Source: Theionarchaea archaeon (GTDB lineage Archaea; Methanobacteriota_B; Thermococci; Methanofastidiosales; SZ-28-30). From it: a stretch of 64,000 nucleotides of DNA. The stretch is from NCBI GenBank assembly GCA_018992685.1, contig JACVGT010000013.1:60228-124227 (forward strand), in the 5' to 3' direction. The notes beneath the pieces are model-generated. The model had not been told where the DNA came from and did not search any database. It was given only the letters and a program-made list of their open reading frames with translations. Positions within the stretch are counted from its first letter, which is position 1. Every line of letters starts with the position of its first letter. Below are positions 1 to 64,000 of the stretch, one piece after another. The position numbers and the translations under genes are program-made.

Positions 1-627
1 CAACAGGTTTCAAGACAGAATGTAATTTCTGCTATTGTTGATCCAGTTCTCTTTCTGAAATTCCTGCGGATGATTCAATCCAACAGCGGAGTGGCTGACA
101 TTCGTCAATTGTGGCCTGATTTCTCCTTGGTAATGACGACAGTAAACACAAGGCCTTTTGAGAACGTGCTTCAATCTCTTCTGGGTCATGTGGAGTTCAG
201 GAGGCTATTCTGTACTGATGAGGTTGTCGTAGCCGTCCAGCTGGATGAAAAAGGTGTGGTGCCCTTGCTTGACCACTGCTATCTTGAGTTCATTCCTTTG
301 AAGCAGTGGAGAGATATGGAACTTGAAGGAGGAACCTACAGGGAATACGGATTTGACATTGAGACTATCGACACTGCTGTTTCAGGAGAAGAATATGTTT
401 TAGTCGTTACTACATCTGGGCTGTACCGGTATATCTCTGGAGACATTGTCACTATGGTTGATAGTCTGCACATGGAACCAACTGGGTTCATTGACGAATG
501 GGCAGTTCTTCCTGAACTCGCGCAGCAAATCGTACTACTGAGGGAAGTGGCACGAGACACATCTCGGACAGAACATCAGCTGGTGGCTGTGGAATCTGAA
601 CCCATGAGATTTCTGTTCAAAATCTGA
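1..627 (+). CDS. GH3 auxin-responsive family acyl-adenylate enzyme, C-terminal part (5'-truncated by the window; probably degenerate)
   Basis: Frame is open from base 1. Motifs YLEFIP and EYVLVVTTSGLYRYISGDIV match the GH3 'GLYRYxxGD' signature. The C-terminus is short and divergent. Confidence 0.6.
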   Translation, partial: QQVSRQNVISAIVDPVLFLKFLRMIQSNSGVADIRQLWPDFSLVMTTVNTRPFENVLQSLLGHVEFRRLFCTDEVVVAVQLDEKGVVPLLDHCYLEFIPLKQWRDMELEGGTYREYGFDIETIDTAVSGEEYVLVVTTSGLYRYISGDIVTMVDSLHMEPTGFIDEWAVLPELAQQIVLLREVARDTSRTEHQLVAVESEPMRFLFKI

Positions 628-910
628 ACCTGGTAGGAGTACGAACCTCGGAGTGTGACATGCAAGGGGAAGGGGACTGGTTCCATGAGAGACTGTACGG
701 TTCCCGTGAATATGGACACTTTGTGACTGATAGAATCCTCGAAAGAATCCTGTGGTCAATCCCACGATACATGGACGGTTCAACTTCTGGCTCATGCATT
801 CTCTTTTTCCACAAGATCTGAAGAGAGTTTCATGAATATCGGCTAGTCCGTACCCCTACCTCCACTAGTTCTTGTGTTCTATGTACAATCTCAGTGAAAG
901 CAATCTGTTC

Positions 911-1010
911 AAAAAAGGAATGAAAGAGTGGGATTGAGAACAAGACGAAGGAGGTGAAATCCATGGAAGTGGTAACTTGTTTTCTTCCCACTCTTTGGAG
1001 TTGTTACTCC
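911..1010 (-). ncRNA. Putative small hairpin RNA, copy 1 (anti-SD loop)
   Basis: Minus-strand BRE/TATA CAAAAG-TTTAAAAA at ~1032-1045. 11-bp stem 923-933/986-996 and inner stem 939-944/976-981. T6 run at 911-916 on the minus strand. Confidence 0.5.
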
Positions 1011-1242
1011 GCATATTCTTTGTCATGTCCCTTTTTAAACTTTTGCAGTATTCGATACCCGTCACATCGTACTGATTTGTGTAGTTTTTACTCTAATCAG
1101 GAGGGAGCACAAAATTACCATCCAGAAAAGTGCAACTAGTATTCTTTTATCTGGAAAACATTCGTGAGAAGAAGGATTGAGAAGAGTGGGATTAAATAAA
1201 CAAGACGAAGGAGGTGAAATCCATGGAAGTGGTAACTTGTTT
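939..1242. repeat. 44-bp perfect direct repeat (939-982 and 1199-1242), 260 bp apart
   Basis: aacaagacgaaggaggtgaaatccatggaagtggtaacttgttt occurs twice, each flanked by gagtggg...cccactc inverted repeats. Confidence 0.95.
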
Positions 1243-1268
1243 ACCCACTCTCCTCAGTGTTTAACTAC
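1165..1268 (-). ncRNA. Putative small hairpin RNA, copy 2 (anti-SD loop)
   Basis: Minus-strand CAAAGA-CTTAAAAA promoter at ~1291-1304. Stems 1178-1190/1244-1256 and 1197-1204/1236-1243. Pyrimidine-rich 3' end. Confidence 0.5.
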
Positions 1269-1493
1269 AATGGCACATTAGTGCCACTCCTTTTTAAGTC
1301 TTTGTAATGCTAATGTAATCAAATTTTCGGAATTAAAAAATATGACCTATTTTATGGTTCCAAGTGCACATTATTTCTCAATTAGACTTTTTATTTAGAT
1401 AACTCTATCTCAAAGCGATTTCCCTATTCCTGATTCGCATATTGATCTGTGCAGGCTAATTCATTCCTGACCAGTACGTGAGATTTACGCATT

Positions 1494-2057
1494 CTATTCC
1501 TGGACAAAGTGCCATTCACACCATACATCTCCTGAATGCTCGTCAGGGGGACAGCGCACGCAGACACACGTGATATGAGGGTTGATTTCTCTTACAAAAT
1601 TGGAGAGGTAGTTGTATCTCACCTGTTTGCAGGGGAACTCTGGAAATCCTTTCTTTAACCGAGTTAACTGTGTCTTGCAATTGAGGATCCTCAGAATGCC
1701 TGTACCATTTTCCACGGTGATGATTTTCTCCTGTTGATCAAGTGCCCAGCTCGTGGTCTGCAGAGCTCTCATGAGAGTCTCAACAGAAGGGTCTTGCAGG
1801 TTCAAGATACGCTTGAGGGCTTTTGCTTCAAGAGTTCCCATGGCATTCCACACTTCGGCATCAATTTCTGCAGCAGCCTCTGTCCCAAACCGGTTCTCAA
1901 TACCCAGAAAGTACAACCCATCTACTCTCCAGATGTTCCTGTTATTGAACATCATAATCTCAATGAGCTTATCCCTAGGCAATGCTTCCAACATGTCTCT
2001 GTCTTCGTCACTGATGTACGACATTGAGTCACCGAATCTGGCTTCACTCTTCACCAT
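1494..2057 (-). CDS. DUF6125-like / V4R-related small ligand-binding protein
   Basis: WRVDGLYFLGIENRFG motif and Cys pattern C...C...CPP...WCEW. GGAGG lies upstream of the ATG at 2057. Confidence 0.65.
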   Translation of the reverse strand: MVKSEARFGDSMSYISDEDRDMLEALPRDKLIEIMMFNNRNIWRVDGLYFLGIENRFGTEAAAEIDAEVWNAMGTLEAKALKRILNLQDPSVETLMRALQTTSWALDQQEKIITVENGTGILRILNCKTQLTRLKKGFPEFPCKQVRYNYLSNFVREINPHITCVCVRCPPDEHSGDVWCEWHFVQE

Positions 2058-2106
2058 ATAAGTGTTACCCTCCAAACCAGAGTATGAAGGTCGCTCAAAG
2101 AGCCAC

Positions 2107-3414
2107 TCACACCCCCCCACAGGCTGTGGCAAGGGTTCTCCATTGTGGAAACCTCTTTGGGTTTTTTGGATATCGACTGTAAACAGCCCTTAGGATACCC
2201 ATCTTGCCGAGAGCACAGGCCAATTTGAAGAGGAGGGAAGGGGTTTTTGCTGCATTAGCGGCTGTGGTAAGGATGTCAGTCAACGTAAAGGAGGGTTCTT
2301 TTTCCTCCAGCTGAGACAAGACTTCATCAGTGATGACATTCTGCAACAAGGATTGGAGTTCTTTGCTGGTAAGAGACACCATGAAGTCTCTTAAAGGCAG
2401 TGATGATCCAAGAAGCGCACCGTATCTCTGCATGAAATCATAGTTGTACTTCCACAATACCTCCAGAGAGGTGTCTTTGCTGTGGATGGCCTCTGCTGCC
2501 GTTGTAGCTGCCATGTGGCCTGCAGTGAAGGCAGGTGCTATTCCTTCTCCTGTCAAGGGATTCGTGTGCCTGGCAGCATCACCACAGGCCAAGAGACCTG
2601 GAGCCACCATGGAAGGAAGAGAACCTCCAAGGGGGAGAGCACCATAGCCTGCTTGGGTTTTCTCCTTGATTTTGAATCGTGTGTGTTCGTGGAGCGCCTG
2701 AGCCACTGCCTTTCTGAAATGGGTACTGCGCTGTTCCATCCCTCCAGCACCCACGTTCAATTCATAGGTTCCCTTGGGAAAGAACCAGAAATACCCTGAA
2801 GGCACGAAGGAATTGTCAAAAACGATGGTTGCGTATTCCTGAGATATTGCCTCTTCCAGGATGATGTTCTCCTTATATCCCAATCCGATACGTGATGGGC
2901 TGCCGCGCCCACGTCTGAGCTCCCTACTGAGGACAGAGAAAACCCCACTACAATCCATGGTCAATGTCCCAAGGTAGGACGCATCATGAGTCTTAACACC
3001 ATGTACTTCATTTTTCCCAACAGACCCCCGTACGACTCCTTGGTGAAGTTCTGCTCCTCTTCTGAGAAGCTCCTTTACCATGGTCTGCCCAAACTGCCAT
3101 CTGTCTATAGTGCATAGAGGGTCGGTCACCCGAACGATGCCATGGTCACCGTCCATAAGTCCAGAAAAGGTGCAGACTTGCAGGCCTTTCAAAGGATAAT
3201 GATCAACAGAAATCTGAAATTCATTCTTGAGCCATTTCACGATCCTCATGGGCATGAGTTCTCCACAAATCTTTCTGCCGACAAATTCTCTCCCTTTACG
3301 TTCTATGATACAGATGGTGAGATCCTCTCTCAGTGCTGTTAGGCCTGCAGCTGCTCCTGCAATTCCGCAGCCAACAATAACGAGATCATAGGGAGCAATC
3401 GTCATATCACTCAT
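2107..3414 (-). CDS. Geranylgeranyl reductase family FAD-dependent oxidoreductase
   Basis: Motifs GCGIAGA (Rossmann fold), KICGE, PSGYFWFFPKG and GDAARHTNPLTGEGI. Confidence 0.85.
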   Translation of the reverse strand: MSDMTIAPYDLVIVGCGIAGAAAGLTALREDLTICIIERKGREFVGRKICGELMPMRIVKWLKNEFQISVDHYPLKGLQVCTFSGLMDGDHGIVRVTDPLCTIDRWQFGQTMVKELLRRGAELHQGVVRGSVGKNEVHGVKTHDASYLGTLTMDCSGVFSVLSRELRRGRGSPSRIGLGYKENIILEEAISQEYATIVFDNSFVPSGYFWFFPKGTYELNVGAGGMEQRSTHFRKAVAQALHEHTRFKIKEKTQAGYGALPLGGSLPSMVAPGLLACGDAARHTNPLTGEGIAPAFTAGHMAATTAAEAIHSKDTSLEVLWKYNYDFMQRYGALLGSSLPLRDFMVSLTSKELQSLLQNVITDEVLSQLEEKEPSFTLTDILTTAANAAKTPSLLFKLACALGKMGILRAVYSRYPKNPKRFPQWRTLATACGGV

Positions 3415-3772
3415 GATTAAGGAATTGTTGTTTAAGAATCTTATCATTTAGTAATCATGGCTTGTAGAATCTTTAACTTAATTGACGGTTCTCTCTAAAT
3501 TCTTCATTCGATGCAAAAAGCGCTACACGAAAGTTCTAAGATCGTTGTAAACTTTTCACGACATTTTGATTGAGGAATGTTTTCAGCCTGCAAAAGCTCT
3601 CACCCCGCTAGATCATTCTCCCATCCGGATTGTCAGTCCGTGGGCTGCAGAAACCGGCGGAGGATGTTGAGAGGCCGAACCTCGAGACTCGCTTTCTGAG
3701 CATCATCCAATGCTCAGTGCGCAGTGCAAAAGATTTATTACAGGATGCGTAATAGACTGTGGAGGTTACAGT

Positions 3773-4867
3773 ATGAGATCAGAAATTCAGGCCCTGGCCG
3801 GAACCTATGATGCTGATAACATTCACATCGGTGTGCTGGGTTCCCATTCTGCCCTTGAGGTTGGATATGGAGCCCGAGAAGAAGGATTTAAAACTGTAGT
3901 GATCTGTCAGAAAGGGAGAGAAAAGACCTACACCCAGCGGTTCAGATCTCTGTTTGACGAAGTGATTCTCCTGGAGAAATTCTCCCACATTTCGTCTCCT
4001 AATATTGTGGAGAAGCTCAGAACGTTGAATACCATCTTTGTTCCCAACAGGTCATTCTCAGTGTACTGCGGATATGACAATATTGAGACTAGGTTTGAGG
4101 TTCCTCTGTTTGGAGCACGAACAATGCTTCGAGCTGAGGAAAGAGATGTGCCCAAGAACCAGTACTATCTCATGGAAAAGGCAGGAGTCCCATTTCCGAA
4201 AATAATAAGAAGTGCTGAACACATTGACAGATTAGTCATGGTAAAGCTGCCCCATGCTGTAAGAAAGGTGGAGCGGGGATTTTTCACGTGTTCATCATTC
4301 AAAGAATACACACACAGATCTGAGGACCTCATCAAAAAAGGGTTGATCACGAGAAGTGATCTAGAAAATGCAGTCATTGAGGAGTTCGTGGTGGGAGCTC
4401 TTTTCAACCTGGATTATTTCTATTCTCCGCTGCAGGATGATGTGGAGTTCATGGGGGCTGACCAGAGAATTGAAACAGACATTGAAGGGATACTCCACAT
4501 GACAGCTGAAGAACAGAGAGCTTTTTCCCAGACGCCCACCGTCATCCCCATTGGACATCGAGGATTAACAGTGCGGGAGTCGCAGCTGGATACCGTATTT
4601 GAACTGGGTGAAAAATTCGCTGAGACCTGCAAACAGGAATATCCCCCTGGAATATTCGGATGTTTCGCATTGCAGGGAGTTTTCAACAGAGATTTGAAGT
4701 TTTATACCTTTGATGTGTCATTGCGAGTGCCTGGGGCGCCGATCTTGTTGACCAGCTCTCCCTATACGGTATATAAGTACGGGATACAGATGAGTGTGGG
4801 ACGGCGTATTGCCATGGAAATCCGGGAGGCGGTGAATGCGGGGCGGTTGTCAGACTGTGTCACATGA
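3773..4867 (+). CDS. purP: PurP family formate--AICAR ligase (ATP-grasp)
   Basis: Motifs IGVLGSHSALE, FVPNRSF, ERGFF, FALQG and DVSLRVPG. GGAGG SD precedes the ATG at 3773. Confidence 0.8.
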   Translation: MRSEIQALAGTYDADNIHIGVLGSHSALEVGYGAREEGFKTVVICQKGREKTYTQRFRSLFDEVILLEKFSHISSPNIVEKLRTLNTIFVPNRSFSVYCGYDNIETRFEVPLFGARTMLRAEERDVPKNQYYLMEKAGVPFPKIIRSAEHIDRLVMVKLPHAVRKVERGFFTCSSFKEYTHRSEDLIKKGLITRSDLENAVIEEFVVGALFNLDYFYSPLQDDVEFMGADQRIETDIEGILHMTAEEQRAFSQTPTVIPIGHRGLTVRESQLDTVFELGEKFAETCKQEYPPGIFGCFALQGVFNRDLKFYTFDVSLRVPGAPILLTSSPYTVYKYGIQMSVGRRIAMEIREAVNAGRLSDCVT

Positions 4868-5943
4868 AGTATGTGCTTGTGGGGTTGTCTACCCGTGCTG
4901 TGGCAGAATCTGCAGTGAGAGCAGGGAAAGACTGTGTAGCAGTAGATTTCTTTGGTGACATAGACCTGGAATCTGTATGCAAAACAGTGTCTCTGAAGCG
5001 TGAATATAACGTATCATTGAGCTCATTCAATCCATACTCTTTCTTGAAGGCTGCCGAGTTAGTTGATGCAGATTGTATGATATATGTAGGTCCGCTGGAG
5101 AACTACCCCTGTATTATCCAGAAATTCGCCTCATACTATGAGATTATAGGTAATGATGCAAAGACGAATGAAAAGGTGAGAGACTGGAAAGTCGTGTATC
5201 AAGTATGCAATCAACATAACATCAAGACACCAAAAACCTACAATGGACATCACTATATAGCCAAGCCAAAAAAGAGTGGGGGTGGCACGGGAATTCACAG
5301 ACTCTCATCATATGTAATACAGGAATTGGTGCGAGGAGACCCGTATTCAGTATCGTTTGTAGGAGATGGTGAAAAAGCACAGATATTGTCAATAAATGAA
5401 CAGCTCATTGGAAGAGAAGAGTTCGGTGCACGAGAATTCTGGTACTGTGGTAACATTACTCCTGTTTTCCCGGGAGAACATGCAAGTGTCGTCGCAGATG
5501 CCGCGTGCACCGCACTAACCCGCCATTTTGGGCTGAAGGGAAGCTGTGGTATTGATTTCGTGGTTCACTCGTCCAGTAGCCCATATGTTCTGGAAGTGAA
5601 CCCACGTCCACAGGCCACCCTTGAGCTGCTGGAAAGAGTGTACGGGACGAATATGGTGGTCGTGCACGAGAATGCGGTCAGAGGGGTTCTGGAAGCGCCT
5701 TCTGCCCGATCAGGTACCCCAGAGACATGGGGGAAGGCCATTATTTACGCTGAAAAGGACATTATTATGCCCGATACCAGAGAATGGCTGGATCACTCAT
5801 GGATAAAGGATATTCCTCATCCCTCTGAATTAATTCTGAAATCCGAGCCCATCTGTACTGTTATTGCTGATGGCAAGGATAGAGATGATTGCTTTGAACA
5901 TCTCGTGCAATGCTCCCTTACCATCAGAGATTTCTTTCGATAA
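4864..5943 (+). CDS. ATP-grasp domain protein (COG2232-like carboligase)
   Basis: Motifs STRAVAESA, DFFGD, KPKKSGGGTGI, YCGN and LEVNPR. ATGA overlap with purP. Confidence 0.75.
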   Translation: MKYVLVGLSTRAVAESAVRAGKDCVAVDFFGDIDLESVCKTVSLKREYNVSLSSFNPYSFLKAAELVDADCMIYVGPLENYPCIIQKFASYYEIIGNDAKTNEKVRDWKVVYQVCNQHNIKTPKTYNGHHYIAKPKKSGGGTGIHRLSSYVIQELVRGDPYSVSFVGDGEKAQILSINEQLIGREEFGAREFWYCGNITPVFPGEHASVVADAACTALTRHFGLKGSCGIDFVVHSSSSPYVLEVNPRPQATLELLERVYGTNMVVVHENAVRGVLEAPSARSGTPETWGKAIIYAEKDIIMPDTREWLDHSWIKDIPHPSELILKSEPICTVIADGKDRDDCFEHLVQCSLTIRDFFR

Positions 5944-6323
5944 GTTGCTTCTCCTTGTGATTTGTGCAATTCACGTGGTGTACTCTGCGTGAGTCACATC
6001 GGAGCAGCGCATCTGCCAGCAACCTGAGCTTTCCAGGTGATGCAACAGAGGGATTCCATTGAAGACGCGCGTTCTTACAGAAATCGAGTGCAGGGAATGT
6101 GAAGGATCTTCTGCATTCTCACTATTCCATCAAGATGATGATGAAGGAGGAGAGGTGTCATAGCCCAGGTGCACAAACGCCTTCTGAACAAAAGTTTATA
6201 GGTATTGCCGCCCTATCAGTACCATAGAGGCAAACCACAACGATGATCATCGAGAGAATACTGAAGGCTTTTTCAACACAAGAAACGTATGGTTTGTCCA
6301 CGTCTGGTGCAGGAGGCACTCTC

Positions 6324-8792
6324 ATGGAATTTGAAAAACTAGGTGCGTTCTATCTCGGAAAAGAATATGACCTTGCCAGCGGCCAGTTATTGGACCGCTT
6401 GGTCATGTATGATGCCCGGGACTTAACGACCCATGCGCTCTGCGTGGGTATGACAGGGAGTGGAAAGACAGGACTTTGCATTGACCTGCTGGAAGAGGCC
6501 GCCATCGACCATGTACCGGCTCTCATTATTGATCCCAAAGGAGATATCACCAATCTCTTGCTGACATTTCCAGAATTGAATCCTGAAGATTTCAAACCCT
6601 GGGTTAATGTGGATGATGCCCGCCGAAAAGGGTTGACTGTTGAACAGTTCGCTTCTCAGCAGGCAGAATTGTGGCGCAATGGACTGAAGGACTGGGGTCA
6701 GGATGGCAGCCGCATCGCACTGCTGCGAAAATCGGCAGATTTTGCTCTTTATACGCCGGGAAGTGATGCAGGTATTCCCGTATCCATACTACAATCTTTT
6801 GCGGCACCTTTGCTGGACTGGGATGACAATGCAGAGCTTCTTCGAGAGCGAATTCAGGGGACCGTCAGCGCACTGCTGGGATTAATCGGCATGGATGTCG
6901 ATCCTGTGCGATCCCGGGAACACATTCTTCTCGCCAACCTCTTTGAACATTTCTGGCGACAAAAAGAAGACTTGGACTTGCGAAAATTGATTCTTTCCAT
7001 ACAGAATCCTCCCATGAGTCAGCTGGGCGTGTTTGATGTGGACACATTTTTCCCTCAGAAAGAACGACTTGCGCTTGCCATGAATCTCAACAATATTATT
7101 GCGGCACCCGGATTTCAAACCTGGCTCAAAGGGCAGCCATTGGACATACCTGGATTTCTCAGCACACCGGAAGGAACCCCGCGGCATTCCATATTCTATA
7201 TTGCACACCTCAGTGACGCAGAACGCATGTTTTTTGTAACCATGCTACTGAACCAAGTGGTCACCTGGATGCGCACTCAGCCTGGGACAACAAGCCTTCG
7301 AGCCCTCTTGTACATGGATGAAATTTTCGGATTCTTTCCCCCAGTCGCGAATCCTCCATCAAAACAGCCCATGCTAACCTTGCTGAAGCAGGGCAGGGCT
7401 TTCGGATTGGGTGTAGTGCTAACCACTCAGAATCCTGTGGATCTGGACTATAAGGGGCTGACCAATACCGGAACCTGGCTCATTGGGAGACTCCAGACCG
7501 AACGAGACAAGATGCGGGTGTTGGATGGACTGGAAAGTGCTTCGGTCGAGGCGGGACAGTCCCTGGATAGATCCGAGCTAAGTCAGATAATCTCCAGCCT
7601 GGGATCGAGAGTCTTTCTCTTACATAATGTCCATGAGAAAGCACCCATTACCTTTCAGACCAGATGGGCCATGAGCTACCTTAGAGGACCCTTGACCCGC
7701 AGCCAGGTAAAGCTGTTGGTAGGTGAAAGAAAACCTGATTCCTCAGAGGGTGTGAAACCCGCAGTCCACACCCGCACTGCGGAATCCCTTGCTTCTTTCC
7801 CGCCCTCAGTTTCACCAGACATTGACCAGGTTTACCTGCCTCTGAGGAGAGGTGCTCAGGCAGCGCTCCTCGAAATTCTGAGCGGGCCTCTGCCCACAAT
7901 AGAGAAAAGTCAGCTCGTGTACGTGCCTGCTGTTTTGGGCATTGGATCTGTCCGGGTAACAGATCGCAAACTTCGGCTGAATGAAGAAAAGAACGTTGCG
8001 TTGCTCTTGCTGGATACTCTCAGCATACGCCACTGGGAACAGAGCCAGCCCCTGAAGCTTGATCCCCAGGACTTGCTGGCCACACCGGAGCCAGGTGCAT
8101 CATTCGAAACGTTACCTGATTCCTTTGATGAGAAGAGAGAGATTGTGGCTCTGAAAAAGGATCTTGCTGATCATCTGTATCTCACAGGAGGTATCACCCT
8201 TCTTTACAGCCCTTCATTGAAAGCATATTCTGAACTTGGAGAATCAGAACGCGACTTCAAGATGCGCTTGACTCAAGTAGCTCGTGAAAAGAGGGACGAA
8301 GAGGTTGATACTCTCAGCCAGAAGTTTGACAAGCGCTTCCAGAGACTTGAGGACCGGGTGCGCAAAGCGGAGGCAGCACTGACCAAGAAGCAGGCCAAGG
8401 CAGGAGCCTACAAGCGAGAAATTGCTGTTTCTGTGGGAGAGTCAATGCTAGGAATGTTCATGGGCCGTCGGTCCACCCGTGCTGCATCAACAGCTTTGAG
8501 TAAATACCGTCAAAGTAAGATGTCCAGCATGGAAGCAAAACAGGCTGAAGAGAACGTGGAGGCTCTCAAAGAAGATATAAAGCAGCTTGAACAGGAACTG
8601 AAAGAACAGACTGCAGTGATTACCCAAGAATGGGAGCGAGCTCAGGAAGACGTGGAGAGCGTTTCCGTCACTCCACGTAAGAGTGATATCGCAGTTCACC
8701 TGGTCAACCTGGCCTGGGTTCCTCATTGGCGTATAACGTATAAGGACGAGACAGGTAGAATTCAAACAGCCACCGTCCCCGCTTTTCGCTAG
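6324..8792 (+). CDS. HerA/FtsK-like (DUF87/DUF853-type) P-loop ATPase with C-terminal coiled coil
   Basis: Walker A GMTGSGKT, IIDPKGD, Walker B LYMDE, QGRAFG and TTQNP. AGGAGG SD precedes 6324. Confidence 0.8.
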   Translation: MEFEKLGAFYLGKEYDLASGQLLDRLVMYDARDLTTHALCVGMTGSGKTGLCIDLLEEAAIDHVPALIIDPKGDITNLLLTFPELNPEDFKPWVNVDDARRKGLTVEQFASQQAELWRNGLKDWGQDGSRIALLRKSADFALYTPGSDAGIPVSILQSFAAPLLDWDDNAELLRERIQGTVSALLGLIGMDVDPVRSREHILLANLFEHFWRQKEDLDLRKLILSIQNPPMSQLGVFDVDTFFPQKERLALAMNLNNIIAAPGFQTWLKGQPLDIPGFLSTPEGTPRHSIFYIAHLSDAERMFFVTMLLNQVVTWMRTQPGTTSLRALLYMDEIFGFFPPVANPPSKQPMLTLLKQGRAFGLGVVLTTQNPVDLDYKGLTNTGTWLIGRLQTERDKMRVLDGLESASVEAGQSLDRSELSQIISSLGSRVFLLHNVHEKAPITFQTRWAMSYLRGPLTRSQVKLLVGERKPDSSEGVKPAVHTRTAESLASFPPSVSPDIDQVYLPLRRGAQAALLEILSGPLPTIEKSQLVYVPAVLGIGSVRVTDRKLRLNEEKNVALLLLDTLSIRHWEQSQPLKLDPQDLLATPEPGASFETLPDSFDEKREIVALKKDLADHLYLTGGITLLYSPSLKAYSELGESERDFKMRLTQVAREKRDEEVDTLSQKFDKRFQRLEDRVRKAEAALTKKQAKAGAYKREIAVSVGESMLGMFMGRRSTRAASTALSKYRQSKMSSMEAKQAEENVEALKEDIKQLEQELKEQTAVITQEWERAQEDVESVSVTPRKSDIAVHLVNLAWVPHWRITYKDETGRIQTATVPAFR

Positions 8793-9253
8793 CAGGAGTC
8801 TTTCGCAGGAAAAGACACGTGGCTCTCAGCAGCTTGAAGAATGAGAGCGGCATCAGGTTCAGGTAGCGCGCGCATTGCCTTGCCCTGGAGATGTCCGCTC
8901 CATCTCTTCTTGTTCTTGACAAAAGTGAGATCAGGAATCAATGGTTTGAAGGGGATTTCTCCAAAGGAGACCACATTGTGAAGCCTCACTCTGAGAGGAT
9001 ATACTTCACCTGTTTTTGAAGTGAAGATTCTTCTAGTATCCTTGAAAACATCCGAAGCAACCTCAGCACGACCACACACCGCAGATTCCAACCGCCTGGT
9101 TTCTCGCTGTTCGCTCACTACATAGAAAAGAAGCCCTTGACCAATCTCAACTCTGGAGATTGTGTTTCTGTGGCGAACAGAAACCCCCCAGACCTTGTGA
9201 GTGAGTACAGATTTCCAGTTGTCCCGATTCAGAATGCATAGCCAGTATGTCAT
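8789..9253 (-). CDS. EVE domain protein
   Basis: Motifs YWLC...NW...VWGV, YPLRV and LTFVKNKKRWSGHLQG, typical of archaeal UPF0310/EVE proteins. Confidence 0.85.
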   Translation of the reverse strand: MTYWLCILNRDNWKSVLTHKVWGVSVRHRNTISRVEIGQGLLFYVVSEQRETRRLESAVCGRAEVASDVFKDTRRIFTSKTGEVYPLRVRLHNVVSFGEIPFKPLIPDLTFVKNKKRWSGHLQGKAMRALPEPDAALILQAAESHVSFPAKDSC

Positions 9254-9459
9254 GATATATCTTGATCCTACAATTTATAAGTTCACTGCTCTGGTATCGG
9301 CAGATATACCGGATGGAATCAGTAACACCTGTATCGAAAAACCACGATGATCTTGGTCACTCTCTGCCACTCGGTTCATCGGAAAATCCACAAAGGTTAT
9401 ATACGAACATATGATGGTGATCAGAGGACGCGGCATAAAGCGAAATCGAAGGTATCTGC

Positions 9460-9960
9460 ATGCGAGCCAGAAGATCTATCCACAAGATGGAAAAAAAGAA
9501 AGACATTGATGGTCTTATCGAAGCCCTGAAAAGAGATGACTGGACTCTCAGGAGGAAGGCAGCTGCTGCCTTGGAAAGGATTGGTGCTCCGGCCGTTGGA
9601 GCACTGACAATTGCCCTGGAGGATGAGAACAGGTTCGTCAGGCGAATGGCTGCTCTCATACTGGGGACACTGAGAGACAGGCGCGCAGTTGAACCTTTGA
9701 TCAGTGCACTAAGAGACGATGATACAGCCGTTCGCCGCCACGCCGCAGAATCACTGGGAAAATTGAAAGACAAACGTGCTATAGAACCCCTTATTTTGGC
9801 CTTGAAAGAAGAAAAAGACTCTGTTCGATGGATTATCGCCCTTGCCCTCCAGAAACTTGGAAGTGAAAAAGAAATCGATGCTGTTATGGAAACACTGAAA
9901 AGCAGCCACGACGCATGTGAAGATGGCGCAAAAGAGAACAGTGCAATTGATATCTCATGA
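9460..9960 (+). CDS. HEAT/PBS-lyase repeat protein
   Basis: Repeats of VRRxAAxxLG...AVEPLIxAL. Confidence 0.85.
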   Translation: MRARRSIHKMEKKKDIDGLIEALKRDDWTLRRKAAAALERIGAPAVGALTIALEDENRFVRRMAALILGTLRDRRAVEPLISALRDDDTAVRRHAAESLGKLKDKRAIEPLILALKEEKDSVRWIIALALQKLGSEKEIDAVMETLKSSHDACEDGAKENSAIDIS

Positions 9961-10055
9961 AGAGCCTCTCTGATAACTCCGTCTTTCTGGACGGAGAATG
10001 GGAAGAAAAACGAGGGACAAAACCTTATATACACACCCTCCATGGATGAAACAGG

Positions 10056-10829
10056 GTGAGTGAAATGACTACCGAGCCGAGAGTACCCTCAGATAAGGAG
10101 ACATCTCTGGAAACGTCTCTTGATGAGGTGGAATTCTCTTCTCCGTCCCATGAGAGGGATGGAATTTGTCTTGATGAGCATCGTGCAGAAAACATTTGCT
10201 ATGAAACAGGTGGCGGGAAGTACACCAGCAATTATGAAATGAGAACCTGGCTGGAGACTATACAAAACATAGTCGGAGCTAATGGATTGAAATCTATCTT
10301 GAACCATGCCCATTTGCAGCACTATCAATCCAATCTCCCTCCCAAAGATTATCAGTTCAGAATTCCACTGGAGGATGTAGCGAACCTCTTTGGTTCATTG
10401 AACACCCTGTTTGGAGAACGGGGAACTCGCAGTTTGCAGCTGCGGATCGGTCGAGAATTCACGCGTGTTACTATTGACAACTACAATCCCGTGATGGCCA
10501 AGAGCCTCCAAATTGCCAGCCGATTGGTACCTGAAACCACCAAGATGCGCCTTGCTTTGCGAAAATTCAAGGAAGAGATGGAAAAGGGCCTGTCCTTGAC
10601 AATAGAACTCACAGAAGAATCCGATTGGTTTCTGCTTAGCATCAAGGGAATCTTTGTCAGTGAGGGAATTACATCAAAGACTCCTGTCTGCCACGCGTAT
10701 GTAGGTATACTCGATTATCTCATTGAATGGATCACCGGCCATCCCCATGAGGTCAGAGAAATCCAATGCAGAGCCCAGGGGTTCTCTGCAGATGTATTCA
10801 GGATATCAAAAAACACTGAGGAAGAGTGA
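10056..10829 (+). CDS. V4R domain protein
   Basis: C-terminal PVCH...G...EVREIQCRAQG...FRI V4R signature. Confidence 0.75.
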   Translation: MSEMTTEPRVPSDKETSLETSLDEVEFSSPSHERDGICLDEHRAENICYETGGGKYTSNYEMRTWLETIQNIVGANGLKSILNHAHLQHYQSNLPPKDYQFRIPLEDVANLFGSLNTLFGERGTRSLQLRIGREFTRVTIDNYNPVMAKSLQIASRLVPETTKMRLALRKFKEEMEKGLSLTIELTEESDWFLLSIKGIFVSEGITSKTPVCHAYVGILDYLIEWITGHPHEVREIQCRAQGFSADVFRISKNTEEE

Positions 10830-10863
10830 GGACACCAGCAGACAGAAGGTCTGCACGTGAAGC

Positions 10864-12207
10864 ATGTATCGGGAGGGAGAGACACGTATGTTGCGAAAAT
10901 TGGGTGCAAACGAGCGGGTGGTTTGGCAGACTATCCAGGCAGGTTCGATAAACTTCATCGTTGTAGCCCATGTCTTGGGACACGTGGAGGAGGCAAACCT
11001 GCGAATAGTCCTGGATCTTCTTTCAAAGCGTCATCCCCTGCTGAGGACTCGTATTGACATTCGGGAAGGAGAACCTTTCTTTACGTCGTTTGATGTTCCA
11101 GATATTCCTCTGAGAGTAGTAAGGAGAACCAGAAAGGCTCAATGGCAAGAAGAAGCAGAAACAGAAGTGAATACGACACTCCCTTGGGCAACAGGGCCCT
11201 TGCTGCGAGTAGTGCTCCTTCAGGATGATGAATGTAGTGACATAATGATACGGTTTCATCATGTGGTGGGTGACGGGAAGTCAGGTGTCTTCCTTGTGCA
11301 CGACCTGATGAGGCTCTTGGGACGTGTTTCAAGCGGGGAGATCCCGCAGGTAGAGCTGATGCCAGAAAGACCTCCAGTGGAAGAACTCCTCCCTCGTGTC
11401 AATACCCTGGAAGAACTCGTGAAGAGTGCTGCCCTTGCCAGTAAACAACTATTCAACCTGGTCGTGAGGCACCCTCGGAAACTGCCTGTAGATAAGAACG
11501 CTTTCTTAGAACCACTTTCGACCCGTATCGTGCACTGCATCCTCTCGGAAGAAGACACAGGTGCTCTGGTGGAACGATGCAGAACGGAATCAACATCGGT
11601 TCATGGGGCGATCTGTGCAGCTATGCTCACAGCAGTCCAAGAGCAGATCTGTGATTCTGAGCACGTAGATTCCATCACCGTGAACTGCATGTCCCCGGTG
11701 GACCTCCGCCCATTTCTCAACCCCCCACTCGGAGAAGAATTGGGATTTTTCGCATCCATGGTAATTACAGCCCACAAGTTCCACGACAACAGTACATTCT
11801 GGGATCTCGCTCGTAATGTTCGACATCAAGTGCAGAACTCTATCCAGAGTGGGGGTCCCTTTGTATTCATCTCTCTCCTGGACAAATTGACTCCTCGTGA
11901 TGCTCAGCCCTCTGAATTTGCCAAAAGAGCCTCTGAAATTTACCCCGCACCTATCATGGTTACGAATCTACGGCACATTGCCATGCCACGAGAATATGGA
12001 TCCCTGAACTTGGGAAAACTACACTTTGCAGTCTCAAACAAAGCAGTTCCTGATCTATTCAATGCAGCAGTGGCAACGTTCGCTGAAAGACTGGCCATCA
12101 ATTTCTCCTATGTGGAACCTGTGGTATCCCCGGAGCGCGCACACGCCCTTGTTGAGGACACCATGGGAATACTCAATGCCCAGCTCCACTCAAAAAGCGT
12201 TGCCTGA
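10864..12207 (+). CDS. Stand-alone condensation-domain / PapA5-like acyltransferase
   Basis: Motifs RHPLLRT, catalytic HHVVGDG (HHxxxDG) and SPVDLR. Confidence 0.8.
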   Translation: MYREGETRMLRKLGANERVVWQTIQAGSINFIVVAHVLGHVEEANLRIVLDLLSKRHPLLRTRIDIREGEPFFTSFDVPDIPLRVVRRTRKAQWQEEAETEVNTTLPWATGPLLRVVLLQDDECSDIMIRFHHVVGDGKSGVFLVHDLMRLLGRVSSGEIPQVELMPERPPVEELLPRVNTLEELVKSAALASKQLFNLVVRHPRKLPVDKNAFLEPLSTRIVHCILSEEDTGALVERCRTESTSVHGAICAAMLTAVQEQICDSEHVDSITVNCMSPVDLRPFLNPPLGEELGFFASMVITAHKFHDNSTFWDLARNVRHQVQNSIQSGGPFVFISLLDKLTPRDAQPSEFAKRASEIYPAPIMVTNLRHIAMPREYGSLNLGKLHFAVSNKAVPDLFNAAVATFAERLAINFSYVEPVVSPERAHALVEDTMGILNAQLHSKSVA

Positions 12208-12376
12208 AACAGTTGCCTCTCTCAAAACGGCCATCTCAAAAAGGAAGAAAAGGAGATTATTCTTCATCCTTCTCCTGTTCAGAGCTTTGAGCCATCAGTT
12301 CTTCATAGACAACATATAAGACTCCAAGACAGGCGACAATTCCTAGGCAGAGCCAGAGTGTTACCCACCAGTACAT

Positions 12377-14230
12377 TTAGCCACCTCCCAATGCTGAAAC
12401 CACAACATTGATGAGCACCATGACCAGCGGAGCCAGTGCAATCCCACCCAGAACCAATCCTGCCGCAAAGGGTTTCCCTTTTTCGTCCATCCACGCTGTT
12501 CCTTTCACTCGTTCCACGATTGCCCGGACTAAGCCTCCTATGAAGAACGTGCTGGTATACAGGGGGCCCACCAGTGCTCCAATACCCACAGCAGTCAACA
12601 CGAAGGGCAGATTTCGCTTCTGCAAAAAGAACACTACAATCCCGATGAGAAGCCCAGCCAGTACAAAGAAGCCGTCAAAGACGAGACCCATCTGCCCTGT
12701 CGAGAAGGCAACAATACTCGTAGCCACACTCTGCATGTTGGCCATGGGGAGTGCAACTCCACCTACTCCATAGAAATGCCATATCAGGAACACGAAAGGA
12801 GTGGATATCAACCATCCAAAGCACCATCCAAGAAGCGCCCCGAGATACTGATGCTTGGGGTTCACGTCAAAGGCTTCACCCACTTTTAGTGCTTCCATTT
12901 GTCCTGCTGCAAACCGAGAACCCTGCAGACTTTCTGTGATGGCGAACCCGCTGAATCCGAGAACTCCCAAGGAGCTCAGTGCGAATTGCCTTATTGAATC
13001 TGTTATTCCAGCGAATTGAGACAGCCACACGATTCCTGCCTCTCCTGCTATCCTGGTGTCAATCAGAATTGCCAGCAAGAATAACCCCAGAAGAATGCAC
13101 CCTACCAGCATCGCCTTTGACACACTCAGGGGAAATTCACTGACAAATCGATCAAAGGACAACACAGAGGCCAGCATCAGCACCGCTGCGGAGAAGACAA
13201 TGAAGACAATCACTGTACTCTTAGACGGTTTCCACGTAACCCTGGACCCTGAAAGTAGTGGGGAAATTAGTTTCAATATGAGAGGAGCCAACCCCGCCGT
13301 TATCAGCAACCCTGCTGCAATTGATAGCCCATAGGGGTACCTGAAATCAGTCCACTGATTTGAAAAGAACGCGTAGCCCTTTATTGTACCCCTGCTCACC
13401 AGGAGTGCACTGAGAAACACATAGAAAGCCACAGCACTTCCGAACATATTGAATGTTGACCGGGCGGACATGAGCATTCCTAAGCCGATGAACCCCAGAC
13501 TGATGATAACACAGAACAATGCCCCATGAAGGACTGATCCTACATAGGGTGTCAGGTCCAGCAGCCGGAAATGAGCGGAGATGTTCTTCAACCAGTCTGG
13601 AGCAATTCCCAGAGAGGAAGGATAATACACAAAGACAAAGTCCACCACAAACCCGATAATCATCCCATAGAAGAGGGAATCCAGCCTGTATTTCTCAAGG
13701 TGGAGCCCCTTGATGAACTGAACACCTGCCTGAGCCTCAGGGAAGGCAAGGTCTTCTTCCGTGATCAGACTGTTTCTCAGCCAGATAACCACCATCAGTG
13801 CGGCAATCCCTGATATAATGGCGACCGGCACCATCCAGGAAAGAGGTGTAATCCAGCTTTTGGAGAGTATGACGCCTTCCTGCAGCACATTTCCATATAA
13901 CGTCTTGTTGGGCAGAACCCAGTCAGGAATTCGCATTCCTGCAGACTCAGGAACCCCGTACGAAGAAATAAGAACCCAGGCAAGAGGGAAGATGGAAAAG
14001 GCAAAAGCTGCAGCCTGGTGAACAGTGTAACTGATAACCGCCTCTTTGGATGAGGGGGGTGGTGCCTGGAACAAGGAAGCATAGGCGAATAATGCAGCTA
14101 CAGAAATCATGGCCCCAGTAATCATGAGGCCAACAGTGAGCACCAGAAATGCATTTACCACCGCTACGAGGCTGCCGAAGACTAATCCGATAAGCAACGA
14201 TCGAGCGGTAAAAGTTTTCTCTGTCATCAT
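12377..14230 (-). CDS. OPT/YSL family oligopeptide transporter
   Basis: Motifs FTARSLLIG, LAFPE and LKVG, with many TM helices. A TATA lies ~25 nt upstream of the ATG at 14230. Confidence 0.75.
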   Translation of the reverse strand: MMTEKTFTARSLLIGLVFGSLVAVVNAFLVLTVGLMITGAMISVAALFAYASLFQAPPPSSKEAVISYTVHQAAAFAFSIFPLAWVLISSYGVPESAGMRIPDWVLPNKTLYGNVLQEGVILSKSWITPLSWMVPVAIISGIAALMVVIWLRNSLITEEDLAFPEAQAGVQFIKGLHLEKYRLDSLFYGMIIGFVVDFVFVYYPSSLGIAPDWLKNISAHFRLLDLTPYVGSVLHGALFCVIISLGFIGLGMLMSARSTFNMFGSAVAFYVFLSALLVSRGTIKGYAFFSNQWTDFRYPYGLSIAAGLLITAGLAPLILKLISPLLSGSRVTWKPSKSTVIVFIVFSAAVLMLASVLSFDRFVSEFPLSVSKAMLVGCILLGLFLLAILIDTRIAGEAGIVWLSQFAGITDSIRQFALSSLGVLGFSGFAITESLQGSRFAAGQMEALKVGEAFDVNPKHQYLGALLGWCFGWLISTPFVFLIWHFYGVGGVALPMANMQSVATSIVAFSTGQMGLVFDGFFVLAGLLIGIVVFFLQKRNLPFVLTAVGIGALVGPLYTSTFFIGGLVRAIVERVKGTAWMDEKGKPFAAGLVLGGIALAPLVMVLINVVVSALGGG

Positions 14231-14489
14231 CAAGAAAGACTTTGATAGTAATATAAATATTTCGGTGATCCGATCCAGGGACTGTGTCATTCGTTTTGTG
14301 AAGCGCATATCCCAAGAGCAAGAGTAAATGAGCATAGAGAAATCATCTCTTTCCTATTTTGACCTTCATGCCACTACTTCAGCACCTTCATCTTGGCGTG
14401 AGATTCTGCTTCGATCTTGGCTTCAATGATCTCCGGAATTACCGATGGGTTCTTCTGAGGTTGTCAATGGGCTCCTCTTTCGTTTCGCC

Positions 14490-14645
14490 TCAAGAAGCAT
14501 CTCTGACCAGAATGTATTCAGGGAAAACGACAGGGCACGCCTCTTGTTCAACTCCTGCAATGGCTTTGAATTTCACTGTGTGAGAGTAGTGATATGTCCG
14601 GTCCACCTTCTGGACTGCGGAAAGAACCTCTTGGTCAATCTTCAT
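14490..14645 (-). CDS. Small hypothetical protein (51 aa)
   Basis: ORF MKIDQEVL...VRDAS downstream of a TATA-like TATATAG and a 10-bp palindrome. Confidence 0.35.
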   Translation of the reverse strand: MKIDQEVLSAVQKVDRTYHYSHTVKFKAIAGVEQEACPVVFPEYILVRDAS

Positions 14646-14811
14646 TATGCTATACCTGTTCCTTTTTGTGGGCAAAAAGGAAACTATCTATATATTGAAT
14701 AAGGCAACAGAAAGAAAAGTGTAAGTGTTCCTTTTTCCAGTAATGCAATCTTTTCATATTTATAGAGGGGAAAGCAAAACCATATAAAGGATATGACACA
14801 CAGAAAATGCA

Positions 14812-16206
14812 ATGCACCTGTACCTCATTCCTCCAGCTGTAGCCCTTGTGGGTAATGCAGCCATGGGATTCCACCTGATGAGAAGAACCCCCAGTTCACG
14901 GGTGACCCGTGCATTTTCATTTCTCATATTGCTGCTCATGGGCTGGGCGTTCTCTGAAATCATGATGAGAAGCAGCCCCGATGAAGAGACTGCCCTTTTC
15001 TGGGGAAGAATCCTGTATCTGAATAGTTTCTTCCTGCCTTCGGCATTTGTTGTCCTGGCCTACGTGTATACCGGTGGCAGGAAACGTGTGTTCACTTTTC
15101 TGCCGTATTCCACCGGGTTCTTTTTCATTTGGTTCTTGTTCACCGATAACTTCCTGGTGGGAATGGAGGAAATCCCTCCCTGGGGGTATGATGCGGTTGT
15201 TGGTCCTTTATTCACTCATTTCATTGGAGGATACTTGGGAGTCATAGCTGTAGGGACTCTGGTTCTGCTGCGCTACTACAAGAAGAGTTCTTTCACAGAA
15301 AAGCGGAGATTGCAGGCCATGCTGACCGGCTTCCTGCTTTCTCTTGTCCTGATCGCAATCACCAACTTGCTCTCCCGGATAAAAGATCTCCCACTTCCCC
15401 GTATGGGCTCCATGTTCACTCTCATAGCTACTCTGAGCTTTGCCTATGGAATTCTGAGATACCAGTTGCTCATTGTGCCCACCCGGGAGAGAGCCAAGGA
15501 GACGCTGGATGCACGATGCGGAGCGCTCTGCACCTCGTGTGGCAGATACCTTGAAGGTGAGTGTCCCAGTTGCGAGCAGGGAGAAAGGGGGTTGAGGGAA
15601 AGCTGCCCTATCTATCAATGCTCCGTGCAAAAGGGTGTGCTGTGTGAAAGCTGTTCCCTCCTTCTTGGATGCGAGACCTACAAAACACACTCTGAACAAT
15701 GTCCATTCAGGACAGATCAGTTTGGACTCAAAGCCAGAAACAGCTACCTGTGGGAAGATGCGGACCCTGATGTAGCTTTCCAAATATTTAAGGATTATAC
15801 CATCAGAGGATCTTTCGGACTCCTCATTACCAGAGAGTATCCTGAAAAAGTGAGAGAGAAGTATGACCTTCCCCATGTGAGTGTACTGTGGCTGAGCCAA
15901 CTCGAAGAACATGAAAAAGGGGTGGATCCCACCAATCTCCCACGGCTGACGCATACTGTAACCCAGTTTGTCAGACAGACTCCTCAGTCCTTTGTGCTGC
16001 TCACAGGGCTGGAGTATTTGGTGGTTCACAATGGATTTGAGAGAGTCCTCAAGCACGTGCACATGATCAATGATCAGGTGATGACTCACAGCTCTCGGCT
16101 GCTCGTTGTTGTGGATCCCAAGACACTCGATCCAAAAGAACTAAGCCTTCTGCAGAGAGAATTGCGTTCTTTGAAGAAGGAAAACCTTTTTAAATATCCT
16201 GCATAA
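14812..16206 (+). CDS. Membrane sensor: HisKA_7TM-like N-terminus + Cys-rich (DUF3795-like) domain + DUF835
   Basis: Seven hydrophobic segments, then CGALCTSC..CPSC..CPIYQC..CESC..C, then DUF835 motifs GLLITR, VLWLS, DPTNL and GLEYL. Confidence 0.8.
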   Translation: MHLYLIPPAVALVGNAAMGFHLMRRTPSSRVTRAFSFLILLLMGWAFSEIMMRSSPDEETALFWGRILYLNSFFLPSAFVVLAYVYTGGRKRVFTFLPYSTGFFFIWFLFTDNFLVGMEEIPPWGYDAVVGPLFTHFIGGYLGVIAVGTLVLLRYYKKSSFTEKRRLQAMLTGFLLSLVLIAITNLLSRIKDLPLPRMGSMFTLIATLSFAYGILRYQLLIVPTRERAKETLDARCGALCTSCGRYLEGECPSCEQGERGLRESCPIYQCSVQKGVLCESCSLLLGCETYKTHSEQCPFRTDQFGLKARNSYLWEDADPDVAFQIFKDYTIRGSFGLLITREYPEKVREKYDLPHVSVLWLSQLEEHEKGVDPTNLPRLTHTVTQFVRQTPQSFVLLTGLEYLVVHNGFERVLKHVHMINDQVMTHSSRLLVVVDPKTLDPKELSLLQRELRSLKKENLFKYPA

Positions 16207-16209
16207 GAA

Positions 16210-16797
16210 ATGGTAATGGATCTCGTTGGAATAATTCCCACAGGGAAGGTCTGGGGTCTAATTCTAAGGGATTTGATACTTGATTCGAAGACATTGTTCG
16301 AAAAAGCTGGAAAAAAGCTAATGATAGACATATTGACAGAACGTCCGTGCCCTCTTCCCAGGCTAGCCTATGACAAGGATTTGAGGAAGTATCGAGTAGA
16401 AGGGTTTTACCTGCAAGCCTTCGATCTGAAAAGTGAAGTCGAACGTCTTCATCAGCTATCCATTAACAAGGTTCTGGTGTTGACTGATGTAGACATCTGT
16501 GACCCACCGTATATGAACGGCTTTGGCTTTGCTGACACCGTCAATCGGATGTTTGCCATTGTTTCTATTTTCAAATTGGAAAAGGGTGCCAGTGAGAATA
16601 TACTGAGAGATCGTCTGGTAAAAGAAGCAGCACACGAGCTGGGTCACACGTATGGGCTGGACCACTGTGCCAGGAGCAGGTGCCCTATGAGTGATTCACC
16701 ATCAATCCTTGAGATAGACCAGAAAGACAAAGAATTTTGTCCACGGTGTACGGAGATGCTCTCAGACAGCGGGTATGGGAAGTACTGGGGTGCTTGA
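16210..16797 (+). CDS. amzA: Archaemetzincin family Zn metalloprotease
   Basis: KEAAHELGHTYGLDHC...CPM...FCPRC. Confidence 0.8.
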   Translation: MVMDLVGIIPTGKVWGLILRDLILDSKTLFEKAGKKLMIDILTERPCPLPRLAYDKDLRKYRVEGFYLQAFDLKSEVERLHQLSINKVLVLTDVDICDPPYMNGFGFADTVNRMFAIVSIFKLEKGASENILRDRLVKEAAHELGHTYGLDHCARSRCPMSDSPSILEIDQKDKEFCPRCTEMLSDSGYGKYWGA

Positions 16798-17584
16798 GGT
16801 GATCTACTATTACCCAGGTGAAGCCTTCCCTGCAATTTCTGTCACCGGCAGGCACTGTGAGTTGATGTGTCCTCACTGCCGGGGACGATACTTGGAATCC
16901 ATGGTTGAAGCCAGGACGGAGCAAGATCTTATCACTGTATGCAGGGATGTGGAAAATCAAGGTGGTTTGGGTTGCTTGATCTCGGGAGGATGTGACAGCA
17001 GGGGGAGAGTCCCTCTACCTCTACATGCCATCAAAAGGGTGAGAGAGGAAACTCGCCTCATACTGAATGTGCACACAGGTCTTGTCCATCACCCCGTTGC
17101 AGCAGCGCTGCGGGAAATAAACCCCTACATTTCCTTTGAAATCCCGACAGAGGCTGTTCTGCATGAACTATATCAGATCGAGGCTGAACAGGAAGACTAC
17201 TTTCAATCTCTCTTGCTGCTCAGGGGGTTACGAGTGATCCCTCACATCATGGTGGGATTCAGGACAGAACAGGAGTCTGATACCATGTCCCGGGTGAAGG
17301 ATATGGGATTTACCACCTTGGTTCTCATTGTGTTTACCCCCACTCGGGGAACACCGTTTGAGAATCACGTAGTTGAACCGCGTAGAATCAGAGAGAGTAT
17401 TGAGAAGGCACGCTCGCTGTTTCCTCGCCTTCTTCTTGGATGCATGCGACCCCGGATAAAAGAGCTGGAGAAATGTGCTCCTCTGTTTGATGGAGTTGTC
17501 GTGCCCACGCCTTGGGCAAAAGCAGCTGTGAAACAGGCTGGACTGCCTGTGAGGGTCATGAAAACCTGCTGCGTGGTAGAATGA
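16790..17584 (+). CDS. lipS1: Radical SAM lipoyl synthase component LipS1
   Basis: CELMCPHC, GCMRP and the C-terminal CC motif, as in Thermococcus LipS1. Confidence 0.75.
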   Translation: MLEVIYYYPGEAFPAISVTGRHCELMCPHCRGRYLESMVEARTEQDLITVCRDVENQGGLGCLISGGCDSRGRVPLPLHAIKRVREETRLILNVHTGLVHHPVAAALREINPYISFEIPTEAVLHELYQIEAEQEDYFQSLLLLRGLRVIPHIMVGFRTEQESDTMSRVKDMGFTTLVLIVFTPTRGTPFENHVVEPRRIRESIEKARSLFPRLLLGCMRPRIKELEKCAPLFDGVVVPTPWAKAAVKQAGLPVRVMKTCCVVE

Positions 17585-18519
17585 AAACGATACGCGTTTC
17601 CCTGGGCTCTGCAGCCGCGTTGGGACTGAAAAAGGTCAGAGTAGATTGTCTGCCTACCACCATATACCTCATGACCCCTGGGACGTGCAGGGCACGATGC
17701 CTGTTTTGCTCCCAGTGGACACAAAACGGCTATTTGTCCAGAGTCTACTGGCCCGAATTCGGCGTGAAGGATGTGCTATCCCATTTGGGAAAGAAAGATC
17801 AAAGGGTCTGCATCCAGTGCCTCAACTATGATGGTGTATTTGATGACATCCTGGAATTTGCAGTGCAATTGCAGAACAGAGTGAGTGCTATTTCTGTTTC
17901 TGCCCATCCTTTTTCTGAGGAAGAAATTCGCATCCTGCATCCCCTTGTGGATCGGGTTTCAATCAATATGGACTGCGCAACACAAAATCTTTTCAGAAAG
18001 ATCAAGCCATACTACTCGTGGGAGAACCATCTGTCATCCTTGCTACATGCGAGGCAGATCTTCGGTGCATTCAAGGCCGGTTCCCACTTGATTGTAGGGC
18101 TTGGTGAGACTGAAGAGGAAATAGGTCGAATGATGACCTGGCTGTACCGCCATGAGCTTTCGTGCTCTCTGTTTGCTTTTACTCCCCTGCCAGGTACTCC
18201 CCTTGAAAAAATGAAGAAACCAGATATCACCTACTACAGACGGGTACAAGCTGCCCACTATTTCATATATGACAGACATGAAACGCTTCAATTTGAGAAT
18301 GGACTCATCTCGAATCTTCTGGGTGACATTCTCCCGGATGCATTCGTCACCAGGGGGTGTCCTGGATGCAACAGACCATACTACACCGAAACTCCCCGCA
18401 GTGTGTATAATTTTCCGTGCGTCCCTGTCGGAAAGAAATGGGACCTGGTCGTGGCCCAGTTGAAAGGAGGAGAAAAAGGAAGCAGTGACAGCAGATCAAC
18501 CCTGGAAAAGAGTGAATAA
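17581..18519 (+). CDS. lipS2: Radical SAM lipoyl synthase component LipS2
   Basis: IRVSLGSA, PTTIYLM, CRARCLFC and the TRGCPGCNRP motif. ATGA overlap with lipS1. Confidence 0.75.
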   Translation: MKTIRVSLGSAAALGLKKVRVDCLPTTIYLMTPGTCRARCLFCSQWTQNGYLSRVYWPEFGVKDVLSHLGKKDQRVCIQCLNYDGVFDDILEFAVQLQNRVSAISVSAHPFSEEEIRILHPLVDRVSINMDCATQNLFRKIKPYYSWENHLSSLLHARQIFGAFKAGSHLIVGLGETEEEIGRMMTWLYRHELSCSLFAFTPLPGTPLEKMKKPDITYYRRVQAAHYFIYDRHETLQFENGLISNLLGDILPDAFVTRGCPGCNRPYYTETPRSVYNFPCVPVGKKWDLVVAQLKGGEKGSSDSRSTLEKSE

Positions 18520-18540
18520 TCTCCGTCTCGCCTGCTATGT

Positions 18541-19563
18541 TCATGTTGCTGCATCAAATATCTGGTTTAGATCAACATGCCTTCGTACAAGTTCCTTGAC
18601 CAGGGGTGCTCTGTGAGGTCGCAGCTCGGCCACCGTCTGCTCACACCTGTAGGCTGTGGTCATGGTGTCATAAGGAACCATCACAACAGGGACATGCAGC
18701 TCATCTGCCTTTGTCAGAACATCTATAGAAGGATAGCTGCTCCCCGTAAGTACCAGGAGGCTGCTTCCGAAATCGAGGGCAAGAAGTTGCATGTCCGCCC
18801 TGTCACCTCCTGTCACCATGATAGTCTTCTGAGGAAATCCCATCTGCTGCAACGTTCTTTGAGCTGTGTCATACGTCATGGCCCCCACCACTGTGACACC
18901 CACCATGTTATTTAGGCCTTCTTCTCCTGCAAGAAGCTCTCCGTCCAAAGCATCCAGAACGTCTTCGGATGTGGGAGTCTTGAGTTCTTCATCCTCCGGA
19001 ATTATTCCCAAAAGATCGATTCCCCGTTCTTCCAGTCGTGACTGAAGGTCATCTTCTAGTGATGAAGCTTTGTTGATCACCACTCCCAGCATTACAGCCT
19101 CTTTCACAGCAAAACACCGCCCTGCCATAACGCTCTTGTCGATTATCTTTTCAGAGGTACCTTCTGTTATGAGCAATGCTGGTACCCCCAGTTGTGAGCC
19201 AATCTGGGGAGCGCTCAATCCAGTATAGGAACCGTATGAGAGTGTGTGAGCAGTCTCAATGATGGTGAAATCCTTTCCTTCCGAGAGCTCTTGATATCGT
19301 TGCGTCAACAAGGGAGTGAGATCTGTCTGTGCCTCAAGATCGTGCATAATCCTGTGATAGTCCTTCGACAAGTTGAAAGACTCAACATCCTCCGCCAAGC
19401 CGAATACTTCTGTGAATAAGAGAACATCTCTATCCTGCCCGTGGTCAAGGTTTGTCCCCAGTGGCTTGAAAAACCCCACGTTCCCTGGATAATTGAGACC
19501 AATTCCCAGACCCACCATGGTCTTGCCGGCATTTTTGCTGGTCGAAGTAATCAGCAAGCTCAT
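18541..19563 (-). CDS. BioD-like/DRTGG phosphotransacetylase N-terminal family protein
   Basis: Motifs NAGKT, FFKPLG, VGAM and TGGDRADMQL (DRTGG). Confidence 0.85.
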   Translation of the reverse strand: MSLLITSTSKNAGKTMVGLGIGLNYPGNVGFFKPLGTNLDHGQDRDVLLFTEVFGLAEDVESFNLSKDYHRIMHDLEAQTDLTPLLTQRYQELSEGKDFTIIETAHTLSYGSYTGLSAPQIGSQLGVPALLITEGTSEKIIDKSVMAGRCFAVKEAVMLGVVINKASSLEDDLQSRLEERGIDLLGIIPEDEELKTPTSEDVLDALDGELLAGEEGLNNMVGVTVVGAMTYDTAQRTLQQMGFPQKTIMVTGGDRADMQLLALDFGSSLLVLTGSSYPSIDVLTKADELHVPVVMVPYDTMTTAYRCEQTVAELRPHRAPLVKELVRRHVDLNQIFDAAT

Positions 19564-19668
19564 GAACTTTCTTCCTTTCCACGCTATAAATAGGTTTGGT
19601 TCTCATTAACTTGCATAGAAATAGTAGTTTAATCGGAATCAAAATACAAAAAAGAGAGAAAAGATAGA

Positions 19669-21606
19669 TTATTTGACACTATCTTTGATTTTTTCCACAA
19701 TGGACGAATCTCGAAGTGTTGTGGTGTCGCCGAGTTCCTTTCCTTCCGCAATGTCCTTGAGCAATCGGCGCATGATCTTTCCCGATCTGGTCTTGGGCAA
19801 ATCCTCGGTGAACACAATCCAGTCTGGCCTGGCAATGGGGCCGATAACAGTGCCCACATGTTTCTTGAGATCTGCTTCCAGTTGATCGGAGTGTGAGTGC
19901 TCACCTTTGAGAATGACAAAGGCCATGATTCCCTGTCCTTTCACTTCGTGAGGTCTGGCTACAACAGCTGCCTCTGCCACGGCAGGATGGTCAACAAGCG
20001 CAGATTCGACTTCCATGGTACTGATTCTGTGGCCTGAAACATTCATCACATCGTCCACACGCCCCAATATCCAGATGTATTCATCCATGTCTTTCTTTGC
20101 TCCATCTCCAGGGAAGTAGATTTCTTTGCCGTAGCGATCCCAATAGGTCTTCACATACCGATCAGGGTCTTTGTACAACGTTCGAAGCATGGCGGGCCAC
20201 GGAGTTTTCATCACCAGGTATCCACCACCTCCCGGAGGCACCGAATTTCCCTTGTCATCCAGCACATCTGCTTTCAAGCTGGGGAAGGGCCTGGTTGCAC
20301 TTCCCGGCTTCAACGTGGTCACTCCAGGGAGAGGTGTGATCAAGATCATGCCTGTTTCAGTCTGCCACCAGGTATCTACGATGGGGCAGTTGCTCTTGCC
20401 AATGGTCTCGTAGTACCACATCCAGGCAGCAGGGTTGATGGGTTCTCCCACACTTCCCAGAAGACGAAGAGTTGAGAGGTTGTGCATCTCGGGGTACTGC
20501 TTTCCCCACTGCATGAAGGCTCTGATAGCAGTAGGAGCAGTGTAGAACACAGTTACTCCATATTTCTCCACAAGATCCCAGAATCTGTCCTTGTCCGGGT
20601 AATCGGGCGCACCCTCAAACATCACACTGGTGGTGCCCAGAGCCAGGGGACCGTACACAATGTAGCTGTGCCCCGTGACCCAGCCGATGTCGGCTGTGCA
20701 CCAGAAGGTATCCTCCTCCTTGAGATCAAATACCCATTTGGTGGTAGCATATACCCCGGTCAAGTAGCCTCCAGTAGTATGAACAACACCTTTTGGCTTT
20801 GCAGTTGTACCCGATGTATACAAGATGTAAAGAATATCTTCAGCATCCATGGGTTCTGCTTCACACTCAGGCGAAGCATCTTTCATGAGTTCATGCCACC
20901 ACAGGTCTCGTCCTTCTGTGAAGGGTATGTTGTTTTCTGTTCGCTTCACCACAATGACATGCTCAATAGAGGGTGTTTCCTGCAATGCCTCATCTGCATT
21001 TTCCTTTAGCGAAACGACTTTTCCTCGCCTCCACCCCCCATCTGTGGTTATGAGGATCTTCGCTTCTGCATCATTGATTCTGTCCTTCAGAGAAGTAGGA
21101 GAGAACCCTCCAAATACTATGCTGTGAGGAGCACCAATGCGGGTGCAGGCCAGCATTGCAATAGGGAGTTCAGGGACCATGGGCATGTAAATGGCTACCC
21201 GGTCTCCTTTCTTCACGCCCAATCCTTTGAGAACGTTTGCGAATTTACAGACTTCTCTATAGAGATCCCAGTATGTGTATATTCTGGAATCGCCGGGTTC
21301 ACCTTCCCAGATCAAGGCGGCCTTGTTCTTTCGAAAAGTCTGAATATGCCTGTCCAGACAGTTATAACTGACATTGATTTTTCCATTGATGAACCATTTG
21401 GCCCACGGAGGATCCCAATCCAGGACTCTGTCCCATTTCTTGAACCAATGTAGTTCTTCTGCAAACGCGGCCCAGAATCCTTCGAAATCCTTTTCAGCTT
21501 TCTCATATATTGTGTCGTCCTTTACCCAGGCCTGTTTTTTGAAATCTTCAGGCGGGGGAAAAACATTTCCCTCTTCCAATAGTACTTCAATTGTCTCTTC
21601 TGACAT
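19669..21606 (-). CDS. acs: AMP-forming acetyl-CoA synthetase
   Basis: Motifs [27 protein letters not shown] and [11 protein letters not shown]. Confidence 0.95.
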
Positions 21607-21733
21607 TTTCTCACCTCAGATTAGCGCAAGGCTATACATAGTTGATCTATGAATTACTTTTAAATGTTGTGGTATGTAAACTCTGTCTTCAACGAGCTAC
21701 TGCATCACTGGATGACCCTCGTCACCTGGTAAA

Positions 21734-22681
21734 TCAGGGCGAGGGAATGGCGAGATCCGCGGGGCCTTGCTTCGATAGGATCAGATCCGGGTGAATCTTT
21801 TCCACAAAATCTCGCATTATTTCTGCAAACTTGACCTTCTCCCTGGCGAACTTGGCAAGAAACTCTTCTGCAGTCCAGGGTTTGTAGATACCTCCTCCTG
21901 CTGCTAGGGCAGTGCCAGGTTCTATTTTGAAGTAACAGGGTGCCGTCACCCTGGCGAGCTCTGGTGTCTCCCACATTCTGTTGTACCCGCCAAAAGACTC
22001 TGACAGCATCACGTGGATGTCCACTGGAATCTTCACTGCCTTTCTGATGGCAGCAAACATGGGGAGACTCAAATCGCCAAGTGGATTGAACGTATTTGCA
22101 CCTAGTGACTCCAGGACCTTCCCTCCAGCACCACTTGCATGACCTGCGTAGATGGAAACCTTGAATATTGTGTCCTTTGGCACGATGCCGTCTTCCCGCA
22201 ACTTGGAAAGCAGCCAGAGTGCTCCCTCATCCATAACCAGGAAGCCTCTGAACCCCAGTTCAACGCAGCGCACAATATCTGCTACCAAGTATGACAAGTT
22301 GTCGCTCCCCCGGATTCTTGCTCCGGACAGACCTCCTTCTGGTGTAACCAGCTGTCGGCCTGTGTCCCAGCTGCTACGCGGTCCCGGTGTAAGAACCACT
22401 TCCATTTTCTTTTCCTTGGCCAGCCGGGCAAATTGAATCAGCTCCTCATCATCCAGGAGCGTCGAACCCATAACCACGCTGATCAGCCGGTGTATGGGCA
22501 CGTCACGTTTCTCCATTTCATCAACAAGAGCTTCCAACGTGGAAAGGTGTTCAACTCCAGAAATCTCCATGCGGTAGTGAGCACCATCAGGGAATTTCAA
22601 GGGAGAAGATGGTAGTTCGTACAAATCTCTCCCTGGAATTCCATGTTTTTCCATAGCACTCCTAATTTTCTGAATGTCCAT
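21734..22681 (-). CDS. Peptidase U32-like TIM-barrel protein
   Basis: Motifs ELGFRGFLVMDEG, FKVS, LGANTFNP and PVDIH. GGAGG SD precedes 22681. Confidence 0.6.
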   Translation of the reverse strand: MDIQKIRSAMEKHGIPGRDLYELPSSPLKFPDGAHYRMEISGVEHLSTLEALVDEMEKRDVPIHRLISVVMGSTLLDDEELIQFARLAKEKKMEVVLTPGPRSSWDTGRQLVTPEGGLSGARIRGSDNLSYLVADIVRCVELGFRGFLVMDEGALWLLSKLREDGIVPKDTIFKVSIYAGHASGAGGKVLESLGANTFNPLGDLSLPMFAAIRKAVKIPVDIHVMLSESFGGYNRMWETPELARVTAPCYFKIEPGTALAAGGGIYKPWTAEEFLAKFAREKVKFAEIMRDFVEKIHPDLILSKQGPADLAIPSP

Positions 22682-22894
22682 CTGAATTCCTCCTCTACGA
22701 CCTTTATTTCTCAATATGAATGTGTGAAAGTTTTTTACCTTAAATAATTATCGGATCACGTGGGTTCTGAGTTTTCCCCGCTCTGCATTCCGTACAGCGC
22801 AAATAGGGTATAATATTCACCTTTTCTCTGCGTCAAAAAGCTGCTGGGAAATTCATTCCAAGAGTCTAAAAGTATCCATCCAGGACTTCCCACA

Positions 22895-23095
22895 TATGAA
22901 AAGCAAAAGAAATAATAGGAATGCTCCCTGGAGAGGAGCATTCCCTCAGTTCTTCCTCATCCTTCACCTCCCTGGGCAGAGACCAAATCATAATGGTGAT
23001 TGTGATTTGAAAAGGGACAGGCCTTCTCGTCTTACCTTTGGAGGGAATTTCTTCCTTTCAAAGAAGAAATACTCCTAAGCATCTTTCCTTCTTAC
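22895..23095 (-). ncRNA. Putative structured small transcript with SD and 4-codon ORF (MRKN)
   Basis: GAAAAC-TTTATAAA promoter at 23117-23130. Hairpins at 23047-23070, ~22985-23010 and ~22918-22945. GGAGGTGA at 22964-22971 and ATG at 22960. U-rich end. Confidence 0.4.
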
Positions 23096-23528
23096 TAAAT
23101 ATAGGCCTGTCGTTGCTTTATAAAGTTTTCCACTCTAGAATTCTAGGGAAAACTTACTTGGGAAATCCGCGAGAAATTTATAGGCTTTTGTAAAAACTCC
23201 TTATAAGTCTTCCAGTCAATCTTTAATTTTTACAAGCAAACTAGAAATATTCCCGAGCATAATGTGGCAATTCCGTGGAGAGCTTTGGGATAATCAGTGC
23301 TCTAGAACCCTACGTTCTCTCCGGTTGCCTTTTCGGACTGTATTTTCGATTTAACGGAAAGATCACAGAAGATTAAATTTTTGATTAGATAAAACGCCAA
23401 ATTTTTTGTTTTAATTTCTCCAGGTGCCAGCAACCAAAGAAGTGACTCCACTTCAACGTCGACTTTGATCTCGGCGAAAATCTTTTAAGGAACTGGGATA
23501 GAGTGAGGAAAGAGTACGAGGTGGTATC

Positions 23529-23957
23529 ATGAACATTCAAGGATATGAACTCCCTGATGATCTCTACTACGAAGAACATCACTACTGGGCACGGGTGGAA
23601 GGAGCCCTTATAGTTGTTGGAGCTACTGATTATACACAGAAAGCGGCAGGAGACTTTGTATTTGTGGAACTGCCCTATGAAGGGGACAAAGTGGAGCAGG
23701 GAAAGCCCTTTGCTACAATAGAATCTGGGAAATGGACAGGGAGAATATACGCTCCTGTCTCAGGAGAAGTCGCTGAAGTCAACGAAGATTTGGAGGATGA
23801 TTACACAAAAATAAACCAGGATCCCTATGGGGAAGGCTGGATTATTAAGATCAAGCCTTCAAATCTGGATGCAGACCTAAAAACCCTGCTTCATGAGAAA
23901 AAAGAAGTAGAAGAGTGGATGAAGAAGGAGATCGAAATCCACAAGACCGAAGTCTAA
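23529..23957 (+). CDS. gcvH: Glycine cleavage H-like lipoyl-carrier protein
   Basis: Motifs HYWAR, GATDY, IESGKW (lipoyl-Lys) and INQDPYGEGWI. Confidence 0.9.
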   Translation: MNIQGYELPDDLYYEEHHYWARVEGALIVVGATDYTQKAAGDFVFVELPYEGDKVEQGKPFATIESGKWTGRIYAPVSGEVAEVNEDLEDDYTKINQDPYGEGWIIKIKPSNLDADLKTLLHEKKEVEEWMKKEIEIHKTEV

Positions 23958-24139
23958 CTCTTTTTTCACTTTTTATTTTTGATCATGCTGATTCTTTCCT
24001 CTGAAGAAAGCTCCAGGGTCCTGACTTCTTACCTGGACCATACCTTCCCCATTATCCATCCCAGCGGAGAAATGAGGATGTCTCAAACCGTAGAAAACTA
24101 TAAAAAGGAAAACCAAGATTATAAGTGGAGGTTGTTCAT

Positions 24140-24649
24140 ATGGCCGAATTGCTGGTAAGGGACGCAATGACTGAAAGCTACGTGAAACTTAGTCCTAGAA
24201 CCATTTCCAGTGAAGCTGCACGGATTATGGCAGATTCAGATGCAGATTGTATCCTCGTTATTAGAGAGGGATCTCCAGCGGGGATCGTAACTGCCTCAGA
24301 TTTCTTGCGCCGTGTGGTAGCTGAAGGGAAAAATGCCAGCGAAATTCTTTTGAAGGACATAATGTCTTCACCGGTTGTTACTATTGATCCCAACAAGACC
24401 TTGGCTGAAGCATCAAACAGACTGTCTGCAAATGGCGTGAAGAGACTCATTGTAATGGACGGAACCATGGTGGCTGGAGTGCTAACGTCGGTTGATATCC
24501 TGTTCTATGCTGAAGATCTGGGAGAAGCTGAGGAAGAACGTGAGGTAGGACCCAGCATGTGTGAGATATGCGGTGGCTACTTTGAAGTACTGACCGAATT
24601 TGATGGGAAATTTGTCTGTGAAGACTGCATGGAGCTGCTCGAAGGGTGA
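24140..24649 (+). CDS. CBS-pair protein with C-terminal Zn ribbon
   Basis: Two CBS repeats followed by CEICG...CEDC. Confidence 0.85.
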   Translation: MAELLVRDAMTESYVKLSPRTISSEAARIMADSDADCILVIREGSPAGIVTASDFLRRVVAEGKNASEILLKDIMSSPVVTIDPNKTLAEASNRLSANGVKRLIVMDGTMVAGVLTSVDILFYAEDLGEAEEEREVGPSMCEICGGYFEVLTEFDGKFVCEDCMELLEG

Positions 24650-24653
24650 AATT

Positions 24654-25418
24654 ATGCAGGTACACGAAATCATGAAGGAGCCAGCAGTAGTAGGACCTGA
24701 AGATTTTGCTACGAGAGTCAGAGCGTTGTTACGGGATAAGACTAGAATTGCTCTGGTAAAAGAAGATGCTAAGTTTCTGGGAATTATCACTCGGAAAGAT
24801 ATCATGCTGGTAACCTCAACAAAATCCAACCTCAAGGCCAGAGAAATCATGTCGACGCCTATGCTGACGTTCAGGCCTGATGAGGAAGTTCACGAAGCAG
24901 GCAGGAAAATGATTGAGATGGACGTGTATTCCTCCCCAGTCATGGAGGATGCTTCTGTTTTGGGAATTGTGCACATGGAAGAGATTCTGCAGAGTGTATA
25001 CCGCCCCACATCAAAAAAAGTTATAGACATCATGACGACTGAGGTGGTATCCTGTGATACATCTGAAAATGTCATAAAAGTATGGAATCTCATGAAGTAC
25101 CACGATTTTACTGGGCTCCCTGTGACCAGAGAAGTGTCCACCTCTCGTCGTCGATACAAAAAACTTGAAGGATTCGTCACAAGAAAGGATATTCTTCGCA
25201 GTGGAACCATCAGGCCAGGAGAAGAAGTCCATTCCCGCCCCCCTGCCATCGAGAAGGCCATGACCCGTACTCCAAAGTACGTGCGTCCTCATGATTCAGT
25301 TGATGCCTGTGTAAACCTGTTCAAGAAGCACGATATTGGTAGACTACCCGTAATACGTGATGGGTATGAACTGATTGGAATTGTAGATAGAGAAGACGTC
25401 TTGACCCTGTACGTGTAG
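24654..25418 (+). CDS. CBS domain protein (4 CBS)
   Basis: Motifs GIITRKD, GLPV, GRLPV and GIVDRED. Confidence 0.85.
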   Translation: MQVHEIMKEPAVVGPEDFATRVRALLRDKTRIALVKEDAKFLGIITRKDIMLVTSTKSNLKAREIMSTPMLTFRPDEEVHEAGRKMIEMDVYSSPVMEDASVLGIVHMEEILQSVYRPTSKKVIDIMTTEVVSCDTSENVIKVWNLMKYHDFTGLPVTREVSTSRRRYKKLEGFVTRKDILRSGTIRPGEEVHSRPPAIEKAMTRTPKYVRPHDSVDACVNLFKKHDIGRLPVIRDGYELIGIVDREDVLTLYV

Positions 25419-25429
25419 GAGGAATTAAA

Positions 25430-26311
25430 ATGAAAAGAACGATCCAAGGAAAGCTTGACCGGGGGCCACGCGAGTTCGAGACCCGGGTACATGAGCATGA
25501 GGGAGAAGTAATGGGTATTGCGCGAAGAAACGTGATCACTGTTCCCCCCACCATTTCAATCAAAGGAGCTGCAGAAACCATGGCTTCTTACAAGACCAGG
25601 AGACTGCCAATTACCCATCCTGGTACAGGTAAGATCGAAGGTATTATAATCAGCAGAGATATCATCAATTTCCTGGGTGGTGGAGAGAAAAACAGAATTA
25701 TTTCAGAAAAGTACTATGGGAATTTATTTGCTGCGATTAATGATTCTATCCGCGACATCATGAGCCGTGATGTTATCACAGTGAAGAATTCTGCCTCCAT
25801 TGATGAAGTCGTCAGGGAAATGAAAGAAAAGAATGTCGGGGGATTTCCAGTTGTAAATGCTGAATATCAGGTGGTGGGTATCATCGAGGAGAAGGACCTG
25901 GTGCGGCAGATTGCAGGAACAATCACCGGTGAACTGGTGGGGGATAGAATGACCACCAATCCCATAGCCATTACCCCAGGAACCACCATCAGAGATACCA
26001 ATAGGTTCATGATCGCCAATGACATCAGGAGACTCCCTGTTGTGAGTGAGGGCGAATTGGTGGGATTAATAACCACCACAGACATTTTGCGCTATTTTGC
26101 CTCCAATGAGATGTTTAGACAAATGAAGGGAGATCCGCTGTCACTTCGCATACGAGAGGTCATGGTATCTGATATGAAGACCATATCTCCCAGGGAAGAC
26201 GTGGGAAAGGCTGTCCAGGTCATGAAGGATAGTGATGTGGGGTGCCTGCTGGTCATGGATGGAGGCCTGGTGGGAATGCTCACTGAACGAGATATCCTGG
26301 GATTGTTTTAG
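25430..26311 (+). CDS. CBS domain protein (4 CBS, MJ1225-like)
   Basis: Motifs RRLPI, DIINFLGGG, GGFPVV and GMLTERD. Confidence 0.85.
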   Translation: MKRTIQGKLDRGPREFETRVHEHEGEVMGIARRNVITVPPTISIKGAAETMASYKTRRLPITHPGTGKIEGIIISRDIINFLGGGEKNRIISEKYYGNLFAAINDSIRDIMSRDVITVKNSASIDEVVREMKEKNVGGFPVVNAEYQVVGIIEEKDLVRQIAGTITGELVGDRMTTNPIAITPGTTIRDTNRFMIANDIRRLPVVSEGELVGLITTTDILRYFASNEMFRQMKGDPLSLRIREVMVSDMKTISPREDVGKAVQVMKDSDVGCLLVMDGGLVGMLTERDILGLF

Positions 26312-26320
26312 GGTGGTACC

Positions 26321-27088
26321 ATGCACATTAGAGAAATCATGAAAGAACCTATTCATGTTGACAAGGATCAAAGGCTTTCTCACGCAATAGACCTTTTCAA
26401 TAAGCACAATATCGCCCGTCTGCCCGTTCTTGAAGGTGGTGATCTGGTGGGGATCGTGACGCAGAGAGATGTCATGGATAAGATCGGATACTTCAAAGAG
26501 GATCTGAAAGTATCCACCTATCATATATCCACCTGCATGACAAAAGATCCCTACACTCTCAGCCCTTCAGACCCTGTTGAAAATGCAATTACGATCTTCC
26601 GCAGGCGCAAGATCTCAGGAATACCCATTGTGGATGAGCAGCTCGTAGGGATGGTCACCAAACTGGATGTAATCCAACAATGCAGGTACGCTGGGAATGT
26701 AGCAGATTGTTATACACCCCAATTCGTGTCTGTATCTGCCAGTGAAAGGGTTGTACATGCCCGGATGCTTATGCTCAGGCATAATGAACGCTGTTTCCCT
26801 GTTGTTGATAATACCCTTGAAGGAGTCATTACAACGGGAGATGTGGTCTACGAGCTGTACAAATTCATGGACTCGGTTGACAGGCATCAGAGCTCTCTGG
26901 TGAGAAATCTCAGTGTGGAGGAGGCCATGAATCAGAACCCTGTGACTACTGCTCCCTGGGTGGAACTGGAAACAGTGAAGAAAATAATGGTCAGTGATAA
27001 TCTTTCCACACTGCCAGTTGTAACTGAAGAGTCCGAGGTGTTGGGGCTGATATCAAAAGACGAAATGATGCAGACGCTTGAAGTATAG
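26321..27088 (+). CDS. CBS domain protein (4 CBS)
   Basis: Motifs RLPV, GIVTQRD, SGIPIV and VVHAR. Confidence 0.85.
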   Translation: MHIREIMKEPIHVDKDQRLSHAIDLFNKHNIARLPVLEGGDLVGIVTQRDVMDKIGYFKEDLKVSTYHISTCMTKDPYTLSPSDPVENAITIFRRRKISGIPIVDEQLVGMVTKLDVIQQCRYAGNVADCYTPQFVSVSASERVVHARMLMLRHNERCFPVVDNTLEGVITTGDVVYELYKFMDSVDRHQSSLVRNLSVEEAMNQNPVTTAPWVELETVKKIMVSDNLSTLPVVTEESEVLGLISKDEMMQTLEV

Positions 27089-27193
27089 CTTTTTGCCCCT
27101 CATTAAGGAAAGTCTTTTAAGCCTCTCTTTCTGAGAGCTGTTCAGGAGATGAGGTTGATATGCCTGTCTTTGTAAAGAGCGGAGGCGAGGCTG

Positions 27194-28159
27194 TTGCCTA
27201 CCAGCCTTGAAGCTAAAATGAGGCACTACAGGATGATCTATGAAATTCTGTGGTTCCAGACACCACGAATCCCTGTTAAAGATATTTCTTCCGTGCTTCA
27301 CGTTGACCCCAGAACTGCTAACAGAAGGATGAAAGAAGCAGTCACCCAAGGATATCTTGCAGGACCTCAAATCAGAAAACGCTCTTATGCGAATATGAAA
27401 GAGTATATGTACTTCATTTCCTGTGAAAATCCTTTCCCCAGGTACCTGAGCTACAGCAAGGATGAACAGGTAGTTTACCATGCTAGAATGGCTGGGTTTG
27501 CCAGTTTGTGGGTAATCTCCAAGGCCCCTCTGGACATCAAAGACGCCATAGTACTGGAAGGATACCGATCTGACTACCACCTTTCATGCCCTCCTGACCA
27601 ATCATGGGAACACGCAGTGGAGATCATGACGTCTTCCATAGAAACCTGTGACCTCCACAGATGGCAGCCCAAGGGAATTCTCAGCAATCGTTGGGACACG
27701 CATGTCCAGTGGGACGAGGAAGATGAGTCTTTATACAAGTATTTTAAGTACAACTTGAGGAAACCCTTTTCTCCCGTAATGAGGAAACATCTCATCAGCT
27801 CCGGGAAAATATATTCATTTCTTGAAAAGCTGCCTTCCTGCTGCACTCTGGTTACCAGTTATTTCCCGGAAGGAGTAGCTGCATACGACCCTTACCTTTT
27901 CATGTTTGAAACGGAGTATGAAGATTTCGTCATTGACGTGTTCTCCCAGCTTCCTACATCTTGCTTTTTCTTCAAGGTCTCGGGCAGGCTATTCTTGTTG
28001 GCGTATGTGAAGCGTCATCTCCTCAGGTATGATGGTCTCACCATTTCTGACATAGGCCAGTTGCAGATTCCCATTCTGGTAAAGGCTCTCATGGACGAAG
28101 GAATCATCACGAGTGAAGATCACGCCATAGTGGAATATCACTGGGCAAAAGATTTGTAA
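27194..28159 (+). CDS. Putative HTH/Lrp-like transcriptional regulator (large lineage-specific family)
   Basis: N-terminal HTH (IPVKDISSVLHVDPRTANRRM) and a second HTH-like segment mid-protein. GGAGG precedes the TTG start. Confidence 0.55.
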   Translation: MPTSLEAKMRHYRMIYEILWFQTPRIPVKDISSVLHVDPRTANRRMKEAVTQGYLAGPQIRKRSYANMKEYMYFISCENPFPRYLSYSKDEQVVYHARMAGFASLWVISKAPLDIKDAIVLEGYRSDYHLSCPPDQSWEHAVEIMTSSIETCDLHRWQPKGILSNRWDTHVQWDEEDESLYKYFKYNLRKPFSPVMRKHLISSGKIYSFLEKLPSCCTLVTSYFPEGVAAYDPYLFMFETEYEDFVIDVFSQLPTSCFFFKVSGRLFLLAYVKRHLLRYDGLTISDIGQLQIPILVKALMDEGIITSEDHAIVEYHWAKDL

Positions 28160-28192
28160 ATCCTAAATCCAGAATGCCCATGATGCCTACTG

Positions 28193-29653
28193 TTACATGA
28201 ACTTTCTCTTTACGATGAGCCTCAGCAGCATGAGTACAGGGATGATCTCCAGTCTTCCGATCCACATGTTGAACATAAGGGTGACTTTATTGAGTGTCCC
28301 CATCCAGGGGCCAGTGATTCCTGTGGACAGTCCAACATTTCCCTGAGCTGATGCCACCTCAAAGATTGCATCTCCCAGAGTGTATTGAGGAGGAATGGTC
28401 TGCAAAAGCACCAGAACTCCCATGAGCAGAAAGAAAAGCCACAAGAATGAAATAAGGCCAGCTTCTGCCACTTCTTCATTTGCCTCATCCAATGATAGTG
28501 ATTTTGAACCCAGCTTGTAGGAGATGACTGCAGCGGGAGAGAGAGAAACCTTCCTGAACTTCCATACCACTCCTTTGTATAGAAGGATTACCCTAATCAG
28601 TTTTATTCCTCCCACTGTAGAACCTGCTGCACCTCCTATGATCATGGCCAGAGAGAGGAGGAGTTTGGAGGACTCACTCCATGCGTGAACGTTGGTCGTC
28701 TGAAATCCAGTACATGTCAACGCAGAAATGAACTGAAAACTGGAAAATCTGAAAGATGTGGGGGCAGCAGCATATGTCTGCATATTCACATACGTTATGA
28801 AGGCAATGGCTGTTCCAGCAATCAGGAAAAAGGCTCTGTTCTGAGGATCGGTAAAGAATACTCTGTAATTAACCCTGATCATCCGATAATGAATCACGAA
28901 AGATACTGCACCTGCTATCATGATTGGGATGAGCGCATAGTCAATGAGGGGAGAATCATAGGTGCCGATGCTGTTGTCCACAACAGAGAACCCTCCTGTG
29001 GCAATGCCAGTCATGGCATGATTTATGGCATCCCACAGAGGCATCCGACATAACCACAGCACGAATACGCCCAAAACAGTATATATGAGGAATATCTTCC
29101 AGATGGTTTTCACTGTTGACACAATTGAAGGATGAATTTTCTCTACCCGACCCTCTGATTTGTACAGTGAGTAGGCTCCTGTCCCAGGCCTGGCCAGAAT
29201 GGATATCATGAGCACGATGACGCCTACTCCTCCGATCCACTGCATGAGAGACCTCCAGAACTGGATGCTGTGAGACAAGAGGTCTTCCCTGATTACCATG
29301 GTCAACCCAGTCCCGCTCCATCCAGACATACATTCAAACATGCAGTCAACAAACGGCATCTTCTCTATGAAAAAAATCGGTATTGTGCTGTACAGGGGGA
29401 CAATAACCCATGCCAGAGCTGCCACGATCATGGCATGCCTGATCTTTGGCTCTTCTTCCACTCGTACTGAAAGCAGGGCATGTGAAGACAGAAATGCCAC
29501 TCCACTGGTTATCAGAAAGTACAAAATTGCGTGGAATTCCCCAAATATCACAGGCACAATTGCAGCGAAGAAAGCCACAAAGGAGAATATGCGCAGGACT
29601 CTGCCAAGCTCTTCAAGGATAATTCTAGCATCAGAGGCAAGAATCCCCTTCAT
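28193..29653 (-). CDS. trkH: Trk K+ uptake membrane protein
   Basis: Motifs FECMSGWSGTGLT, WRSLMQWIGG, ATGGFS, GSTVGGIK and GRLE. Confidence 0.9.
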   Translation of the reverse strand: MKGILASDARIILEELGRVLRIFSFVAFFAAIVPVIFGEFHAILYFLITSGVAFLSSHALLSVRVEEEPKIRHAMIVAALAWVIVPLYSTIPIFFIEKMPFVDCMFECMSGWSGTGLTMVIREDLLSHSIQFWRSLMQWIGGVGVIVLMISILARPGTGAYSLYKSEGRVEKIHPSIVSTVKTIWKIFLIYTVLGVFVLWLCRMPLWDAINHAMTGIATGGFSVVDNSIGTYDSPLIDYALIPIMIAGAVSFVIHYRMIRVNYRVFFTDPQNRAFFLIAGTAIAFITYVNMQTYAAAPTSFRFSSFQFISALTCTGFQTTNVHAWSESSKLLLSLAMIIGGAAGSTVGGIKLIRVILLYKGVVWKFRKVSLSPAAVISYKLGSKSLSLDEANEEVAEAGLISFLWLFFLLMGVLVLLQTIPPQYTLGDAIFEVASAQGNVGLSTGITGPWMGTLNKVTLMFNMWIGRLEIIPVLMLLRLIVKRKFM

Positions 29654-29657
29654 GGGA

Positions 29658-30314
29658 TCATCCCGTAAATAGCTTCGTTGTCTCTTCAATCTTCTTGGCC
29701 AGAACGAACACTGTAACTCTGTCCCCTTCCATTATGATGGTATCACCTCGTGGAATGATAATTTCATCATCGCGGGTAATGGCTACTATCAAGGCATCTT
29801 TCTGGGCCAATCTCAGGCTGTCCAGCGTTTTATCCACCACGGAAGCTTTATCTGTAACCACAATTTCGAAAATCTCCGCCTCTCCACCTCCAATGCTCAT
29901 AAAATCTCTGATGGATGGCCTCTGAAGTATACGGTATAAATACTCAGCTACTGCTGACGCAGGATTCTCCATGACATTTGCTCCAATCCTTCTGAACATC
30001 AGTGCGTGCTCGGGTTGGGAAACTAGGGACACGAGTGACTGGATCTTCAATTCCTTGCCCACCAGAACGGTAAGAAGATTTACTGCATCATCTTTTGTAG
30101 TGGCAGCCAGGGCATCGGCTCTGCGGGCTCCTGCATCCTCCAGGATGGATCTGATAGTAGAATCCCCACATATCGCCATTATGTCGTATTTCTCTGTAAT
30201 CTCACTGCACCTGTCCTCGTCCTTATCCACAATCACAGTATTGTGTCCTCTTTCTGCGGCAATCTTCACAAGGCTCTCGCCTATTCTTCCAGCTCCGACC
30301 ACAATTATATACAT
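29658..30314 (-). CDS. trkA: Trk K+ uptake RCK subunit
   Basis: GAGRIG, GDST and the TrkA_C motif IPRGDT. Confidence 0.85.
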   Translation of the reverse strand: MYIIVVGAGRIGESLVKIAAERGHNTVIVDKDEDRCSEITEKYDIMAICGDSTIRSILEDAGARRADALAATTKDDAVNLLTVLVGKELKIQSLVSLVSQPEHALMFRRIGANVMENPASAVAEYLYRILQRPSIRDFMSIGGGEAEIFEIVVTDKASVVDKTLDSLRLAQKDALIVAITRDDEIIIPRGDTIIMEGDRVTVFVLAKKIEETTKLFTG

Positions 30315-30484
30315 CACAGTGGCATGAATCAGGAAACTTATAAAGGTAAGGTTTCTAGAGAGAAAGAGGTCAATGTGTTGACCAAGGACACCGTGCTGAA
30401 CAGGAACCCTCATAAACAACGGGTCAGCAACGTGAGTATGACTTCCCGCGAACCTACAAGGATATTCACATGGAGATGGCTTGC

Positions 30485-31816
30485 ATGAACTTCAGACTCA
30501 TCGGAAACCTGAAGCCCATTCAGTTCTTGGTTGCAGGATATGTCGTGATCATCTGCATTGGTTCTCTCCTGTTGGATTTGCCCGCTGCTTCCTCTTCAGG
30601 TACATCCCAGGACTATGTGGATGCACTGTTCACTGCCACCTCGGCAGTTTCTACTACAGGACTGGTGGTGGTGGACACAGGCACATTCTACTCAGGATTC
30701 GGACAATCTATTATTCTGCTCCTGTTCCAGATTGGAGGGCTTGGATATATGGTGTTTGTGGTGGTTATGGTATATGCAGTGGGTAGAAAACCATCTCTCA
30801 CCAGTGCCGTTACACTGCAGCAGTCACTCTCTGGAGTCACGCTGGGGAATATGAAACAGTATCTCAAAGCAGTCCTTGCATTTACACTACTCTTTGAAGG
30901 GCTGGGAGCACTGGTTCTCAGTGTGTACTGGATGGATCAGTTTACCCTGTCAGAGTCAGTCTTCTTGGGAGTCTTCCATTCAGTATCGGCATTCTGTACA
31001 TCAGGGTTTTCAACATTCTCTGACAGCTTCAGCTCGTACCAGACCAGTGTTTTCATGAATGTGGTGCTCAGCATTCTATGTATTGGAGGCGGAATTGGGT
31101 TTATTGTACTCTCTGATCTGCAGAATCTGGTGAGAAAGAAGATCTCGGGCGTGAAACCCTGCAGGCTATCGCTCCACAGCAAGCTCTCACTGTTGATTTC
31201 TGCGGTCTTGATGGTGGCAGGAGCCTTGGTGCTGATCAGTTCAGAGTCTGATATTCCTCTGCCGGGGAGAGTGCTGTCCTCTGCATTCCAGTCAATTTCA
31301 GCCTCCAGCACCACAGGATTCAATACGGTAGATATCGGGGCAATGAGTGCAAGCAGTCTGTTCATGTTGGTTATCCTGATGGTAATTGGGGCTTCCCCCG
31401 GGGGAAGTGGAGGGGGAATCAAGGTTACGGCCCTCGGCTCCATGATGCTTTCGGTGTGGGCTCTCTTGAGAGGAAGAAGAGAGGTCAATGCCTTTGGGTG
31501 GCAGATCCCTGAGGAAACAGTGCGAAGATCTTTTGCTGTGGCTTCACTGGTTGCGGTGTGGGTGGTTCTGGTGACCCTGATTCTTTCAGCTACAGAAGAG
31601 GGTACCTTCTTGCAGATACTCTTTGAAGTGGTATCCGCTGTAGGGACAGTGGGGCTTACCACAGGGCTAACCCCTCTGCTCACGTCTCTGGGGAAAGTTC
31701 TGATCATGGCCACCATGTTGATAGGACGGGTGGGCCCTCTCACCATCGCGTTTATGGTATTGGGGGAGGAAAAGGTGTCTTTTGAGCATGCAGAAGGAGA
31801 CATATTCATTGGATAA
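30485..31816 (+). CDS. ktrB: Ktr K+ transporter membrane subunit
   Basis: Motifs DALFTATSAVSTTGL, QIGGLG, SAFCTSGF, GASPGGSGGGIK and GRVGPLT. Confidence 0.85.
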   Translation: MNFRLIGNLKPIQFLVAGYVVIICIGSLLLDLPAASSSGTSQDYVDALFTATSAVSTTGLVVVDTGTFYSGFGQSIILLLFQIGGLGYMVFVVVMVYAVGRKPSLTSAVTLQQSLSGVTLGNMKQYLKAVLAFTLLFEGLGALVLSVYWMDQFTLSESVFLGVFHSVSAFCTSGFSTFSDSFSSYQTSVFMNVVLSILCIGGGIGFIVLSDLQNLVRKKISGVKPCRLSLHSKLSLLISAVLMVAGALVLISSESDIPLPGRVLSSAFQSISASSTTGFNTVDIGAMSASSLFMLVILMVIGASPGGSGGGIKVTALGSMMLSVWALLRGRREVNAFGWQIPEETVRRSFAVASLVAVWVVLVTLILSATEEGTFLQILFEVVSAVGTVGLTTGLTPLLTSLGKVLIMATMLIGRVGPLTIAFMVLGEEKVSFEHAEGDIFIG

Positions 31817-31827
31817 GAGGTGATGAG

Positions 31828-32478
31828 ATGAAGCAATTCGTTGTGATTGGACTGGGAAGTTTTGGAGTGAATCTGGCCATCGCCCTGACTGAAGAGGGAC
31901 ATGAAGTCCTAGTCATTGACGCAGACAGGAAGAAAGTCGAGGCCATCAAAGACAAAGTAACTCACGCAGTGATTGGAGATGCTACTGATAAGCAGATCAT
32001 GTCCGAGATTATTACGCCAGATACTGACACAGTCATTGTGGGGGTCAACGAAGGGATGGAAGCCAGTACCCTGGCAACGTTGTACCTCAAGGACGTGGGG
32101 GTCAAAGAAGTCATCGTGAAGGCAATCAGTGATGAGCATGTCAAGATATTGAAAGCTGTGGGGGCCACCGAGATAATTTACCCAGAGAAAGATGTAGCAT
32201 TGAGGCTGGCTGAAAGGTTGAGCACTCCAAACCTGATTGAACACCTCCCGCTGACTCCTGAGTACAGTATTGTGGAACTTACACCTCCTGAAGCCTTTCT
32301 GGGCAAGACCCTGCGTGGTCTCGATCTACGGAAAGAGTATGGAATTGTGGTAATTGCAGTAAAAGATATGCTCACCAATACCTTCCACTTGATTCCCGGA
32401 GGGGATTTTGAAATCCGACCAGATACTGCCCTCATAATCATAGGAAAGAAGTCCGACATTGAAAGACTGGATGTGTAA
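31828..32478 (+). CDS. ktrA: Ktr RCK regulatory subunit
   Basis: Motifs FVVIGLGSFG and IYPEKD, plus a TrkA_C domain. Confidence 0.85.
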   Translation: MKQFVVIGLGSFGVNLAIALTEEGHEVLVIDADRKKVEAIKDKVTHAVIGDATDKQIMSEIITPDTDTVIVGVNEGMEASTLATLYLKDVGVKEVIVKAISDEHVKILKAVGATEIIYPEKDVALRLAERLSTPNLIEHLPLTPEYSIVELTPPEAFLGKTLRGLDLRKEYGIVVIAVKDMLTNTFHLIPGGDFEIRPDTALIIIGKKSDIERLDV

Positions 32479-32484
32479 AGGTGG

Positions 32485-33030
32485 GTGAACCCGTTGGAAG
32501 TCGAAGTAAAAGCCAGGGTTTCTGCCCTGGAGAACGTGGAGGAGATGCTCTCAGCCATGGGAGCTTCATATGTCCACGAAGTCATTCAGCAAGATACCTA
32601 TTTCAACCATCCCTGCAGGAACCTTGAAGCAACTGATGAGGCTGTCCGCATACGGGTCTCCAATAACTGCTCCTATCTAACGTACAAGGGAAGAAAGGTA
32701 GATCCTCAGAGCAAGACCCGAGACGAAATTGAGCTCCTTATTGACGACTCAAAGAAAGGAAGGAACATTCTCGAAAAGCTGGGCTTCACAGAGGTGGCCA
32801 GTGTGACCAAGACTCGAAGAGTATTTTCCCTCGATGAATTTTCAGTGTGCCTGGACATGGTAGACGGAGTGGGAACCTTTGTGGAAGTGGAAGCGCACAT
32901 GAAGGAATGCCCTGAACCCATCCACTATGAAGCACTGCGTGACAAAGCGTTGGACCTCTTGGAAAAGATGCACTTCACTGACCACGAACGAAGATCATAT
33001 CTAGAATTACTTCTTGAACAGGGACAATAA
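32485..33030 (+). CDS. cyaB: CYTH / class IV adenylate cyclase family protein
   Basis: Motifs EVEVK, QQDTYF, LTYKG, FVEVE and RRSYLELL. Confidence 0.85.
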   Translation: MNPLEVEVKARVSALENVEEMLSAMGASYVHEVIQQDTYFNHPCRNLEATDEAVRIRVSNNCSYLTYKGRKVDPQSKTRDEIELLIDDSKKGRNILEKLGFTEVASVTKTRRVFSLDEFSVCLDMVDGVGTFVEVEAHMKECPEPIHYEALRDKALDLLEKMHFTDHERRSYLELLLEQGQ

Positions 33031-33076
33031 ATGGTATCGGGTAAAGTCTTTTTAACGCTGAGTGTAAGAATCAAGT

Positions 33077-34027
33077 ATGTCCATCGAAGACGAGATCGAA
33101 ATTCTGAGGCAGCAGCTTCCCAGTGTTCATTCGAATCCCCCTCACATTCTGAAAGCTGAGGAGAGTGACATTATCTCTATTGTGGCAGCAGATAGACCAG
33201 ATAAAGCAGTTGTCATTGGGCCTGGGGGATATATTGCAGGACACCTTGCCAAGAACCATGAGAAACCTCTCTCCATTACAGCCTATACTGATGAGATGAT
33301 TAGAGACTTCAGAAAGACAGAATCTCAGCGGCTGCTCACCATTATGAAAACCAGGGTATCTGAAGAACAACAAAGAGTTCTTACTGTCTTGGACGGCCTT
33401 CTCACGGGGAATCAACCTGTTGACCACTCGCTCACTGTGGGTGTTGCTCTTTCCGGAGGAAGAGACAGCCTGGCCAGTGCAGTGCTTCTTCACAGAGTGG
33501 TCAATATCCTGGGATTGACCGTCTTCCCCTCTGACATAATACTTCCCCGCCATGAAAGAGAGTCACTTGACAGAGCTGTTGACACCTTGGGCATTGAGCA
33601 CAGGTATGTGAAGGCAGATTTTTCAGACATCATTGACAGGACACTTGAAGGGCAGATTCATCCTTGTGGGCACTGCCACCGGAAGACGTTCCACCTGCTG
33701 GTTGAGTGGTGCATTGAGCTTTCAATCTCCTCTTTGGTTCTGGGAGAACTGCTTCCCACGGGTTCTCAATCCCTCAGGTTAGTTCAGGGGATTCTCATCA
33801 TCAACCTACCTGCCTTTCTGGCTTTGAACAAGAGAGATACAACAGACATCGCCTCGCAGATAAGAGAATATCCTGGATTTGCCCTGGGATGCCCACTGCT
33901 GAAGCATTCCCATCGCAGATTCCCTGCCATGAAAGTCGCTACTACCAAGAGAGTGTTCAGAGAAGTGCGGGCAGGAGTACTGGAACCAGGAGAAGCTCTC
34001 CAGTACGTGAAATCTATGTTGAAGTGA
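33077..34027 (+). CDS. KH-domain + PP-loop ATPase (COG1365-like)
   Basis: Motifs DRPDKAVVIGPGG, ALSGGRDS, HPCGHCH, GCPLL and AGVLEPG. Confidence 0.8.
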   Translation: MSIEDEIEILRQQLPSVHSNPPHILKAEESDIISIVAADRPDKAVVIGPGGYIAGHLAKNHEKPLSITAYTDEMIRDFRKTESQRLLTIMKTRVSEEQQRVLTVLDGLLTGNQPVDHSLTVGVALSGGRDSLASAVLLHRVVNILGLTVFPSDIILPRHERESLDRAVDTLGIEHRYVKADFSDIIDRTLEGQIHPCGHCHRKTFHLLVEWCIELSISSLVLGELLPTGSQSLRLVQGILIINLPAFLALNKRDTTDIASQIREYPGFALGCPLLKHSHRRFPAMKVATTKRVFREVRAGVLEPGEALQYVKSMLK

Positions 34028-34040
34028 CGTTGTACTGAGC

Positions 34041-34778
34041 TCATGCCTTCAACAAGGTGAGCTTGCAGTCAATCTTGCTGCAAATTCTCGAGAACACATA
34101 GTTGTAGAATGGAGAAGCAAGTCGGTTATCTTCTGAATGTCCTCTGTAGAATTGGAGAGGAAACTCATACAAAGGTGAAATCAGCAGAAATATTTGATAA
34201 AAACTGCTTCCGGCTTCTATTCCATCATATGGTTCCAGCTCAGCCTTTCCTCGAATGGAGAACTCTCCTTCTGTACGCTTTTCTATTTCCTCGCAAACGG
34301 CTTCAAATCCTGGTTCATCGAAAAGCTTGGAGACTGGAGCCAGATAGAAGGAAATCCCCAGGGTGCAGTACTCAAAGAGGTCTGTCTGAGAAATCAGATA
34401 TCGCATGCAATCCAAAAGTCTGGTTCTGTTTTCTGTATAATCGGCGATTGTTCCATACCCTTCTGTCCATTCGGAAAGATCGCCTTCAAACCCAAATCGA
34501 TGATTCGTTTCCTGTACTATGGCCTCGACTCGGGGTCTCAATCTCTCCGCTAGAGCAGAAATGTCATTTTCGGGCTCTTCCAGCTCTTCATCCCAGAGTT
34601 CCTCATCTGGCTGGGACACATCAAGGAGCAATTCCAGGCTGAAGCCTTGAGAGCTGTCCACATATGGAGAATTCAGAATTTTCCGGGCCAGAGTAGGAAC
34701 TCTCCGGGAATCTGTTGGTATTCCATAGCACAGTTCGCTGGGATCAAACTCAGTGGTGGACCACCACTCGTCTTCCAT
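34041..34778 (-). CDS. Acidic hypothetical protein
   Basis: Long ORF with a TATA-like TTTTTAA ~25 nt upstream of the ATG at 34778. The longer track start overlaps the opposite-strand methyltransferase. Confidence 0.55.
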   Translation of the reverse strand: MEDEWWSTTEFDPSELCYGIPTDSRRVPTLARKILNSPYVDSSQGFSLELLLDVSQPDEELWDEELEEPENDISALAERLRPRVEAIVQETNHRFGFEGDLSEWTEGYGTIADYTENRTRLLDCMRYLISQTDLFEYCTLGISFYLAPVSKLFDEPGFEAVCEEIEKRTEGEFSIRGKAELEPYDGIEAGSSFYQIFLLISPLYEFPLQFYRGHSEDNRLASPFYNYVFSRICSKIDCKLTLLKA

Positions 34779-34907
34779 ATGCTCACTTATTGTGAGCTGA
34801 TTAAAAACCTTTGGCATCTCTAGTTTTCGAAAGCCGCAGGTTGGAAGTCTGCAGGAGAACCGTGGGTGCCCATGAAAAGAATTTAAGTTCCAGAAAATAG
34901 AAACAGC

Positions 34908-35408
34908 ATGGTCCTCAGAACTGTGAAAAAGCGCAGAGTGCAAGCAGACTATGACCGGACAGCAGCGTTCTATGACAAAAGATATCTGGCCATCCAGTGG
35001 GAAAAATACTCTATTATGATGGACAGTCCACTGGAAGGATGTATCCTTGATTTGGGATGTGGAACAGGACTCTTGTCTGAGTACCTTCACAGACGATTGG
35101 TAGGAATAGACATCTCTTTCAACATGCTGGACAAAGCCAGAACTAGAGAGCATGTAATTCAAGCAGATATGGATTTTCTGCCCTTTAGAGACGTTGTTTT
35201 CGACGCTGTGGTATCCTTCACCTCTCTACAGAATCTCTCAGACGTTGGCCCTGCATTAAAAGAAGTGAGACGGGTTCTCAAAAGGGGATCTCCTTTTATA
35301 GTAACCCTTCTAAACAAAGGTTCTTCAATCAAGAATGAAATTGAAACCTATTTCACCATTGTATCAGCAAGACAATGTGGAGAAGACATTGGATTCATAT
35401 GCACGTAA
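34908..35408 (+). CDS. Class I SAM-dependent methyltransferase
   Basis: Motifs ILDLGCGTG, GIDIS and LPFRD..FD. Confidence 0.85.
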   Translation: MVLRTVKKRRVQADYDRTAAFYDKRYLAIQWEKYSIMMDSPLEGCILDLGCGTGLLSEYLHRRLVGIDISFNMLDKARTREHVIQADMDFLPFRDVVFDAVVSFTSLQNLSDVGPALKEVRRVLKRGSPFIVTLLNKGSSIKNEIETYFTIVSARQCGEDIGFICT

Positions 35409-35415
35409 AGCAAAG

Positions 35416-35525
35416 TGGGCCTGCTTGGAGCTTTCTCTCTTTCGAGAGTCTTTCCCTCTTTCCTTTTCAGGATCGAGTTCCGCCGCATTGACACGAGGTC
35501 TTTGCCAGCTCTCCTTACAGACCCA
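35416..35525 (-). ncRNA. Putative structured ncRNA (multi-helix junction, two GAAA tetraloops)
   Basis: GAAAGA-TTTATATA promoter at 35547-35560. Terminal stem 35525-35518/35423-35416. Hairpins CUCUC-GAAA-GAGAG and UCCU-GAAA-AGGA. G.U pairs form only on the minus strand. Confidence 0.6.
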
Positions 35526-35649
35526 TCCTTTATTACAGGAACTTAATATATAAATCTTTCGGTTCAGTCGTGTTACATTAAACTATAGATAAAAAGAAAT
35601 TTCCACTGGAATTGTATCTTGGATTGTTCCCTTCAAAATGAATGAACTT

Positions 35650-36426
35650 CTAAAATTCCTCCAAAATTTCGTAATCTGCAAAACCATCATAAAATAACAC
35701 CTTTTTTGCAAAAATAAATCCTTCCTTTCTGCATTTTTCGACGGTGGGTCGAATATCCCGATACGTTCTTGACACATGAGCTATAGCAATAGTGGTGTCT
35801 GGAAGTTCTTTCTTGATCTGCTTGAGATCTCTGAAATGGACGTGAAATCGGTCTTCAGTTTCCTGGTACTTGCTGTCCTCAAAGTATCTGCACTCGGTAA
35901 CCAGAAGGTGAGGGCTGAGTTCTACAATACGGGCTTGGTTTTCTGAGGAAGAACCCTTCCAGTCTCCTGTGATGAGTACCGTAAAGTCTGTGTCAACCTT
36001 TTCGATAAGCAGTCCAAGGTTGAGAAAAGAGTGTTCTAGGGGAACAGCAGATAGCATTGAATTATTGATGGGGATCTTCTGGTAAGGAGTCACCGGTTTG
36101 AGTACACGTTTTCCTTTTGAATGGTATTTGTACAGCTCTTCATGAAGTTTGAAGCAGCTCGTGCCATCTACTGGTGTGGTATCAAAAGGCGCAAAAATAG
36201 TGATTACCTCCCCCTGCTCCAGCAGGTAGTCAGCTCCTCCTGCTATGCTGCTTCTGATGTGATCAAAGTGAAAATGGGTGATCCAGTGCACAAATTTATC
36301 TGCTCGATTTGAGCAGGCAGCGTCAACACTGTAGTACTTATCCTGAACCCGCACACTGATATACGGATGATAAGGGGCATGGAGTTCGAGTTTAGCGACA
36401 CTGCTGCCAGTCCTGTCAGCCATCAT
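35650..36426 (-). CDS. MBL-fold metallo-hydrolase
   Basis: Motifs THFHFDH, LEHS, ITGD, TEC and HVH. Confidence 0.8.
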   Translation of the reverse strand: MMADRTGSSVAKLELHAPYHPYISVRVQDKYYSVDAACSNRADKFVHWITHFHFDHIRSSIAGGADYLLEQGEVITIFAPFDTTPVDGTSCFKLHEELYKYHSKGKRVLKPVTPYQKIPINNSMLSAVPLEHSFLNLGLLIEKVDTDFTVLITGDWKGSSSENQARIVELSPHLLVTECRYFEDSKYQETEDRFHVHFRDLKQIKKELPDTTIAIAHVSRTYRDIRPTVEKCRKEGFIFAKKVLFYDGFADYEILEEF

Positions 36427-36582
36427 GTAAAGGATGAGAATCCCGCATATAAAGGTTTCCCCTGCTTTGCATAAAATTGAGAGAAATCTGTTAAGCGGTG
36501 AAAGGCCGTGGTGAGAATATTGCAGCATTCTGAAGGTGAGACCTGAGAAGCTGGGATGTTCTTCAGTTCCCCTCGCCCCACA

Positions 36583-37251
36583 TCACAAGTAGTCAATAAT
36601 ACTTGCAATGATCCTGTTCTCTGCTTCAGCCATCTGTTCATAAACAGTGGCAGGCGACAATCCCAGTTCATCTGCCAGGTCTTTAATGCGCACTCTCTTG
36701 GGAATCTCGAAATAGCCCCTCATGTATGCTTTTTTCAGCGTACGCAGCTGTTTCAGGGAAAGCAATCCTTTCAGTTCTACGATATTGATGAAAAAGGAAT
36801 CATCTACATGTTCGAGAGGATGGACTGCAGTTATCTTCACGTCCCCCATATTCTGGAGCATTTCCATCACATTCTTCAGCTTATCAGAATCCGGTGCCAG
36901 GATTCTATAGTGTTTTGCTCCTTTGAAGGTGACGATAGGATTGGGAAGCAGGTAGTAGCATCCCCCTCTGGAGAGGATATCATGGACTTTATATCTGTTC
37001 TCACACCGGCACACACTCTGAGCAACAATTTCATTCTTGTCCTGAGAGAAGACATCCAGTGATACAATAGTATCGTCAGCCTTGGCCCTTTCAAGTGCTG
37101 CATGCAGATGGAGAGGGCTATCACATTCCCACCGAGAAAGGCCCTTTTCCTGATGAATAGAAAACACGGTCATGGTGATATCTGGGAATTCTTGTGAAAG
37201 CTTCTGGGCCCAGCACCTTTCTGGCTTGATCTGGAAGTTCACTTCTATCAT
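36583..37251 (-). CDS. Bat-like (HTH_10) transcriptional regulator
   Basis: LSLKQ...AYMRGYFEIPKR...LADELGLS. Confidence 0.85.
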   Translation of the reverse strand: MIEVNFQIKPERCWAQKLSQEFPDITMTVFSIHQEKGLSRWECDSPLHLHAALERAKADDTIVSLDVFSQDKNEIVAQSVCRCENRYKVHDILSRGGCYYLLPNPIVTFKGAKHYRILAPDSDKLKNVMEMLQNMGDVKITAVHPLEHVDDSFFINIVELKGLLSLKQLRTLKKAYMRGYFEIPKRVRIKDLADELGLSPATVYEQMAEAENRIIASIIDYL

Positions 37252-37388
37252 GCACCTAATATATTAGGTCTACATAAAAGGATTGCCATAACGAGAGGTA
37301 TGGCATGGTACAGAATGTAACCGCCAAACCTTTTTATAATCAAGAAAGAATGAGAAAACCCGCAACAGAAATCCTGTGGTGGTGTGAG

Positions 37389-40076
37389 ATGTATAAAGGA
37401 TACCCTATCTGTCTCCAGGAAGATGATGAAACAGTTTCAGTATTGCGTCTGAAACTTGAACCACTGGACAAGATACGCCTACATGAAGAAGTTATTCCCG
37501 AGGCGTTTCGAAAAATCTGTAAGGCAATTTGTGAAGAGAAAGTTCTCCAGGATCCGATTTTTATTGATGAACAGTCGAAAGTCATACTGGATGGAATGCA
37601 CAGGGCAGCAGCCTTGCTTATGTTGCAGTCGGGAGAGTGTAAGAACCTCTTCTGGGACGAAACCAGTAAGCAATACACATATGTGCAGTGTGAAACCTGC
37701 CCTGGGAAATTCAGGAATCTGCAGTATATATTGTGCTGCTCCTTGGACTATGTTGAGAGCAAGGCAGTGACATTGAAAAAATGGTATCGAGGAGTTGATT
37801 TTCCTTTTGAGGAGGCAGTTGAGCTTCTTAGATCCAAGTACGACATGCGGGAACAGATGGGAGGAGATTTTTCTCTTCTGGAAGATGATGCTTTTGCCAT
37901 TTTGACTGACGGAAAAAAATATTTCTCTCTATCTGCTGATTTTGATACGATACTGGACAAATACATGTCCCTACGTGACGTGGAAACTTTGATTCGAGAA
38001 AAGGGTGGGCGGATCTCATACTGTGCTGATGAAGAAGCCTTTTCCTTGCTGGAGCAGAAGGAATTCTCGTTCTTGATGATCACTCCCACCATAACTCGTG
38101 GAGATGTGCAAACTTTTTCCAAGCCGGGATTTCCTGAAAAGGGAGAAGTATTTCCTCCAAAGTCCACCCGCCACCGTCTTGCAGTGCGGCCTCTTAAGAT
38201 TAATGTCCCCCTCCGGTTGCTGGAACGGGGAGATTACCAATTCAAACAGGAACAGCTCAAGGTGTTTTTGAGGAGAAAACGCAAACTGACTGTGACAGGT
38301 AGGCTGGAACAGTACCTGGAGAAGCATAAAATATTATTTGGAGAACCTGCAGAACTGAAAGAGCCTCTGGAAACTCCATACCTGTGGATATGTGAATTTC
38401 CTTTTGAATTCTATGAAATCAAGTATGATGTGGACCAATTCACTGAAGCAGTGTCCTCAGATCTGATACAGAACGGCATGGAATTGGCCTACTCTGCCCT
38501 GATCAGGGAGACCAATCGGCTGCTACTTATCGTTTCTGGTGTGAATGATGAGATAAAGACTGAACAGAGGCTAGTGTCCCTGATGAATTCCTACTTTCCA
38601 GACTATGAGATCAAGAATTTGTTTGGTAGCAGGGAGGACCGGTCCTTGGTGTGGATCATCCCTATGGAAGACTGCACACCCTCGAGAGCCTACTTTGAGC
38701 GAAACGAGAGGTTGCTGAGAAAGCTGGTGAGAATTCAGAGTGTGATACAATCTGGGAAAGGAGGATTCCAGCAAGTTCTCACCAAAGCAGACACTGGTAT
38801 CATGATGACATACAGTCCACGGGAACTCCTCCTGCTATTCGCCGTTCACGTCCTTGATGGCGCATCACGATGCAAGGTGTTCGAATATCTCCACGAAGAT
38901 ATTGATGACCACCAGAATGTCTTTTCTGGAATTGAGGATTTAAGAAAAAGAGGACTTCTATCTCTGCAAAATGGAGATTTAAGACTTACTGAGAAAGGTA
39001 CTGACGTCATTTCGAGAGCTCTGACTGTCACCAGAGAAATCACCAGCCTCCTGAGGGGATTATCCACCGACAAATTCGCAGGCTTTCTAAAAAAAATCGA
39101 TTCAAATGTAGCCCATGTCATAAAGCCTGATGGCAGAAAAGATGAGTTTCATATGGGGAGTATTATGGAATCACTGGTCTTCACAGATATGGGGTGGAGA
39201 AAGGTGGTTGATGCCATGGACAGGGTTGCAGAGGAGGTTGAAAGTGTTGATTTTGCCTCATCTGATGAGTTAACGAGCTTTGTGCAACGATACCTGGAAG
39301 AAGAATACCCCCTAACCAATGTACCTTTCAGGTATGATTATTTCGTTAATTCACGCAATCACATTTTTGTCAAGGAGACCAGAGTAACCTCTCTTTCCCG
39401 GAGCCACATAGAACAGGACATTGAAAGACTCATTCCAGAGTATCTCGAAATGAGTGCCAGCCAGAAATCGCAACTCTCCAACATGATTTATGAAGGAATG
39501 AGACTCCTGACTATTCCCCTCATAAAGGAACTGTACAATAAAGAACAGGTCGTATTTGAAAAATCCCTTCTCCACATAATTGAGGAATTTCTGGTGAATC
39601 AGGCAGTGCCAATTCTTCATAGAGTGAGAGATACCCCCCCACAGGCAGTGATTGCACTCCTGAAAGAGACCCTGGAAAAAGCACACACTCATCTTGAGAT
39701 GAGTGAAGATTTGCTGCAGAGGATGGATTTAGAATTTATGAAGTATTATCTTGCAGCCATGGATGAATTGACGGAATCTGCTTCAGTGGGGCTGGGAAAG
39801 GTTCCCTTCTTCAATGTGTTTGGCAGATTGAGCCAGTTGGCTCTCCTTGCACGAGAGCCTTCAGCCACGCTACAGTTCTTTGAGCCAGATAATGTCCATC
39901 AGTTCCTTGGTCATATGAGGGGTGTCTTCAGGAGATCAACGTCGCTGCTGGACCAGTGGAGAAACTCGTATTCGACGGAAGAGAGAGCAATCCTGGAAGA
40001 ATACAGAAAAGACTGGAAGAACCACCTGCGGGATGTCAAAGCATTGATCAGAAGGTGCAGGAGGGCTCTGCCATAG
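37389..40076 (+). CDS. Multidomain protein: SerK/SbnI-like ParB-fold kinase domain + wHTH + ATP-cone + helical C-terminus
   Basis: LHEE, ILDGMHR, LDY...WY and GEVFPPKSTRH (SerK signature). RGLL...LRLTEKG suggests a wHTH. VIKPDGRKDEF suggests an ATP-cone. Confidence 0.65.
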   Translation: MYKGYPICLQEDDETVSVLRLKLEPLDKIRLHEEVIPEAFRKICKAICEEKVLQDPIFIDEQSKVILDGMHRAAALLMLQSGECKNLFWDETSKQYTYVQCETCPGKFRNLQYILCCSLDYVESKAVTLKKWYRGVDFPFEEAVELLRSKYDMREQMGGDFSLLEDDAFAILTDGKKYFSLSADFDTILDKYMSLRDVETLIREKGGRISYCADEEAFSLLEQKEFSFLMITPTITRGDVQTFSKPGFPEKGEVFPPKSTRHRLAVRPLKINVPLRLLERGDYQFKQEQLKVFLRRKRKLTVTGRLEQYLEKHKILFGEPAELKEPLETPYLWICEFPFEFYEIKYDVDQFTEAVSSDLIQNGMELAYSALIRETNRLLLIVSGVNDEIKTEQRLVSLMNSYFPDYEIKNLFGSREDRSLVWIIPMEDCTPSRAYFERNERLLRKLVRIQSVIQSGKGGFQQVLTKADTGIMMTYSPRELLLLFAVHVLDGASRCKVFEYLHEDIDDHQNVFSGIEDLRKRGLLSLQNGDLRLTEKGTDVISRALTVTREITSLLRGLSTDKFAGFLKKIDSNVAHVIKPDGRKDEFHMGSIMESLVFTDMGWRKVVDAMDRVAEEVESVDFASSDELTSFVQRYLEEEYPLTNVPFRYDYFVNSRNHIFVKETRVTSLSRSHIEQDIERLIPEYLEMSASQKSQLSNMIYEGMRLLTIPLIKELYNKEQVVFEKSLLHIIEEFLVNQAVPILHRVRDTPPQAVIALLKETLEKAHTHLEMSEDLLQRMDLEFMKYYLAAMDELTESASVGLGKVPFFNVFGRLSQLALLAREPSATLQFFEPDNVHQFLGHMRGVFRRSTSLLDQWRNSYSTEERAILEEYRKDWKNHLRDVKALIRRCRRALP

Positions 40077-40330
40077 ACTGGCTTGCTGCAAGAACATTTC
40101 TCCGGGGCAGTAGAGAGGGCAAAATGACCGATGTGCTCAAAGACAGAAATACTCTGGCACATAAGACATGGTGTTCGAGAATGGCAAAAAGAGCGGTTTC
40201 TGTCTCGCTTCCAGGGCTTATGTGCACAATGGCACACTTCCAAGGAGTTCACACTCCTTGTGATACTTTGCTACAAAGTCACACATAGGTATATAAAGTT
40301 ATAATAGGAACCCCATAAGGGTTGAATTCT

Positions 40331-41749
40331 ATGGGAAGGATCAGAATCCCGAGAGAGGTTGCTAACTTCCTGAAGCAGGAAGGAAGTCAAAGACTGATTG
40401 TGAAAGGTGATGCCGGAACAGGTAAGACAATTTTTGTGCTGTCATTGCTGCGATATCTTTCCCGCTACAGTCAGGGAGTCTATGTCTCCACTAGGGTAAC
40501 CCACAGAGATATCTATCGATATACTCCATGGGTGAGGGACAAGATTCAGAAAGACAACATCATTGACGCCACAAACCCCCAGGGCACCCTCTTATCCATG
40601 GAATCTGAGTTGAAGTACAACAGTGCGGGTGATTTCGTCAAAATCATTGCTGACAAATGCCGCTTGCTGGAAGTCCTGGACATGAAGTATGGCTGCGTAA
40701 TCATTGATTCGTGGGAATCTCTGGTGGCCAACATCCCCTACCCCCGTACTGACGGCGGAATTCAGCTGGAACGGACTTTGATTGATCTTTCCAAAGAAAT
40801 GAACGTCAACCTGATTCTTACGCTGGAAACCACCAGCAGTACCCGGCTTGATTACGTGGCTGACGGCGTGGTCTCCATGGAAAAAGAACTGATCAATGAA
40901 AACAGAGTTCGCACCATGCGATTGAAAAAGCTGAGAGGGGTCAAAATCACAAACCCGGTTTATCCTTTTACTTTGGACGGCGGGAAGTTTCAGGTCCTAG
41001 AACCTGAGCCCATATACTTTGAACCCGGGAAATCCAAACGGCTGAGGAAGATACGACCTTCCACGCCAGCTCATGTCTCTTCAGGAATCAAGGATTTTGA
41101 CAACCTTCTGGGAAATGGTCTCAAAAAAGGCAGCTTGAACCTTCTGGAGGTGGGAAGGGGATTGGGATTTTCTTACATCCCTTTCATCACCATTTCTGTA
41201 ATCAATGCATTGAATACTGGAATGAGCACCATTGTGGCAGTTCCCGAGGGAATCAATTTCTCCCTATTAAAGGAACGGCTCGTGGGGCCTTTCGTCAAGC
41301 CTGAGATGTACAGTAATGCACGGGTAATTGAGGAAACCTATGTGCCTGAGAATGAACTTCCCCCTGAAGTCACCCCGTTGAGAATTGCCAGAACGCACAA
41401 GGATTTCCTTGATCTCCTGGAAGCACTGAGAGAAAGGTTAGAGAAACCGACTCTGCAGATCATAGGTATGGACAATGTAGAACACAAATATGGATTCGCC
41501 AATATCCAAAGCGACCTCGGGAGAGTATCATCCCAGAACAGGAGTTCCCAAGACATTACAGTTCTGGTAGCCAAGGAAGGGCAGCAAATCACCCCACACC
41601 TGGGCCACATTTGTGATACCCACTGGAGATTGGAGACCATCAGCAAGTGTCTCTTCATGGAAGGGATCATACCGAAAACGGGACTGTATCACATTCATTT
41701 TTACAATTCAACCTCAGGTCCAGCAGCACGACTGACTCCTCTTCTCTGA
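40331..41749 (+). CDS. KaiC/RAD55/GvpD-like double RecA-fold ATPase
   Basis: Walker A GDAGTGKT, Walker B IIDSW, LDYVADGV, KLRG and YPFTL. The second domain begins SSGIKDFDNLLG and has a degenerate P-loop. Confidence 0.8.
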   Translation: MGRIRIPREVANFLKQEGSQRLIVKGDAGTGKTIFVLSLLRYLSRYSQGVYVSTRVTHRDIYRYTPWVRDKIQKDNIIDATNPQGTLLSMESELKYNSAGDFVKIIADKCRLLEVLDMKYGCVIIDSWESLVANIPYPRTDGGIQLERTLIDLSKEMNVNLILTLETTSSTRLDYVADGVVSMEKELINENRVRTMRLKKLRGVKITNPVYPFTLDGGKFQVLEPEPIYFEPGKSKRLRKIRPSTPAHVSSGIKDFDNLLGNGLKKGSLNLLEVGRGLGFSYIPFITISVINALNTGMSTIVAVPEGINFSLLKERLVGPFVKPEMYSNARVIEETYVPENELPPEVTPLRIARTHKDFLDLLEALRERLEKPTLQIIGMDNVEHKYGFANIQSDLGRVSSQNRSSQDITVLVAKEGQQITPHLGHICDTHWRLETISKCLFMEGIIPKTGLYHIHFYNSTSGPAARLTPLL

Positions 41750-41786
41750 CCACAAGACTTATATTTAGCAATCTCTAGGTGTTCGT

Positions 41787-43892
41787 ATGCCTGAAAAAGT
41801 CATCCCTCTGATACTTTTGTCTCTCCTGGCCCTAGCCGCTGCAGATGGAGTTTTTGAGCAAAAAGAAACCTATGATGTGAGCAAGCACATGTCAACACTG
41901 CTCAGCCTATGGGCGGGAGACATCGATGGTGACCGCGTAGCAGAAATACTGGCTGGAGGCATTGTCTATGAAGGGGCTATCTCAAAGGGTATTCTTGTCC
42001 AGATCAAGCGAAATGATATCTCTGTTCTGACAAAGATTCCCTCCACGTCCAGGACTGTCGTTGTCACCGTGTGTGAGGCTAATGGAGATGCTGCCCCAGA
42101 AATTGTTGTCGGAGCCAATGATTTGTATTTGTATAGCAAGGCAGGGAAACTGCTGACCACGAAGCCAGTGGGGGGAGATGTGACTGCTGTCCAAGCAATG
42201 GATATTGAAGGCTCCCCTCTCAATGATATCATTTGTGGGACTTCATCAGGCGATGTATTGTATCTCGTCAACCTGGAGATCGCGTATCAATTCTCTGTAA
42301 TAAAGTCAGTGACGCAGATTCTGAAAAGAGACAATGGGACCTATTATGTCATTGCAGGCCAGACCATTCACTGCATGAACACTGACGGAGAGAAATTATG
42401 GCTGCATAATGCCCAGGGCGAAGTGAACAGAGCCGCGGTGTACGACACGAATGGTGATTCTGTCAATGAGCTCATATTCATTGCGGGGCCCAGCATCTAT
42501 ACGCTTTCTTCTGATGGGAAGAAAGAGACTCTGCTCATGACTCCTTCCAACCACCCCCTTTCTCTGTTGGTGAGAGACATGACAGACGACGGCAAACCAG
42601 ACATGGCGGTTGCCGACAGCAAAGATAGTGTCGCTATCTATTCTAACCTGAAACAGGAGGTAGAATCCTTGTTCTTCAGACGAGAGGCAGGTGAAATCCC
42701 CATCCTGTTTGCTGCAGATGTTGTTGGAGACCAGAAGGTTGACCTGATCTATGGGGGGGTGAGCAAAATCCATGTCCTGGAGAATATCATACCTTCAGCC
42801 GAGTTGGTCACCAGGGGACAAGTGGTTCTCGACGAAGGAAAGGGACTCCTGGAGGAGAGGGAATATGAACGGGCAAAAGCCAAATTCGAAGAAGCAGAAA
42901 GAATCTTCTCTCTGGGAGGAGAAGAGAAACTGGCAGCAGAGTGTCAGAGATATATTCAGCAGATCGCAGCATTACTGAAAAGAAGATCAGAAGCAGAAAA
43001 GGCCATAAAAGAGGGGAACGATCTGTTTTCGGAGGAAGAATACGAGAAGGCCAAAATCCAGTTTGAACTGGCAGCTCAGGAATATGGACTCCTGGCGGAG
43101 GAGGACCCCTACTATCAACCTAACGCAGATGAGGCCCGGGCTCTTGTAAATCAATGTGATGAAGCTATAGCAGACCAGTATTTCAATGCTGGGATGGAGC
43201 GCCTTAGCAACAATCAGTATGATGAAGCCAGGGAGTATTTTGAGGCAGCAGAGGCTATTTATTCTCAACTTGGCAGCGAAAAGGCCAATTTGTGCCGTGA
43301 AAAGATTCAGGAAATCCAGGAAACCCTGGAAGAGAAACCCATAGAAAAGGACATGAGACCATTCATTTATGCGGGCTCGATACTCCTCATTGCTGCTATT
43401 GCGGGTCTGGTGATCGCTACCAGAAAGAAGGTTTCCACAAAGCTAGAAAAGGGTCGGCTGTACCTCTTGCTTGAATCACACCCCAAGAAGGGTCTCCAGT
43501 TGATCAAGGAGTACGGAAGAATAGGATATGAGGGGCTGGTAATTAGCAGACTTCCGCCCGAACAGATAAGAAAGAAAAAACTGAAGAAACAGAAAATACT
43601 GCAGTTTTCAAGCACCAGCAAAGAGGACAGCATCCCCCCTGATAATGTGGTCAACATCTTGCTGGGCATGAAGGAGTTCATGACCAGCAGGGACAATAGT
43701 ATCATATTGCTGGACAGTCTGGACTACCTCATCATTCAGAACTCTTTTGAAGATGCATTCAGCCTCATCCAGAAACTGGCGGAATCGGTGACTCTGTACA
43801 AGGGTATCGTGCTGGTGGTACTGAATCCCAAGAGTCTGGAAGAGAGAGAACTTGTTCTGCTGGAAGGAGAAATGGAGCTTCTGGAAATGTGA
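41787..43892 (+). CDS. Single-pass membrane receptor: signal peptide, FG-GAP/VCBS propeller, TPR-like helices, TM, cytoplasmic DUF835
   Basis: DxxGDxxxE/D repeats, YExAxxxFExA helices, TM segment PFIYAGSILLIAAIAGLVIA, and DUF835 motifs GLVISR and LLDSLDYL. Confidence 0.8.
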   Translation: MPEKVIPLILLSLLALAAADGVFEQKETYDVSKHMSTLLSLWAGDIDGDRVAEILAGGIVYEGAISKGILVQIKRNDISVLTKIPSTSRTVVVTVCEANGDAAPEIVVGANDLYLYSKAGKLLTTKPVGGDVTAVQAMDIEGSPLNDIICGTSSGDVLYLVNLEIAYQFSVIKSVTQILKRDNGTYYVIAGQTIHCMNTDGEKLWLHNAQGEVNRAAVYDTNGDSVNELIFIAGPSIYTLSSDGKKETLLMTPSNHPLSLLVRDMTDDGKPDMAVADSKDSVAIYSNLKQEVESLFFRREAGEIPILFAADVVGDQKVDLIYGGVSKIHVLENIIPSAELVTRGQVVLDEGKGLLEEREYERAKAKFEEAERIFSLGGEEKLAAECQRYIQQIAALLKRRSEAEKAIKEGNDLFSEEEYEKAKIQFELAAQEYGLLAEEDPYYQPNADEARALVNQCDEAIADQYFNAGMERLSNNQYDEAREYFEAAEAIYSQLGSEKANLCREKIQEIQETLEEKPIEKDMRPFIYAGSILLIAAIAGLVIATRKKVSTKLEKGRLYLLLESHPKKGLQLIKEYGRIGYEGLVISRLPPEQIRKKKLKKQKILQFSSTSKEDSIPPDNVVNILLGMKEFMTSRDNSIILLDSLDYLIIQNSFEDAFSLIQKLAESVTLYKGIVLVVLNPKSLEERELVLLEGEMELLEM

Positions 43893-43903
43893 ATGGGTTG
43901 ACT

Positions 43904-44530
43904 ATGAAAGGTATAGTTCTGAATTCAGGAGGCATTGATTCTCCTGTTGCGGCTTATTTGATGGCAGATCATGACTTGATAGCTCTCCATTGTGATAATC
44001 ATCCCTATACTGAAGGTACACTGCAGATTGCTGCAAGAGTCACCTCACGTCTAGGAGACGTTCTGAAAAGGAAGATTCCGTTGTTTACTGTTTCTCACGG
44101 CGATGTCCTGACTGAGTTTCAAAGAGTATGTGGGTCTGACGGCCGAAAATATACCTGCCTTTTCTGCAAGCGCATGATGTTCAGGGTGGGTGAACGGGTT
44201 GCCCATGTTATGGGAGGGGATTTCCTGGTTACTGGAGAGAACCTCGGCCAGGTGGCGTCCCAGACACTCCAGAACATTTATGTAACCTCCAGAGCAGTCA
44301 GAATCTCCATTGTACGTCCTGTCATTGGACTGGACAAACTGGACATTATCAGCATTGCGGAAACCCTTGGCACCTATGAAATCTCAACCGAAAAGGCTTC
44401 AGGCTGCCGTGCTGTCCCTCGTTATCCCGCCACGCGGGCACAGCTGGACACGGTGGAAGCTCTCGAGAGGCGTCTACCAGTTGAACATTTCGTGGCCCGT
44501 GCTGTAGAAACCATGGAAAAAGTACTCTGA
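43904..44530 (+). CDS. thiI: ThiI-like tRNA sulfurtransferase catalytic domain (no THUMP)
   Basis: Motifs SGGIDSPVA, CLFCKR, TGENLGQVASQT and GTYEIS. Confidence 0.75.
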   Translation: MKGIVLNSGGIDSPVAAYLMADHDLIALHCDNHPYTEGTLQIAARVTSRLGDVLKRKIPLFTVSHGDVLTEFQRVCGSDGRKYTCLFCKRMMFRVGERVAHVMGGDFLVTGENLGQVASQTLQNIYVTSRAVRISIVRPVIGLDKLDIISIAETLGTYEISTEKASGCRAVPRYPATRAQLDTVEALERRLPVEHFVARAVETMEKVL

Positions 44531-44597
44531 CAGTTCTGGAAGCGCAGACATCTGTGGCCGACAGAAGAATTATAAAACCTCACCCCAACATGATCAC

Positions 44598-45980
44598 ATG
44601 AATGAAGTAGAGACTGCTATTCTGGACTGTAATTCCAGATACTTCGGCATGGATACCCTCCAACTTATGGAAAATGCAGGGAGGAGCGTGGCGGAAGAAA
44701 TTGAGAATCGATATTCACATGGTAACAGTATAGGCATTTTCTGCGGGAGAGGCAACAATGGGGGAGACGGATTTGTGGCTGCACGATTCTTGGCAGAGCG
44801 GAATGATGTTTCTGTCTATTTGGTGGGATCACCTGCAGACATACAGACTGAAGAGGCACGAAAGAACTACTCCATTCTGAAGAATGCCCGGGTTGAGATC
44901 ACGATTATTCTCGATACAAAAGACATGAAGGTTCTGAAGCACGACATTGTTGTAGATGCACTTCTGGGAACGGGCATTCGAGGAGAACTGCGGGAACCGT
45001 ACAAGACGCTAGTCAAAAAGATAAATGGGAGTTCTGCAGCAAAGGTTTCAGTGGATATCCCCACGGGATACGGCACGACGACCCAGGTAGCAGCAGATCT
45101 TGTTATCTCCATGCACTATGAGAAGGTTCCTTCCTGTGTAACTGCCACCATAGGAGTCCCCAGGTGGGTTGAATCACTGGTGGGTCCGGGTGATGTGAAG
45201 TTCCTGGAACGAAGAAGGAAAGACTCACACAAAGGCGACAATGGAAGAGTCCTTATCGTGGGGGGGTCGGAGCTATACCATGGAGCACCCATCTTTTCAG
45301 GTAAAGCTGCTTCAAAGATTTCAGATCTTGTCTTTGTTGCCTGTCCTCAGCCTGCAGTTTTCCCGATACGGGCAACTACTGCAGATTTCATTGTCCACCC
45401 CCTCTCGTCAGAACACCTGGTAGTTGAAGATATCCCTACAATTCAGACCCTTGCTGAATCCTGTGACATCGTCCTCATCGGACCTGGGCTTGGTGTCCAT
45501 CCAGAAACCCAGAAGGCGTGCCAGCAACTGTTCAGCCTTGAAATTCCCAAGGTGGTGGATGCAGACGGGCTTAAGGCGTTGAAAGGAGTGCTTGACACTT
45601 TGGCCGCCCCTGCAATCCTGACACCCCATCACGGGGAATTTGCCCAGGTATTTGGCTCTCAATCGGTACAGGATGCAGCTCTCAAGCACGACTGCATTAT
45701 CGTTCAGAAAGGGGTAACTGACATTATTACCACCGGAACCCGCACCAAGTACAATCATACAGGAAATGCAGGGATGACCACAGGAGGTACAGGCGATGTC
45801 CTGGCAGGACTCGTTACTGGGTTTGGAGCTGTCAATGATCTGTTCCAGGCCTCTTGTGCTGCAGCCTTTGTCAGCGGGATGGCAGGAGACCTGTGCTATC
45901 AGAACGTAGGGTTCCGCTACTCTGCTTCCGATGTGCTGGATCAGCTGCAGCCCACCTTACAGTGGTGCGAGACATTCTGA
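44598..45980 (+). CDS. nnr: Bifunctional NAD(P)HX epimerase/dehydratase
   Basis: Motifs LMENAG, GNNGGDG, HKGDNG, GPGLG, TPHHGE and GGTGDVLAG. Confidence 0.9.
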   Translation: MNEVETAILDCNSRYFGMDTLQLMENAGRSVAEEIENRYSHGNSIGIFCGRGNNGGDGFVAARFLAERNDVSVYLVGSPADIQTEEARKNYSILKNARVEITIILDTKDMKVLKHDIVVDALLGTGIRGELREPYKTLVKKINGSSAAKVSVDIPTGYGTTTQVAADLVISMHYEKVPSCVTATIGVPRWVESLVGPGDVKFLERRRKDSHKGDNGRVLIVGGSELYHGAPIFSGKAASKISDLVFVACPQPAVFPIRATTADFIVHPLSSEHLVVEDIPTIQTLAESCDIVLIGPGLGVHPETQKACQQLFSLEIPKVVDADGLKALKGVLDTLAAPAILTPHHGEFAQVFGSQSVQDAALKHDCIIVQKGVTDIITTGTRTKYNHTGNAGMTTGGTGDVLAGLVTGFGAVNDLFQASCAAAFVSGMAGDLCYQNVGFRYSASDVLDQLQPTLQWCETF

Positions 45981-47108
45981 TTCCACTGCTGCCCGTATCT
46001 CCTCCAGATACTGATCGTAAGGGTAATACAGAGTGCATGTCTCAGGGTCATACCATTCGGTGTTGATGGTCTGCATTACCCAGAACGAAGCAGGGAAAGA
46101 TCTCAGAAAGTAGAATTTCTTGTCCTCAATCTCTCCATATCTGTCCAGGTCCTGGAGCAACTTAATGAGAAAAGAGGGATGGCACACGCACTGCACCACG
46201 CCGTAATCCTGTCCTGCAGAAAAAGGAGTCCAGTAGGTGAGTCGTTCTTGAATCCGCACGTTCTTGCCGAAATTGAACAAGAGCCTATCCGTCTTCTCTC
46301 CATGGCTGCTGCGCATCAGCAGGATGAACCGGGAGCATTTCTCTCTAGGGATGGGATATACATTGTAATACTCCCTGATAATGTTGAGATCCAGGAGCTT
46401 TCGTGCAGAGAGTTTCAGCTCCGAATAGGTGAGAAATAGGCCCTCTTTCTGCCGTTCATACTGGCTAATCTTTCGCAGGTTGCATTCCCCGATACCCAGG
46501 AAGAGATCTTCAATGAGGGAAAGATCGCACCTCGTGAGGGATTCACCACAGAACTCACCAAGAGAAATATCAGGAACCTCAGTGTCATCCAGCAACCTGT
46601 CCAACGATGGGATAAGAGGCACTGGCTCGTTATTTTGATCCACGAAGAGAGGGTTCCTTAAATGCCAGGAGGAATTCTGCAGGTACAGGTCATAGTGTAC
46701 CAGTATGTTGCAGTGCAAGAGATAGTCAAAAATCTTTTTCATCTTTCCCTGGTCTGTACACACAAAAGAGGTAACCATCATTCTAAAGGACTGTTCAAAT
46801 ACTGGATACAGGGTGACAAAGCTGCCAATCTTCTTCAGCAAGTTGATGACATACGGATAGTCTCTGCGAAACATGAGCACGGCAATCAGCCGACACAGGT
46901 GGTTGCGGGTGAATCGTCCCAGATCCACATCAAAATAAGGACCTGAGATGTACCCTGCTTGTTTCAGCTTGCGCTTTACCGCCGAAACATAAACCGAATT
47001 CTTGTAATTGGAGAGTCTCGCGAGCCTCTCATTCGGGATATTCGGGACTTTCCCCAGGTATTGTAGTATTAGTTTGCGTCTTAATGGCAGATTGTCCTCA
47101 GTTTCCAT
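45957..47108 (-). CDS. Putative Lrp/AsnC-like two-module transcriptional regulator
   Basis: N-terminal HTH-like segment and an internal second HTH ending in LLDLNII. Architecture resembles 27194..28159. Confidence 0.5.
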   Translation of the reverse strand: METEDNLPLRRKLILQYLGKVPNIPNERLARLSNYKNSVYVSAVKRKLKQAGYISGPYFDVDLGRFTRNHLCRLIAVLMFRRDYPYVINLLKKIGSFVTLYPVFEQSFRMMVTSFVCTDQGKMKKIFDYLLHCNILVHYDLYLQNSSWHLRNPLFVDQNNEPVPLIPSLDRLLDDTEVPDISLGEFCGESLTRCDLSLIEDLFLGIGECNLRKISQYERQKEGLFLTYSELKLSARKLLDLNIIREYYNVYPIPREKCSRFILLMRSSHGEKTDRLLFNFGKNVRIQERLTYWTPFSAGQDYGVVQCVCHPSFLIKLLQDLDRYGEIEDKKFYFLRSFPASFWVMQTINTEWYDPETCTLYYPYDQYLEEIRAAVESECLAPL

Positions 47109-47173
47109 TATTAACTTTTTTGACCTTGAGAGTATTTAAGTGTTTTGAGGGAGTAGAAGAAGTGGTGATCCCC

Positions 47174-47365
47174 GTGAGAAAGAAACTTGTATGTATCCTC
47201 CTATTGACAGCCTTGCTGGTAGCTTCAGGTTGTGTCCTGATAAGTGCTGGCGAAGATTCTGACTGCTCAAGAATTACAGTAGCGGGTTGGAATAATCCGT
47301 TTGGAAAGGAAGGTGGAGATGAAGGAATATTTCTCTGCTTAGCTAGCGGAGAAGACTCAGACTGA
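47174..47365 (+). CDS. Small exported/lipoprotein-like peptide (63 aa)
   Basis: GTG start after GGTGAT. MRKK + hydrophobic core + ASG|C lipobox-like site. GEDSD occurs twice. Confidence 0.6.
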   Translation: MRKKLVCILLLTALLVASGCVLISAGEDSDCSRITVAGWNNPFGKEGGDEGIFLCLASGEDSD

Positions 47366-47717
47366 GTGCCGGAAGGAAAATAGGTACATCACTTTCACAA
47401 GAAAAAGGAAAGATGTGAAATCCAGAGGTTGTGCAATAGGTGCGCCGAGCAGTGCGTGATGATGGAAGATGAGTGGATCGATCTCAAATGGGGCTACCAA
47501 AGGGGAAGAGGAGAAGAAAGGACTGCCCAGTACTTTTCCTCCACGTATGTCCGGAAGGGCATCTCCTCTACCCTTCTTAGTATGCTGTCACATGCAGGTA
47601 TACTTCTCTAGTGTATTATAATATAAATAAACGTTCTACCTAACATATTTCTTTTCTTGCATGTATAATTCATGATTGAATAGAAATCCTTAAGAATGGT
47701 GCCTGATACTCTCCTGC

Positions 47718-48590
47718 ATGCAATTTATTGAATCGATTCCCAATTTTTCAGAGGGGACTGACACAGGTACAGTGGAGAAAATCCTGGATGATTTCAGGTC
47801 TGCGGACGTGAAACTTGTGGACTATACATTCGACTCTGATTACAATCGCCTGGTAGTAACCATCATCGGAGAGCCTGAAAAAGTCAAAGCAGCACTCCTA
47901 AAAGCTTCAGAAACGGCAATTGGCCGTATTGACATGCGAGAGCACAGAGGGGCGCATCCTAGAATGGGGGCTGTGGACGTCGTTCCTTTTGTCCCTTTGA
48001 AGAACATCACCATGGAGGAATGTGTAGACCTGTCAAGGGAATTCGGGAAAGAACTCTCAGAACGGCATGACCTGCCCGTATTCCTCTATGATGAGTCTGC
48101 CACGTCTCTTGAGAGGCGTGACATCGATTTCCTGAGAAAAGGTGAATTTGAAGGACTCAAAGAGCACATCCAGATAGTAAAGCCAGACTTTGGACCTGCT
48201 ACTCCTCACCCTACTGCCGGGGCCACCATAACGGGAGCCAGGGAAATCATGGTGGGATTGAATGTCAACCTGAGTACCAGTGACCTCAAGGTTGCCAAGA
48301 AGATTGCGAAAGCGCTCCACGCGAAAAGTGGGGGCCTCGCCTGCGTCAAGGCCATGGCCTGTGAATTCGGAGAGATGACTCAGATTGGAATGAGTAATAT
48401 CAATTACAAGAAGACACCGGTATACCGACAGCTGGAACTGATCAGCATTGAAGCTCGACGGTATGGGATTCAGGTTGTGTCCAGTGAGTTTTGCGGGCTC
48501 ATTCCCCTGGATGCACTGTTAGATGTGTGCAAGTACTATCTGAAGGTAGACGACCTTAAAGAGAAAAGAATCATAGAAATGAACCTGTAG
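47718..48590 (+). CDS. ftcD: Glutamate formimidoyltransferase
   Basis: Motifs ESIPNFSEG, HPRMGAVDVVPF, RKGEFEG and HPTAGAT. Confidence 0.92.
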   Translation: MQFIESIPNFSEGTDTGTVEKILDDFRSADVKLVDYTFDSDYNRLVVTIIGEPEKVKAALLKASETAIGRIDMREHRGAHPRMGAVDVVPFVPLKNITMEECVDLSREFGKELSERHDLPVFLYDESATSLERRDIDFLRKGEFEGLKEHIQIVKPDFGPATPHPTAGATITGAREIMVGLNVNLSTSDLKVAKKIAKALHAKSGGLACVKAMACEFGEMTQIGMSNINYKKTPVYRQLELISIEARRYGIQVVSSEFCGLIPLDALLDVCKYYLKVDDLKEKRIIEMNL

Positions 48591-48611
48591 CACGCTGCTT
48601 ATTCTGCAGTA

Positions 48612-49289
48612 TCATCGGAGGCTTTTCAGAGTGCCCAGATATGTTCCATCCAAGAGGTAGATGTCGCACCGGGATTCATCCAGTAAGTTCTGGGAGAAGA
48701 GAACTCCCGGTATTTTTGGGTCGCTATTTATAGCAACTCCCGTGATGACGGGGTTGAAGGCAGGCATGACAATGACCCTCGTGTTCTGGTTGGTATACCC
48801 CAGAATCCAGCACTTCTCTTTCATCCGCGATCCCAGCTCGTCCTGGAACTCCACTGCAGGATGGGAATGTCCCACCACCAGAAATGGAGGAAAAGGATTG
48901 TCCAGTGCTCGATGTCCATGGGTGAGGAATATGCCATCCAGTACTACCTCATTTTTTGCCTCACAGTCAATCAGTGATTCTATCCCCCCATCATGGTTTC
49001 CCTTGACTATTTCAACAGGGACCTCAAAATCCAGGAATATCGGCACTTCCCGTTCTTCATGCCAGGAGACATTCGGGACATTGTGCTTGACATCACCAAG
49101 AAGAATCAGTCGCGTAATATCCCTGGTGAGGAGCGCTTCGATTTCACCCTTTATTCTGCTGGTCAAAGATCCCATGCGGATACCTTTGGTATACATTTCA
49201 TACTCAATGCCCAGATGAATATCACATATCACGAGGGTATGATTGACTTTGAGAGCAGGGGCATCCCATAGTGGTTGAACCAGGACCAT
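48612..49289 (-). CDS. Calcineurin-like metallophosphoesterase
   Basis: Motifs DIHLG, LGDVKH, GNHD, HGH, GHSHP and MPAFN. Confidence 0.85.
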   Translation of the reverse strand: MVLVQPLWDAPALKVNHTLVICDIHLGIEYEMYTKGIRMGSLTSRIKGEIEALLTRDITRLILLGDVKHNVPNVSWHEEREVPIFLDFEVPVEIVKGNHDGGIESLIDCEAKNEVVLDGIFLTHGHRALDNPFPPFLVVGHSHPAVEFQDELGSRMKEKCWILGYTNQNTRVIVMPAFNPVITGVAINSDPKIPGVLFSQNLLDESRCDIYLLDGTYLGTLKSLR

Positions 49290-49351
49290 GTCCTGCTGTA
49301 TAACCAAACATTTATAAGTCTTGATATCACCCCTGGGGTGAGGACGATTTA

Positions 49352-49447
49352 ATGGGAAAGAAGCCAAGAAAGTGGAAAAAGAAGGGTAGAATGAGATGGA
49401 GACACAAGAAGAAACGAATGAGGAGAATGAAGAAGAAAAAGCGCTAG
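49352..49447 (+). CDS. rpl41e: Ribosomal protein eL41 (L41e/eS32)
   Basis: MGKKPRKWKKKGRMRWRHKKKRMRRMKKKKR matches the Thermococcales 'PRKWKKKGRMRW' pattern. It is below the ORF-track length cutoff. Confidence 0.85.
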   Translation: MGKKPRKWKKKGRMRWRHKKKRMRRMKKKKR

Positions 49448-49713
49448 ACTTCAGCTACCCCTCGCGTCTTGGCGCGTTTCTGACGGCTTAGAATCATTTC
49501 AACGAGTCTATTCTCAGCATCCATCACTTCCTCCGCCTTTCCGGCTAATTCTACATATATGCCGGAAACTGCATCCATTGTCTCTACCTGTACTCCGAGT
49601 TCCCTCAAATCATAGATCAGGTCAAGATCAGCCCGATCTATTAAGAGGCGTACGCGGTACTTGTCGACATCCCTTTTAAGGGCATCTTCAACGATTTTCA
49701 AGAGATCACCCAT
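49444..49713 (-). CDS. Small hypothetical protein
   Basis: 89-aa ORF with an upstream TTTATATA promoter. Confidence 0.6.
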   Translation of the reverse strand: MGDLLKIVEDALKRDVDKYRVRLLIDRADLDLIYDLRELGVQVETMDAVSGIYVELAGKAEEVMDAENRLVEMILSRQKRAKTRGVAEV

Positions 49714-49851
49714 TATACTTGGAAGGACTATTATATAAATGTTTCGATTAAGATAGTAAGTTAAGCGTATTCAAGAAGGCTTATCTTCAAACTAGAGCTC
49801 TGCACAAGAAAAGTGCAACCTGAGGAAAAAAAGGAAAAAAGAAAGACATAG

Positions 49852-50127
49852 TCACTGCTTCAAGGTTATTTCCATAGCGGAAACAGCTGATTTTGTTCCA
49901 TCATCTCTGGCAACTTCTTCCGTTGAGGTTACAATTGAAGCAACTTTCAGGCCAGGCATGAACTTGCGTCTCACAATCTCGGCTACATCTACAGCCCGGG
50001 ATATTGCTCTGCCCCGTGCTTTTATCACGACTTCTGATGATGTACCTGAATTGAGCTGAGTCACCACAGCCAGAACGTAGTTCATCACCGGTTTTCCTCC
50101 GATAAATACCGTGTTGTCGTCTTTCAA
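49852..50127 (-). CDS. albA: DNA/RNA-binding protein Alba
   Basis: [13 protein letters not shown] and [24 protein letters not shown] precedes the TTG at 50127. Confidence 0.95.
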
Positions 50128-50432
50128 AGGAACACCTCCTTGAAGTCTCTCACCCTGCCACAATCTCTTTTCCCCACTTTTAAAGATTTCGGTTTATCGG
50201 TCATTTCTTTCAGACACATTAATTCCCAGAAGATGACATGTGAGGTCCTGAGGGCGGAGGTGACTAGAGTTAGATTTATAAGGAGGAATTAGTAGGAAAT
50301 TCATGGTTCTTTGGCGCGTGGTGCGACTCCACTTATTCGGAGATAGTCTGAGAGAGATTTTTCCTGCCGTTCGAAGCTGGGTATTCTCTTTTTCTGCACA
50401 GATTCAGAACATTCCGTGGAGGAGGTCACCTG

Positions 50433-52067
50433 ATGGTGGAACCTGATGCTTCTGCATACCTTGAAACCGCCCTTCCACACATGAGAAGACTGCTAGGATT
50501 GCAGGACAGAACACCCAGTTCATCCACCTATGGGTGTTTTGACCGCAGTTTCTGGCACTATAGGGTTCTCGATTTCGCAAATGGAAGACAACAGGAGGCT
50601 GCCCTGACCCTTGCTCTCGCATATCACATATCGCACCCACTGAATCCTTATTTTGGCAAAGAAAAGATAAAACAGTGGTCTCTGGCGGCTCTTCAGTTTC
50701 TGGCCACTATCCAGAATGGAGATGGCTCCTTCGATGAGTACTATCCCCATGAGCACGCCTTTGTAACCACTGCCTTTGCTGCCTTTGCTGGCTCTGAAGG
50801 GTTGCTCCTCTTGAATGAGAGGCCTTCCTGCACAGTAGAAATGCTGACCAGATGTGGAAAGTTCCTCCTAAGAAGAGATGAACTGGAAGTGGTGAATCAG
50901 AATCTGGGAGCTGCTGCTGCATTGTACAACATCTACCTGCTGACTGATGATGAACAGTTCAGAAAAGGAGCATACGCCAAATTAGGAACCTCCCTTGAAA
51001 GACAATCACCTGAAGGATGGTTCTATGAGTATGGCGGCCCTGACATTGGATATCTCAGTGTAGCTGTCAGTTATCTCGCTCATTTCTACCGTAAAACAAA
51101 AGATGGCCAAGCTCTTGCAAGCCTGAAAAAGGCAGTGACATTCCTATCCCATTTCATTCACCCCGACGGCACTGCGGGGGGTGAGTATGGATCCCGCAAC
51201 ACGTCCTATCTCGTCCCCGATGGCATTGAAATCTGTGCCCAGATTGACCCCTGCGCCAGCTATCTGGCCCGTGAAGTGCGCACTTCCCTGGCCCGGAAAG
51301 GGTTCTCCCCCTCTGATCTGGACAATCGCTATCTCTGCAATATGCTGTACAACTACTTGCAGGCCTACAGAATGTGCAATCCCATAAAAGAGTACAAACT
51401 ACCTGAACCCGTTTTCTACAAAGAATCGGGTCTGTTGATGGAAAAGAGTGATCAGTATCATCTCGTGGCAAATCTCCACAAAGGAGGCGTATTCAAGGTA
51501 TTCTGCAACAACGAACTGGTAGCTTCTGACTGTGGAATTCTTGGAAGGCTCGTTGACGGAACCCTGGTCACCAGCCAGTGGCTTGGAACATCGTTTACGC
51601 GGAAGAAATCCGGTCAGGGCGTCCAGTACACTGTGACTGGACAGCTGGTGAAGGTACCCGAGCAGCACATGACTCCTTTGAAGATTCTGGTCCTGAGAAG
51701 TTCTCTCCTGATTGGACAGAAATACGTATCTGATGTGGTGAAACAATTGCTGAGAAAGCAGCTTATTACAAAGAAGAATACAGTACCCATATTCTTTGAA
51801 CGTCAGCTAACTCTGAATAAGGGCATTCACATAACAGACAGGCTGAGAGGAACCGGGGAATTTGCCATTCTGCACCTGGTGACGAATGCCTCGTTGATCT
51901 ATATTCCTTCTTCGCGATATTTCCGGATTAGCGAATTGGCCACTCCTCTCTATCTTACTGATGATCTTTCGAACCTTTTCAACACCAAAAGGGAACTCGT
52001 CCTTGAGCGGAATATCACCTGTGGTACTTGGCAGTCTCCACAGCATAACCCACCAGGAGCACATTGA
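50433..52067 (+). CDS. (alpha/alpha)-toroid protein of glycan-associated loci (function unknown)
   Basis: QNGDGSF and QSPEGWF repeats, and YGCFDRSFWHY. GGAGGT SD upstream. Confidence 0.5.
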   Translation: MVEPDASAYLETALPHMRRLLGLQDRTPSSSTYGCFDRSFWHYRVLDFANGRQQEAALTLALAYHISHPLNPYFGKEKIKQWSLAALQFLATIQNGDGSFDEYYPHEHAFVTTAFAAFAGSEGLLLLNERPSCTVEMLTRCGKFLLRRDELEVVNQNLGAAAALYNIYLLTDDEQFRKGAYAKLGTSLERQSPEGWFYEYGGPDIGYLSVAVSYLAHFYRKTKDGQALASLKKAVTFLSHFIHPDGTAGGEYGSRNTSYLVPDGIEICAQIDPCASYLAREVRTSLARKGFSPSDLDNRYLCNMLYNYLQAYRMCNPIKEYKLPEPVFYKESGLLMEKSDQYHLVANLHKGGVFKVFCNNELVASDCGILGRLVDGTLVTSQWLGTSFTRKKSGQGVQYTVTGQLVKVPEQHMTPLKILVLRSSLLIGQKYVSDVVKQLLRKQLITKKNTVPIFFERQLTLNKGIHITDRLRGTGEFAILHLVTNASLIYIPSSRYFRISELATPLYLTDDLSNLFNTKRELVLERNITCGTWQSPQHNPPGAH

Positions 52068-52998
52068 TGCCTGAAAACAATAGAGCCGCTGCTAGGAAAA
52101 CATTCCACCAGGGAATCCCAGCTCCTGAAGTCCATGTGTGTAACGTATATAGCCCAGAAAACAAGGCGGCAAAAAGCATTCCGAAAGAAATCATGCCAAA
52201 GAGTCGAAATGGCCTCTCACCCAATGTTAGATCCATCTTCAATGCAACCATATCCATAATTCCATAGGGGATTCTCATAGCACCATACTTTGATTTTCCA
52301 TTCAATCTCGGCAAGTAATCAACAGAAACCTCTGTGATGGTGCAGCCTTTCTGCTTAAGCAGGGGGAGAATATACCGATGCTCGTCCTTTTTCAGGTATA
52401 GGTCTCTTACGACGTCCCTCCTGAATGCTTTGAATCCCAGGTTGAACTGGTGCACAGGCAAGGAAAACAGCCTCTGGCAGATGCCATTGTATACGAGCGA
52501 GGGTACAATCTTGGTCATTGGTTCTCTCTTCTTTCCCCATCCATTCACTACGTCGTACCCTCTCTCCAATTTCTGTATCATTCTTGGGATATCTGTTGCC
52601 CGGAACTGTCCATCTCCGTCCATCAGGATAAGGTACTCTCCTCCTGCATGCTGGAATCCAGTCATCATGGCCGCAGTCTTTCCCTTGTTGACGTCATGGA
52701 CAAGTACCTTTACGTGAGGGTGATATCGCCTTTGCATGGCCTGGGCGATTTCCAGTGTCCGATCAGTGCTTCCATCGTCTACGAGAATGATTTCAAACTC
52801 CGTCCCGAGTGGGATAAGAGTCTCTTCCAGATCCTCAACCACAACTTGGACATTATGCTCTTCATTGTATAATGGAACAATCACAGACACGTGCTTTCCA
52901 CCATCTACCATGCCATCTTCCAAGCAGGTCACCTGAATTGTCACCTCCTTTACAGGAGAGGTTGAATGCTGATAGAAAGAATCAATCCTTTTGGTCAT
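52015..52998 (-). CDS. GT2 glycosyltransferase (DPM1/ArnC-like, two C-terminal TMs)
   Basis: Motifs VIVPLYNE, VDDGSTD and MDGDGQ. The true start may be downstream (52911). Confidence 0.9.
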   Translation of the reverse strand: MTKRIDSFYQHSTSPVKEVTIQVTCLEDGMVDGGKHVSVIVPLYNEEHNVQVVVEDLEETLIPLGTEFEIILVDDGSTDRTLEIAQAMQRRYHPHVKVLVHDVNKGKTAAMMTGFQHAGGEYLILMDGDGQFRATDIPRMIQKLERGYDVVNGWGKKREPMTKIVPSLVYNGICQRLFSLPVHQFNLGFKAFRRDVVRDLYLKKDEHRYILPLLKQKGCTITEVSVDYLPRLNGKSKYGAMRIPYGIMDMVALKMDLTLGERPFRLFGMISFGMLFAALFSGLYTLHTWTSGAGIPWWNVFLAAALLFSGINVLLVGYAVETAKYHR

Positions 52999-53407
52999 CT
53001 TTCACCACCTCTAAGTATCTATATCCTGCCTTGAAACTATATAAACTTTCCGGTTGAAGAACATATTCAAAATTCAGAACCTTTTCACGTTCCTTTGTTC
53101 CTTAAACTGGTCTCATCCTGTACTTTTAGAAGATATTTGTGTGGGATATAGCATTTCTAAAGCTGTGACTTCACGTCTGACCTCTTATGTATAAGATGAG
53201 ACCAAATTCTGTCTCGATGTGAGAATTAGAGATACTCAGGTGAAGCCATTCCGGAAACCGATGACAGTACCCTGGAATCAGAATAGCGCATCTCTGTAGA
53301 TCTTCATTTTCATGAGAAGGGAGGAGAACCTCCTCAACCAGCATGAAAACGAGCCAGGAAGACGGAGACATGAACGTCGCCTGGCCAATCGGCAGATCGG
53401 TGACTTT

Positions 53408-54427
53408 TCAGAAAGTCTTTCCAAGGAACCTCAGACCCCGTCCATAGAAGTTCAGTGCTACTTGAAAAAGTGGGTTTCCCAGCCTCGCGTATCCAAGAAT
53501 CTGTTCTCTCTTGCATCCAATTTTCTCCTTGAATTCGTAGGTTGTCGGGCCAAAACAGATTTTTCTTTGATTCCTCTGTAGAGCCTTCCTGATTCCTTCA
53601 TAGTACATTATGAAGTATGCCTGAAATTCCTTATACTTAGGATCAATTCCTGCAAGTTTGTGAACAGCGAGCACTCTTGAGTTCAGAATAAGTCCTGAAG
53701 CGACAGGAACGTCATCCTTTAAGCAGACAATCAACTCAGCTTTGTCTTTGAGATATTTTTCCAAAGCCTCATAAAATGACTCTGTGAGGTGGCTCCTGGG
53801 AGTGCCATGCTCGTTGCACAGGTACCCTCTGAGCCTGTGAGCCGTCTCTTTCCATACTGAAAACTCGCTGGTGAAGATTGTCGTCAGGTTCCATCTCTTT
53901 TCTGCCCTGTTCAGAGTTTTTCTCACACTCCGTCGTGCACTTGCATCCAGAGAGGCCAAGTAATCATCGAAATCTGCAAAATTCAAGTCAATGTAGGTAT
54001 CATCCGGAATTCGTATTGGATTGTATCCCTTCATCCATGGCCTCAGAAATGTAGACTCTCTAGCTCTCAACTCAAGAACAAGAATTCCTTTTGCGTCAAC
54101 TCCCTGCCTGGTTTTCTCCAGTTCTTTTAGGATTCTTGGGATGTGTTCTGGAGATACAGAAAAAAGTCCAGAAGCAGTACCGAAGGGAGAACGTACCTCC
54201 AGAAAACGCATTTTGACGTTTAGAAATTCCTCTTCGTACGGGTAACACGTTGCAGCAGCCACAAGATGTCCCTCCTCCTTCAAGAATATGTAGTGCATGT
54301 CTCTCATCCCTGAATCTTCCACTGCCCTGTACCATCCAAATGATTTTCCTGCGTGCTCAGTTCCGACTAGCCGTTCCCATTCTCCTCGCTCAATGTCTGT
54401 GATCGTGTCTGATTGTACAATATCCAT
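53408..54427 (-). CDS. FemAB-like/Acetyltransf_6 GNAT protein
   Basis: FADFDDYLASL...RRSVRK and FGPTTYEFKEKIGC. Confidence 0.8.
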   Translation of the reverse strand: MDIVQSDTITDIERGEWERLVGTEHAGKSFGWYRAVEDSGMRDMHYIFLKEEGHLVAAATCYPYEEEFLNVKMRFLEVRSPFGTASGLFSVSPEHIPRILKELEKTRQGVDAKGILVLELRARESTFLRPWMKGYNPIRIPDDTYIDLNFADFDDYLASLDASARRSVRKTLNRAEKRWNLTTIFTSEFSVWKETAHRLRGYLCNEHGTPRSHLTESFYEALEKYLKDKAELIVCLKDDVPVASGLILNSRVLAVHKLAGIDPKYKEFQAYFIMYYEGIRKALQRNQRKICFGPTTYEFKEKIGCKREQILGYARLGNPLFQVALNFYGRGLRFLGKTF

Positions 54428-54917
54428 TGAATCACCTGTAATGTCCTCATCTTCCACGGACACATTTCACTTGAGTAAGAGTGGAACCATTTAAGAGTTA
54501 TTGTGATTCAATGTCTTCTCCTATCGCATATGTGTCTGAATTTCCCTTTCCTGCCCATGATTGATTCACTAGTGTCGGGATCATTACATTTATCAGTTCA
54601 GAATCGCACCTGTGTAGGGTGGGTGTGAAGTTAGTAGATTCTTCTTCCTCTAGAAAGAGAAATAGAATCCACTTTGCCTTTTTTCTCCTTCTGAATTTTC
54701 AAAGACCTTCCAAAAGCCCTCAAGTCCTCAGGATCATCCTTTCACGATCGATCCTGTGAGATACTTGACATGTATTGTTTATAGCTACTTGAAGGTGAGA
54801 ATAGAGTCATTGTCTGTCACCTCACATCTTCTGAACCCAGCAAATGACAATCTGCATACAATTCTTATTCTTTCTATACTCTCATGTTTCTTCAGAACCA
54901 GGATTCATTATGACCAC

Positions 54918-55949
54918 TCACAGTTTTCTTCCGACCCTGGTCAACGTCTTGATGTAGGCCTTCAGAGCAATGTTCAAGAACGGGTTTTTCAACGATACTA
55001 ACCCGAAGACTCCTTCTCTCCTGCACCCAATCTTTTCCTTGAATTCATAAGTTGATGGACCGAAATAAATCCTCTTCTGCCTTTTTTCAATAGCTCTGCG
55101 GATGCCTTCATAGTAAACCAGGAAATAAGCCTGATAGCTCCTGTATCTTGGATCGAAACCTATGAATTTGTACTGACAAATCTCAGTTGAGTTCAAGGAC
55201 AAACTGAAAACCAACGGGACTTCATCTTTGAGGAATAACACCAGTTCTGCCTCATCCCTCAAATTCGTTTCAAGAGCAGAGTAGAATTCTTCTGATAGGT
55301 ACCACCTGTAATTATTGAAACGATCACATAGATTTTTTTGAAGTCTCCTGGCAGTGTCCCTCCATTTCAAGAAGTCATGTGTAAAGACGCACGTAATTCC
55401 CAGTCTGTCGATTTTGTTCAACGTACTTCGAATACTCCGCCTGGACGTCGCGTCCAGAAACCCCAGATAATCCTCAAAATCAGTGAAATTCAAATCTATA
55501 TAGGTATTATCATCTACCTGGAATCCTGTGAATCCTTCTGTTTGGGCTCTCAGTGAGATAAATTCCTCTTTCTTCATATCCATTATAATGAACCCAGATG
55601 CTTTCACTTCTTTGCGAATTGTCTCCAGACCACGTAAGAGGAAGTGGGCATGCTCGGATGTCTGGGAATAGAAGGCTAAGGATGTCCCCAGAGGAGATCG
55701 TATTTCCAGGAAGGGCATCTTCACATATATCTTTTCTTTGAAGGGGAAACAGCAGGCGGCAGCCACAAGGTGCCCTTTTTCTTTCAAGAATACGTAGTGC
55801 AAGTCTCTCATTCCGGATGTTTCTATGGTCCTGTACCAGTTGAAGGAACGTTCAATATCCTCACGTCCTACCAGGTTCTCCCATTCTTTTCGCTCAACAT
55901 CTGTAATTGTGTCAGATTGTACAATCTCGGTGGGATCACCTCCATCCAT
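54918..55949 (-). CDS. FemAB-like/Acetyltransf_6 GNAT protein (paralogue of 53408..54427)
   Basis: Shares IVQSDTITD, YIDLNF.DF.DYL and FGP.TYEFKEKIGC with its paralogue. Confidence 0.8.
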   Translation of the reverse strand: MDGGDPTEIVQSDTITDVERKEWENLVGREDIERSFNWYRTIETSGMRDLHYVFLKEKGHLVAAACCFPFKEKIYVKMPFLEIRSPLGTSLAFYSQTSEHAHFLLRGLETIRKEVKASGFIIMDMKKEEFISLRAQTEGFTGFQVDDNTYIDLNFTDFEDYLGFLDATSRRSIRSTLNKIDRLGITCVFTHDFLKWRDTARRLQKNLCDRFNNYRWYLSEEFYSALETNLRDEAELVLFLKDEVPLVFSLSLNSTEICQYKFIGFDPRYRSYQAYFLVYYEGIRRAIEKRQKRIYFGPSTYEFKEKIGCRREGVFGLVSLKNPFLNIALKAYIKTLTRVGRKL

Positions 55950-56060
55950 ACAAGGGTATTCAAGCCAAGAAACTCTTTCGCTGCATCAGTACATGAGTCT
56001 TCGTCCCTGTCATCACTGGAAACGATGACCCTCAGAACCTGCCAGAAGGCGCGACGTCCG

Positions 56061-56825
56061 CTACTGAGCACACTCCACATGCCTCGCGTACTCTCCCATT
56101 GTCATTGAATCTGCCCGTGCTTTAACCCATCTCAGGAATCTTTCCACTGCACCTTCCATATTCTCACCAGTATTCCTCGTATATACAAGTCCTCCCCTGT
56201 TGAGACGTACAAATTCCCAAGGGTGAAAATACACTGCCAGGTAGTCGCTTTTCAATGTCATGGTGAGAACCTTTGCATATGATACGCCACACTGCCTAAA
56301 CCATACCCATGACAGAGGGAGGCGCACGATAGGGGAAACGCTCACTGGGATTTCCAGCACTCCTTCTCGAGAATAGGGCACCCTGGGGTCACCAAAGTGA
56401 TTGTAGCGCCCCGGAACAAATGTTGGATGAAGTGAGCTCGAATACAGAAAGCCTGCGCTCTTTAGCACAGCATATGGGGGAGGTCTCATTCGAGGTGCTC
56501 GAAACCCTTCAACCTCTTTGTTTATACCCTTCCTCAATTCCTCTCTTCCGGTTTGAAGCCTTTGAAGTGCCCCTTTTACGGACATGGACTGATAGTCGTC
56601 TCCATGAGAGGCCCCATGAAATGCAATCTCGTGCTCGTCTGAAAGCTCTGCAACGAATTCAGGGTATACCTTGTAGAATGTTCCTGTGACAAAAAAAGTA
56701 GCCTTCACCCCGATTCTCTTAAGCAGGTCATGCACAACCCTGCCTCCCCTGTATCCGATGTCAAACCCATCTTCTCCCCCCCTGTCGTACTCTTCCAGAT
56801 CAAAACTCAATAGCAGTGTCTTCAT
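56061..56825 (-). CDS. Polysaccharide deacetylase (CE4, DUF3473-type)
   Basis: Motifs SFDLEE, KATFF, HEIAFHG..H, GFRAP, YSSS and YFHPWEF. Confidence 0.85.
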   Translation of the reverse strand: MKTLLLSFDLEEYDRGGEDGFDIGYRGGRVVHDLLKRIGVKATFFVTGTFYKVYPEFVAELSDEHEIAFHGASHGDDYQSMSVKGALQRLQTGREELRKGINKEVEGFRAPRMRPPPYAVLKSAGFLYSSSLHPTFVPGRYNHFGDPRVPYSREGVLEIPVSVSPIVRLPLSWVWFRQCGVSYAKVLTMTLKSDYLAVYFHPWEFVRLNRGGLVYTRNTGENMEGAVERFLRWVKARADSMTMGEYARHVECAQ

Positions 56826-57664
56826 TGTTTCACTCCAATAACTGAGAAGTTCCACGAGAAGGCTGTGACTTCAGTCCGGATTTCCAGTGAATATGGTTCA
56901 AAAGCACCATACAATTCCTTGTCTGTGAATATGTGGAGGTACTTCTCTGATATAAAAAAAATATCCCGCATTTCTGTGAGAACAGGGATTTTCTTTCTCC
57001 GGAGGACAAATCTCATGAGATGTAGGAGGAATTTAGCGATCCTTGCAGATTTCCCCATCGTGTGTGCAGTAGGATTGTAGGTGAGCAGGGCCAATCCACT
57101 CAACGTGAAGAACACCCATGACACCGGAGGATAGACAACAAGTGCTGACACACCTAGAAGCCCGCACGCCAGAGAACTTGCAGACCACAGCACAAGATGC
57201 CCCCTATCCCTTAGCTCTTTCGCGATGAAAGAACCGCCTTTCTTCAGCACTCTGTCTATTTCTCTGACTGTTTGGTCAAGAACATCCTCTTGTATCACGG
57301 ACAAGAAGTAGTCTGATAACACGATATCAAAGCTCCCATCTTCAAAAGGGAGACAATCACCTCTGCAACAGATCACCTCATTCCCTGTGGAAATGGCCAT
57401 TTTCAGCATACCGGGGGAAAGATCGATGCCACATACCCACGCATGGGGCTTGAATCGCTTGATCAACTCCATGAAAGATCCATTTGTCACTCCCATTACG
57501 AGGATACGGGACGTTTCGTCAGGTATGAGATTGCTGTAGTATGAGTCCCAAGCCCATTTCGGGTTTACTGTAGCAATGTCTCTCCAGTATTTAGATGCAA
57601 CCTCCCAGTATGCTGTTTGAGGTTGGTCAGCCAGTGGAGCTTTAGATGCCAAGTTTTTCCCCAA
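56822..57664 (-). CDS. Class I SAM methyltransferase with inserted TM hairpin
   Basis: Motifs GIDLSPGML, LPFEDGSFD and RVLKKGG, plus a hydrophobic insert. Confidence 0.7.
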   Translation of the reverse strand: MGKNLASKAPLADQPQTAYWEVASKYWRDIATVNPKWAWDSYYSNLIPDETSRILVMGVTNGSFMELIKRFKPHAWVCGIDLSPGMLKMAISTGNEVICCRGDCLPFEDGSFDIVLSDYFLSVIQEDVLDQTVREIDRVLKKGGSFIAKELRDRGHLVLWSASSLACGLLGVSALVVYPPVSWVFFTLSGLALLTYNPTAHTMGKSARIAKFLLHLMRFVLRRKKIPVLTEMRDIFFISEKYLHIFTDKELYGAFEPYSLEIRTEVTAFSWNFSVIGVKQ

Positions 57665-58337
57665 TCCGTTCTCCCCACTTCTCCAGAGGGGCCATGTTCA
57701 GAAGGACAACAAGCACCATGAAGGCAGCAAACCAGTACACTAGCTCCCGCATCAAGGGATCTCTCCCCAGGAAGAAAGAGACATGATACACCCACGAGGC
57801 AACCTCGGAATAGGGGAATCCCCATCTCTGGTGGAATATTGTCTGAAAGACAAAGATATTGAGGCAGGAGAAGTAGACGAGCAAGCCAGAAAACACAACC
57901 TTTAGTGTTTTTGCTGTGGATCCTCCGCCAAGCCTGAAAGCGAGCGATACGCCAAACAAGATTGATGGAAATAGCATAACATAGAATGCATTCCACATTT
58001 CGTTGATAAAGTAATGTCGATCCTGATTGAACTGGGAAATGAATATGTCCTCAAAGGCTTCGTCGGGATAGGTTCCAAACCATCCCCATGACAGCGCGTT
58101 TTCATATGGCACCAGGAACGCAAAGAACAGTAGAACAACTAGAAGGTACTTGTATTTCCAGGTATTAGGAAAGAACGCAACCGCAAATCCCATGAATATC
58201 AAAGCAAAGAGTTTAGGCAGAAAGACACTCAAGGATACAACTTCTCTGGTATGTGGCGTGAAGAACAGCATGTACCCTCCTAGGGATACTGCCAGAACTC
58301 CGAAGATGAGCCATAACCATTTTCTGATGGGAAACAT
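57642..58337 (-). CDS. Multi-pass membrane protein
   Basis: About six hydrophobic segments. AGGTGA SD precedes 58337. Confidence 0.7.
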   Translation of the reverse strand: MFPIRKWLWLIFGVLAVSLGGYMLFFTPHTREVVSLSVFLPKLFALIFMGFAVAFFPNTWKYKYLLVVLLFFAFLVPYENALSWGWFGTYPDEAFEDIFISQFNQDRHYFINEMWNAFYVMLFPSILFGVSLAFRLGGGSTAKTLKVVFSGLLVYFSCLNIFVFQTIFHQRWGFPYSEVASWVYHVSFFLGRDPLMRELVYWFAAFMVLVVLLNMAPLEKWGERIGEKLGI

Positions 58338-58726
58338 AGATTCACCTCGACCTTTCTCTTGAAGTGAGTTTATAAACTTTTCCATGCTGATAACTGGGAT
58401 ATGCTACATTTTGAGATTTTCAGAAAAAGAATTCCCTTCAATGTGGTCTATTAGGAAGATTAGTAGATTTCCCGGCACATTACAAGTAGGCCACTGATAC
58501 CAGCGCATGACAGGAGAGAATGGCGATGATTCCGGGGTCATTTGTCATTTGATTCAGTACCGGCTCTTTTCAAGACCCCTAAGCGGAGGTGTCTGCAGAG
58601 ATAAAGTCAGTGTGTGGGCAGCGCACTTCGAGTTCCAGTCTCAAGAGCAACCTTTAAAACTGCACAAACAGAGTAATCATATCCGGACATAATGCTTTAT
58701 GTTGTACATCTTGGAGTGGTGGTTCA

Positions 58727-59485
58727 ATGAGAGTACGGCAGGCTACCAACGAGGATGTTGAAAGATTTCATGTGTTGTTTGAAAAAGCACATGGGAATCA
58801 CTCCCTTTATCATGTTAGAACACCTGAATTCTACCAGTGGCTCTTGATTAAGAGACCTTACGTCGGATTGGAGAACATCCTGGTGGCGGAGAGAGAAGGC
58901 GTGCTGATGGGGTTTGCCGCCATTGGGATCAAGGATCTGGGTGTTACAACCATAATTTCCATCTATGAAATGTCGGCCGTGGATGAGGAGTCATTTCATG
59001 CCTTGATGTCCGAAATTCAACAGATCGGAAGGGAGAAAAAGTGTGCCTATCTGGAAACAATGGCACCTCCTCAAGATGAATATTCTCTTAAACTAAGGGA
59101 AGGAGGATTTATAAGATTAAAAGACATGATTGCTATGGGGTATCCCATTACCGTGAAAGAGATTCTCAATCTCTTTGTGAACAGAGCCCTCTCAAAGAGC
59201 ACATTTAGGAGGATCGCGAGGATAACTTTTGAAGTTCAGGGAGAACTCTTCAACCTCACGTTGCCTGAAGGGACGCTCGATTGTGCGAGCGAAGGAGACC
59301 TGTTGATTCGGATTTCTGCATGCAAACTACTGGAGCTTCTCTTCAAGAGAACTGGAATTCTGGCACTCGTAACCAAGAAAGAAGTAGTTGTTAAGCCGTG
59401 GAGGCGCATTTTGTTTGCCCATGAGGTAATTGAGTACCTGGCTGAAGACGTTAAAGCATTTACACCCTATACAGAATTGACTTGA
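58727..59485 (+). CDS. GNAT N-acyltransferase with C-terminal SCP2-like region
   Basis: GNAT motifs VRQAT and LVAERE..LMGFA. The C-terminal DLLIRIS...LLELLF resembles SCP2. Confidence 0.6.
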   Translation: MRVRQATNEDVERFHVLFEKAHGNHSLYHVRTPEFYQWLLIKRPYVGLENILVAEREGVLMGFAAIGIKDLGVTTIISIYEMSAVDEESFHALMSEIQQIGREKKCAYLETMAPPQDEYSLKLREGGFIRLKDMIAMGYPITVKEILNLFVNRALSKSTFRRIARITFEVQGELFNLTLPEGTLDCASEGDLLIRISACKLLELLFKRTGILALVTKKEVVVKPWRRILFAHEVIEYLAEDVKAFTPYTELT

Positions 59486-59610
59486 GTCGTTTTCCTCCCC
59501 TTACCAGATACTTCGCTCAGCCCCTCGATCCGCCAAATCTACATCAAGGGGACCCGAAAGGCTTAAATACTATTACTACAGAAAGAATTCAAGTATAAGG
59601 AGGAAAGAGA

Positions 59611-60891
59611 ATGCACAGAATTCACAAATGGATTACTGTCGTGGTTATCTCGTTGATTATGGTAATCTCTGGTATTTCCAGCGCCTCCGTTGTGAAAGAA
59701 TCTCAGATAACGGAAAATACCAACACTCAATGGCGACCCTCCGTGTGGGGAAAATACCTTGTATGGCAGGATCAGAGAAATGGAAATGCCGACATCTATG
59801 GATATGATCTTTATGGAGGAACGGAATTCCCCATTTGCACCAACGTATTTAACCAAGAACACCCAACAATATACGAGAACATTGTTGTATGGTATGATTG
59901 GAGGAATGGAAATGCCGACATCTATGGGTACGATCTCATCACAAGAACTGAGTTTCCCATCTGCACCAATGTAAATAATCAGCGGCTGCCTGTAGTATGT
60001 GGTACGTATGTGGTGTGGAACGACTGGAGAAATGGCAACTGGGATGTCTATGGGTATGATCTCACCACAGGAACAGAGTTTCCCATCTGTACCAATGGTT
60101 CCCACCAGTACTTCCCTAGAACTGGTGGAAAGTATGCGGTATGGTGGGACGAGAGAAATGGCTTGGGCAACTGGGATGTCTACGGATATGACTTCGAAAC
60201 AGGTACAGAGTTTCCAATCTGTTTGAGTTCAAGTAGCCAAGGATATCCTGCGATACACAACAATGTGGTGGCATGGATTGATGAAAGGAATGGGAACTGG
60301 GATATCTATGGATATGACATCGAAACAGGTACAGAATTCCCTATTTGCACTAATACCTCTGATCAGTTCCGTCCATGGGTATTCAACGATGTCGTGGTAT
60401 GGTTTGATATGCGGAATGGAAATCAGGACATCTACGGATACCAAATATCAACTGGTACGGAATTCCAGATCACTACTAACCTGAGTGATCAGAGGCATCC
60501 CAAGATCTGCTGTAACTATGTGACATGGCATGACAGGAGAGATGGAGACTACAACATCTACATCGCTAAGCTGGATGTCAATGTGTGTGTGGGACAACTG
60601 GCATACCCCTATCGTCCTGTAGACTACAACAGCCCAATGAGATCTCTGGCTTCAACCCGGATTTCAGAGGTACAAAGCTTGCTGGAAGAACTACAGAGCA
60701 CATGTGAGAAGTTCAAAGAGAATGATGACCCCCTGTATGAGAAATGCTGCGTGGATCGATTGGATGAAGCACAGAAGTACCTGGAAAAGGCTGAGACATT
60801 GTTCATGACTGGCAACTACATTGCAGCAAACTACTGGGCACTCAAGGCCCTTGAAATCCTGCAGGAAACTAAAGACTGCTGTTCATCATAA
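59611..60891 (+). CDS. Secreted beta-propeller repeat protein (Methanosarcina-type WxDxRNG repeats) with helical C-terminal domain
   Basis: Signal peptide and seven ~42-aa repeats WxDxRNGNxDIYGYD. Confidence 0.85.
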   Translation: MHRIHKWITVVVISLIMVISGISSASVVKESQITENTNTQWRPSVWGKYLVWQDQRNGNADIYGYDLYGGTEFPICTNVFNQEHPTIYENIVVWYDWRNGNADIYGYDLITRTEFPICTNVNNQRLPVVCGTYVVWNDWRNGNWDVYGYDLTTGTEFPICTNGSHQYFPRTGGKYAVWWDERNGLGNWDVYGYDFETGTEFPICLSSSSQGYPAIHNNVVAWIDERNGNWDIYGYDIETGTEFPICTNTSDQFRPWVFNDVVVWFDMRNGNQDIYGYQISTGTEFQITTNLSDQRHPKICCNYVTWHDRRDGDYNIYIAKLDVNVCVGQLAYPYRPVDYNSPMRSLASTRISEVQSLLEELQSTCEKFKENDDPLYEKCCVDRLDEAQKYLEKAETLFMTGNYIAANYWALKALEILQETKDCCSS

Positions 60892-61165
60892 TCCTTCTTT
60901 TTCTCTTTCATTATGGTTATAACTCCAGCTGATTTTTCCATTTTCCGGATGTCGAGCTTCTTGCGCTGCTTTTTCCCCAGGTTGGGGCATCTATCGAGAT
61001 CGACCATTTTTGTTAAGTACACGACAGATTTCAGGAAATCGGTGCATGCACTCGGTTGAGTACAAGTCTTTCTTTCCTAATCGTCCACTGGCTGCTGAAA
61101 AATGTAGTCATTCCATGAATCGGGAACAAACATTTTTAAGGATTGCCAAAGTTAAGGTGATCGAC

Positions 61166-62434
61166 ATGCTTCCCAGAATGGTAGTGTACGGACTGAAAGC
61201 CTATGCAATCCAGTGGCAGTCTCTTAGTGCAGTCGAAAAGCTTCAAGAGAAGAACCTGCGACACATTGTGTCTCATGCCTACAGGAATTCCCCCTTCTAC
61301 AGGCAAAGATTCAAAGAGCATGGAATCACACCTGACGACATCGGGACAATCAATGACCTGGAGAAACTGCCCACCGTGACAAAAAGAGATATCATTGACA
61401 ATTTCTCCAGTGTAGTAAGCAGGGGATTCAGCAAAGAAACCTGTACCGTGGAATCCACCTCTGGTTCCACAGGAGAAAACATGACAATTCTCCACGATTC
61501 CAGGGCCATTGATTACTACGCCCCTGTCCACATCCGGGGACATATGGCTGTTGGATTGAGACCACACCACAGGACAGCCTACATTCGGTATAAGTCCATG
61601 GGTCCAAGCCTCGTAGAAAGATTTGGATTTTTCAGATTCTCCCACATTCCCTCAGACCTCCCCCCATCCACAATTATTGAACGCATGAAGGAAATCAGGG
61701 CTTTTGCCATAAACTGCTATCCCAATACCATGAACCTGATTGCAAAGGAGATATCTCAAGATGATGCTGAGTTCCTGTCGCCTCACCACATCGTGACCTG
61801 GTCAGAGAAGCTGACTCCGCGGATCAGGAAGACTGTTGAAGATACCTTTCACTGTCCGGTGTATGACCAGTATGGTGCATTTGAGTGTCATTCCATCGCA
61901 GCTGAGTGTACAGAAAAGAGAATGCATATTAATGCCGACGTTCTGGTAATGGAATTTCTAAAAGAGGGGGAGCCTGTGGCGCCCGGGGAGCGAGGCGAAA
62001 TAGTAATCACCAATTTATGGAACAGGGCGATGCCCTTCATTCGATACAAGATTGGGGATATTGGAGGACCATCTGATGAGATGTGTGAATGTGGACGAGG
62101 ACTGCCGCTGATGGAGGAGTTAGAGGGACGTACAGATGATGCTCTTGTGACCACTTCGGGAAGACCAGTCTTGCCCAGTTTCATCGTTCCCCTTTTCTTC
62201 CCCTACCCTGAAATTGACGCCTTTCAGATAGTTCAGAAAACGAGAGAAAACATACAGATAAAGATTGTAAAAGGGAAAACCTACAGAGAAGAAACAGACA
62301 GACAGATTATCCAGAAGTTCAGAAGTATTTTCGGCAACGAGCCCGACATTCGTATAGAACATGTAGAAGAAATTAAGAAAACACCGGGGGGGAAACTTCG
62401 GTGTATCATATGTGAGGTGCCCCAATGTTACTAA
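61166..62434 (+). CDS. Phenylacetate-CoA ligase-like (PaaK/CapK) adenylate-forming enzyme
   Basis: Motifs STSGSTG, YGAFE, MPFIRYKIGD and GRTDD. Confidence 0.85.
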   Translation: MLPRMVVYGLKAYAIQWQSLSAVEKLQEKNLRHIVSHAYRNSPFYRQRFKEHGITPDDIGTINDLEKLPTVTKRDIIDNFSSVVSRGFSKETCTVESTSGSTGENMTILHDSRAIDYYAPVHIRGHMAVGLRPHHRTAYIRYKSMGPSLVERFGFFRFSHIPSDLPPSTIIERMKEIRAFAINCYPNTMNLIAKEISQDDAEFLSPHHIVTWSEKLTPRIRKTVEDTFHCPVYDQYGAFECHSIAAECTEKRMHINADVLVMEFLKEGEPVAPGERGEIVITNLWNRAMPFIRYKIGDIGGPSDEMCECGRGLPLMEELEGRTDDALVTTSGRPVLPSFIVPLFFPYPEIDAFQIVQKTRENIQIKIVKGKTYREETDRQIIQKFRSIFGNEPDIRIEHVEEIKKTPGGKLRCIICEVPQCY

Positions 62435-63708
62435 ATTTGCCGTATCACGTCCTTCTGGCACTGAGAAATCAGTATTCCAGTCCAGAATCTCTAAGAAAGT
62501 GGCAGGAAAAGCGCCTGAAACATATGGTGGAACATGCCTACACGAACACTCAATTCTACCACCAAAAATTCAGAGAGGCAGGAATTCGGCCAGAGGACAT
62601 TCAAGAATTGAGCGATCTGCAAAAGATCCCTGTGATCAGCAAGCGCGAGGTGCGCGAACAGGGTGCTGGCTCACTGGTAGCACGTGGATACAATGAAAGG
62701 AATTGCGAAGTCCACTACACCTCGGGGTCTTCAGGCACTATGTTAAGAATATTATATGATTCTGAAAACCATCAGTACGAGACTGCTGTCTCATATCGAT
62801 ACCATCTGGGCCAAGGGGTGAGGCCGTGGCATAGGTACTACCTCATTCTGCACGACGAAAGGGAGCTTCAAGACTCTCGAAAAAGGAAATTCCTGTACCA
62901 AAAATTAGGGGTACCTGGAGATTTGCCTGATGAGCAGAAAATCACGCTGGCCCAGCAGTACAACCCTCATGTGATTGGAGGACATCTTTCCAGCCTCATT
63001 TCCATGGGGAGGATAATGGAGGCCCAGGGAATTAGCGACGTCAGACCCAAGATCTTGATCGTGGGAGGAGAATTGTCACTCCCTGTTCATCGTGAGTATG
63101 TGGAGCGTGTCTTCGGGGGGAAGACCTACGACAAATATGGGGCCTTTGAGGTGAAATCAATTGCATGGGAGTGCCAACATCGTAGCATGCACATTGATGC
63201 AGATTCTGTCCTTGTGGAGTTCTTGAAGGATGGAGAACCTGCTGCTCCCGGTGAGCGAGGTGAGGTGGTGGTGACCAACCTGTGGAATATGGCCATGCCC
63301 TTTATCCGCTACAGACTGGGCGATATCGGAGTGCCCTCTGTTAAGAGTTGTACCTGCGGGAGAACCCTGCCTGTGATGGAGATCATCGAAGGGAGACTGG
63401 ACGATTTCATCGTCCTTCCTTCAGGAACCCTCATTCCGCCTGGAGCCATTGTGCCCCTGTTTCTTGCCGTCCCCCAGGTGGATCAATTCAGAGTGATACA
63501 GGACAGGAAAGACTCAGTCAAAGTCCAGATCAGGCCAGGCCGAGAGTATACTGATATTGTGGAGCAAGAATTGATCCAGAAACTGAGGGAGACCCTGGGA
63601 GAACCTGTGCACATTGATGTTGAACGAGTTGAAAGCATTGAACAGACAGCCAGGGGTAAGTCCAGAGCTGTCATGTCCAACGTTAATGTGGATTTGTCAC
63701 GGTTGTGA
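62425..63708 (+). CDS. Phenylacetate-CoA ligase-like (PaaK/CapK) adenylate-forming enzyme
   Basis: Motifs TSGSSG, YGAFE, MPFIRYRLGD and GRLDD. Confidence 0.85.
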   Translation: MLLNLPYHVLLALRNQYSSPESLRKWQEKRLKHMVEHAYTNTQFYHQKFREAGIRPEDIQELSDLQKIPVISKREVREQGAGSLVARGYNERNCEVHYTSGSSGTMLRILYDSENHQYETAVSYRYHLGQGVRPWHRYYLILHDERELQDSRKRKFLYQKLGVPGDLPDEQKITLAQQYNPHVIGGHLSSLISMGRIMEAQGISDVRPKILIVGGELSLPVHREYVERVFGGKTYDKYGAFEVKSIAWECQHRSMHIDADSVLVEFLKDGEPAAPGERGEVVVTNLWNMAMPFIRYRLGDIGVPSVKSCTCGRTLPVMEIIEGRLDDFIVLPSGTLIPPGAIVPLFLAVPQVDQFRVIQDRKDSVKVQIRPGREYTDIVEQELIQKLRETLGEPVHIDVERVESIEQTARGKSRAVMSNVNVDLSRL

Positions 63709-63856
63709 ATGAGACCTCCGCCTTGTGAAGTTCTCAAAACAAAAGAGAGATGATTTCCTTGCTGAACTATCAGTCCAGTATTATTTCCTTCTGTAGCATT
63801 AATAGTCAATCTGATGTAAGGAAAAGTTTATTAGTTCTAGCAACCTCAGAATGACC

Positions 63857-64000
63857 ATGTTCTTGAAAGATCTGTACTACTTGGGGAGTATGTGGAGGAA
63901 TCCCAGAAAGCCAGTTCATGCTGTTGAGAAGTACCAGCTCAAGATGCTGAGGAGCGTTGTCCGGCACGCCTTCACCAATTCACCATTCTATCATGAGAAA
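63857..64000 (+). CDS. Third PaaK/CapK-like paralogue (3'-truncated by the window)
   Basis: MFLKDLYY...QLKMLRSVVRHAFTNSPFYHEK parallels the N-termini of the two upstream paralogues. Confidence 0.7.
   Translation, partial: MFLKDLYYLGSMWRNPRKPVHAVEKYQLKMLRSVVRHAFTNSPFYHEK

What the first reader, a model, noticed from the sequence alone, without database searches (positions are those of the whole stretch)
911..1305. Tandem promoter-bearing hairpin RNAs displaying an anti-SD/anti-AUG loop
Seen: a 44-bp perfect repeat (939-982, 1199-1242). Each copy is enclosed by nested inverted repeats whose flanks have diverged but still pair. Each is preceded on the minus strand by the local BRE-TATA consensus (CAAAAG-TTTAAAAA; CAAAGA-CTTAAAAA) and followed by a T- or pyrimidine-rich tract. 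The minus-strand loop, UUACCACUUCCAUGGAUUUCACCUCCUUCGU, is the complement of an ideal initiation region (GGAGGTGA-AATCC-ATG) and resembles the 16S rRNA 3' end (UGGAUCACCUCCU). The plus-strand ORFs from those ATGs are not conserved in length (58 vs 13 aa), which argues against coding. Inference: a duplicated trans-acting sRNA family that occludes SD/start codons or mimics the 16S tail. Copy 2 has its own palindrome (TGGCAC-atta-GTGCCA, 1271-1286) between TATA and the predicted start, suggesting differential regulation. Wobble-pair evidence for strand is mixed.
Basis: partly seen in the sequence, partly recalled or inferred. Interest (0 to 1): 0.85.

Follow-up and report, generated by a model that had tools for sequence, protein, structure and literature searches.

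The report
Tandem archaeal hairpin small-RNA genes
Two neighbouring genes for roughly 100-base hairpin RNAs in an uncultured sediment archaeon carry an unchanging loop that mirrors a ribosome-binding site, so they probably damp translation; the family is new but the kind of regulator is known.

Summary
The repeat is the core of a wider RNA family. I found about 40 distinct copies in the own genome, two genomes of the same genus (relatives named Theionarchaea) and sediment metagenomes.

- **Structure:** the outer helix covaries. In a model-fitted alignment of 39 copies, 96% of cells pair and 14 of 14 pairs change on both sides.
- **Loop:** a 28-31-nt loop is invariant.
- **Strand:** wobble pairs point to the minus strand (34 versus 4).
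- **Promoter:** all 21 window-type copies carry a BRE/TATA box 60-71 nt upstream of the core.
- **Same-genus comparison:** identity is 100% over the RNA bodies and promoters, but 63-72% in the TATA-to-start spacer and between the copies.
- **Coding:** plus-strand ORFs use all three frames and run 5-90 aa, so they are not coding.

Best reading: two independently promoted sibling sRNA genes whose loop pairs with Shine-Dalgarno/start regions. The gene call is well supported. The mechanism is inferred, and no conserved target was found. The copy-2 palindrome is not conserved. Related hairpins sit in mobile-element-like contexts. The family is not in Rfam.

The parts
911..1006 (-). sRNA-1 gene (predicted about 90-96 nt). 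The 5' end is inferred near 1004-1008, at the conserved TAACAAC motif (1006->1000). The 3' end is at the U6 tract (916->911).
   Evidence: 917-1052 is 136/136 identical to G001 while the flanks are 38-72% identical. Model R1 matches 913-1011 on the minus strand at 56.5 bits. The TATA-to-motif distance of 25 nt is read. The ends are inferred, not mapped.
923..996 (-). Hairpin of sRNA-1. Outer helix 923-933 with 986-996 (11 bp), inner helix 939-944 with 976-981, and a 31-nt loop at 945-975 that reads UUACCACUUCCAUGGAUUUCACCUCCUUCGU on the RNA strand.
   Evidence: Folds. Family covariation. The loop part CUUCCAUGGAUUUCACCUCCUU is identical in 40 copies of the regex scan.
1032..1045 (-). BRE/TATA of sRNA-1 (CAAAAG TTTAAAAA on the minus strand).
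   Evidence: A box of this kind lies 60-71 nt upstream of the core in 21 of 21 window-type copies and in 0 of 19 other-type copies. It is identical in G001. The G001 rRNA leader carries two boxes of the same style.
1053..1163 (.). Spacer between the two genes. It is not conserved.
   Evidence: 80/111 (72%) identical to G001, against 100% for the flanking RNA bodies.
1164..1264 (-). sRNA-2 gene (predicted about 100 nt). The 5' end is inferred near 1262-1266, at the motif TAAACAC (1263->1257). The 3' tail is pyrimidine-rich. Conservation ends at 1164, and a U4 lies at 1158->1155.
   Evidence: 1164-1269 is 106/107 identical to G001. R1 matches 1166-1278 on the minus strand at 60.2 bits. The ends are inferred.
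1178..1256 (-). Hairpin of sRNA-2. Outer helix 1178-1190 with 1244-1256 contains one pair that is G.U on the minus strand and A.C on the plus strand. Inner helix 1198-1204 with 1236-1242. Loop 1205-1235 is identical to that of sRNA-1.
1291..1304 (-). BRE/TATA of sRNA-2 (CAAAGA CTTAAAAA on the minus strand).
   Evidence: 1289-1307 is 19/19 identical to G001, whereas the TATA-to-start spacer 1270-1288 is 12/19. The position fits the family.
1271..1286 (.). Palindrome TGGCAC-ATTA-GTGCCA between TATA and the predicted start of sRNA-2. Probably fortuitous.
   Evidence: Not kept in G001.
1305..1345 (-). Conserved block upstream of the sRNA-2 promoter. In relatives it holds a TGATCA-centred palindrome-like motif followed by AAATAAA. 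It is a candidate regulator site (inferred).
   Evidence: Recurs upstream of the promoter-proximal copy in L025, L026, L042, L052, L054, L066, L067, L068 and G002:C7. 1308-1420 is 81% identical to G001.

Best explanation
Window 911-1304 holds two tandem, separately promoted genes on the minus strand for non-coding RNAs of about 95-100 nt (sibling sRNAs). Each RNA starts about 25 nt downstream of an archaeal BRE/TATA box. It folds into one long hairpin, with an 11-13-bp outer helix, an internal loop and a 6-7-bp inner helix. It ends in a U- or pyrimidine-rich tract. The helix serves as a scaffold: its sequence is free to change as long as it pairs. The 28-31-nt apical loop is invariant. The loop contains UCACCUCCUU, the same letters as the 3' end of the 16S rRNA of the genus, and it contains CAU. 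So it is the exact complement of a strong Shine-Dalgarno sequence, a 6-nt spacer and an AUG. The most likely action is that the exposed loop base-pairs with the SD/start regions of mRNAs and keeps 30S subunits off them, as anti-SD loop sRNAs do in bacteria and as sRNA162 does in Methanosarcina. Shown here: the structure, the strand, the promoters, conservation and synteny, and the non-coding status. Inferred: the transcript ends, the action in trans, and the target class. I put about 0.85 on 'independent structured sRNA genes on the minus strand' and about 0.5-0.6 on the pairing mechanism given that. The confidence figure below is the product.
For: - **Structure:** Type B/C MAFFT alignment of 20 copies: 96.7% of cells paired, 7 of 14 pairs changed on both sides, 0 of 500 shuffles reach this, slid controls 40-53%. 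Type A alignment of 16 copies: 92.8% paired. Model-fitted alignment of 39 copies from 33 sources: 96.0% paired, 14 of 14 pairs with double changes, slid controls 41-61%.
- **Strand:** In the defined helices there are 34 cells that are G.U on the minus strand and 4 that would be G.U on the plus strand (type A 7 vs 1, type B/C 27 vs 3). The minus-strand fold is the more stable in 16 of 19 type B/C copies.
- **Promoter:** 21 of 21 type A copies have a [CT]TT[TA]AA[AT][AG] box 60-71 nt upstream of the core, preceded by ACAAAG-like BRE letters. A conserved (T)AAACAC motif lies about 24-27 nt after the box.
- **Termination:** 20 of 21 type A copies have T4 or more within 50 nt after the core, and 11 of 21 have T5 or more.
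- **Same-genus comparison with G001:** 136/136 and 106/107 identical over the RNA bodies and 19/19 over the copy-2 BRE/TATA, but 12/19 in the TATA-to-start spacer, 72% between the genes and 38% upstream.
- **Synteny:** Type A sits between a GH3-like gene and a DUF6125 gene in loci whose proteins are only 44-54% and 67-75% identical to the window's. A second context lies downstream of hdrA-mvhD.
- **SD usage in this genome:** GGAGGTG lies mostly 5-7 nt before starts. The loop complement has it 6 nt before ATG.
- **16S tail:** The 16S 3' end of G001 reads ...GATCACCTCC.
- **Not coding:** Plus ORFs are 13-58 aa in type A and 5-90 aa in type B/C. The 3' arm is read in all three frames, and close relatives differ by frameshifts.
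- **Transcription (weak):** Contigs from two metatranscriptome libraries of one study contain both hairpins and the spacer, at word depth 2-4.
Against: - No transcript ends or strand were measured. The RNA-library contigs are unstranded and shallow, could be DNA carry-over, and one reaches 1280-1282, upstream of the predicted sRNA-2 start.
- No target was found. The best ungapped match to the loop complement elsewhere in the genome is 22 of 31.
- Duplex energies of the loop against 19,649 candidate start regions (mean -13.8 kcal/mol, 38% at or below -15) are no better than those of 5 shuffled loops (means -11.9 to -13.9, 24-37%).
- The two best-looking start regions are not conserved in orthologues.
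- The non-SD loop letters do not match the genome's average start region. A generic anti-SD role therefore does not explain why 28 nt are invariant.
- Whole-segment folding favours the plus strand in 11 of 17 type A copies. For type A alone the strand call rests mainly on the promoter and U-tract, plus the 7 vs 1 wobble cells.
- Type B/C copies lack the type A promoter box (0 of 19). They lie in operon-leader-like positions, so the module may not always be a free-standing sRNA.
Confidence: 0.48

Rival explanations
1. Decoy of the (pre-)16S rRNA 3' end. The loop imitates the small-subunit tail, and in this genus also the first trailer bases. It would titrate a protein or process that recognises that end (3'-end maturation, or factors that bind the anti-SD), or act as a general SD sponge rather than a regulator of specific mRNAs.
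For: In G001 the 16S end and trailer read ...GATCACCTCC|AATTCCATGGACTC... The loop contains both TCACCTCC and the 9-mer TTCCATGGA. The 9-mer is absent from the trailers of G004 and G005, which lack the RNA family. The invariance of 28 nt exceeds what SD pairing needs. The same loop is carried by chromosomal and mobile-element-like copies, which suggests a universal partner.
Against: The two shared motifs are in swapped order in the loop, so it is not a colinear copy. Only one genome of the genus has the 16S 3' end assembled, so the match is a single observation found after many looks. My rough chance estimate is a few in a thousand before allowing for that. No protein partner is linked by gene neighbourhood.
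Confidence: 0.12
2. Sense/antisense pair of the type I toxin-antitoxin kind (Ibs/Sib-like), or a plus-strand mini-ORF RNA. The plus strand would make a short mRNA with a perfect SD and ATG encoding a small hydrophobic peptide. The minus RNA would be its cis-antisense repressor.
For: A perfect SD, 6 nt and an ATG are invariant, which double use of both strands would explain. Type A plus ORFs are mostly hydrophobic: mean hydropathy is above 0.5 in 16 of 17. Tandem copies in intergenic DNA plus copies in mobile-element-like contexts resemble the distribution of type I systems (the comparison itself is from recall and the abstract listing of PMC2887945).
Against: ORF length is 5-90 aa. Five of 17 type A ORFs are 15 aa or shorter. 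Type B/C includes ORFs of 5, 5 and 7 aa. The arm is read in three frames, and close relatives differ by frameshift after the helix. No conserved plus-strand promoter was seen (by eye). A.C mismatches show that the plus-strand helix is not maintained.
Confidence: 0.1
3. A cis-acting module of the upstream transcript rather than a free sRNA. It would be a 3'-UTR stabiliser, a processing or termination structure for DUF6125 or hdrA-mvhD mRNAs, or, in type B/C, a leader element of the downstream winged-helix gene.
For: Type A always lies downstream of, and co-directional with, a gene: DUF6125 or mvhD. Type B lies 150-200 nt upstream of a PadR/HxlR-like gene on the same strand in 10 of about 21 loci examined. 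An RNA-library contig extends upstream of the predicted sRNA-2 start.
Against: A terminator or stabiliser needs neither an invariant 28-nt loop nor its own BRE/TATA at a fixed distance, yet that box is found in 21 of 21 copies. The same module works in three unrelated contexts. Where the type B loop's 5' part changes, the winged-helix gene's start region shows no compensating change.
Confidence: 0.1
4. A DNA-level element: a miniature transposable element, a recombination or replication hairpin, or a protein operator.
For: It is a repeated palindromic element. One own-genome copy sits at a contig end. Type B/C neighbours include an integrase, a DNA methylase and a tRNA gene. Wobble asymmetry would also fit a single-stranded DNA hairpin.
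Against: There are only 4 copies in the genome. Positions are syntenic across diverged genomes. The stems vary while the centre is fixed, which is the opposite of transposon ends. A promoter and U-tract are conserved around it. No match was found in 2.9 million viral contigs.
Confidence: 0.03

Closest known systems
Archaeal trans-acting sRNAs that mask a ribosome-binding site, e.g. Methanosarcina mazei sRNA162 (PMC3510493; abstract and passages read)
   Same: It is an archaeal small RNA whose single-stranded region pairs with the RBS and start of an mRNA and is thought to repress translation.
   Different: sRNA162 uses a linker between structured domains, has an experimentally shown target and is a single gene. 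Here the pairing region is a large hairpin loop, is invariant over 28 nt, the genes are often tandem, and no target is known. There is no sequence relation.
Bacterial sibling sRNAs with anti-SD hairpin loops (Neisseria sibling sRNAs, PMC5362039, seen only in the listing; Staphylococcus RNAIII/RsaE-type C-rich loops, recalled)
   Same: Genes are tandem, near-identical and separately promoted. Pyrimidine-rich loops are complementary to SD sequences.
   Different: Those are in bacteria, have short seeds and defined regulons. Here the loop also covers the spacer and start codon and equals the host's 16S tail letters.
Sib/Ibs and other chromosomal type I toxin-antitoxin repeats (PMC2887945, listing and abstract start only; details recalled)
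   Same: Tandem intergenic repeats of about 100-150 nt, an antisense RNA with its own promoter over an SD/ATG, and small hydrophobic ORFs on the other strand.
   Different: The opposite-strand ORF is not conserved in frame or length, and no plus-strand promoter is conserved.
Ribosome-targeting small RNAs of archaea, e.g. the Val-tRNA fragment of Haloferax (PMC5711459, PMC11009984; listing and abstract starts only)
   Same: A small RNA that interferes globally with mRNA loading on the small subunit.
   Different: The tRNA fragment binds the 30S subunit itself. The RNA here resembles the 16S tail and would bind mRNAs rather than the subunit.
Rfam families
   Same: None. No family reaches its gathering score in the 64-kb window.
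   Different: With the permissive threshold on 800-1500, the four best hits have E-values of 6.6-9.5 and unrelated biology.

Membership tests
Independent base-pairing sRNA gene (trans-encoded) | Own promoter | tested here: met
   A BRE/TATA-like box lies 60-71 nt upstream of the core in 21 of 21 type A copies. The box is 100% conserved and the TATA-to-start spacer 63% against G001. This is sequence-level evidence only.
Independent base-pairing sRNA gene (trans-encoded) | Conserved secondary structure supported by covariation | tested here: met
   93-97% of cells paired, slid controls 40-61%, and 14 of 14 pairs with double changes in the model-fitted alignment.
Independent base-pairing sRNA gene (trans-encoded) | Conserved single-stranded seed | tested here: met
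   The 22-nt core is identical in 40 copies. Only weak 3-bp pairs are predicted inside the loop.
Independent base-pairing sRNA gene (trans-encoded) | Discrete transcript of the predicted size and strand | tested here: inconclusive
   Unstranded contigs from two RNA libraries of one study hold the region at word depth 2-4. No ends and no strand.
Independent base-pairing sRNA gene (trans-encoded) | Identified mRNA target with conserved complementarity | tested here: inconclusive
   No target beyond generic SD pairing. The top candidates are not conserved. The genome is 91% complete.
Type I toxin-antitoxin (Sib/Ibs-like) | Conserved small hydrophobic ORF opposite the antisense RNA | tested here: not met
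   Lengths are 5-90 aa, three frames are used, and close relatives differ by frameshifts.
Type I toxin-antitoxin (Sib/Ibs-like) | Promoter for the toxin mRNA | tested here: inconclusive
   Only irregular AT-rich patches lie upstream on the plus strand, and no conserved box (by eye).
Type I toxin-antitoxin (Sib/Ibs-like) | Toxicity of the peptide | not testable with these tools
   Needs expression in cells.
Miniature transposable / REP-like repeat | Many dispersed copies with conserved ends and non-syntenic insertion sites | tested here: not met
   Only 4 copies in the genome. Type A is syntenic across diverged loci. The ends vary while the centre is invariant.
Any curated RNA family (Rfam 15, including C/D-box and H/ACA guides, riboswitches and known archaeal sRNAs) | Score at or above the family's gathering threshold | tested here: not met
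   0 hits in the window. The best permissive hits have E-values of 6.6-9.5.
16S 3'-end mimic | Sequence identity with the organism's own 16S tail | tested here: inconclusive
   The own genome has no 16S. The same-genus G001 tail GATCACCTCC shares TCACCTCC with the loop, and its trailer shares TTCCATGGA, but in swapped order.

The most novel reading that the evidence does not exclude
The hairpins are not ordinary target-specific sRNAs. They would be portable decoys of the cell's own pre-16S rRNA 3' end, combining the anti-SD letters with the first trailer bases, including the self-complementary UCCAUGGA. Both the chromosome and mobile elements of this archaeal clade would use them to tune small-subunit 3'-end maturation or to soak up SD-led mRNAs globally. 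This would shift translation between SD-dependent and SD-independent messages.
Probability: 0.12. Interest if true: 0.85.

Novelty: new member of a known kind. Interest (0 to 1): 0.55.

Why it matters
No regulatory RNA has been described for Theionarchaea in the papers I could search, and archaeal sRNA mechanisms rest on very few examples. This family has an unusually clean signature: a covarying scaffold, an invariant 28-31-nt loop, and a conserved promoter. It was recovered from metagenomes alone.

The loop complements a textbook start region and repeats the 16S tail. That makes a clear, testable hypothesis about translational control in an uncultured lineage that is sister to Thermococcales, where genetics is available.

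The same loop occurs on different stems in mobile-element-like contexts. This suggests a module that is exchanged or re-invented, which bears on how elements and hosts compete for ribosomes.

Tried and rejected
- **Rfam:** 0 hits at gathering level in the window. Only E-values of 6.6-9.5 at the permissive level on 800-1500.
- **RNAalifold on the mixed MAFFT alignment A2** found only 3 loop pairs, because the arms of the two stem classes were 4 columns out of register. I therefore analysed the classes separately and through a covariance model.
- **Target hunt:**
  - The ungapped scan of the genome gave nothing above 22 of 31.
  - Duplex energies against 19,649 candidate starts were no better than for shuffled loops.
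  - The two most suggestive start regions belong to a subtilisin-like secreted protein and a KH-domain protein. They lose the extra complementarity in G001, G002 and G003 orthologues and paralogues.
  - The loop complement is not simply the genome's consensus start region.
- **Cis-target idea for type B:** the downstream winged-helix gene's start region can pair with one or other half of the loop. There is no compensating change where the loop's 5' part differs.
- **Coding on the plus strand:** rejected.
- **RNA libraries:** the flanking genes (600-932, 1303-1700) had no cover in X19 and X20, while DNA runs of the same study covered them at word depth 4-16. At depth 2-4 this absence proves nothing, and I do not use it as evidence.
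- **Viral contigs:** 0 matches to the 22-nt core.
- **Phylum scan:** the core was found in 3 of 133 genomes, all in the window's genus. It was not found in the others searched, many of which are incomplete.
- **Weak R1 hits** in G017, G025, G043 and G001:C8 (E 2.5e-4 to 4e-3) were not followed, except G001:C8. That one has a type-B-like stem with a diverged loop that still holds CACCTCCT.
- **Literature:** searches for 'Theionarchaea' found 53 papers. Of the 12 listed, none is on small RNAs by title. The search for archaea + small RNA + anti-Shine-Dalgarno + loop found 34 papers and listed 15. Neither showed this RNA. Supplementary files were not opened.
Full report
**Observation**

The sequence is as described. 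The 44-nt repeat (939-982, 1199-1242) is exact and unique to these two places in the window, and 0 of 100 shuffles gave two matches. Each copy lies inside nested inverted repeats:
- Copy 1: outer helix 923-933/986-996, inner helix 939-944/976-981, 31-nt loop 945-975.
- Copy 2: outer helix 1178-1190/1244-1256, inner helix 1198-1204/1236-1242, loop 1205-1235.

Both strands fold better than shuffles (z -4.2 to -4.8). The minus-strand BRE/TATA strings, the U6 after copy 1, the pyrimidine tail after copy 2, the 58- and 13-aa plus ORFs and the 1271-1286 palindrome are all present.

**Organism and copy number**

The window is contig C12 of a 3.0-Mb, 91%-complete assembly. Its nearest named relative is a MAG titled Theionarchaea archaeon. 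Theionarchaea are described as a sister group of Thermococcales (PMC6972569, passages read).

The genome has four copies of the core. Two are in the window, one is on C11, and one is at the end of C1. The same-genus genomes G001 and G002 have two and three good copies. In a scan of 133 genomes of the phylum, the 22-nt core occurred in 3, all in this genus.

A pattern scan of metagenome contigs returned 45 loci. Five of these (L029, L032, L033, L045, L058) are unrelated SD-like or coding matches. The rest are hairpin copies.

**Three stem classes, one loop**

All copies share the loop but differ in the outer helix:
- **Type A** (the window's kind): arms like GAGAAGAGTGGGA / TCCCACTCTTCTC.
- **Type B:** arms like GCAGAGGGTCTGCA / TGCAGACCCTCTGC.
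- **Type C** (the other two own-genome copies) and a few singletons use further sequences.

Of the 37 full-length copies, I aligned 36, dropping G001 copy 1 because it is identical to window copy 1.

Pair counts:
- Type A, 16 copies: 92.8% of cells pair.
- Type B/C, 20 copies: 96.7% pair. Seven of 14 pairs change on both sides, which no shuffle in 500 reaches. Slid controls give 40-53%.
- Covariance model built on type B/C: it found the type A copies at 54-71 bits. In its alignment of 39 copies, 96.0% of cells pair and all 14 pairs show double changes, against 41-61% when slid. That alignment is fitted to the model and so leans towards the structure. The two MAFFT alignments are the independent check.

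The inner helix also covaries by eye: C-G, U-A and G-C occur at the same place in the window, L025 and L035.

**Which strand**

- In the defined helices, 34 cells are G.U on the minus strand (A.C on the plus strand), against 4 the other way. Type A gives 7 vs 1 and type B/C gives 27 vs 3.
- The minus fold is the more stable in 16 of 19 type B/C copies.
- Whole-segment folding favours the plus strand in 11 of 17 type A copies, through extra flanking pairs.
- For type A, the stronger argument is therefore the gene architecture below.

**Promoter, start and end**

- All 21 type A copies in the regex scan carry a TATA-like box 60-71 nt upstream of the core on the minus-sense strand, preceded by ACAAAG-like letters. 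None of the 19 type B/C copies does.
- A conserved (T)AAACAC motif lies about 24-27 nt after the box, where an archaeal start site is expected (box-to-start geometry from general knowledge).
- 20 of 21 copies have a run of four or more T within 50 nt after the core, and 11 of 21 have five or more.
- The rRNA leader of G001 carries two boxes of the same style.

Comparison with G001 gives the sharpest picture:

| Window region | What it is | Identity to G001 |
|---|---|---|
| 917-1052 | sRNA-1 body and promoter | 136/136 |
| 1053-1163 | spacer between genes | 72% |
| 1164-1269 | sRNA-2 body | 106/107 |
| 1270-1288 | TATA-to-start spacer, holds the palindrome | 12/19 |
| 1289-1307 | sRNA-2 BRE/TATA | 19/19 |
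| 700-910 | upstream | 38% |

This is the pattern of two small genes, each with its own promoter. The copy-2 palindrome is therefore not a conserved operator.

**Context**

- Type A lies between convergent GH3-like and DUF6125 genes, downstream of and co-directional with DUF6125. This holds in the window, G001, G002 and at least nine metagenome loci whose flanking proteins are 44-54% and 67-75% identical to the window's.
- A second type A context is downstream of hdrA-mvhD.
- Tandem pairs 214-496 nt apart occur in at least six distinct loci.
- Upstream of the promoter-proximal copy is a further conserved block with a TGATCA-centred motif (window 1305-1345).
- Type B and C lie in mobile-element-like surroundings:
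  - a tyrosine integrase and TrmB-like gene in L056;
  - a PadR/HxlR-like winged-helix gene 150-200 nt downstream on the RNA strand in 10 of about 21 loci examined;
  - an unclassified HTH-like 312-aa gene family nearby;
  - in the own genome, a tRNA-Asp and a DNA methylase nearby.
- No IMG/VR viral contig holds the core.

**Not coding**

From the conserved ATG, the plus ORFs run 13-58 aa in type A and 5-90 aa in type B/C. The 3' arm is read in all three frames. Close relatives differ by a frameshift just after the helix, for example L052 versus L066. In G001 the copy-1 ORF stops at 30 aa instead of 58. The loop is invariant at every position, including would-be third codon positions.

**What the loop is**

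On the RNA strand the invariant part reads CUUCCAUGGAUUUCACCUCCUUCGUCUU. Only the first few loop bases vary, as in G002. Its complement is AAGGAGGUGA, six bases, then AUG.

This genome uses GGAGGTG mostly 5-7 nt before starts. About half of its long ORFs have an SD-like word near a start.

The 16S rRNA of G001 ends ...GATCACCTCC, so the loop carries the tail's letters. The G001 trailer begins AATTCCATGGAC. It therefore shares the 9-mer TTCCATGGA with the loop, in swapped order. TCCATGGA is self-complementary. The trailers of G004 and G005 lack it. This is a single observation and is kept as a lead.

**Mechanism**

The most economical reading is a scaffolded anti-SD/anti-start loop that pairs with mRNA start regions and blocks 30S binding.

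Evidence against a simple version of this reading:
- There is no specific target in the genome (best match 22/31).
- There is no energy advantage over shuffled loops.
- The best candidates are not conserved.
- The non-SD loop letters are not the genome's consensus.

Something more than generic SD pairing therefore constrains the loop. It could be several targets, a protein, or the pre-rRNA link.

**Expression**

Two metatranscriptome libraries of one study yielded contigs covering 953-1068 (running on 22 nt in the G001-like variant), 1169-1268 and 1164-1280 (running on 92 nt). Word depth was 2-4. The contigs are unstranded and could include DNA. They show presence in an RNA library and nothing more.

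**Comparison and novelty**

Nothing in Rfam matches. The closest known kinds are:
- archaeal RBS-masking sRNAs such as sRNA162 (PMC3510493);
- bacterial tandem sibling sRNAs with anti-SD loops (listing only);
- Sib/Ibs-type repeats, which are the closest rival kind. The ORF test fails for them.

I file the element as a new family of a known kind. The decoy reading remains open, at about 12%, as the most novel possibility.

Noticed in passing
window 1305-1345 (and L025, L026, L042, L052, L054, L066, L067, L068, G002:C7 1640-1700): A conserved block lies just upstream of the promoter-proximal sRNA promoter. It has a TGATCA-centred palindrome-like motif followed by AAATAAA, and further upstream a short ATTTT..AAAAT repeat. 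It may be a regulator site.
   Followed up: partly
L094 (G001:C127), 16S rRNA 3' end and trailer: The trailer starts AATTCCATGGAC directly after ...GATCACCTCC. The 9-mer TTCCATGGA and the tail letters both occur in the sRNA loop, in swapped order. It is absent from the trailers of G004 and G005.
   Followed up: partly
L094 (G001:C127), 16S leader: Two tandem boxes reading GAAACGTTTAAAAG lie upstream of the rRNA operon. This gives a local example of the BRE/TATA style that the sRNA promoters share.
   Followed up: no
L030 3240-3760 and L056 10090-10210: Around type B hairpins, the word (T)TTCAC(C) recurs four to six times. A second long hairpin follows, with another CACCTCC-containing strand and a hairpin plus T-run, before a PadR/HxlR-like gene. 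This may be a leader or iteron-like region of a mobile element.
   Followed up: partly
L056 9889-9993: A 34-aa ORF (MGETIKDD...) ends immediately before the type B hairpin. Similar endings are seen in L041, L050, L057, L062, L064 and L065.
   Followed up: no
G000:C1 1-700 and G000:C11 30400-31000 (L003, L004): About 600 bp next to the two type C copies are roughly 90% identical between the two contigs, and C1 ends inside the hairpin. In C11 the HTH-like gene of the 312-aa family appears as three overlapping ORF pieces, so it may be disrupted. A tRNA-Asp and a DNA methylase are nearby.
   Followed up: partly
window 933-1006 and 1192-1265, in runs X6/X7: In two sediment DNA runs, the summed word depth of the core is about 500-3000, against 4-16 for the flanks. 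So the core exists in many more contexts or organisms in those communities than this genome alone.
   Followed up: no
G002:C24 10860-12700 and L035 1-4030: A second conserved home of the tandem pair lies directly downstream of an hdrA-like gene and an mvhD/FlpD gene, on the same strand.
   Followed up: partly
window 1-5943: The neighbouring genes are a GH3-family C-terminal part, DUF6125, a geranylgeranyl-reductase-like flavoprotein, a PurP-like protein (DUF1246/DUF1297) and an ATP-grasp protein.
   Followed up: partly

What the first reader, a model, noticed from the sequence alone, without database searches (positions are those of the whole stretch)
35410..35560. Unannotated ~110-nt multi-helix RNA with two GAAA tetraloops and its own promoter
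Seen: between convergent genes, a strong minus-strand promoter (GAAAGA-TTTATATA, 35547-35560) places the start at ~35525, where an 8-bp terminal helix begins (UGGGUCUG/CAGGCCCA). Inside are GGAG/CUCC, UGGCA/UGUCA, CUC-GA-UCCU-GAAA-AGGA-AA-GAG and CUCUC-GAAA-GAGAG, followed by a U-rich tail. Both GNRA loops and both G.U pairs exist only on the minus strand, agreeing with the promoter. There is no downstream ORF to regulate in cis. The 7-bp GGG/CCC-A end and the AGCUGG segment loosely echo a tRNA acceptor stem and D-loop, but there is no TPsiC arm. Inference: a stand-alone structured ncRNA that I cannot assign to a known family.
Basis: partly seen in the sequence, partly recalled or inferred. 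Interest (0 to 1): 0.8.

Follow-up and report, generated by a model that had tools for sequence, protein, structure and literature searches.

The report
New structured small RNA in Theionarchaea
This is a real gene with its own promoter for a small RNA of about 115 bases that folds into a stem carrying three hairpins, is kept in several copies in one group of uncultured sediment archaea, matches no known RNA family, and has no known job.

Summary
On the minus strand, window ~35525-35408, there is a ~115-nt RNA gene. It sits 21 nt downstream of an exact copy of the genome's consensus BRE/TATA promoter and ends in a U-rich tail.

It folds into a closing stem (P1 9 bp, P2 4 bp) over a four-way junction with three hairpins (P3, P4, P5). 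P4 and P5 carry GAAA loops. The fold z-score is -4.3 here and -5.1 to -7.5 in seven homologues.

I found 19 distinct homologues: two copies in this Theionarchaea MAG, three in two sister genomes, and the rest in 15 metagenome contigs. Of 35 pairs, 95% of cells are paired, and 12 pairs show double-sided changes against 0-2 in slid controls.

ARAGORN finds no tRNA and Rfam 15 gives no hit. 5S, SRP and RNase P RNAs lie elsewhere in the genome. The next gene is convergent in 17 of 20 loci, so this is not a leader. A conserved ~78-bp upstream module, which includes the palindrome TTCCAGTGGAA, travels with every copy.

The function is not shown. My best guess is a stable, regulated, trans-acting RNA that works through its fold, probably by binding a protein. 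No RNA-seq data could be found. It is a new RNA family of narrow taxonomic range.

The parts
35601..35611 (-). Palindrome TTCCAGTGGAA, the first element of the conserved upstream module
   Evidence: The block is identical in 16 of the 17 loci aligned across six genomic contexts; L050 differs at one base. Cross-context identity is 0.79-0.83 for -100 to -23, against 0.42-0.51 further upstream. In this genome the 14-mer followed by a T-run occurs only at the two RNA loci.
35590..35600 (-). T-run ATTTCTTTTTA. It may be a terminator that insulates the RNA promoter from upstream transcription (inferred).
   Evidence: Conserved in all 17 loci as TTT(G/C)TTTTTA. The role is inferred, not shown.
35572..35583 (-). 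Conserved motif GTTTAATGTAAC (family consensus GTAATTTACTGTAAC), just upstream of the BRE. It is a candidate regulator-binding site.
   Evidence: The function is inferred.
35547..35562 (-). BRE/TATA promoter CCGAAAGA-TTTATATA
   Evidence: Single match in the window, none in 100 shuffles. It is the genome's consensus promoter and stands in front of tRNA genes at the same distance. It is conserved in all homologues, while the 22 nt between TATA and the RNA vary, with 0.51 identity.
35408..35525 (-). The RNA itself: closing stem, four-way junction, three hairpins and a U-rich tail. The ends are inferred, not mapped.
   Evidence: Fold. Covariance-model hits. Covariation.
35517..35525 (-). P1 5' strand, UGGGUCUGU. 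It pairs with 35416-35424.
   Evidence: 9 pairs, 96.5% of cells paired. The pair at columns 5/113 is G-C in 11 sequences and C-G in 8.
35511..35514 (-). P2 5' strand, GGAG. It pairs with CUCC at 35427-35430.
   Evidence: 4 pairs, 97.4% paired. In a divergent subgroup the P1/P2 internal loop closes; it becomes one continuous 14-bp stem in L049.
35482..35509 (-). P3 hairpin: lower stem, a 2x2 purine internal loop (AA/RA), a 3-bp upper stem, and the loop YUCGU
   Evidence: 9 pairs, 97.7% paired. It is the most sequence-conserved part: only 4 of 22 core positions vary among the five copies found without the search pattern.
35456..35477 (-). P4 hairpin with a GAAA tetraloop
   Evidence: 8 pairs, 6 of them with double-sided changes. 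The loop is GAAA in 19 of 19 distinct sequences.
35435..35448 (-). P5 hairpin with a GAAA tetraloop
   Evidence: 5 pairs, 3 of them with double-sided changes. The loop is GAAA in 17 of 19 sequences and AAAA in 2.
35416..35430 (-). 3' strands of P2 (CUCC) and P1 (GCAGGCCCA), with the AA linker between them
35406..35415 (-). U-rich tail CUUUGCUUUA, the probable archaeal termination signal. It abuts the stop codon of the convergent methyltransferase gene at 35406-35408.
   Evidence: The motif Y(U/C)UUGC(U/G)U is conserved in 18 of 19 distinct copies whatever the context. Its role as a terminator is inferred.

Best explanation
The locus is an independent gene for a stable ~115-nt non-coding RNA, called X here. 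A strong BRE/TATA promoter starts transcription at or within a base or two of the first nucleotide of the terminal helix, with the same geometry as this genome's tRNA genes. Transcription stops at the U-rich tract just after the helix closes.

The RNA folds into a 13-14-bp closing stem (P1 and P2) that carries a four-way junction with three hairpins. P3 is constrained in sequence. P4 and P5 vary freely in their stems but keep GAAA tetraloops, and the strands joining them are conserved and purine-rich.

Shown by my calls: the promoter match, the fold, its conservation with compensatory changes, the copy number, the lack of a cis target, and the absence from known families.

Inferred: the RNA acts in trans through its three-dimensional shape. 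The P1-P2-P3 axis is likely to stack, because only one nucleotide separates P2 from P3. The two GAAA loops would then pack back against it. The invariant P3 hairpin and junction purines would form a specific binding surface, most probably for a protein, making X either an RNP component or a decoy.

A conserved ~78-bp upstream module with a palindrome travels with every copy. That suggests a dedicated transcription factor switches the copies on together.
For: Promoter: the 16-mer occurs once in the window and in none of 100 shuffles. It is one of 7 exact copies in the genome, and the spacing matches the tRNA genes.

Fold: z -4.30 at this locus. Seven homologues folded one by one give z -5.14 to -7.47, each with 0 of 200 shuffles as good and each with the same architecture.

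Family: a covariance model finds five copies in 3 of 3 genomes of the genus, at E 1e-29 to 2e-36, and 15 metagenome copies at E 5e-20 or better.

Covariation: 35 pairs over 19 distinct sequences give 95.2% of cells paired. Twelve pairs show double-sided changes, against 0-2 when the partners are slid, and 0 of 500 shuffles reach the observed value. MAFFT plus RNAalifold, run without the model, recovers P1, P3 and P4 with 9 covarying pairs.

Not coding: homologues differ by 1-nt insertions and deletions.

Not cis-regulatory: the next gene is convergent in 17 of 20 loci.

Not a 3' UTR: the copies lie behind unrelated genes, and in L060 and L056 the upstream gene is on the other strand.

Shape matters more than sequence in P4 and P5. 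Their stems change with compensation while the GAAA loops stay, in 19 of 19 and 17 of 19 sequences.

Regulation: the upstream module has 0.79-0.83 identity across contexts, against 0.51 for the TATA-to-start spacer.
Against: No transcript has been seen, because no RNA run holding the locus was listed. The 5' and 3' ends are inferred.

No partner protein, ligand or target is identified, and the neighbouring genes give no consistent hint. They are an MBL-fold hydrolase and a methyltransferase at one locus type, and TrkA/TrkH at another.

The strong conservation of P3 in the metagenome copies is partly built in, because they were retrieved with a P3 pattern. Only the five genome copies are free of that bias.

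The A5 alignment was fitted to the model's structure, so it leans towards that structure.

All sequences come from one narrow lineage, so the counts of compensatory changes include inherited events.

Base-pair counts alone barely separate the strands: 95.2% paired on the sense strand against 92.2% on the antisense strand. The strand call therefore rests on the promoter, the tail and the GAAA loops.
Confidence: 0.5

Rival explanations
1. X is a ligand-sensing or catalytic RNA, either a stand-alone aptamer or a small ribozyme. On this reading the conserved purine-rich junction is a binding or active site, and the two GAAA loops hold the fold together.
For: The junction strands are nearly invariant (the GAA of J3/4 and the GAAA of J4/5), and the GAAA loops are kept while the stems drift. 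The single-sequence folds are very stable and unambiguous. Compact junction RNAs with GNRA loops are typical of aptamers and ribozymes; that is recalled general knowledge, not a call.
Against: No ribozyme or riboswitch family of Rfam 15 scores even at E 10 on the RNA strand in three family members. There is no expression platform and no downstream gene. There is no consistent gene neighbourhood that would suggest a ligand. Stand-alone aptamers that act in trans are rare (recalled).
Confidence: 0.15
2. X is a base-pairing regulatory sRNA. The conserved P3 apical loop and its flanks (AGAC-YUCGU-GUY) serve as the seed, and the rest of the molecule is a stabilising scaffold.
For: P3 is constrained in sequence, not only in structure. 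Multi-copy sRNA families under one regulator are common in bacteria (recalled). The U-rich 3' tail could bind an Sm-like protein (inferred).
Against: The exposed loop is only 5 nt long, and the remaining conserved single strands are purine runs of low specificity. A BLAST search of X against its own genome gave no extended antisense match; all other hits are 22 nt or shorter with E above 0.6. I did not run a target prediction.
Confidence: 0.15
3. X is a tRNA-derived or tRNA-like molecule. Its G/C-rich closing stem would be handled by the tRNA machinery (RNase P, RNase Z, the CCA-adding enzyme), so that X acts as a mimic, primer or decoy.
For: The promoter-to-stem distance is the same as for tRNA genes. 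P1 (GGGUCUG/CAGGCCC followed by an unpaired A) differs at one position from the acceptor stem of a tRNA-Met of this genome. The stem is followed by A-C-C or A-C-U in most copies.
Against: ARAGORN finds nothing, with or without introns. Alignment with the tRNA shows no similarity beyond the stem. In other members P1 is GGCUCUG or GGCCCUG, so its sequence is not fixed.
Confidence: 0.07
4. There is no functional RNA. The conservation would then reflect a DNA-level element: a bidirectional terminator between convergent genes, protein-binding sites, or the 3' UTR of the upstream MBL-fold gene.
For: The complement of the purine-rich linkers gives T-runs on the plus strand right after the methyltransferase stop codon, and these could terminate that gene. 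Pair counts hardly differ between the strands.
Against: A terminator does not need a consensus promoter 21 nt upstream, three hairpins with compensated stems, or invariant GAAA loops. The unit recurs in six different gene contexts. 27 cells are G-U pairs, which would be A-C on the other strand.
Confidence: 0.05

Closest known systems
tRNA genes of the same genome
   Same: Both have a consensus BRE/TATA ending 21-22 nt before the first paired base. Both have a G/C-rich terminal stem formed by the 5' and 3' ends, an unpaired base after the stem, a T-rich trailer and a four-way junction.
   Different: X has no D, anticodon or T arms and is not detected by ARAGORN. Its closing stem is 13-14 bp, made of P1 plus P2. 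Two of its three hairpins end in GAAA tetraloops.
Small stable RNP RNAs whose ends pair into a long stem and which end in a U-rich tail, such as Y RNAs (comparison recalled, not from a call)
   Same: Both are ~100 nt long, have a closing stem made by the two ends, an oligo-U-like tail and several paralogues per genome.
   Different: No Ro/TROVE gene was found in this 91% complete MAG. No Y RNA family of Rfam matches. X has a four-way junction where a Y RNA has an internal loop.
Junction aptamers with GNRA tetraloops, such as the c-di-GMP-I riboswitch (comparison recalled)
   Same: Both have a P1-closed multi-helix fold, a GAAA loop on a side arm and a conserved purine-rich junction.
   Different: There is no Rfam match even at E 10. 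X is a stand-alone gene with its own promoter and terminator, and the next gene is convergent in 17 of 20 loci.
IMES-5 RNA (RF02995), the best Rfam hit on the RNA strand
   Same: There is a weak local resemblance: an A-rich linker followed by a GAAA-capped hairpin (alignment).
   Different: The score is 13.9 bits against a gathering score of 96.1, with E 3.3. The hit does not recur in the paralogue or in a divergent homologue. X is not a member.
The ~285-293-nt unassigned RNA-like element downstream of the orthologous MBL-fold gene in genus g4 of the same order, called Y here
   Same: Both take the same position relative to the MBL-fold gene. Both have their own TATA box ~22 nt upstream, a closing helix made by the two ends with an AAA bulge on its 3' strand, a T-run terminator and no Rfam hit.
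   Different: Y is more than twice as long and has a different internal architecture. The X covariance model does not align to it, scoring 7.7 bits or less. Homology is not shown.

Membership tests
tRNA | A cloverleaf that a tRNA finder detects, with introns allowed | tested here: not met
   ARAGORN finds 0 genes in the window. With -i on the whole genome it finds 44 tRNAs, none on C12 or C22.
tRNA | A T arm with a T-loop, a 7-nt anticodon loop, and a D loop with conserved GG | tested here: not met
   Read from the 19-sequence alignment. The hairpin loops are YUCGU, GAAA and GAAA. The D-loop-like AGCUGG of this copy is GCACGC in most homologues.
tRNA | A 7-bp acceptor stem followed by an unpaired discriminator base | tested here: inconclusive
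   P1 resembles the acceptor stem of a tRNA-Met of this genome, and nothing else aligns. P1 has 9 pairs and continues into P2.
Any Rfam 15 family (4227 models) | A score at or above the family's gathering threshold | tested here: not met
   0 hits in the window. With permissive filters, three family members give only different weak hits of 11.8-20.4 bits, all below the 35-96 bit thresholds.
5S rRNA, SRP RNA, RNase P RNA | Being the genome's copy of that universal RNA | tested here: not met
   All three are found elsewhere in the genome above their cut-offs: 5S on C11, SRP on C5 and RNase P on C6.
Archaeal H/ACA guide RNA | An ACA box just 3' of the lower stem, and a K-turn or K-loop in the upper stem (features recalled) | tested here: not met
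   After P1 the copies read ACU, ACC, UCC or AUU, never ACA. No 3-nt bulge followed by tandem G-A is conserved. The GA/AA loop in P4 of this copy is not kept in homologues.
Box C/D guide RNA | A C box (RUGAUGA) near the 5' end and a D box (CUGA) near the 3' end (features recalled) | tested here: not met
   No UGAUGA occurs in any of the 19 sequences. One divergent homologue gave a sub-threshold sR17 hit, 20.4 bits against a gathering score of 36, which does not recur.
Hammerhead and other small self-cleaving ribozymes | The conserved catalytic core, e.g. CUGAUGA ... GAAA for the hammerhead (recalled), or a match to an Rfam model | tested here: not met
   The junction reads CUGU(A/G)AGGAG, not the hammerhead core. 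On the RNA strand no ribozyme family hits at E 10. One CPEB3 hit of 14.3 bits lies on the opposite strand of one homologue.
Cis-acting riboswitch or leader | It lies in the 5' UTR of the gene it controls | tested here: not met
   The next gene is convergent in 17 of 20 loci. Two loci have a same-strand ORF starting 200 nt or more beyond the T-tract, and one contig is too short to tell.
Y RNA / Ro RNP | A Ro (TROVE-domain) protein encoded in the genome | tested here: not met
   PF05731 gave no match in G000, which is 91% complete. The control search did hit Deinococcus.
Structured ncRNA gene (generic) | Its own promoter, a conserved fold with compensatory changes, and no coding potential | tested here: met
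   Homologues differ by 1-nt insertions and deletions.
Structured ncRNA gene (generic) | A discrete transcript is observed | not testable with these tools
   No run on record as RNA holds the locus.

The most novel reading that the evidence does not exclude
X is the founding member of a new class of compact archaeal functional RNA. On this reading it is a small ribozyme or a stand-alone sensor of a metabolite or ion, built on a four-way junction clamped by two GAAA tetraloops and switched on by a dedicated transcription factor. The longer unassigned RNA at the same position in Methanofastidiosa-like genomes would be its elaborated relative. That would make this an order-wide RNA system tied to the adjacent MBL-fold hydrolase.
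Probability: 0.12. Interest if true: 0.85.

Novelty: categorically new. Interest (0 to 1): 0.6.

Why it matters
Beyond the universal RNAs and the guide RNAs, very few structured non-coding RNAs are known in archaea, and fewer still have solid comparative support. This one comes with a clean gene model and a covariation-backed four-way-junction fold. It has several copies per genome and a conserved upstream control module. It sits in a lineage, the Theionarchaea, that is known only from sediment metagenomes.

It offers three things:
- a ready covariance model for annotating such MAGs
- a small, very stable fold suitable for structural work
- a defined regulatory palindrome that could be used to find the regulator

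I chose "categorically new" by exclusion and at the level of RNA family. No known family or class could be assigned, and the mechanism is unknown, so this label does not claim a new mechanism.

Tried and rejected
Expression. The search for sequencing runs listed 11 DNA holders and no RNA holder. I did not use read laying, because contigs of DNA runs cannot show a transcript.

Wider distribution.
- Covariance models R1 and R2 were run over the order (34 genomes) and over the class, which equals the phylum here (133 genomes). Strong hits appeared only in the 3 genomes of the genus.
- I inspected five of the weak hits: G003 C249, G009, G014 and G015 as alignments, G003 C249 and G002 C9 as sequence. 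The two read as sequence show neither the promoter nor the conserved motifs; the alignments are poor.
- I fetched G000 C4 but did not read it.
- A scan of viral contigs with the P3 pattern gave 0 hits.
- 3 of the 18 metagenome pattern hits (L054, L057, L062) did not match the model and were dropped.

Link between X and the MBL-fold gene.
- Orthologues exist in 25 of 34 genomes of the order.
- The seven loci of family f4 (L088-L094) were read and show no recognisable RNA gene downstream.
- Genus g4 has a different, longer element there, which the X model does not align to.
- A canonical RNase Z is encoded elsewhere in the genome.

Remnants of the MBL gene. I had thought that the paralogue loci kept remnants of the MBL gene's 3' end, which would point to segmental duplication. 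tblastn found no such remnant. Cross-context identity beyond -100 is only 0.42-0.51. I dropped the idea, and the relevant line in note 3 is superseded.

Other ideas rejected.
- The Ro/Y RNA idea: no TROVE gene was found.
- A K-turn, a bulge-helix-bulge intron and an 11-nt tetraloop receptor: I looked for each by eye in the alignment and found none conserved.
- Pairing of the 3' tail with the 5' half of P3 (CUUUGC with GCAAAG in this copy): variation in the tail is not compensated.

Literature. Searches were seen as listings and abstracts only. For one search I saw passages of one preprint, 10.64898/2026.10.21.760802. None of them turned up a description of this RNA.

Full report
WHAT IS THERE. 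Read on the minus strand, the interval between a plus-strand methyltransferase gene and a minus-strand MBL-fold hydrolase gene contains the following, in order:
- the palindrome TTCCAGTGGAA (35611-35601)
- a T-run (35600-35590)
- the motif GTTTAATGTAAC (35583-35572)
- a BRE/TATA element CCGAAAGA-TTTATATA (35562-35547)
- 21 non-conserved bases
- a segment of ~110 nt whose two ends pair (35525-35416)
- the tail CUUUGCUUUA (35415-35406)

The methyltransferase gene is 34908-35408 and matches Methyltransf_11 at E 3.5e-21. The MBL-fold gene has its stop at 35650. It matches Lactamase_B_2 and PhnP only below their cut-offs.

The promoter 16-mer is the only match in the window with up to one mismatch, and none of 100 shuffles gave a match. 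It is the consensus strong promoter of this genome. There are 7 exact copies, and two of them stand in front of the two copies of this RNA. tRNA-Tyr and the two short-intron tRNA-Trp genes carry near-identical boxes ending 22 nt before their first base; 5S, SRP and RNase P RNA genes also have a TATA-like box upstream.

FOLD. The minus strand folds to -46.7 kcal/mol, z -4.30, with 0 of 200 shuffles as good. The plus strand gives z -2.09. The architecture has these parts:
- P1, 9 bp formed by the two ends
- a small purine internal loop
- P2, GGAG/CUCC
- a four-way junction with three hairpins
- P3, with a 2x2 purine internal loop and the apical loop YUCGU
- P4 and P5, each capped by GAAA

Seven homologues folded separately give the same architecture, with z -5.14 to -7.47.

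HOMOLOGUES AND ORGANISM. BLAST and a covariance model (R1, built from four copies) find the following:
- a second copy in the same genome, on contig C22, 81% identical
- two copies in sister genome G001
- one copy in G002

Record titles name these genomes as Theionarchaea or uncultured Thermococci, and protein names agree.

A 22-letter pattern from P3 retrieved 18 metagenome contigs. Fifteen of them carry a full-length match to the model, at E 5e-20 or better, and three were chance hits. This gives 21 sequences, 19 of them distinct.

Outside the genus, nothing credible was found in 34 genomes of the order or in 133 genomes of the class/phylum, with either model. I inspected five of the weak hits and rejected them. 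Viral contigs gave nothing.

COVARIATION. I counted the 35-pair structure on the model-fitted alignment.
- 95.2% of 665 cells are standard pairs.
- 12 pairs carry double-sided changes, in 49 cells.
- When the 3' partners are slid by 1-3 columns, the count falls to 0-2 pairs.
- None of 500 shuffles reaches the observed values.
- P4 has 6 of 8 pairs with double changes, and P5 has 3 of 5.
- One P1 pair is G-C in 11 sequences and C-G in 8.

A MAFFT alignment made without the model, folded with RNAalifold, independently recovers P1, P3 and P4 with 9 covarying pairs. It loses P2 and P5 where a divergent subgroup is misaligned. In that subgroup the internal loop between P1 and P2 closes (fully Watson-Crick, one continuous 14-bp stem, in L049) and P5 is lengthened by two or three pairs.

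There are three caveats. The sequences are close relatives, so cells are not independent events. The fitted alignment leans towards the structure. And the invariance of P3 in the metagenome copies is partly forced by the retrieval pattern. In the five copies found without the pattern, P3 still varies at only 4 of 22 core positions.

The GAAA loops are kept in 19 of 19 sequences for P4 and 17 of 19 for P5. Homologues differ by single-base insertions and deletions, which rules out a conserved reading frame.

WHAT IT IS NOT.
- ARAGORN finds no tRNA here, with or without introns.
- Rfam 15 finds nothing at gathering score in the window.
- With permissive filters, three different family members give only unrelated weak hits: IMES-5 at 13.9 bits, Yfr1 at 13.9 bits and sR17 at 20.4 bits, all far below threshold.
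- The genome's 5S, SRP and RNase P RNAs are elsewhere.
- No ACA box, C/D boxes, conserved K-turn or hammerhead core is present in the alignment (the motif definitions are recalled).
- The closing stem resembles the acceptor stem of a tRNA-Met of this genome, but nothing else aligns.
- No Ro/TROVE gene was found.

CONTEXT. I oriented 20 loci on the RNA (for gene identities).
- Ten loci fit the arrangement seen in the window: MBL-fold gene, then X, then a convergent methyltransferase.
- Four loci have X convergent with trkA-trkH.
- The rest fall into other arrangements.
- The next gene is convergent in 17 of 20 loci, so X is not a leader.
- In two loci the upstream gene is on the other strand, so X is not a 3' UTR.

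All contexts are ordinary chromosomal genes. Synteny within such a narrow clade is not independent evidence of a functional link.

UPSTREAM MODULE. Across contexts, the 78 bp from -100 to -23 are 0.79-0.83 identical. The bases further upstream are 0.42-0.51 identical, and the TATA-to-start spacer is 0.51 identical. The palindrome with its T-run occurs in this genome only at the two X loci. I read the module as a terminator-like insulator, a regulator-binding site and the promoter. This is inference.

MECHANISM. The following are shown:
- a gene with a consensus promoter
- a conserved, compensated fold
- several copies per genome
- no cis target
- no known family

The rest is inferred. P4 and P5 change sequence freely but keep their length and their GAAA loops. 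P3 and the junction purines are fixed. From this I infer that selection acts on a three-dimensional shape with one specific recognition surface. That pattern fits a protein-bound or decoy RNA best. It fits an aptamer or ribozyme second, a seed-pairing sRNA third, and a tRNA mimic least. I give the whole statement 0.5. The part "real stand-alone structured RNA gene" alone would deserve about 0.9, and the part "acts by binding a protein" about 0.35.

NOVELTY AND SCORE. I found no description in print in the papers searched. Searches were seen as listings and abstracts, and as passages. Supplements were closed. By exclusion this is a new RNA family. It is confined, as far as I searched, to one genus of Theionarchaea and to related metagenome contigs. 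A specialist would find it a solid and useful orphan RNA rather than a shock, so I give interest 0.6.

Noticed in passing
window 35572-35611 (minus strand), and the same place in L033-L064: A ~78-bp module upstream of the RNA is conserved in every genomic context. It holds the palindrome TTCCAGTGGAA, a T-run, the motif GTAATTTACTGTAAC and the BRE/TATA. It is as conserved as the RNA itself, which suggests a dedicated regulator and an insulating terminator.
   Followed up: partly
L095-L109 (genus g4 of the same order), e.g. L103 about 2340-2630 on the plus strand: In 15 of 15 loci the orthologue of the MBL-fold gene is followed on the same strand by a conserved non-coding element. It is full length, 290-293 nt as extracted, in 13 of them. 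It has its own TATA box ~22 nt upstream, a closing helix UGCACAG/CUGUGCA and a T-rich run. There is no Rfam hit at gathering score or at E 1. RNase P and SRP RNAs lie elsewhere in those genomes. This may be a second unassigned structured RNA, and homology to X is not shown.
   Followed up: partly
G000 contig C26, about 19.2-32.9 kb (outside the window): Repeated ~30-nt units (gttgaaatcagactatg.taggattgaaa) separated by unique spacers came up in a motif scan. They look like CRISPR arrays.
   Followed up: no
These are probably artefacts. The other 39 calls include many tRNAs with short introns of 15-63 nt.
   Followed up: no
window 35406-35470, plus strand: The complement of the RNA's purine-rich linkers forms T-runs directly after the methyltransferase stop codon (35406-35408). 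The RNA gene may therefore also serve as the terminator region of the convergent gene.
   Followed up: no
window 31800-33030 and 36583-37251: The neighbourhood includes a TrkA-like and CYTH gene pair, identified in the sister genome (L046:812-2013), and an HTH_10 regulator two genes upstream of the RNA. The paralogue of the RNA is also next to trkA-trkH. I could not tell whether the repeated TrkA proximity means anything.
   Followed up: partly
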